Source: Chiloscyllium plagiosum
Lineage: Eukaryota
DNA: 43,513 bases
Reading direction: 5' to 3'
Assembly (NCBI RefSeq): GCF_004010195.1
Contig: NC_057717.1
Coordinates: forward strand, 104,450,827-104,494,339
The position numbers were made by a program, and so were the translations under genes. Positions 1 to 43,513 of the stretch are shown here, piece after piece. Below the pieces are notes generated by a model. The model made no database searches. It saw only the letters and a list, made by a program, of their open reading frames with translations, and was not told the DNA's origin. How positions within the stretch are numbered: the stretch's first letter is position 1; every line of letters begins with the position of its first letter.

Positions 1-281
1 GCCTCTGCAGCAACATCTTTCCTGCCTCTGACCTCCGACCCGGCTGTACTCCCCTGAACCGGAAGCGCCTTCGCCATGGCAACGCGGCCTAGCGCCGGGC
101 GCGCCGCCTCGGCCTGGAGTGCCGCTGCCTGTCTACCTCCATCACCTTCAGCCTCTGCAGCAACATCTTTCCTGCCTCTGACCTCCGACCCGGCTGTACT
201 CCCCTGAACCGGAAGCGCCTTCGCCATGGCAACGCGGCCTAGCGCCGGGCGCGCCGCCTCGGCCTGGAGTGCCGCTGCCTG
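1..281. repeat. Perfect 150-bp-period tandem duplication in a GC/CpG-rich segment
   Basis: 1-131 is identical to 151-281; the first unit probably starts before the window. Confidence 0.95.
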
Positions 282-393
282 CGGGAACGGCTCTCCGTTT
301 CCCGGCCTGGAGGTGTTAGCACTGAAACCCCCACCCCCGGAGAACGAAACATTTTGACCTTTCATTTTCAAACGGGGTGAACACAAGCTGCTG
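1..393 (-). CDS. Probable coding exon of an unidentified gene, running off the window start
   Basis: Strong minus-strand acceptor (ttgttttttttttctctctttccccCAG, CAG at 396-394). One frame is open from 392 to the window edge (SSLCSPRLKMKGQNVSFSGGGGFSANTSRPGNGEPFPQAAALQAEAARPALGRVAMAKALPVQ...); the other two frames stop early. No homologue recognised. Confidence 0.5.
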
Positions 394-534
394 CTGGGGG
401 AAAGAGAGAAAAAAAAACAAAATAAAACAGCTGGACCTTTATAAAACTCTGCCGAACAAATCCGGGTTAACACTGAAATGAAATATGCTGCAAATCTGAA
501 ATAGGAACAGAACATTTTGGCAATGCTCAGTAGG

Positions 535-1092
535 TGTTAGAAACGAAAATCGCTTCTCAATAATCGCTCTAGACAAATTCAGGAAAACAAAGTTTTATTA
601 ACAAGTCAAGTCTGCAGAGTTGGGCACCCTTGAAGAAAAGGCGCGCTGAGGCTTACAATTATATACTGCACAAGTCCCTCCTCTCCTTGGCTCCAACAAG
701 CCATGAGGTTCACATTCTTAAAAACATCATTATTCTTATCACAAAGTCTGCAACAAAAGGCTCCAGAGTCTCCAAAGTTGTTGTTTTTCTCACCCTGTAG
801 TCTTATCAGTCAAAGGCTTTAATCTGTAACAGATGTCTCTCGAGTCGTTCCCCTATCCTGGAGTCTTATCAGTCAAGGACTCATCCTTCCCGCCTGTGTT
901 AATGGTTCCATCAATCAAGGGCCTGTTTGTTTTTACTCTGCTCACAAATTGTCAGCATTCTGCACAATTTAAACTATTCTGCTTTTGAGTATATAAAATG
1001 TTCTAGAAAAGAAACAAAAGTTTTGTCTTTTATTATAGACCAGTCTGTGGTCCAGGCACATCTTAAAGTTTAAACCGAAATTACCTCTCACA
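535..1092 (-). mobile_element. Solo LTR copy 1 (558 bp)
   Basis: TG...CA termini; 5-bp TSD GTAGG at 530-534 and 1093-1097; minus-strand TATATAA (665-659) and AATAAA (599-594); near-identical reverse complement of 1880-2447. Confidence 0.9.
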
Positions 1093-1555
1093 GTAGGTCT
1101 GGTAACTCGTGTACATTTTATTTGATTTATTATTGTCACATGTACCTCAGGACAGTGCAAAGTTCTGTTTTGCGAGCAAGCACAGGAAGATCACACCAAA
1201 CAAGGACATGGGGGACTAGATTAGATTACTTACAGTGTGGAAACAGGCCCTTCGGCCCAACAAGTGGACAAGATCGAGGGTTACCCTGGGTAATGCACCA
1301 CACCCAGATCAGATGTGTTCCAGTCTGCAGTGGATGGCGACAGAGGGGTTTGAAGGGGCCCCGACATTAATTTTCAAATTCCTTTGGCCGCAGGAGGGTT
1401 GCCAGAGGACAGCAAGTGTGGTCAAGAAGAGAGGTCGGAATAAACCAAGAAGAGCTCCAGACTACTAAGTCTAATGTCTGTGAGGGGGTAACCGTTGGAC
1501 GCAATTCTGAGGGACAGAATTCATATGCACTTGGAGAGGCAAGGGTAATCAGTGA

Positions 1556-1654
1556 GGGAGAAAATGAGGACTGCAGATGTTGGAGGGCTTATGCCCGAAA
1601 GATCAATTCTCCTGCTCCTCAGATACTGCGCTTCTCCAGCACCACACTTTTCGA
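1556..1654. mobile_element. Short, internally deleted Penelope-derived element
   Basis: ggagaaaatgaggactgcagatg...agggcttatgcccgaaa...ccagcaccacac; same family as 4572-5469 and 24981-25173. Confidence 0.7.
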
Positions 1655-1879
1655 TGATAGTCGGTGTGGATTTGTCAGGGGGAGATGGTGTTTAACACAT
1701 GAGGAGATTGGGTGTGTAGATTTGGGTAGTGCAGTTGATTCAGCCTATTTGGACTTCGGTAAGGCTTTTAACAAGTCATTGCATGGGAGACTGATCAAGA
1801 AGCTAAGACCCCACAGGGTCCAGGGTAATCTGGCAAATTGGATACAAAGCTGGCTTAGTGCAGGAGGCAGAGGGTGATG

Positions 1880-2447
1880 TGTGAGAGGTAATTTCGGTTT
1901 AAACTTTAAGATGTGCCTGGACCACAGACTGGTCTATAATAAAAGACAAAACTTTTGTTTCTTTTCTAGAACATTTTATATACTCAAAAGTAGAATAGTT
2001 TAAATTGTGCAGAATGCTGACAATTTGTGAGCAGAGTAAAAACAAACAGGCCCTTGATTGATGAAACCATTAACACAGGCAGGGAAGGATGAGTCCTTGA
2101 CTGATAAGACTCCAGGATAGGGAAACGACTCGAGAGACATCTGTTACAGATTGAAGTCTTTGACTGATAAGACTACAGGGTGAGAAAAACAACAACTTCA
2201 GAGTCTCTGGAGCCATTTGTTGCAGACTTTGTGATAAGAATAATGATGTTTTTAAGAATGTGAACCTCATGGCTTGTTAGAGCCAAGGAGAGGAGGGACT
2301 TGTACTGTATATAATGGGAGACTTTGTAAGCCTCAGCGCGCCTTTTCTTCAAGGGTGCCTGACTCTGCAGACTTGACTTGTTAATAAAACTTTGTTTTCC
2401 TGAATTTGTCTAAAGCGATTATTGAGAAGCGATTTTCGTTTCTAACA
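1880..2447 (+). mobile_element. Solo LTR copy 2 (568 bp) inserted in a CR1 RT
   Basis: TG...CA termini; 5-bp TSD TGATG at 1875-1879 and 2448-2452; TATATAA 2308-2314; AATAAA 2383-2388; TGATAA motifs at 2102, 2165 and 2232. Confidence 0.9.
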
Positions 2448-3016
2448 TGATGCTTCAAGGTTATTTTCGTGACTTCGTCAATGGTTTACTACAGGGTTCA
2501 GGGCTGGGTTCCTTGCTATTTGTTGTATACATTATACCACCTAACTTCATGGGTAGATCATTAATCAGTAAGTTTGCAGATGATGAAGATTTGTGGTGTA
2601 GCAAATAGCAAGGAGGAAAGTCTTAGACTACAACACAATATTAATAGGCTGATCAGATGGTCAGAACGATGGCAAATGAAGCTTAACCCTGGTAAAGGCA
2701 AGATGATGCATTTTGAAAAGACTAACAAGGCAAGGGAGTACATGACAGATTATAAGATCCTGGGAAGTACTGAGGTTCAGAGAGACCTTGGTGTGCATGT
2801 CCACACATCCTTGGAGACAAAAGAGAGATGAATAAGGTGGTTAAGAATGCAAATGGGATACTTGCCTTTATTAGCGGAGATATGGAATAGAAGATCAGTA
2901 GGGTTATGCTGGAATGGTATAAAATGGTATAAGATTAAATAGGAGTCAAATAAGGTTGCGAGAAAAAGTAGCAACCCTGAGGACTGGAAGCAGTTTAGAA
3001 CTTAACAATGGGGAAC

Positions 3017-3523
3017 AATGTTGTGAAATTTGAAAAGTTTCTGAGAAGATTTACAAGGATGTTGCCAGGGTTGGAGGTTTGAGCTATAGGGAGAGGCTGA
3101 ACAGGCTGGAGCTGTTTTCCCTGGCGCATCGGAGGCTGAGGGGTGACCTTTATAGAGGTTTACAAAATCATGAGGGGCATGGATAGGGTAAATAGACAAA
3201 GTCTTTGCCCTGGGGTGGGGAGTCCAGAACTAGAGGGCATAGTTTAGGGTGAGAGGAGAAAGATATAAGAGAGACCTATGGGGCAACCTTTTCATGCAGA
3301 GGGTGGTATGTGTATGGAATGAGCTGCTAGAGGAAGTGGTGGAGGCTAGTATAATTGCAACATTTAAAAAGCATCTGGATGGGTATATGAATAGGAAGGG
3401 TTTGGAGGGATATGGGCCGTGTGCTGGCAGGTGGGACTAGATTGGGTTGGGATATCTGGTTGGCATGGACGAGTTGGACCGAAGGGTCTGTTTCTGTCCT
3501 GTACATCTCTATGACTCTGTGAC
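3017..3523 (+). mobile_element. Young CR1/HER1-type LINE 3' end
   Basis: RMLPGLE...LFS..RRLRGDL, VVCVWNEL.EEVVEA..IATFKKHLD; ends in a ctctatgactct tail; near-identical to 30540-30770, 35325-35545 and 43288-43513. Confidence 0.9.
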
Positions 3524-4571
3524 TAAGTTAAGAGGGAGGTAATCCAGAATGAGAGTTAACTTGCAAGGAATTTACAAGTAGACTGCAAGAGATTCTACAA
3601 GTCTGTGGAAAGAAAGGCGAGTGAAGACAAGTTAAGACCCCTAACAATCTGAAATGGGAGAATTAATAATAGGGAAACAAAGAAATGGCAGATCAATTAA
3701 ACAACTATTTTATTTAAAACAAAAACAGAACTTGCTGGTGAATTCAGAGGGTCTGGCAGTGTCTGTGGGGAGAAATGTTTCATAACTGACAGCAGCAGTT
3801 TATTTGTGTCTTCTTCTGTAAAGTCAGAACTAACTGCCGGAATGCTCGAAAAAGGAGGGTCCTTTGAGAAGGAGGAACTGAAAGAAATTCTTGCTGGAGA
3901 AGTGAAAGTAACTGAAAGCTGGTAAATCCCCAGGCCCTGATAATCTACACTCGAAGGTGCAACACGAGGTGACTATGGAAAAAGTGGGTGTGTTGGTTAT
4001 CTTCCAAAGTTCTGTAGATTCGGCAACACTCCCGGCAGATCAGAGGGTGGAAATCTTAATGAGAAAGAGGAAATGAGAAAACCAGAAATTACAGGTTCGT
4101 ATAACATCAATAGTAGCAAAAATACTGGAGCCTATTATAAAGACTGTGAATACAGGACACTTAGTAAATACCAAAGAGATTACATAAAGTCAACATGGAT
4201 TTATTAAAGGAAAATTGTGTTTGACAAACTGGAGTTTTTTGAGAATGTAATTGGTTGAATAGATGAAGGAGAACCAATGGATGTGGTGTACTTGGTTCAT
4301 CAGAAAGCTTTTGATAAAACACTTAGAGGTTGGTGTGCAAAATCAAAACACATACGTTTGAGAATTGGTCTGCAGACAGGGAATAAATGGTTCCTTTTCA
4401 GAGTGCAAGGTTATACCAAGTGGGATACCACAGGAATCAATGCTTGGAGCCCAGCTATTCACAATATATGTCAATAATTTGGATGAGAGAATCATAATAT
4501 TTCCGAGTTTTCCAACAACACAACTAGGGGAGCTGGTAAGGAGGAAATAAGAAGGCTTACAGATAATTAAG

Positions 4572-5469
4572 GAGGAGAAAGTGAGGACTGCAGATGCTGG
4601 AGATCAGAGCAGAAAATGTGTTGCTGGAAAAGCGCAGCAGGTCAGGCAGCATCCAAGGAACAGGAGAATGTTTCGGGCATAAGCCCTTCTTCAGGAATGA
4701 GGAAAGTGTGTCCAGCAGGCCCCTCCCCCAAGTCCCTCCTCCCTACCTTTTATCAACCCAGATGGCCTCCTTCTTCAAAGACCACAATTTCCCCCCCGAC
4801 GTGGTCGACGATGCCCTACACCACATCTCCTCCACTTCCCGCTCCTCCGCCCTTGAGCCCCGCCCCTCCAACCGCCACCAGGACAGAACCCCACTGGTCC
4901 TCACCTACCACTCCACAAACCTCCATATATAGCGTATCATCCGCCGTCATTTCCACCACCTCCAAATGGACCCCACCACCAGGGATATATTTCCCTCCCT
5001 CCCCTATCAGCGTTCCGAAAAGACCACTCCCTCCGTGACTCCCTCGTCAGGTCCGCACCCCCCGTCAACCCAACCTCCACTCATGGCACCTTCCCCTGCA
5101 ACTGCAAGAAATACAAAACTTGCGCCCATACCTCCCCCCTTACTTCCCTCCAAGGCCTCAAGGGATCCTTCCGTATCCGCCACAAATTCACCTGCACCTC
5201 CACACACATCATTTATTGCATCTGCTGCACCCGATGTGGCCTCCTCTATATTGGGGAGACAGGCCACCTACTTGCGGAACGTTTTAGAGAACACCTCTGG
5301 GACACCCGAACCAACCAACCCAACCACCCCGTGCCTCAACACTTCAACTCCCCCTCCACCAAGGACATGTAGGTCCTTGGACTCCTCCATCACCAGACCA
5401 TAGCAACACGATGGTTGGAGGAAGAGCCTGAAGAAGGGCTTATGCCCGAAATGTCGATTCTCCTGTCTG
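4572..5469 (+). mobile_element. 5'-truncated Penelope-like element (Neptune type) with inverted 5' pLTR and GIY-YIG endonuclease remnant
   Basis: 15-bp TSD ttacagataattaag (4557-4571, 5470-5484). A frame near 5086-5350 reads GTFPCNCKKYKTC...FTCTSTHIIYCICCTRCGLLYIGETG..LAERFREH...PVPQHFNS (GIY-YIG with CCHH); upstream PLVLTYH linker; hammerhead-like cores at both ends in opposite orientation. Confidence 0.9.
5428..5455 (+). ncRNA. Minimal type I hammerhead ribozyme motif (PLE-associated)
   Basis: CTGAAGA-A-GGGC-TTAT-GCCC-GAAA-TGTC; matches CUGANGA/stem II/GAAA/NUH, with a likely CpG-decayed ACGU palindrome. Confidence 0.65.
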
Positions 5470-7433
5470 TTACAGATAATTAAGACAAGTTGCATGAGTG
5501 GACACATAATATAGGGCAGCGAAATAAAATGTCGAGAAATGTGAAGTTGTCCACTTCAGTAAGGAAAACTCTTCTCTAAGGGTTCAGAGACTTTGGAATT
5601 TTAAGGAATAGAACCAGTCTTTTAAGGCTGAGGCAGATAGATACTTGATAAGCAAGGGGGTGAACGGGTAGAGAAGAACACCGAGAAATTGGATCAGCCG
5701 TGAAATTATTGAATGGCAGAGCTGAGTGGCCTACTTCTAATTCATATGTAAACCACATCAAGTTCCCCTGAGATTATGGAAGATGCTTTATAAATACAAG
5801 TTCTTTCTTGTCAAAATGATGAATGGGGGGAGGAAACCTTTTGCCCTTGGCATTTCCTGGGTTATATCCAGCAAGATTTATCTCTCTCTGTTCTGCTTTA
5901 ATTGACAGAATGCTCTGTTTTTGTCACAGAGCAACAACATGTGCCTGTGATAGGCCATGTTCAGTTGTAAGTTACTGACAGAGGGGCATAGCAAAGCCAG
6001 GATGAACGTCCCTCAAGATAGATTTTTGCCATCTTTTTGACAGATTACATAGTGGTTTCCTGTGCTGGGCAAGGGATTTACACATTTCCAACCAAGACAC
6101 TGACAACAGGTAGATGACCACTGACGCAAGATAAAAATAAACCAAGACAGCTTTAAAATTTTATTTTAGGGCAGTGATTTAAAGCAGGGTATTATGTAAT
6201 CTCCAGATGATGCTAATATTAGACTTCTAAACATACAAAACAGGAAACGTGACCATAAACACACCAGTACCAATGCAATAACGGAACAGAAATACTTGGT
6301 TTTTGTAACAGAAACTGCTCTGGAAGGAAAATTTGAAGGGGGTTGCATTGGGGACTATGAGTTATTTACTTAAACTGGTTGAAGCATGGCTCATTACACT
6401 TAAACTATTTAATAAATTATTACTAAAGACACTGAAAATTGTATAAATGAAACCAGGTATTTGGTTGTGAGACAATCACCAGATTACCACTCACTCAGTA
6501 CTATGCTTATGTAGTAACTGAGCCTCCATCCCTGCTAGTGAACTGGCAATTCTTCTGGTAGCATCTGTTGTTAACTACAGTGCAACAACTACAAGGATAC
6601 ATGGCCGAGAGGTTTCTTCAAATTGAGTACTAAGAAGCCAACAGTTCCAACAAACAAAGGATCGAAAAACTTGTTCAAAATACTCCCAGAAAACGCACAT
6701 GAGCCTGCCAGTTTTAGAATTGTGGAGAAAAATAACACCTGATGCACAGGCCTGGTACTCAGCTGGCAGGATTAATACAAGAGACACTCTCCACTGCTGG
6801 TTCATCAGATTCATGGGGTGACTTTCCTGTGGAATTTCAGGAACCCTGTTAAAAAAAACAATGACCCTGTGGAAATTTCTACCCGCCCATTGCTGGGTGC
6901 ATGTTAAGTGGGTGTGCTTGATTGTGTTGGTACCAAAGCCCATTTTTACAGGATCATTGAGGATAGCAGGATGCCATTTAGCCCACCACGCCCCAGCTGC
7001 TTTATGCAAGTTTTATGGACTTGGCCCCACTCCCCTGCACTTTCTCTCTAGCTGTCCAACGTTGAAAAAAACTTCTCCAAATCTGTTTGAAAGGTACTAT
7101 TGAGTCTATTTCCCCAATGCTTCCAGATCAGAACTCACTGCATTAAAAAACAAATCATCTTATCTACAGTTCTTGTTGCCAAATATCTTAAACCTTTGGC
7201 CTTTAGTTACTGAGTCTCCGAACAATGGAGACTTTTTTTAAAAAAACTGTGTCTCCACCATGTTTGTCACTTAACAAATAAAGAGTATGGGATGAGTGAT
7301 AGTAAGCACATAAGCACTCAGTCACCAATGTGCATTACAAATCCTGCAAAAGTCTTTCAACTTGCCCATGTCACCAGAACAAATCCTCTTTACAGCCTCC
7401 TGTTTATCTTCAGTTAGATAACTGGAAACATTG

Positions 7434-7643
7434 TCTAAATGGGTGGGGCTGGAAAAGCACAGCAGGTCAGGCAGCATCCAAGGAGCAGGAGCGCCAACGT
7501 TTTGGGCATAAGCCCTTCAGCAGGTTCCTGAAGGGCTTAAGCCCGAAACATCGACTCCTTGGATGCTGGCTGACCTGCTGTGCTTTTCCAGCACCACCCT
7601 TTTTGACTCTCATTCTCTAGCATCTGCAGTCCTCACTTGGTCC
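7434..7643. mobile_element. Non-autonomous Penelope-derived hairpin element
   Basis: Inverted arms gctggaaaagcacagcaggtcag / ctgacctgctgtgcttttccagc; 15-bp TSD taactggaaacattg (7419-7433, 7644-7658); two degenerate hammerhead cores in the centre. Confidence 0.85.
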
Positions 7644-7769
7644 TAACTGGAAACATTGCACTGAATTTACAACAGAAACAATGTAAAGGGGAACATTTTA
7701 TATTGATTGGTTAGCAAGTGGGCAATAAGTGAATTGGTTGGTGATCTTGGTAGTTAACTGTCAATTATT

Positions 7770-8027
7770 CTAGATTAGAGTGGTGCTGGAAAAGCACAGC
7801 AGTTCAGGCAGCATCCGAGGAGCAGGAAAATCAAATCAGGAATAGATGAAGGGCTTTTGATGAAGGGCTATTTCTGATGAAGTCTATTTCAGTCTATTCC
7901 TGATGAAGGGCTTTTGCCCGAAATGTCGATTTTCCTGCTCCTCGGATGCTGCCTGAACTGCTGTGCTTTTCCAGCACCACTCTAATCTAGAATCTGGTTT
8001 CCAGCATCTGCAGTCCTTGTTTTTACC
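7770..8027. mobile_element. Non-autonomous Penelope-derived hairpin element with perfect 65-bp arms
   Basis: 7768-7832 is the exact reverse complement of 7928-7992; 15-bp TSD taactgtcaattatt (7755-7769, 8028-8042). Confidence 0.9.
7900..7927 (+). ncRNA. Minimal type I hammerhead ribozyme motif (PLE-associated)
   Basis: CTGATGA-A-GGGC-TTTT-GCCC-GAAA-TGTC; canonical CUGAUGA and GAAA boxes, 4-bp stem II, GUC cleavage triplet. Confidence 0.7.
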
Positions 8028-9036
8028 TAACTGTCAATTATTATCTAATTGGTGAATTTTTTTATGGTAAGGCCTTATTCAGAGTCCACTTGCTAACCAG
8101 TTAGAACGGTCTTGTATAATATAAAATGTAGTTCTGCTTTGGTATTCTTGCGCATGTCCTGAGGAGTGTTAACAATGACAAGCTTTAATAAAATGTCACT
8201 TTCTTCCAGCAATGGGTGGGATTCATTTTAGTCTCCCAAAGACTACCCAAACAAATCACTAGTAGTTGCAAAGATGCCAATACTAGCTAATTATAGAAAG
8301 TTTATGACACATATATATTTTTAAATAACAATTAGCAGGTTTTACAAGTGCATTTTACTTGGAAATATCCATTAGTCTAAAAAAAAAATCATTTTCAGTG
8401 CCTGAGGTTTTGTAACGTATCAACGTTGCACAGAATCGACATTTTGCAAATCTGACTTGGCCTTGAAAAGTCACTCTGTATACATAACAGACCTGAAACC
8501 AACCACTGATTTTATTTTTAAAACTTAAGAATAATCCCTGTCCAGCGATTTAAAAAAAATTAATACAATAATATCATTGTCTTTTCTATGTTTCCGACAT
8601 TTGCTTTGTAACTCCCAGTTATCTTTTCTGTATCATCTGCAACCTGGATCACCAATATTATTGGAAACCAGATACTAGGAAACACACCAGCATTGCGACA
8701 GGAGTCAGAGGTCCCTTACCCATGGGTTCTACTCTTGAGTAATAGCACAACCCAAAGCTAGGAGAGTTATTTTTTAATTCCCTTTATTCTTTCACAGGAT
8801 ATACATAAAATTCTCTGTACAGTCTATGACTTCCTGAACGTTAGTCATGGAGCTGATCGTTCACTAGAAAATGACCCAAAACCTTAAAGCCTTTTGATTG
8901 CATTTTCTTTTAACGAAGTCTGTATTTAGTAGGTAATCACTTTTTTCCACCAGTTTACCACAGTTTAACTGGTAAAGAAAACAGAATTGAATGGTGCCTG
9001 ACATTGCAACATTGGGATTTTCTTCATTACAAAGTG

Positions 9037-9330
9037 GGTGGCATGGTGGCACAGTGGTTAGCACTGCTGCTTCACAGTGCCAGAGACCCAGGTTCAATTC
9101 CCACCTTGGGCGACTGTGTGTGTGGAGTTTGCACATTCTCACCGTGTCTGCGTGGGTTTCCTCCAGATGCTCCTGTTTCCTCCCACAGTCCAAAAGATGT
9201 GAATTGGCTATGCTAAATTGCCCGTAGTGTTAGGTGTAGGGGAATGGGTCTGCGTGGGTTGCTCTTAGGAGGGTCGGTGTGGACTTGTTGGACCGAAGGG
9301 CCTGTTTCCGCACTGTAAGTAATCTAATCT
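9037..9330 (+). mobile_element. HE1-type V-SINE
   Basis: tRNA-like head (tggcacagtgg A box, ggttcaattccc B box), V domain tggagtttgcacattctc...gcgtgggtttcctcc, CR1-like 3' end and (aatct) tail; possible TSD aaagtg. Confidence 0.9.
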
Positions 9331-10485
9331 AAAGTGAATTACTCAGTTTGATCATGTCATTAGCATTACAAAGGCCTTGTACGTTATTAACTACTTATTT
9401 TTCGGTGAATGATTTTGATTTTTCTTCTTCAAAATGGATAATTTGGAGATCTGAAATAAAACACAGTACTGGAAAAATGATAGGTCTCGCAGTATCCATG
9501 GAAAGAGAAACAGAGTTAACATTTCCGGACGAATATGATTCCTCCAAGAGTCTCAGAACTGGTTCTTTTGGCACAGCTGTTGCTGATCTGTGAAGTTTCT
9601 TCAGCACGTAACAGTAATTAGTTTCGGTGAGCTTTTACCCAGTGCCTCTCTCCTGCCCATATGGAACTTTGTGCTAAAAAAAATCTCCTAATCTTACAAA
9701 CCTTGTTAGATTAATGCATTCATTCTTTTGAATTGTTATTTTAACTGTGCCTCCTTATACTCAGTGTCAGTTACTGAGAGTTGATTAAAGCCAACACCAC
9801 AGCCTGTTCTCGAAGCTCAGCTAATGAAAGGAGATATACCAAAGTGGGTCTGCTTGGTGATCCTTTTCAAGTGCTCCTCCGAGGTCAGAGGGCCAACTCA
9901 CTCAGTTTGTAACAGGTGTACTCTGTTCCTACCTCCTACCTTGTACTTGGCACTCACTTATTCATGTACTGGTTGACTATTTCATCGAGCATCCAAAAAG
10001 CCTCTACTGGGGATCTATGGATCAGATCCCAGTATGAGAAATGCTACTGTACAAATAGACCAAGAGGTGACTTAATTGAAGTTTTTAATATCAAGAGATT
10101 TATTAGGTTTGACGTAGAGATGTTTTCCACTTGCAAGTGAAACCAGAAGTGGACCATAAAATGTAAGTCACAACTTCTTACACAAGGCAGGGACAATGTG
10201 GGACCCATTAACACATGGAATAGTTGAGGTGAATAAGACAAAGCTCTAGAAGCACAATGGCAAAAGGAATAAAGGGATCTGTTGATGACTGAGATGAAGA
10301 GGGGTGGAAGAAGGCTCATCTAGACCAAAAACATCAAACAGATCAGAATGTAATGGCCAGGCTACTGAGGCGTTGAAACATCAACCATTAGCACATGGTA
10401 TGTTTAACTGAACGACCACTTAGACCAGTCTTGATCATTGTTGTATCGCAAAAAAAAACACCACTCACACTAAACTTGTTTATAT

Positions 10486-10491
10486 TTTATT
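10486..10491 (-). terminator. DCAF15: Probable DCAF15 polyadenylation signal
   Basis: Minus-strand AATAAA about 715 nt after the stop, followed by a GU/U-rich element (gtgtgagtggtgttttttttt). Confidence 0.65.
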
Positions 10492-11204
10492 GAAGTTCAC
10501 AGGGGAGGAACATATTATAAATTATGCAACAGCTTAATATGGAATTGTTACACCTCTACCTGGAATCCTGTCAAACCAAGAATTCCACAGGGTTATTTTA
10601 CTCAGGGAATGTTGACTTCGCTGTGCAGAGTTCACATGACCTCCAGTGACAGATACTGTTCCTGGTCAGAAAAAAAAATGAACTGGGAGGATTTAAGGAA
10701 AGAATATATCCAGCTCTTTGCATTTTCAAGTGAGATCCTAAATAGTGTTAAATATGATAAACTACATTTAAAAAAAAGATGAACACTTCAGTTAAGCGGC
10801 CTGGATTCTCTCAAAAGACATTCACATAACACAGACTAACGAAATTCCAAATTAGATGTGAGGTAATGCAGACATCAACACTTTGGTATGGGGGTGGGAT
10901 GGCAGTAGTTGTGAGATATGTATCACCCTCAAAAACCCCAAAATATCTGATATCTTGCACACACTTGGAAGATCTTATAACTTTTACAAAGTTCACATAT
11001 TTTAAAACCTCCAAGAGCCTGGCGCCATTTTTGGGCCTTAGAAGGAATGATTGAAAAAAAAAACTGAATGAAGAGGTAGCTGCTTTAAAAATATAAAATT
11101 TTTTAAACCACCAATTTGTGGCTGACTTTGTTCTTGAAACTTGGGCTCTTCTTTGCTCCCTTTTAAATAATCGTAGGTGAAATGGACGGCGGTAATCATC
11201 ACCA

Positions 11205-11260
11205 CTACAGGACAATCCACATGCTGCGACCACTGTCTGCCAAACGCTTCAGCGAGCGGC
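11205..11260 (-). CDS. DCAF15: DCAF15 exon 13 (last coding exon)
   Basis: ttttctctag acceptor; (G)[20 protein letters not shown]. Confidence 0.93.
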
Positions 11261-14200
11261 CTAGAGAAAAGCCAACATTGAAACTGAATCACCATTAGTG
11301 GTCACTGTGCTGTTCAGGCTGGGATTTCAATGCAGATCCGGAACTAATGAGACCAGTTACTCACTGGCAGCCACTGAGATTGAAAACCAACACAAACAGA
11401 ATAGTCATGTGATTATGAGCCACTGGGAGTGGTTTACCAAGCCTCTGACATTTTGAAGTGTGGGGTGATCATCTGTCCATCCATCCCCACCCCTCCTTAT
11501 GACAATGGATTTGAAGACTTAATACATGACCTGAAGGTAAAACCCTGTGATCCAACTCTGCTGGAGTGCAGAGATTCAAACCCTGACGAGCTTTTTGCCC
11601 AAGACCATTAACTGAACTACCCTTGTCTTGGAGCAGCTGGCTGTGATGTATCATAACTGACTGCAGCACAGAGTGACAGGGCACAGGTATACACAGGTCA
11701 TTCGACATAACACAAGCATCGTTAACGCAAATTCGCTGTAACACGATTGACGAATTGGGGACATTGTTTCTAAAGTGTAAGCTTTTAAAACGTTTGTTGG
11801 CGGCAATGCAATTACATTGCCAACGCTTGAAGCACTGTTTCTAAAATGTGATTTTTCTATAATGTGGGGTTGCACAAGAACACAACCATCGTGTTATAGA
11901 AGAACTACCTGTACCAGAGATTCCCCACAAAGGACTGTTTTATTGTTGATCAGGTACTTCCTCAAAAGATGAGCAAAATGTAAGTGACATGCCCAGAATT
12001 CAATTCTGTTGTTAACTCTCACCCCCACCAGGACTCTTTCAATTTCTTTGACCTGCAGAATCAAAAAGATAGCAGTCTTAAATGGTAGTTCAGGCAAAAT
12101 CCTTCAACCAAGCAATAGGGGCATTGAGACTATTGGAACTATGTGCTTGCTTGGTGAACTGAAGAAAGCAGGCTGCAAATGGTCCCCGGTTAGATCACAA
12201 GCATTGCTGCATTGCAATAAGTTTACACATAGGTTAGGGCCACGCACACACTTTTTGCTCAAAAACATACCTTTATGCAGAGCTTCATTTGTCATTCTGT
12301 TGACATTGCGAAAGGTACTTTCAGGGACCAGCCATCTCATTGCTATATCAACACAGCTTTTCCGGAAGGTACTCCAAACACTACCACTATATAAAATGAT
12401 TGCCAAGGTGAGAGAATGGGAGGACAGGAGGGGAAGAGAGAGAGAGAGGTACATTAGTCTAAATTTTCATTCCAAGGTCTTATTGAATGAAATTCACTAC
12501 GTAACTTACCTTGTTTGCCCCTGTACCGCAGTTAAGTCACCAACTCCCATAGTTGCAAAGACACCAGTGTTTAGATTCCATGTGCCCTTCAAACAAGTAT
12601 GATAGGTCTTAGGTCTGAAAAATCAGTGACAGAGTTTGATAATATTTCACAGGTACACATTCAGCTTACTAACACAGGATTGTTTTGGGGGACACTCAAA
12701 ACTAAATTGTAATACACAATGGTTCCAGTGCTGAGAGTGGGAACATACTGCCAGAGTTACAATGTGGTAGCTAGCCAGAATAGAAAATTTTAGTCTAGAA
12801 TTCTGCAACTCACTCCTTGAGTGTGTGCTGGTATTCAATAATAATTTTAACGAAGAGGAGAGGATATATACTTAAAGGAGAGAAAACTACAGGGCCTGTG
12901 GGAATGAACACAGAAGTAGAACTGATTAGATAGGTCTTTCAAAGAGCTGACATAGACACAATGGGCCAAATTGCCTCCGCCTGTGCTATAAGATTCTGTT
13001 CTATGTTCTTTGAGGCCAAGGGAATATTGATGTGGACCTTTCCTTCAGCTGACAAAAAGGAAACATGATCTGTGCAAGTAGTAGTTTTCATAGATCAAAT
13101 GAGCTACTGCTCCAGAATGTACTGACTCCACTATCATATGGTGGTTAAAATAAATCATAACACATCCATCCATTCTCATGTATCTGAACATCAGATTCAC
13201 CTGGATGCTCCTGGTACGGGGGGTTCTAACTATGAGGAGAGGTTGAGTAGATTAGGATTATTTTCACTGGAAAGGAGGTGATTGAGGGGTGACCTGATTG
13301 AGGCCTACAAAATCATGAGAGGTGTAGACAGGGTGGATGGCAAGCAATTTTTTCCCCAGAGTGGAGGACTCAATTACTAGGGGTCATGAATTCAAAGTGA
13401 GAGGGGAAAAGTTTAGGAGAGATATACATGGAAAGTTCTTCACGCAGAGGGTGGGACGCATTGCCAGCAGAGTTGGTAGGAGCAGGAATGATAATATCAT
13501 TTAAGATGTATCTAGAGAGATATATGAATGGGCAGGGAGCAAAGGGATACAGATCCTTAGGAAATAGGCGGCAGGTTTAAATAGAGGATCTGGATCAGCG
13601 CAGGCTTGGAGGTCCGCAGGGCCTGTTCCTGTGCTGCAAGGTTCTTTGATCTTTGAATTTTCTCAGCCATACTAAATATATGACCTTGTTTATATGTTCA
13701 AATATAAGCTTTCCAACCATACAACTTTCAAGATCACTACACTCCAGTCCTAGCTTCCTTACGTTCCGAATCAATATTGCCCCACACCATGGGCAGCTGT
13801 GCCTTCAGAATCCCTGGGCCTTAAATCCTTCTCAGCCTGTCCATCTCCAAAGATGCTCCTTAAAACCCAGCTCTTTGACAAAAAATTAAGTTTTGGTAAA
13901 GCTTCTGTAAAGTGCTTTGGAACATTTTAATTTAAAGGTGAATTGTGATTACAAATTGTTATTTGCTGTTTACAGCTCAGTGGTATCTCAATTCCTGAAA
14001 TCTATAGTGCTATATAGAATGGACCTTCTGTATTGCGTTCCTATAATAAACATGTCTAAACTTGAATCATACTCACTCATTATGACTTGGTTGCAAGATA
14101 ACCAAACCTAGAAATGGACAACCAATTAATATTGCATGTGAAGAGGATACTGACTGATTGGAGGATGTTAGGCATAGGGATGCAGCAGGAACTGCTGTCA

Positions 14201-15389
14201 ATCTCAATTGATTTAATTCATGCTTTTTATCCACCCTGTCCATGCCACACACCCTTCTCTGCTCCAACAAAAACAATGCAAGCTTATCCAATCTTTCCTC
14301 AACTTATATTTTCCACCCCTGGTATCCCCTCCAGTGCAATCACATTCTTCCTGTAATTCAGACCTGGCAAGTAGACTTTGATTCATCAGGGTTTTCCATG
14401 GGGAATGTGGCAGGAATTGGCAGCCTCCATAACACCATCCTCAGTGAAAAAAGTGCACAGTGCACACTATTGCAGTTTGGTTTCTTGCTGAATGCAAAAC
14501 AAGCTACTTTGACTTTTTGAGTCTTTATAGCATTAAATTCTGTTACACCAGGAAATTAATTATTAGGTTATTTACAACACAAGCAGGAATAGAATAGAGC
14601 TGGTCAACTCTCTCCCAACAAGTATGCAAGCCCAACGTCAGAGCAGAAGCCCTACAGCAGCTTCCCAGCACTTTCAATTCTGATCCAAGCCACCCACAAG
14701 GCAAACTGACAAGTAACATCAACTGATGCCAAACAGAGAATGTAACTCTACAAGTATGGGCAAGAACTACCAACTGAGCTCAAACTCATTGCAGATTCCA
14801 CCTTTAGAAGTAACAAAGCAAGAAAACTTGTATTTCGTCAGCCTGGACTGGATCTCGATCCCACAGCTGGAAAGGTCAGTGTGGAAACCTACTCAATGAA
14901 CTCCTGAAAGGAACAACATTTCAGATTTCCCACAGAAATTAAACATATAATGCAAATCCAACAGGTCTACACTGTTTCATAACAGAACAGCACACACACT
15001 GAAGGTTAATTTCCCTTACCTTATTTGCCCTTCTTCATCAGAAGGGTAAGCCAAAAGTAGCAGTCCTATGTTAATGATGACATGGTTGGTTATAGGGCAC
15101 ACCTTGAAACAGAAACAGATCACTATCATACTAATGTTCATGACAGTCCCAAAATTCAAGGAAGCAAGAATTCAGTGCACTGTACTTAGTCTGAAATCAA
15201 CTGGTTTAGGAGCATACCTTTCCAATTTGCCAAACGCAGCCTTTTAAGAAGTCAGTATAAAGATATCCAAAAGACTATTTAGTAGAAAAGGGAGCATGGG
15301 GTGGGGGCACTTGTGGGCTGGATTGGGGGGTTAGGGGTGGGAGAGAGAGGAATGCAGGGATGTGTGTGTGTGTGGGCGTGCACAAGGGT

Positions 15390-15449
<60 letters not shown>

Positions 15450-18400
15450 CGCGCGGTTGCTGCTTAAAACAAGGAAATGCTTGGACTTTAAGAAAAATTT
15501 GACCTTCCAGCATCTGCTGTATTAAACTCAGATTACTGATCAGTAACAGTAGTCCTACAAACTCAAACTTATTGGGCCTTCGTTTTGTAGCCATCTGAAA
15601 GCTTTTTAAATTTATCACACTAGAAGAAATCTACACAATTTCTAAATTCCACGTTACCCCAAAAGTCCCTCAATCTATAAACTCAGCACACTAAGAATTA
15701 CTGTGAAGCCATGTCCTATTCCAGGCTGTCCCAAAACACATTGCTTATCCGGTCTAAATTTACTTACCTCTAGAATGACAATATCGTAGTCACTGAAGGA
15801 ACAATATCGCTTTGACCAGGATGCATCATTCCTTATAATCTCATTAATGACATATTCAAAATCAAGTGTCAGCTGCTCCACAGTGAGGTACTTGCCCTGG
15901 AAATTCACAAGATATAGGAGATGGGTTGCCAGGGAATAGAGAAAGGCCAAGCACAAGACAGTCATATATCTGTCTTAGCCATATGTCACACTAAAGAGAT
16001 TCCTCTCATGGAAATGAGAAGTGGTAAACATAAATCCACCCTCGCATCCCACTCCCTCCTCTCAATACAGCAACCTTGATTACGCAGTAGGCAACGTATA
16101 CCAGCATACACTCACGCCAGACTGCAATAGCTGTGCCTCACTGAATAGGCCTCTCATCCAAGTCAGAAGGTTGTGGGTTCAAGTTCCACTCCAGAGACTT
16201 GAGAACAAGGAATGCAGACTGATAATTCCAGTTCTGTACTACAATATGTATATCTGTAAAGATATACAAATTCTATGCAATACAGTTTAATTATTCACAA
16301 TAATTTGTTCACTGATATAGCATATTTACCACTTTTTAATCACAAACTCAACTCAGCCCAGAATGCCCTCAGCTAATATTCACCAAGAGAAGATGATAAA
16401 CTTGGGACCATAATACACTTACAGCCAGAAGCAGCCAGTAATAAAGGCGATCTACTTTCGAGCTGTGCCTGTTATAGTGCAGTATTGTCACTAGGTACAG
16501 AATACTGATACTTCAGAAATTTACAAAAGAAATGCACAAATTGAAATACTCAAATGTCATTACGTTCCCAGCTGATAGTACAACTGGACAAGTCAGATTC
16601 CAACATGAAATCTGGGCTGATTGATCATTTTAAAAAAATATTAATGTGGTGGTCATTCACCAAACATCGCATAAGGCTGCAAAGTTTCTTTAACAACAGA
16701 AAAGAAATTTATTACATGAAAGACAGCAACAAATATGGAAAACCAAGCTATCTAAATACAGCACATAGTTAGAAGAGTTTCAATCACCCAGCAAAGCAAA
16801 GATTTATGCTGTCTTTGAACACAATCCATTACAGAGACTCAAATCTGGTGGAATTACCCCTATTACGACATCAAAACTCTGGTTCAACTTAATGAATTCT
16901 CCCAAGTCCTTTCCTGTGAACTGCGAAGTCTTCTTACATTAACCCACAGTTTTTAAACAATCTGCAGATTTCTAACCAAACACTCCTGGTTTGAAAAGTT
17001 CACAAAGTAAGCCTTTCTACTGTCTTGTACTCATTTCCAGAGGAAAACTATATTTGTATCTGACTCTGGTCTGGTTTCCTCTGAGCTGTGCAGAAAGCTT
17101 TCAATCTCTGAATTTTCAAAGTTAAAATCAATCCTTGATTATTCTGACCCGAAAAACAAGCTACTTGCCATCAATGTCAATGTTAATGTTGTAAACTAAC
17201 ATAGCAGAAACAACTTTTCATTAACACTCCAAAGAGGTCCCTATTCTCTCCTCGCATTTCAGATTAAGTCACTGATTCAGAAGGACTGCCTGACCTCGTT
17301 ATTTCTTTAAAAAAACTCCACAAAATGTAACCCACCTATACTCCACTATTCTAAAATCCAAAAAACACGACAAAAAAAATCTATAATTAATCACACACTT
17401 CTCGTCACAACCATAATTCAAATTATTCCCATCAAGGACCACTGATGAACAAATTACCAGTAACTCACTACTGACAAGGCAAAAGACCACCTTTAAACAA
17501 ATTTGCAAGAATGAAATCTTAAAAACTTTCACTGCTGGCCTCTTTTACATTTCAGTATTACACACCCCATCTTTATAATCATTGTGACAACACACCAGGT
17601 TGCTGGACAGTGCCTGCAATTAGAGCGTGCAGTGGTTTACCACTTTGTAAGATACTGCACCAACAGTTCTGTACCCTTTCCACTTTGCCAGGGATTTATT
17701 GCACATTGGTTAAATTACCTGATATAAAGCACTTTCTTTAACAGGTTTCAGATTCCTTCCCCTCAAGTCAGTCACTACAAAATGCAGTGAGATCTTATCA
17801 TCATACCCTGTGAAAAACAAGATCTGCTTTAGTCTCCTGTCAACAAGTTCCTCTGATAGCAAACTAATTATTCACAAGTTGCAAGATTAAATAAATCCTT
17901 CGAGATCCTCAAATCACACAATTAGGTAAACATTTTCTTCACATAAACAGAGCTACACTTCCTCAGTTTAATCCTTTGATGTAACACATGCAAATATTAA
18001 TGACACAATGATGCAAATGAGCTAAGTGGCACCTACTGTTGCATCAGAATCATGTGGAAGATGAGCTATCTGAATGCACGGTGATGGGTATGGAAGCCAG
18101 TGAGAATGTGCTGCTCAGGCAGCTTGAAGATGGAAGTGAAATTTCTGTGGTTAACAGATGGCTTGCAAAGTTGACCCTTTCACTGCTTGAACATAGTGGA
18201 ACTGAATAGTGATTTTGTTGCCAATTACTTGGCATGACAATGTTTAAAGATTAAGGGAACTTACTTAATAAGTAAAACCCACATTGTTTCCTCCTGCCTG
18301 TAGCTCAGCAAACTGTCAAGGAAAGTTATTGCTAGCATTCCAACATGATGAGGAAGCGACTCTTTCCTTTTTGGAAATGGGCAAGATTTGGGAATAGTTG

Positions 18401-21400
18401 GATGTTAAAAGAGAACTGGAATTAAGCAATGATTGAGGAAGAAATGGAACACCAGCATACAGAATAAACCCAAACATTAACTCGAAGTCTGGTCTGACAG
18501 GCAGGAAGAGCAAATGAAACTGGATGAAAATTCTAGCTCTTCAAGCGTTGGAGTTAAATTCCCAACACTGTGACAGCAGAAAATGTTCTGCACAGTGATA
18601 AGTGGCTTTGCTGTGTTTCACCACAGTTCCCAATAGACACAAAATTGTCCTTAAAAACAAACTGTTGCTGCAATAGCAGTGTTCTCGTTCTGCTTCCAAG
18701 ATGTTGCTGAACAACACTCATTCAGAGCTGCTTAAGCACCCAGTAACTAAGGACATGCGGTGTAGGGAACAAGTAGGTTGCCTTAAAAGGTGCACACGTG
18801 CAAGTCTGTGACCACATGGGCATGGGCCCATGCAGTGCAAAAGGCTGGCTGCACACAGCAAGTAGAAGTTAGTAACAGCATTGCTTAACAATCCTGCAAT
18901 TACTTCAAATGGACCAATCTCCAGCACCTCCACCAGCGCAACTGCAGCAATTAAAAAAAAAAGTGAAAAAAAAACAAATCTGGAATGTTGGCGTTTAAAT
19001 TAAAGACAGGATGCTAGAGTTCACAGAACGGGGATTGTACGGAGAGATTTAACCAGCAGCTGGATCTGCAGAAGTGTCATTAACTCCTGCCTACAAAAAA
19101 GAAGCTTTTCACATTCCAGCAGGGTTCCTAGTGAATGAAGAACTTTAATGGCAATTACTGCTGTAGGGAAATATATGTTAATTGACTTAGATATAGCAAG
19201 ATCCCTCAAACACCAGGAACTGATTGGCCGGAATCTGGTTACATCGTACTCACCAAGGTCACAGGGCATTCCTCAGCTTTACTGAGTGCAAGTGCTGTAG
19301 GACCTCACAGATCCCCGAAACATGCAGAAGGGATCTTGGTTAGCTGCATTCAAAGGGCAGCATATCTGAAATATGGGATGACCGTAGTACTATGCTGAGA
19401 AGGGTGTGCTCAAGGTTCAGGAGTTAGACTTCAACACACAGCATTCGAATTGGGAGAGGTAACATTCACAAAAGAATGGCGATGATTCCAATGAAAGAAT
19501 TGAGAGTTGTTTGAATTAGTGCTCACAATTACCAAAAGGCAATCCCATTGATTTCAAGCACCCTCCAATAATACCAGAGTGATGTGGGCAAGGAACTGAG
19601 AGCAGGTTCTCTGCTGACTCGTCATTTTGAGATAGACAGTGAACACATCACCAGGGAAGAATCTTGCAAAGGGCATTCTGACAAGGAAAGCAGGGAAAAC
19701 TAGTGGACAATCACAACATTATTGCAAATTAATTAGGCAAACAGTATCCTGACAACCAAAAATTGAGGCATAAATAATATTTTAGCACTGCTACATAACT
19801 CACCATCATCATCATCTGCAGCCATACCAGAAGGCTCCAGAACATAATGCAGCTTTATATAGTTCACATACCCAGGCTCTGTTTGTGTAGTTTCATGGTG
19901 TTGGCTGCTAGTATTGTTCATTGTACCTGTCTCACACTGAATCAACTCATTTGCCATTTCAGTCCTCAGTTCAGCAGCAGGCAATACACCATTACCCAGT
20001 GCAGGACAAGAACATCTCAATAGTTGTGAATGTGAATGCTCAGAGTTCAAGGCAGAAGCAGAGGTGTTTGCAACACAACTGGAACACTGAATCTCTGACT
20101 TTGCTTCAGGAGAACAAGAGGAGAGTGTGAAATTGGACAGCTCACTTCTCTGCGTACCAAGGACCTTGTGACAGTCGTCTGTGGTGAGCCCTTGTAGAAC
20201 ACCTTCCTTTGGTTTGGAGCCAGCTTGGCTTAAACTACCCGATACTTCTGTGGTGTTGGTGGCAGCTCTCGCTCGCCTAAATATGTCAGCTGCAAACTCC
20301 TTCGCTTTACCGGCAGCAGAGGATTGCTCACCATGGGAAGTGTTACATGCTGCCAGTCCACCATGCTTCGAGCTTTTTAATTCCCAGCTCAGCATTTCCT
20401 CAGGACAGTATTCAGTGTGCGCACAGCCGGTAGTGTCAGCTTTGTGTAGGATGCAGTTTGGCCCTCCATGGCTGGATGAAGGATGACTTGGAGCTTCACA
20501 CTGAAGATAACTCGACATGACATCATCCATTACTGGCGATATAAGATTAGGATCTAGCTCAGAATGACCTGGAGGTGCAGTGTTTTCACTACTCTTACTG
20601 TACAGAATCTGCCCTTTCTCATCTGAAACACAGAAAGCCAAGACAGAACAGTTGTCAAGTAAATATAAAATGAACATCTGGTTAAATTAGTGCATAAACT
20701 TTACTATAAAAACACTGGTGACCCGACAGGTATCTCACTCTCTTTAATCCTGTGTTTCCCTCTGGTTATTTTATCTCTACCAGTGGCTAGAAGGGTAGGA
20801 GGCATTCTGTCATGGTGTTTCAGCCAGAATATGGAGCAGCCTTGATGGACCCGGGGGGTCTGTTGTTCTCCATTATTTTAATCAATCAGGTGAATTTCAC
20901 CAACATTGCTGCGTTAGTTGACCTCAGTTGGATGTGGCAGCTAAGGCATAACAATCAATCACAGTGGCCTCAGGTTGGACAGGAAAGCCAATGACTCTGG
21001 TGGAATTCTATATGTGTACACAGGGTGGCTGGGTTCAGATTGGGGACGTGACTGGGGTTACAATGCCCAATAGGATAGAGGTGTATTTATACCTAGATTC
21101 TAAAGAAACCAGGAAGAAACTTTATGTGTATTGATGATCATTAAGAGGGTGGAGTATAGCAAAGATTTGTCAGTACATTTAAAAAACACAACTATGGTTC
21201 TCCTATGATAAAATCTTTACAACGACAGCATACCTTTCACATCAAAAGAAAAACTCCTTCCAATAATGGCAGTGGATCCGAGAACGCATTTTAATACCCA
21301 TTCAAAAGTTGGGCACCTTCAATATCACTTAGTGCAGTGGCAGTGTCATCTCAATCTTGCACTCAGGTCTCAGGGTTAGGATTTGATCAATGGTCATCCC

Positions 21401-24400
21401 AAGTGTTGCTAACGAGTTACAGATTACCCTTAAGTAGATGCCCAGAGCCAGCAGTGGGAATGGCTGCTTCAGTGAACAGAGAGGAATATTTCTGCCTGAA
21501 TTAAAATAATTTGGACCCTTTTCTGTACCTGTGACTAGCTCATTCATACGTACTGTCCAGATTCCTAAAACAACAATTATGGCATACCTGTTGTGTTGAC
21601 AGATATGGCACAGGCTACCAGAGAGTAGCTGGTGTTGAGTAACACCACTCCATCTTTCTTGAGCTGAAAGGCAGGCTGAAATGTGGGGAAGGGATACACC
21701 ACCTGGTACTTTGTGTGAAGCATGAAGCCATGCTGTAGACAGTAGGCATTCTGCTCATCTGCAAAAGACACAATAGCAAGTTAGGTCTGAGCCGAGTGAA
21801 GTATAACAGCTTTAACATTCTAATGTGAAATAAGTATCTTTCTTCAAACCTGTGCTAAGCAAAGCCATATCCTTACAGTCAGGACAGAATGAAAATGGCG
21901 GTGTAGCAACTGTTGTAATATAAATATCTCGATCATTTTCATCACTCATCACCATGTTTATCAGCAGATCATTCACTGAGCGGATGCTGCATTAAAAGAA
22001 AACAGAACTTTGATTTAATATAATGGGATGAAAATATTATATATTCAAAACTTTGCCGGAGGAAGGACAAAAACTCCACCCATACGCCTCCCAATCCCAC
22101 ACCTAACACTCAAAACAAACAAGTCAGTCACATATCTCTGTAGTATGTGGTAAAGGGAAAAACAGAGACAGGAGAAAAACACTGCACAAAAAGATACCAG
22201 AACAAGAAGATTCCACAAAAAATAAAAATGGGTTAATTTGCCTTGGGTATGTTGTTTTAGGAAGAAATATTGACTAGGGTAAAAGGGTAACTCCTTACTT
22301 CAACCAGCATTAAACGCATTAACGTCAAGCAAGTGGAGTTAACAACTCAGTGGATATTTGCGCTCCAGCCTCCTGAGTGGGATTTGAACTGACAGCCTTC
22401 TCACTCAGAGGAAAACGTGCGTCCCACTGAACCACATTTAACAATTGACTCCAAATCTCAGCAGGTTTGCTGCAGCAGAGGAGAAGGTTGAAAATTTTCA
22501 GAACAGCAGCTTCCAAACAAGCTAGAAACATCAACTGCTGAAATATCACTTTCACTGAAACAAACATTTGAGTTTTGCAGTCAGGAAGGATATAGAGGGT
22601 GCAGTGGACTGAGATTCATCAGAATGAGACCATGGCTGGAAGATCAATTAAGCCCATAACAGAGAGGCACCACCTTAATATCTGAGCTATGTTGTTCCGG
22701 GTGAGGTCATTTCACACAAATAGTCATGGGAATCTGGAACTTGCTCCTCACAAAGCTGGGGGAGTCAATGAAAATTGAGAAGTAGAGTGATAATTTTCTA
22801 GTAGGCAAGATAACCAAGGAACATACAATCAAGGCAGGTAGACAGAGCTAATACAAATTAGCCAGGATCAAATGTCAAGCTTGACAGGCTGAAGGACCTC
22901 CTAAATGTTGGCATGAATACTCACTTGAACCCAAATACGATAAGTTTTGAGGGATCGCTTGGCCATTCACACACTGTGAGGTACAAGTCGCTGTACACTT
23001 CCTGATCTTTGAACAGGTGCACTTGCCTCACCTAAAGTTCAACAACAAAAATTTTAAAAGATTTGTTTTTCTTGTACAGTTGAGTACTCCAGAATGTGAA
23101 TGTTTCTAAAATTATTATGCGGTCAAATGTAGCAAGCATATATATCTGCATAGACACGTGGGAACATGATAAGTTCGTAGACGAGATGAGATGTGAGAGA
23201 TATGCAAGAAATATCGAAATATCATGGCCGATACCATGATCAGCTCCCAGCTTTCGGAAAGTTTGAAAGTAGATTGATGTTTATAGAGCATTTGAATGCA
23301 CTGTATGCAGGCCGAAAGGCTTTCATTGAAGGTGAAGTCTCAAAGAATTTGGCAAATCTTAAGGTCATCAGAAACCAGTTTAAACCAGGGAAATAAGGTT
23401 TATTATACAAAGAGAGGGTCTTAAAGAATGGAAAGCCCTGGAGATTATTGGTAAAGACAAAAAGATAATATTGGAAACCCTGCAAATCAGACTGTTCACG
23501 TACACTCGTCAACGTTACAGATTTGCAGAGAGGAGACAATTACCTCTCATAACCAGTGACTGCCCAGCTATGAGGATCAAACTGCTGCAACTGAAAGTTT
23601 GCCTAATGACAGACAGCTCAATTCTGATCATTAATGAGGCCATTAGCCCCAAAGGACAATTACCAAAATTGGCTAAGTCAAATATTTACCAGAAGGGGGC
23701 TAGTCAATGGAGAAATGTAACCATTATAACAGTGAGCAGAGATGGCCACTGGAAAATACAGAAGTTGGACGATGGGCAGGTGGTTAGGTCCATGGATTGC
23801 AAACACGAAGTACAAAGATGGATGGCAGGAAAATTCAGTGTCAGCTCAAATACTGGGTCCAGGAGTGAACATGCCCTTGCAAAGAGATTATTAAGGTAAG
23901 AAGTGGGGTGATCAAATTGTAGCAGTCCAAAAAGAAATAGAATGTAAGACAGAGAGTGTAGTTTAACAAGGACAAAATTGATTGCACAAACTAGGAATAC
24001 TACCAGGAACAGAAGCCCATTTAATCAGGAAGTCTTGGAGCCCTCCAGCAAACCACAAGTTACAACATTTTCAGAGAATGGAGAAATCTCCAAACTGAAA
24101 TGGGTGGTTGGCAGCAGTCATCTACCTCATTGTATTAGTTTGTTCCTTTCTTTGTAAAGCACAGTTATGCATACTGGAAAAAAATATCTGAAACTTGGAA
24201 GAGCAGAAAAAAAAACATAATTGATTTTTGCATGACTCGTGATGTAATGTTATACACTCATTTATTTATAGGAATCTCCTTTATTCTCTTTATGCCCCAT
24301 CTGACCTTCAAACCTCTCTTTTTCCTTCCAGTTTTTAGAGACACTTCTTAACCTTTCTTTCTGCCAAAGTTTTCATCATCTGTCTCAATACCTCCTTTGA

Positions 24401-26384
24401 TGATTCAGTACAAAATTTTGTTTGATATTTACTTCTGTGAAACATCTTCAACTTCTAATAGTTTAATGGCACTTGATCAATGCAAGCTGTTATTAAGAAA
24501 CTAAAACTGATCAACACAAGACCATCAGACAGAGAAAATGGACAATGTCAGGACAAAGGAGTTCAGCACTGGAGTTTAGAGTATTCTTTATTTACAAGGA
24601 AACCTTTGATACACACCTTTTTCAACTTGTCATGGATGTTGAACTTCCACCAGTACAGGTAATACACATAGTATGGTAACTCATCAATATCCTGCTCTGG
24701 TACATCCCGAGTGTAGGACAGCACATACCGACCACATTTTGTAAAGCCAAGGAATATGTGACTGTGGTAAGGGAATGGGAACAAGGGCATATGGAGACAG
24801 ATTAAAACTACAGAAAGTAAAAATGAACGTTACAATTCCTGATTAATAGGAATGAGCTTTTCAGACATCCAAAATCCAAGAAAACATTCAGATACATATA
24901 AAATCTACTTGTTAAAGTCTAACACCAATTTTTGGGTGCGCTGCCTAATTTTTCTCTGCCTTGCCTGAAAGCATTGGTTAGGAGAAAGTGGGGACCGCAG
25001 ATGCTGGAGATCAGAGTCAAGAGTGTGATGCTGGAAATGCACAGCAGGTCAGGCAGCATCAGAGGAGCAGAAGAATTGATGTTTCGGGCATTCCTGATTC
25101 CCGAAATGTCGATTCTCCTGCTCTTCGGATGCTGGTCGACCTGCTGTGCTTTTCCGGCACCACACTCTCGACTCTGAAAGCACTGGTTGTTTAATCAAGT
25201 GTAACTCCACACAGTTGCCTTTTGGTTACTTTGCTCATGAATCACAGGGAGGAACACATTTTCTCCATTCAACTTCGCTTGACAAATTTCATTGGGTTAT
25301 CATTGCATTGAGTGTGTGTGTGTGTGTGTCAGTGTCAGGAGGGAGTTGTTACACCCTACAGTAATCATTTTGTGCACGCGGAGAAATAATTATTTCTCTC
25401 TGTCAAACATAAGGAAACTGAGATGTATTCCAGCTTAGGTACTTCTGCCCAAATGAGATCATTTTCACTCAGCACAGACCAAGAAATAAAACCTCCTGAT
25501 CTGTGAGGCTTGTTTGATCAGGCCATCCGTTTATATAATGAATGGTAGAATAGGCTTCAGGGGCTGAATAGCATCCTTCTGTTCCCACATACCCATGAGT
25601 TAAATTCTCTGACCCATGAGGAAAACCATTCGGTTGTGCACTTTGAACATTTCTACATCACGAATGACTGAGTCAAATTGCACAGATAGGTGGTCAAAAT
25701 TCAAATCCAACAATCCTGAGAACATGCAATAGGCTCCCAGTAGATTTCAGCCCTACCATAAACACAATGAGAGAAACTACAGACTGCTGAATTGTTGCCT
25801 GTCACTAACCCAGCGAGTACAGTTTTGTGGAGATTTGAGGTCAAATCTGAAATTAGAACGTTACTCATTATCTTTATCGTGGTCTGCAATTTCAATGGAG
25901 CACCCCAGCAAGGGAAAACCATTCTGTTTAGAAACTTTTGTACCAGAGGCAAACAATAAAAATTTTGATATTAATATCTAAATACTGCAGAGTTTAGTTC
26001 AATCTCCACATATATGCCCTGAGATACTAGAGCAAAACAAATGCATTTGTCTGAAAAATCCTTTGGCAGAGGCCTGCCTAAAATGAAGGGTTAACACCTC
26101 CACACAATGGTGCAATGTTACAGGTGAATCCACTGGTATCTCACAGAATAACGGCAAGAGCCTGGAGCCTGGCATTCTCCTCAAGCTAAGTCAATGAATG
26201 ATCTAAAAACTCTTTTTACATTTAAAGCAAAAGGTTGAAAAGGCCAGAACGAAAATATCTACTGACTTAGGAAATAGTTTACATACCCAGCTAGTAAAAA
26301 ATCATCATCCACAATGTTCTTCAGGGGAACGCAAAGAATGGGAGGCAAATTTTGGAACATTCGGTGAGAGAACTGGCCTGTTAT
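11205..26384 (-). CDS. DCAF15: DDB1- and CUL4-associated factor 15, exons 2-13 (5' partial; exon 1 not seen)
   Basis: 12 GT-AG exons join in phase to 2055 nt (684 aa plus TAG). Hallmark peptides [89 protein letters not shown]. Confidence 0.97.
11694..11911. mobile_element. Tigger/pogo-like MITE
   Basis: Imperfect TIRs caggtcattcgacataacac / gtgttatagaagaactacctg; TA on the right flank (CA on the left). Confidence 0.6.
12271..12386 (-). CDS. DCAF15: DCAF15 exon 12
   Basis: 116 nt, [38 protein letters not shown]; tag/gtatgt. Confidence 0.96.
12510..12614 (-). CDS. DCAF15: DCAF15 exon 11
   Basis: 105 nt, [34 protein letters not shown]; cag/gtaagt. Confidence 0.95.
13203..13655 (+). mobile_element. 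CR1-type LINE 3' end
   Basis: [23 protein letters not shown] motif; ends gggcctgttcctgtgctg...tctttg. Confidence 0.85.
15020..15102 (-). CDS. DCAF15: DCAF15 exon 10
   Basis: 83 nt, [27 protein letters not shown](R); aag/gtaagg. Confidence 0.95.
15391..15454. repeat. (GT)25(GC)7 compound microsatellite
   Basis: Read directly from the sequence. Confidence 0.95.
15768..15896 (-). CDS. DCAF15: DCAF15 exon 9
   Basis: 129 nt, [43 protein letters not shown]; cag/gtaagt. Confidence 0.97.
17719..17807 (-). CDS. DCAF15: DCAF15 exon 8
   Basis: 89 nt, [29 protein letters not shown]; cag/gtaatt. Confidence 0.95.
19804..20622 (-). CDS. DCAF15: DCAF15 exon 7 (long linker exon)
   Basis: 819 nt open frame, DEKGQILY...[13 protein letters not shown]...[15 protein letters not shown]...DDDD; cag/gtgagt. 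Confidence 0.95.
21588..21758 (-). CDS. DCAF15: DCAF15 exon 6
   Basis: 171 nt, [48 protein letters not shown]; cag/gtatgc. Confidence 0.97.
21850..21986 (-). CDS. DCAF15: DCAF15 exon 5
   Basis: 137 nt, [37 protein letters not shown]; cag/gtttga. Confidence 0.93.
22925..23031 (-). CDS. DCAF15: DCAF15 exon 4
   Basis: 107 nt, [35 protein letters not shown]; tag/gtgagt. Confidence 0.96.
23160..24125 (+). mobile_element. Decayed LTR-retrotransposon pol fragment, probably Copia (GalEa-like) integrase C-terminal region
   Basis: DQLPAF...[19 protein letters not shown]...FKPGK.VYY...W...IIGKD resembles the post-integrase HLNALH.AR.AF motif I associate with GalEa-type Copia; many disruptions. Confidence 0.5.
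24617..24761 (-). CDS. DCAF15: DCAF15 exon 3
   Basis: 145 nt, [17 protein letters not shown]...[16 protein letters not shown]; cag/gtgtgt. Confidence 0.97.
24981..25173. mobile_element. Non-autonomous Penelope-derived hairpin element (centre deleted)
   Basis: ggagaaagtggggaccgcagatgctgg start; inverted arms; 15-bp TSD ctgaaagca(t/c)tggtt at 24965-24979 and 25174-25188. Confidence 0.85.
26287..26384 (-). CDS. DCAF15: DCAF15 exon 2
   Basis: 98 nt, [32 protein letters not shown](G); cag/gtatgt. Confidence 0.95.
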
Positions 26385-27251
26385 CTGTCAAAGAAAAAAA
26401 AGGTTACATTTGTTTGTTGCCATAAGAACACATGATAATTGGTACTCATTTGGATAAGAATTGGATTCAAATATTTTACCTGCGATTTCACATAGCCCTT
26501 CACCTAACCCAACCCGATAATGACAAACTGCTTGGTAAAAGAAAACATCACCCATTCAGTTAAACTGGGCCTAGGAACTCAATGTCCATTCACTCCTCAT
26601 CATGACTCCCTTATTAGAGGGCAGAATGATCAAGAAGATTCTGTCAGACCAGAGTAAACTGTTGGAACTTCTAAGCTCAGCTTTTAATTAATAAATTAAT
26701 AATCAATGCAAGTATAAGCCTCAAGGGCATCCTGATTATGCCATGAGCAATTCCCTGCTGTAAAGTCATAATATTCAATTCCTGGTTTTGAAACAAGCTC
26801 CTTCTTAGTCTTTGTGCCCATTAAAACCTGGATTAAGAATCAATAGAAACCTCTGATATATTTATTAGAACTGAAAAACATTTGGAGCAAATCATCTCCC
26901 ACATGAATGGCATCTAAATAGTCAACTCCTCACTCAAAAATAGGTCTGGAGAAGTCTGCTAATTTAAAAATTTTCTTCATTAAGCTAAAATTTTCTTATT
27001 GACAGGTTAAAGTTCTGCATTTATTAAAATTTAAACCAGTAGATAATCAAGAAAAAACTGCTAACCAGTAAAACAACTGGATGGGAAAATAAAAAGATAC
27101 TGCAAGCCTGTTTTTTTTAGAATTTATTCACAGGATGAATGTGGGTGTCACTGGCTGGGAAAGTATTCATTGACCAGTCCTAACTGCCTTTCAGAAGTTG
27201 CAAGCTGCCTTCCCTAACTGCTGCAGTCCTTAAAGTGTAGGGACACCCACA

Positions 27252-27546
27252 ATTAGATTACTTATAGTGTGGAAACAGGCCCTTCGGCCCAACAAGTCCA
27301 CACCGACCCACCGAAGCACAACCCACCCAGACCCATTCCCCTACATTTACCCCATCACCTAACACTATGGGCAATTCACCTGACCTGCACATTTTTGGAC
27401 TGTGGGAGGAAACCAGAGCACCTGGAGGAAACCCACGCAGACACGGGGAGAATGTGCAAACTCCACACAGTCAGTCGCCTGAGGTGGGGATTGAACCCAG
27501 GTCTCTGGCGCTGTGAGGCAGCAGTGCTAACCACTGTGCCACCGTG
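27252..27546 (-). mobile_element. HE1-type V-SINE inserted in an older repeat
   Basis: Reverse-complement homologue of 9037-9330. Confidence 0.9.
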
Positions 27547-28929
27547 GGAAGGAGTTCTAGATTTTGACTCAGCGACAATGAAGAAATGACAAAATATTTC
27601 CAAGTCAAGATAGTGAGCATTTTGGAGGAGTACTTGCAGATGGTGCAGCAACATGCACCTGCTGCCCATGTCCTTCTGGGTGATATGGGTGGTGGGTTTG
27701 AAAGATATTATTGAAGGAGCCTTGGTGAATTTCTGCAGTACATCTCTATATTGTATTTCACAACTACTGGGATGTCCCATACTATTTCACAACTGATGCA
27801 GTTATTTTGAAGCATAATCACTGCAAGCGGAAACGAGTACAGGCTCAGCAAGATTCCACAAACACTTTTACATGCATGTCTCACTATGCAGCTGCGGATG
27901 GTGACAGCGGGCTCCAATTTCTTTGCAGCACACGGCTGACCAGGAAACTCTTCAACCTTACCACCTGCCACTGGCATCTGTTAGAAGGATTTACAGATTG
28001 AAAATCAACCAGTTTGGCCACATTATGGACACACCTTCCTTGGTCATCTTTCCTGGAATGGGATTTAAACCTAGGGTGGGGAAGAGGCACACTACCAAGA
28101 CTTCCCAATCAAAAACCACCCAAACTCATTTTGCAAAGAAGGGACTTAAACCCTGGCTCCAGAAGTGAACCACTATTATCTCAGCCATTGCACCACTCAA
28201 TGCTGAATATTTGCAGCAGGTTACAGAGTGATTTCATTTTTGATGTGCAGAGGCAAATCCAGAATCCATTCTACATCATTAACATCCCATTAACAGTGAC
28301 CCAAATATGTAATTAAGTTAATGTCTGGTGGTACTGGCTGAGAGAAAATGATTTGATCTCAGCACCTCATGTTGGTACTGTAGCATCAATATGAACCAAA
28401 GCCTGGTTCAACACACCCTGTGCAAGACGACACCTTTGACAATATGGCACTCCCTTGGTGCTACCACGGAATGTTGTTAGCTAATTTAAGTTGTGTACTC
28501 AATCCCAGAAATACTTTCCAGGCCAGCTTGCAACCAATGGAGCCAAGCTAATGAGGAGGATGTAATAAGGCAATGATCAGAGGATTATTAATTAATTTAC
28601 TTACAGCTTACAAGGTACACAATGCTCGAAATACTGAGGGTATATTCTAGTCATGGAACTTAATGATTAATTTTCTTTGGCACAATTCAAAAACATTCTG
28701 TTTTTAATGACAATCTACAGCACAGAAACAAGCTGTTTGGCCCACATCAGTATTCATGCTTCACACAAACCTCCTCTCAGCTCAACAGCATACTGCTTTC
28801 TCCCTCAGGTGTTTATCAGTTTCTATTTGAATAGATATATGTTAATATCTCAGCTAGCCCATGTAGAGCTGAGTTGAAATGCCTTGTACAAATTGAAAAG
28901 CGCCAAATCATTCTCAGATTCCGGATGCA

Positions 28930-29165
28930 GCCTGGCCAACTATCGCCCTCTCAGTCTACTCTCAATTCACAAAGTGTTGGAAGGGGTCATTAACCATGCT
29001 ATTACGCAGCACTTACTCTGCATTAACCTACTCACTTATGTTCATGCTCCTGGCCTTATTACCTCCTTGGCCCTGAACTTAAGAGGGTGAGGTGAGAGTG
29101 AATGACTTCTGATCAAGGCAGTATTTGAAAGAGTGCGCCTTTAAGCCTTAGGTCAATGGAAATTG
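28930..29165 (+). mobile_element. Old LINE RT fragment
   Basis: ANYRPLSLLS..KVLEGVIN motif of CR1/L2-group RTs. Confidence 0.6.
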
Positions 29166-29269
29166 ATCTGATTTTGATTTGATTTATTGTTGTCAAATGT
29201 ACCTAAGTACAGTGAAGTACAGTGTTTCACAAGCAGTACAGGCAGACCATAACATACAATGAGCAATTA

Positions 29270-29425
29270 GAATCAATCTAAACATCAGGTCATAGACAGA
29301 GAACACAGGGGGCTAACACCTTCAACATAGCTAGTGCTTCCAATTAAACCTGTTGGACTATAACCTGGTGTTGTGTGATTTTTAACTTGGTACACCCCAG
29401 TCCAACACCTGCATCTCTAAATCAT
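29270..29425. mobile_element. Fragment of a second Penelope-like family
   Basis: gctagtgcttccaattaaacctgttggactataacctggtgttgtgtga...cagtccaacac resembles a common shark pLTR-type sequence (recalled). Confidence 0.5.
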
Positions 29426-29920
29426 TAGATTTGAAGTTAGAGATGTCTATTCAGCTGTCAATTAACAACAGGGAATAAGCTGTCTCTCGAACCTGTTGGT
29501 GCATAAGAGTGACCTTACTAAGGTCTACTATCATGCAAGGTATAGATAAGGTGAATGACAAGGGTTTTTTCCCTGGGAGAGGGGGCTGAGCTGTTCAAAA
29601 CTAGGGGGTATATTTTTAAGGTGAGAGGAGAAATATTTCAAAAGGGAAGGACAACTGTTTACAGTTGTTCATGTGTCGAATGCCAGAGAAAGTGATGGAG
29701 GCAAGTACAGTTACAATGTTTAAAAGACATTTGGCTAAGTTAATGAATAGGACAGATGTGGAAGAATATGGGCTAAGCACAGGCAGATGGAACTAGTTTT
29801 GGTAGGGAACAAGGTCAGCACTGATTGGTTGGACAAAAGGGCCTGTTTCCATTCTGCATGCTTCTAATAACTGGATGGCCCCAGAAAGACCTGATCTCAA
29901 AACTGGAATTTTACGTTTTC

Positions 29921-30770
29921 AAATGGAATACAGGGAGAACAATCCATCTGGATACAGAACTGGCTCAAAGGTAGAAGACAGAGAGTGGTGGTGGTGGAGG
30001 GTTATTTTTCAGACTGGAGGCCTGTGACCAGTGCAGTGCCACAAGGATCGGTGTTGGGTCCTCTACTTTTCATCATTTGTATAAATGATTTGGATGGGAG
30101 CATAAGTAGAGTTAGTAAGTTTGCAGATGACACCAAAATTGGACGTGAAGTGGACAGTGAAGAAGTTTACCTCAGGTTACAACGTTTTCTTGATCAGATG
30201 GGCCAATGGGCTGAGGAGTGGCAGATGGAGTTTAATTCAGATAGATGCAAGGTGCTGCATTTTGGGAAAGCAAATCTTAGCAGGACTTATACACTTAATG
30301 GTAAGGGCCTAGGGAGTGTTGCTGAACAAAGTGACCTTGGAGTGCAGGTTCATACCTCCTTGAAAGTGGAGTTGCAGGTAGATAGGATAGTGAAGGTGTT
30401 TGGTATGCTTTCCTTTATTGGTCATTTGGTCAGCGTATTGAGTACAGGAGTTGAGAGGTCATGTTGTGGCTGTACAGGACATTGGTTAGGCCACTGTTGG
30501 AATATTGTGTGCAATTCTGGTCTCCTTTCTATCGGAAAGATGTTGTGAAACTTGAAATGGTTCAGAAAAGATATACAAGGATGTTGCCAGGGTTGGAGGG
30601 TTTGAGCTATAGGGAGAGGCTGAACGGGCTAGGGCTATTTTCCCTGGAGCGTTGGAGGCTGAGGCGTGACCTTATAGAGTTTATAAAATCACGAGGGGCA
30701 TGGATAGGGTAAATAGACAAGGTCTTTTCCCTGGGGTGGGGATGTCCAGAACTAGAGGGCATAGTTTTAG
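29921..30770 (+). mobile_element. Young CR1-type LINE RT/3' region running into the gap
   Basis: WRPVTSAVPQGSVLGPLLF, SKFADDTK, WQMEFN..C.VLHFG, LYRTLVRPLLEYCVQFWSP. Confidence 0.95.
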
Positions 30771-31270
30771 NNNNNNNNNNNNNNNNNNNNNNNNNNNNNN
30801 NNNNNNNNNNNNNNNNNNNNNNNNNNNNNNNNNNNNNNNNNNNNNNNNNNNNNNNNNNNNNNNNNNNNNNNNNNNNNNNNNNNNNNNNNNNNNNNNNNNN
30901 NNNNNNNNNNNNNNNNNNNNNNNNNNNNNNNNNNNNNNNNNNNNNNNNNNNNNNNNNNNNNNNNNNNNNNNNNNNNNNNNNNNNNNNNNNNNNNNNNNNN
31001 NNNNNNNNNNNNNNNNNNNNNNNNNNNNNNNNNNNNNNNNNNNNNNNNNNNNNNNNNNNNNNNNNNNNNNNNNNNNNNNNNNNNNNNNNNNNNNNNNNNN
31101 NNNNNNNNNNNNNNNNNNNNNNNNNNNNNNNNNNNNNNNNNNNNNNNNNNNNNNNNNNNNNNNNNNNNNNNNNNNNNNNNNNNNNNNNNNNNNNNNNNNN
31201 NNNNNNNNNNNNNNNNNNNNNNNNNNNNNNNNNNNNNNNNNNNNNNNNNNNNNNNNNNNNNNNNNNNNNN
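30771..31270. other. Assembly gap (500 N)
   Basis: Run of N flanked by a young LINE and a minisatellite. Confidence 1.
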
Positions 31271-32157
31271 GACCCTCCCGCAGTGAGGGCGTCGTGCTCT
31301 CTGACCCTTCCCACAGTGAGGGGTCGTGCTCCCTGACCCTCCCGCGATGAGGGCGTCGTGCTCCCTGACCCTTCCCACAGTGAGGGGGTCGTGCACCCTG
31401 ACCCTCCCGCAGTGAGGGGGTCGTGCTCCCTGACCCTCCCGCAGTGAGGGGGTCGTGCTCGCGCTCCCTGACCCTCCCACAGTGAGGGGTTCGCGCTCCC
31501 TGACCCTCCCACAGTGAGGGGTTCGTGCTCCCTGACCCTCCCACAGTGAGGGGTTCGCGTTCCCTGACCCTCCCACAGTGAGGGGTTCGCGCTCCCTGAC
31601 CCTCCCACAGTGAGGGGGTCGCGCTCCCTGACCCTCCCACAGTGAGGGAGTCGTGCTCCCTGACCCTCCCGCGATGAGGGCGTCGTGCTCCCTGACCCTC
31701 CCACAGTGAGGGGTTCGCGCTCCCTGACCCTCCCACAGTGAGGGGGTCGCGCTCCCTGACCTTCTCACAGTGAGGGGGTCGCGCTCCCTGACCCTCCCAC
31801 AGTGAGGGAGTCGCGCTCCCTGACCCTCCCGCGATGAGGGCGTCGTGCTCTCTGACCCTCTCACAGTGAGGGGTTCGCGCTCCCTGACCCTCCCACAGTG
31901 AGGGGTTCACGCTCCCTGACCCTCCCACAGTGAGGGGTTCGCGCTCCCTGACCCTCCCACAGTGAGGGCGTCGCGCTCCCTGACCCTCCCGCAGTGAGGG
32001 CGTCGCGCTCCCTGACCCTCCCCGCAGTGAGGGCGTCGCGCTCCCTGACCCTTCCCGCAGTGGGAAGGGGTCGCGCTCCCTGACCCTCCCTCAGTGAGGG
32101 CGTCGTGCTCTCTGACACTTCCCGCAGTGGGAAGGGGTCGCGCTCTCTGACCCTCCT
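31271..32157. repeat. GC-rich 32-bp minisatellite (about 27 visible copies)
   Basis: Unit tgaccctcccacagtgaggggttcgcgctccc with variants; no spacers. Confidence 0.95.
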
Positions 32158-32186
32158 GTGGTGAGAGTTTTCTGTATTGTCTGCAG

Positions 32187-41813
<9,627 letters not shown>

Positions 41814-42329
41814 GTAAGCACTAAGAACAGGGCCTTTCTGAATGGTGTTGTCACCCGCGTGCAGTGGGGTGGGGGCAGTTATTTGGGAAGGGGTATTTGT
41901 CCCTCAGCTTTACCCAGAAAAGCCCACAGGGTATTTCCCCTCAGACCTGAGAGGAGGCCATTCAGCACACTGTGCCCATGCTAGCTGTTTGAGAGAGCTC
42001 TCTGATTGATTCCCACAATTCCTGTTTGTCATATTCCTTTTGGGAAGTCACTGCTCAATCTGAACATTTCCGATTAACATCCCTACCTTCTCAAAAATAT
42101 TCCCCGGGTTCTGGTAAAGATATTACAGTGAATGTTGTATCTTCATTCGACACCTGTGCGTGTGCACCAGGAAGCTCAGGGCTAAGGACTCCACCCCTAC
42201 CCAACCTGCCTGGCAAACCCATGACCAGGTAGGAAGCAGCCAGACCCTTTCTCCAGGGCTGTGTCTCAAACCACCGCCACGCATCACATCAGAAAACTGG
42301 GAATATTCTCCAGCTCCAGTCTGCTGGAC

Positions 42330-42907
42330 AGGCTGTCCGAGTGAGAGAGAGAGAGACACAGAGTGTCTGCCTGTCCATGTGACAGAGAAAGAAAGAGAGA
42401 GAGTCTGCCTGTCTGTGTGACAGAAAGAGAGAGAGAGTCTGCCTGTCTGTGTGACAGAAAGAGAGAGAGAGTCTGCCTGTTCGTGTGACAGAAAGAGAGA
42501 GAGAGAGTCTGCCTGTCTGTGTGATAGAGAGAGAGAGAGAGAGAGTCTGCCTGTCCGTCCGTGTGACAGAGAGAAAATGTTTGCCTGTCCGTGTGACAGA
42601 GTGCATGCCTGTCCGTGTGACAGAGAGAAAGAGAGAGAGTCTGCCTGTCCGTGTGAGAGAGAGAGAGAAAGAGAGTTTGCCTGTCCATGTGACAGAGAGA
42701 GAGAAAATGTCTGCCTGCCTGTGTGACACATAGAGAATGTCTGCCTGTCCGCGTGACAGAGAGTCTGCCTGTCCGTGTGACAGAGAGAGAGAGAAAATGT
42801 CTGCCTGTCTGTGTGACAGAGAGTGTCTGCCTGTCCATGTGACAGCGAGAGAAAGAGAGAGAGAGTGTCTGCCTGTCCGTGTGACAGAGAGAGAGTGGCT
42901 GCCTGTA
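42330..42907. repeat. Compound minisatellite (gtctgcctgtccgtgtgaca + (GA)n)
   Basis: Core repeated many times with variable-length GA tracts. Confidence 0.93.
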
Positions 42908-43287
42908 CTACCTAAATGGAGTCAAGTTAGGTAAAGGGGCAGTACAACGAGATCGAGGTGTTCTTGTATATTAGTCAATGAAAGCAAGCACGCAGGTAGT
43001 GAAGAAAGCTAATAGCATGCTGGCCTTCATAACAAGAGGAATTGAGTATAGAAGCAAAGAGGTTCTTCTGCAGCTGTACCGAGCCCTGGTGAGACCGCAC
43101 CTGGAATATTGTGCGCAGTTTTGGCCTCCAAATTTGAGGAAAGACATTCTGGCTATTGAGGGAGTGCAGCGTAGGTTCACGAGGTCAATTCCCAGAATGG
43201 CGGGACTATCTTACGCTGAAAGATTGGAGCGACTGGGCTTGTATATGCTTGAGTTTAGAAGGCTGAGAGGGGATCTGATTGAGACGT
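42908..43287 (+). mobile_element. CR1-type LINE RT C-terminal fragment
   Basis: KKANSMLAFITRGIEYRS...LYRALVRPHLEYCAQFW...RRLRGDLIETY. Confidence 0.92.
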
Positions 43288-43513
43288 ATAGAGTCATAGA
43301 GATGTACAGCATGGAAACAGACCCTTCAGTCTAACTCATCCATACCGACCAGATATCCCAACCCAATCTAGTCCCACCTACCAGCACCTGGCCCATATCC
43401 CTCCAAACCCTTCCTATTCATATAGCCATCCAAATGCCTCTTAAATGTTGCAATTGTACCAGCCTCCACCACTTCCTCTGGCAGCTCATTCCATACACGT
43501 ACCACCCTCTGCG
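43288..43513 (-). mobile_element. Young CR1/HER1 LINE 3' end, antisense, nested in the previous LINE
   Basis: Reverse complement of the 3300-3520 type end, with tail ctctatgactcta. Confidence 0.9.

What the first reader, a model, noticed from the sequence alone, without database searches (positions are those of the whole stretch)
4557..8042. Penelope-derived hairpin elements carry minimal hammerhead ribozyme cores
Seen: CTGA(T/A)GA-A-GGGC-N4-GCCC-GAAA-TGTC at 5428-5455 and 7900-7927, with damaged versions at 4666-4694 (-), 7496-7555 (both strands), 1583-1604 and 25076-25115. Established: Penelope-like retroelements encode type I hammerhead motifs in their pLTRs, including minimal forms where stem III is replaced by an ACGU palindrome and which cleave as dimers. 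Inference: the short ORF-less palindromic copies are non-autonomous ribozyme-bearing retroelements mobilised by the Neptune-type GIY-YIG/RT element whose remnant is at 4572-5469. This partner system is the best candidate for under-described biology here. The best copies read ATGT instead of ACGT and stem I pairing is short, so activity is uncertain.
Basis: partly seen in the sequence, partly recalled or inferred. Interest (0 to 1): 0.7.

Follow-up and report, generated by a model that had tools for sequence, protein, structure and literature searches.

The report
Penelope retroelement ends carrying minimal hammerheads
The hairpin-shaped repeats are ordinary, mostly dead tail-end copies left by Penelope-like jumping genes, each carrying the small hammerhead ribozyme motif already described for such elements.

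Summary
The motif is real. CTGAWGA-N-GGGC-N4-GCCC-GAAA occurs exactly at 4671-4694(-), 5428-5451(+) and 7900-7923(+), with 0 expected by chance, and 126,163 times in the 3.56 Gb genome. It has the published features of the minimal type I hammerhead of Penelope-like elements (PLEs).

GAAACGTC follows 86,892 of the 126,163 cores; TGTC (10,285) and CATC (12,808) are the CpG-decay forms.

The "hairpin elements" are not a separate self-copying family. They are the standard PLE insertion unit:
- an inverted 5'-truncated copy beside a direct copy;
- a roughly 37-nt "tail" on one side only;
- target-site duplications of 8-17 bp;
- centre junctions that differ from copy to copy;
- the same sequence variants as the long, ORF-linked copies.

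I found no evidence of self-cleavage. Copies starting at the cut site are rare (2 of 53 arm-selected copies), RNA reads show no pile-up of ends, and no Rfam hammerhead model matches.

One point is not explained. In two of three subfamilies, copy 5' ends pile up 0-7 nt before the CUGA box.

This scan reached the same "known kind" verdict on other windows of this genome.

The parts
4557..4571 (.). Left target-site duplication (15 bp) of insertion 1; its right copy is at 5470-5484.
   Evidence: Identical 15-mers read. Read flanks diverge at 4572-4575 (table 7).
4572..4609 (-). Optional 'tail' (about 37 nt) of the inverted copy of insertion 1.
   Evidence: Loose ends at 4573/4574 and at 4609 in RNA and DNA runs (table 7). 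Copy 3' ends are bimodal genome-wide.
4610..4719 (-). Inverted 5'-truncated copy: arm, a hammerhead core at 4671-4694 that lacks 4 nt at the cleavage site, and 25 nt of element 3'UTR.
   Evidence: CGAC insertion seen in reads (table 4).
4720..4754 (+). 35 nt of element 3'UTR in direct orientation, out of place (a rearrangement junction).
   Evidence: Matches the 3'UTR of long copies L029 and L068.
4755..5427 (+). Decayed C-terminal part of the PLE ORF (linker plus GIY-YIG nuclease, with stops). The last codons and about 270 nt of 3'UTR are deleted, so the ORF abuts the hammerhead.
   Evidence: Translation. Pfam GIY-YIG E 6.8e-5 and 2.2e-4 on the 171-aa frame. Compared with L068, L029 and L051.
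5428..5455 (+). Minimal hammerhead core of insertion 1, ending GAAATGTC (ACGT decayed to ATGT). The predicted cut is after C5455.
   Evidence: In one search table 3, 111 of 133 RNA reads covering 5452 carry C.
5456..5469 (+). Arm stub: only 14 nt follow the cleavage site before the target-site duplication.
   Evidence: arm extent 11.
7434..7644 (.). Insertion 2: a hairpin copy with both hammerheads damaged (7500-7523 on the - strand, 7528-7552 on the + strand). The tail is on the right arm only. Target-site duplication at 7420-7433 and 7645-7658.
7770..7832 (-). Insertion 3: inverted arm without tail, running from d1 to about d63.
   Evidence: Target-site duplication at 7755-7769 and 8028-8042, read.
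7833..7895 (.). Centre of insertion 3: short duplications of the 5' half of the hammerhead.
   Evidence: read by eye.
7896..7927 (+). ATTC (5' strand of helix I) plus the intact 28-nt hammerhead ending GAAATGTC. The predicted cut is after C7927.
   Evidence: In one search, 609 of 750 RNA reads at 7924 carry C, and contig flanks break at 7896 (table 7).
7928..8027 (+). Direct arm (7928-7990) and tail (7991-8027) of insertion 3.
   Evidence: arm extent 99.
1557..1655 (.). Rearranged remnant: an inverted tail joined to a partial hammerhead (stem II and GAAA only) and an arm.
24980..25173 (.). Hairpin copy with damaged cores. The tail is on the left arm only. Target-site duplication at 24965-24979 and 25174-25188 (1 mismatch).

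Best explanation
These are insertion products of canonical endonuclease-positive Penelope-like retrotransposons (PLEs). At least three related subfamilies are present; I call them A, A2 and B.

Element layout (shown). The element's pseudo-LTR (pLTR) carries, about 270 nt after the ORF stop:
- a minimal type I hammerhead: AUUC, CUGA(A/U)GA, one unpaired A, GGGC-N4-GCCC, GAAA, and an ACGU palindrome in place of helix III, with C17 as the cleavage nucleotide;
- a conserved 'arm' of about 60 nt;
- an optional 'tail' of about 37 nt.

How the copies arise (inferred from published PLE biochemistry). The PLE reverse transcriptase starts at one of two internal sites. That gives the two alternative 3' ends, about 62 and about 97 nt after the cleavage site. 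It can extend both cleaved target strands, which gives an inverted 5'-truncated copy next to a direct one. Copying usually stops early, so most copies hold only hammerhead plus arm. Such copies lack an ORF and upstream sequence and are dead on arrival.

The window (shown). It holds five such insertions. Only two keep a whole core, and both have lost the ACGU palindrome to CpG decay.

Ribozyme activity (not shown). Whether the ribozyme cleaves in vivo is unknown. Every copy with the hammerhead joined to its arm must come from RNA that was uncut at that site.
For: Motif features match the published PLE minimal hammerhead (PMC4209133, results and discussion read): an unpaired base after the CUGANGA box, a G10.1-C11.1 pair, palindromic positions 15.2-16.2, and a 4-5 bp helix I.

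Abundance:
- 126,163 exact cores, against 0 for the reversed control.
- 192,628 exact 20-nt arm words.

Ancestral ACGU: CGTC follows 86,892 cores, TGTC 10,285 and CATC 12,808, of 126,163.

Link to the PLE ORF:
- Long copies run from the ORF end through about 270 nt of 3'UTR into the hammerhead.
- GIY-YIG domain in the window copy.

Two 3' ends. Of 77 copies, 40 end at d60-74, 28 at d95-100, 1 at d75-79 and 8 earlier. The tail sits on one side only in all 4 window insertions that have target-site duplications.

Copy classes. Of 69 copies with unmasked upstream sequence:
- 23 are hairpins;
- 20 start within 6 nt of the CUGA box;
- 11 keep 7-60 nt of element sequence upstream;
- 15 keep more than 60 nt.

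Hairpins are single events:
- Exact target-site duplications of 8 nt or more in 19 of 42 rows, against 2 of 820 shuffled pairs.
- Centre spacing varies from 6 to 67 nt, and the junction letters differ between copies.

The same variants occur in hairpin, short and long copies.

Conservation between subfamilies (10 A x 18 B natural copies):
- hammerhead 0.89 identity;
- arm d17-45 0.86;
- upstream 3'UTR 0.34-0.42.

Published anatomy agrees: inverted 5'-truncated copy and 30-40 bp tail (PMC8557442 passages); two internal RT start sites and extension of both strands (PMC11167929 main text).
Against: - No Rfam hammerhead family matches, either at gathering score over the whole window or at E up to 10 over 4400-8200. 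Those models expect a helix III, so this is weak evidence.
- The predicted double-hammerhead dimer fold is less stable than the alternative dimer folds: -9.3, -13.1 and -9.3 kcal/mol against dimer minimum free energies of -21.9, -18.3 and -24.6 kcal/mol for A, A2 and B.
- Plain random 5' truncation does not explain the pile-up of 5' ends just before the CUGA box in A/A2.
- The RT domain of the autonomous element was never seen. ORF stretches read N.
- The copy samples come from the first 2.4 Mb of one contig, and most were chosen among cores followed by CGTC.
Confidence: 0.85

Rival explanations
1. One reading: the short palindromic copies are a self-propagating non-autonomous retroelement family, SINE- or retrozyme-like, with its own master copies, mobilised in trans by the PLE.
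For: - Very high copy number: 126,163 cores.
- Most A/A2 copies begin at nearly the same place, 0-7 nt before the CUGA box. This could mean a defined short template RNA.
- Published proposals exist that HHR-bearing non-autonomous repeats derive from PLE pLTRs (10.64898/2026.07.22.740005, abstract and results; PMC7229834 passages).
Against: - Hairpin centres differ from copy to copy.
- The same loop and arm variants occur in long, short and hairpin copies.
- Short copies lack the conserved TTTATCT block and everything else upstream.
- The arm holds a T4 run, which argues against Pol III transcription (read; the rule itself is recalled).
- Subfamily B copies mostly extend into the 3'UTR: 19 of 25.
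Confidence: 0.1
2. Non-LTR retrozymes: head-to-tail tandem repeats whose transcripts self-cleave into monomers and circularise.
For: They carry a type I hammerhead and coexist with PLEs, as reported for animal retrozymes (PMC7229834 passages).
Against: - None of 78 sampled copies has a direct arm repeat within 200 nt upstream; the best score was 15 of a possible 45.
- All 4 close same-strand pairs examined are duplicated or nested hairpins, not unit arrays.
- No RNA ends appear at the cut site (table 6).
Confidence: 0.03
3. DNA-level foldback or MITE-like transposons whose terminal inverted repeats happen to resemble a PLE end.
For: Inverted arms of 60-100 bp flanked by target-site duplications.
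Against: - Arms end at the two PLE-type 3' termini, with a tail on one side only.
- Of 69 sampled copies, 46 are not hairpins at all.
- Target-site duplication length varies from 8 to 17 bp.
Confidence: 0.02

Closest known systems
Minimal hammerheads (min-HHR) in the pLTRs of metazoan Penelope-like elements (Cervera and De la Pena 2014, PMC4209133)
   Same: - The CUGANGA and GAAA boxes.
- An unpaired base before helix II.
- The G10.1-C11.1 pair.
- A palindromic dinucleotide in place of helix III.
- A 4-bp helix I.
- Mostly single dispersed motifs, plus pairs on opposite strands.
- Location in the repeat that flanks an RT/GIY-YIG ORF.
   Different: - Helix II is only 4 bp here; that paper reports 7-8 bp in Schistosoma.
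- The copy number is far higher than the roughly 4,000 (coelacanth) and 9,000 (Xenopus) that paper reports.
- Cleavage was not tested here.
Canonical EN+ PLE insertion units (Craig et al. 2021, PMC8557442; Frangieh et al. 2024, PMC11167929)
   Same: - Heavy 5' truncation.
- An inverted 5'-truncated copy adjacent to the direct one.
- A 30-40 bp tail on one side, set by two alternative RT start sites.
- AT-rich target ends: several duplications here end in ATT (read by eye).
   Different: - Here the RT start sites lie before the ORF start codon. In subfamily B the ATG is about 38 nt after the tail. In the Anolis element the start sites are 111-118 nt inside the ORF.
- The 5' ends of subfamilies A/A2 cluster at the edge of the hammerhead. 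I did not find this described in the texts I read.
Animal non-LTR retrozymes (Cervera and De la Pena 2020, PMC7229834; Li et al. 2026 preprint)
   Same: HHR-bearing, ORF-less, related to the PLE pLTR and presumably dependent on PLE enzymes.
   Different: Retrozymes are tandem arrays with canonical hammerheads and circular RNAs. These copies are solitary or inverted pairs with the minimal motif, and no unit-length RNA was seen.
HDV-like ribozymes at the 5' end of R2 and L1Tc retrotransposon RNAs (described in PMC6765202, passages)
   Same: A self-cleaving motif at or near the 5' end of a retroelement RNA. Here this holds only if the 5'-end reading in the section on the most novel reading is right.
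   Different: A different ribozyme class. HDV-like ribozymes cut at their own 5' edge; a hammerhead cuts at its 3' side.

Membership tests
Type I minimal hammerhead of PLEs (min-HHR) | Catalytic boxes CUGANGA and GAAA in the right order and spacing around a helix II. | tested here: met
   Exact at 3 window sites with 0 expected; 126,163 in the genome against 0 for the reversed control.
Type I minimal hammerhead of PLEs (min-HHR) | [quoted passage not shown] | tested here: met
   A (rarely G or C) precedes GGGC...GCCC in the listed copies. The feature is as defined in PMC4209133.
Type I minimal hammerhead of PLEs (min-HHR) | No helix III loop; palindromic positions 15.2-16.2 (ACGU), allowing a dimer helix III. 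| tested here: met
   Family level: 86,892 of 126,163 cores are followed by CGTC. The two intact window copies read ATGT and do not meet it.
Type I minimal hammerhead of PLEs (min-HHR) | A short helix I (4-5 bp) pairing the bases before CUGA with those after the cut. | tested here: met
   AUUC pairs with GAAU at 4 of 4 positions in A2, and with GAUU at 3 of 4 in A and B.
Type I minimal hammerhead of PLEs (min-HHR) | Self-cleavage after C17. | not testable with these tools
   Indirect looks were negative or silent:
- no pile-up of read ends (table 6);
- 2 of 53 arm-selected copies start at d1/d2;
- the dimer fold is not favoured.
Rfam hammerhead families | A score at or above gathering for a curated hammerhead covariance model. 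| tested here: not met
   0 matches at gathering; no hammerhead among 11 matches at E up to 10. The models include a helix III that min-HHRs lack (my reading).
EN+ Penelope-like element insertion | A GIY-YIG endonuclease ORF upstream of the pLTR. | tested here: met
   PF01541, E 6.8e-5, 23.5 bits against a cut-off of 22.6. ORF ends are seen in long copies.
EN+ Penelope-like element insertion | A telomerase-like RT domain in the same ORF. | not tested
   The window copy is truncated downstream of the RT, and ORF stretches of other copies read N.
EN+ Penelope-like element insertion | An inverted 5'-truncated copy, a one-sided 30-40 bp tail and target-site duplications. | tested here: met
   Definitions from PMC8557442.
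Neptune clade of PLEs | A Zn-finger-like CX2-5CxxC motif in the linker before GIY-YIG; placement in an RT phylogeny. | tested here: inconclusive
   The window copy reads C-N-C-KKYKT-C, which fits only if one residue has decayed. No phylogeny was possible.
Non-LTR retrozyme | Head-to-tail tandem repeats of one unit, each with a hammerhead. | tested here: not met
   No direct repeat of the arm within 200 nt in 78 copies. All 4 close pairs examined are duplicated hairpins.

The most novel reading that the evidence does not exclude
In subfamilies A/A2 the 5' ends of the retrocopies pile up at the first base of helix I, the A of ATTC, 4 nt before CUGA. That base sits in an initiator-like YYATTCC word, 30 nt downstream of a TTTATCT block. 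This block is conserved between subfamilies whose 3'UTRs are otherwise only 34-42% alike.

The boldest reading that the evidence does not exclude has three parts:
1. The pLTR promoter starts transcription right at the ribozyme.
2. The hammerhead therefore sits at the extreme 5' end of the element's RNA. Cleavage there would shed a capped 32-nt leader, functionally like the HDV-like ribozymes of R2 and L1Tc.
3. The tens of thousands of ribozyme-headed short copies are run-off cDNAs. They would be made when the PLE enzyme starts at its internal start sites in the 5'-proximal pLTR of an ordinary, non-tandem transcript.

This would also explain why only tandem copies can reproduce whole elements.

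Against it: subfamily B has the same two words but few such short copies. Of 25 B copies, 19 extend 12 nt or more. No RNA 5' ends were seen.
Probability: 0.3. Interest if true: 0.5.

Novelty: new member of a known kind. Interest (0 to 1): 0.2.

Why it matters
As it stands this is annotation. A very abundant repeat (at least 190,000 arms) in this genome can be labelled as PLE pLTR fragments carrying the known minimal hammerhead. Hairpin-shaped copies should not be called microRNA precursors or a new element class.

Two by-products may be useful to people working on PLEs.
- **Uncut templates.** At least 86,892 copies keep the sequence across the cleavage site (GAAACGTC followed by the arm) intact, and starts at the cut site are rare. 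Together these suggest that uncut RNA is the usual template. That agrees with the in vitro result for the Anolis element.
- **A sharp 5' boundary.** The subfamily-specific boundary at the ribozyme's edge is a cheap handle on where PLE transcripts start or where the enzyme stops.

Tried and rejected
**Rfam.** Nothing at gathering score over the whole window. At E up to 10 over 4400-8200, only sub-threshold microRNA, snoRNA and other models hit the inverted repeat. I rejected these as hairpin look-alikes.

**RNA runs.** No RNA holder was listed for the stretch.

**Laid reads.**
- Run X19 (raw poly-A single-cell RNA reads): 3,780 reads, on the repeat parts only, on both strands, and no place where many molecules begin or end. 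This library type is poor at showing RNA ends.
- Run X20: nothing laid.
- X4 and X15 are contigs and cannot show ends.

**Self-cleaved templates in the genomic record.** Only 2 of 53 arm-selected copies start at d1/d2. None of the 77 core-selected copies ends at C17; the shortest arms are 7-13 nt.

**Retrozyme-type tandems.** Rejected.

**Dimer fold.** Not the predicted minimum free energy fold. This is thermodynamics only and is not evidence against protein-assisted activity.

**5' pLTRs of longer subfamily B elements (30 loci, read by eye).** Starts are scattered: about 18 in the arm or tail, 4 at 4-17 nt before the CUGA box, 6 with long 3'UTR and 2 complex. This neither confirms nor excludes a fixed RNA 5' end.

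**Flank of insertion 1.** By eye it looks like a decayed LINE reverse transcriptase, but Pfam gave no RT hit on two stop-free frames.

**Paper not held.** Lunse, Weinberg and Breaker on PLE hammerhead dimers is not in the library. I saw only its title, in the reference list of PMC6765202, and that review's summary.

**Not opened.** Supplements of PMC4209133, which may list cartilaginous-fish motifs.

**Slips corrected.**
- Searches failed on stop codons; I replaced them with stop-free ranges.
- One search failed on pattern length; I shortened the pattern by one base.

Full report
**Coordinates used.** 'u' counts bases upstream of the CUGA box, so u4 is the A of ATTC. 'd' counts bases downstream of the predicted cleavage site, so d1 is the G after C17. 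In one search, positions are given relative to the cleavage site; there -28 is the C of CUGA and -32 is u4.

**1.
- The pattern CTGAWGANGGGCNNNNGCCCGAAA matches exactly at 4671-4694(-), 5428-5451(+) and 7900-7923(+), and with two mismatches at 7500-7523(-). None of 100 shuffles gave a match.
- The (-) copy at 4671-4694 has a whole core but lacks four bases at the cleavage site (direct reading). In one search table 4, 166 of 613 reads have CGAC there.
- Both cores in 7500-7552 are broken.
- 1583-1604 and 25076-25115 are partial motifs in rearranged copies.

**2. It is one very large repeat family.**
- The window's own genome (3.56 Gb) holds 63,156 + 63,007 = 126,163 exact cores, against 0 for the reversed pattern.
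- It holds 192,628 exact copies of a 20-nt word from the flanking arm.
- Of the first 100 forward arm words listed, 47 have an exact core 44-67 nt upstream.

**3. Yes.**
- Of 126,163 cores, 86,892 are followed by CGTC, 10,285 by TGTC and 12,808 by CATC. The remaining 16,178 carry something else.
- TG and CA are the two products of CpG decay, so the ATGT of the window copies is a decayed ACGT.
- Reads from other copies agree. At 5452, 111 of 133 RNA reads carry C. At 7924, 609 of 750 do (table 3).

**4. What the element is.** I read 78 distinct core-bearing copies: L001-L078 plus the window. Most were chosen among CGTC copies in the first 2.1 Mb of contig C1, which is a bias toward young copies.

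There are three related subfamilies:
- A: CUGAAGA box, loops TTAT, TCAT or TAAT.
- A2: loop CTGT, arm starting GAAU.
- B: CUGAUGA box, loop TTTT.

Long copies show the end of an ORF, then about 270 nt of C/T-rich 3'UTR, then ATTC, the hammerhead and the arm. The window copy at 4755-5427 is the decayed C-terminal part of that ORF. Its GIY-YIG domain scores E 6.8e-5, 23.5 bits against a cut-off of 22.6. On the longer 171-aa frame it scores 21.9 bits, just under the cut-off. In the window an internal deletion has removed the last codons and the 3'UTR, so the ORF abuts the hammerhead by accident. ORF stretches of other copies read N (withheld), so I never saw the RT domain.

**5. The anatomy is that of ordinary PLE insertions.**
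- *3' ends.* They are bimodal. Of 77 copies with unmasked downstream sequence, 40 end at d60-74, 28 at d95-100, 1 at d75-79 and 8 earlier. This is the optional 30-40 bp 'tail' described for PLEs (PMC8557442 passages). It is explained by two adjacent internal RT start sites (PMC11167929 main text).
- *Read breaks in the window.* Flanks of other copies break at 4573/4574 (tail end) and at 4609 (short end) (table 7).
- *Copy classes.* Of 69 copies with unmasked upstream sequence, 23 are hairpins, 20 start within 6 nt of the CUGA box without an inverted arm, 11 keep 7-60 nt of element sequence and 15 keep more than 60 nt.
- *Hairpins are single events.* Exact target-site duplications of 8-17 nt flank 19 of 42 rows (two hairpins are counted from both strands). 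Shuffled pairs gave 2 of 820. The script misses some duplications that are clear by eye.
- *Target-site duplications in the window:* 4557-4571 / 5470-5484, 7420-7433 / 7645-7658, 7755-7769 / 8028-8042, and 24965-24979 / 25174-25188. In each of these four insertions the tail sits on one arm only. Craig et al. draw the same arrangement.
- *Both strands extended.* The Anolis enzyme cleaves and extends both target strands in vitro. That gives a ready mechanism for the inverted pair. For this genome that step is inference.

**6. Not a separate hairpin family.**
- The spacing between the inverted arm and the direct CUGA box ranges from 6 to 67 nt. The junction letters differ between copies. The hairpins are therefore made anew at each insertion, not copied from a master.
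- The main variants (A/TTAT, A/CTGT, A/TCAT, T/TTTT) each occur in at least three of the four copy classes, including both hairpins and copies extending more than 60 nt upstream.
- Retrozyme-type arrays were not seen. None of 78 copies has a direct arm repeat within 200 nt. The four close same-strand pairs I fetched are duplicated or nested hairpins.
- Longer subfamily B elements exist. The tail-to-5'UTR junction occurs 1,463 times at up to 2 mismatches. In 30 loci read by eye, many carry internal deletions, and each deletion has different end points. This again indicates independent events.

**7. Within dead copies the question has no meaning, so I compared subfamilies. Over 10 A and 18 B natural copies, the mean pairwise identity is:

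| Region | A-versus-B identity |
|---|---|
| Hammerhead | 0.89 |
| ATTC (helix I, 5' strand) | 0.91 |
| Arm d17-45 | 0.86 |
| Arm d1-16 | 0.72 |
| 3'UTR, proximal stretch | 0.34 |
| 3'UTR, distal stretch | 0.42 |

The differences inside the hammerhead fall at N7 and in loop II. The test is therefore passed, although the arm is conserved about as well as the ribozyme.

**8. Activity: nothing for it, nothing decisive against it.**
- No Rfam hammerhead model matches.
- The double-hammerhead dimer fold scores -9.3, -13.1 and -9.3 kcal/mol for A, A2 and B. The dimer minima are -21.9, -18.3 and -24.6. An overlapping GUCGAU self-pairing competes with ACGU.
- Poly-A single-cell RNA reads cover the repeats on both strands and show no pile-up of ends. 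This looks like passive transcription inside host RNAs, but the library type is unsuited to finding ends.
- The genome itself is a record of templates. Among the 53 of the first 100 forward arm words that lack an exact core, the 5' boundary lies as follows:
  - at d1/d2 in 2;
  - elsewhere in the arm in 3;
  - at -3 to -8 in 4;
  - inside stem II (-12 to -21, mostly hairpins) in 11;
  - at -24 to -36 in 21 (one with masked flank);
  - further upstream in 12.
- Templates cut at C17 therefore left almost no copies. Every copy with core and arm joined came from uncut or religated RNA.
- This agrees with the published findings for the Anolis element: low in vitro activity, protein-assisted cleavage, unprocessed RNA as the dominant substrate, and no read ends at the cut site.

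**9. One thing left over: a 5' boundary at the ribozyme's edge.** For CUGAAGA cores (A/A2) the genome counts are:

| Native upstream bases required | Count |
|---|---|
| None | 83,516 |
| ATTC (u4) | 51,997 |
| CATTC (u5) | 38,104 |
| TCATTC (u6) | 31,935 |
| CTCATTC (u7) | 28,401 |
| 12 native bases* | 20,016 |

*The last pattern is one base shorter at its 3' end.

- The loss per added base averages 7,880 over u1-u4. It is 13,893 at u5, 6,169 at u6, 3,534 at u7 and about 1,677 per base over u8-u12. So the ends cluster at u0-u7, with the largest single step between u4 and u5.
- In the sample, 37 of 49 A/A2 copies keep only 1-5 native bases and 7 keep 12 or more. In B, 19 of 25 keep 12 or more. 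The hot spot is therefore specific to A/A2.
- Contig flanks also break at 7896, which is u4 in the window (table 7).
- u4 lies in a YYATTCC word, 30 nt after a TTTATCT block. That block is 0.74 identical between A and B, inside 3'UTR that is otherwise 0.34-0.42 identical.
- I read this as a possible core promoter with the RNA starting at the ribozyme. The likeness to initiator and TATA positions is recalled knowledge, not a test.
- Rivals are a stop of the enzyme at the edge of the folded or protein-bound ribozyme, or an unknown processing step. The scattered starts of the 5' pLTRs of longer B elements and the lack of the hot spot in B weigh against a simple promoter story.

**10. Comparison with what is known.**
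- The motif, its place in the pLTR, its dispersal as single and opposite-strand copies and its doubtful activity are all in Cervera and De la Pena 2014.
- The insertion anatomy is in Craig et al. 2021 and Frangieh et al. 2024.
- The idea that HHR-bearing ORF-less repeats derive from PLE pLTRs is in Cervera and De la Pena 2020 and in the 2026 preprint of Li, Clavereau and Pollet (abstract and results read).
- My searches 'hammerhead ribozyme + shark + retrotransposon' (3 papers, none relevant) and 'Penelope + shark + transposable elements + genome' (17 papers, listing only) showed no description of these particular subfamilies. I did not open supplements.
- Earlier notes of this scan on other windows of the same genome reach the same verdict. 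They call the genome shark-like, which I did not test.

**Verdict.** The catch is correct but of a known kind, and the 'partner system' reading should be dropped.

Noticed in passing
Genome-wide; in the window at 7896 (u4) and at the hairpin centres: In subfamilies A/A2 copy 5' ends cluster 0-7 nt before the CUGA box, with the largest single-base drop between u4 and u5 (51,997 to 38,104). Subfamily B lacks this hot spot: 19 of 25 copies extend 12 nt or more.
   Followed up: partly
L022, L029, L031, L068 and other long copies; 30 nt upstream of the A of ATTC: A TTTATCT block is conserved between subfamilies A and B (0.74 identity), inside 3'UTR that is otherwise 0.34-0.42 identical. Together with the YYATTCC word it has the spacing of a core promoter.
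   Followed up: partly
L079-L108 (subfamily B, tail-to-5'UTR junction): 1,463 copies carry the tail followed by about 38 nt and an ATG-initiated ORF start. Many of the 30 read have internal deletions that join the first 50-150 nt of the ORF to the 3'UTR or hammerhead at different points. By eye, 8 of 22 donor points fall 75-90 nt before the CUGA box, which suggests a template-jump hot spot.
   Followed up: partly
Family level, d-3 to d4 around the cleavage site: The bases spanning the cut (GUCGAU) are self-complementary with two G-U pairs. In the cofold they out-compete the ACGU helix III pairing.
   Followed up: no
window 3900-4556 and 5485-5600: Insertion 1 sits inside what reads by eye like a decayed LINE-type reverse transcriptase ORF. 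Pfam gave no RT hit on the two stop-free frames tried.
   Followed up: partly
L109, L112, L117, L122, L132, L137, L147, L151: In hairpins whose direct copy is truncated inside the hammerhead, the break falls within the stem II palindrome (GGGC-N4-GCCC). This would be expected if that palindrome mediates snap-back or strand joining during insertion.
   Followed up: no
window 7792-7968: The inverted arms score against plant microRNA precursor models far below gathering (35.3 against 95 bits). Such copies could be mis-annotated as microRNA hairpins.
   Followed up: yes
window 14178-14197 and 40503-40522: Two matches to the arm word at 3 mismatches lie outside the five insertions described. I did not inspect them; they may be chance matches or older fragments.
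   Followed up: no
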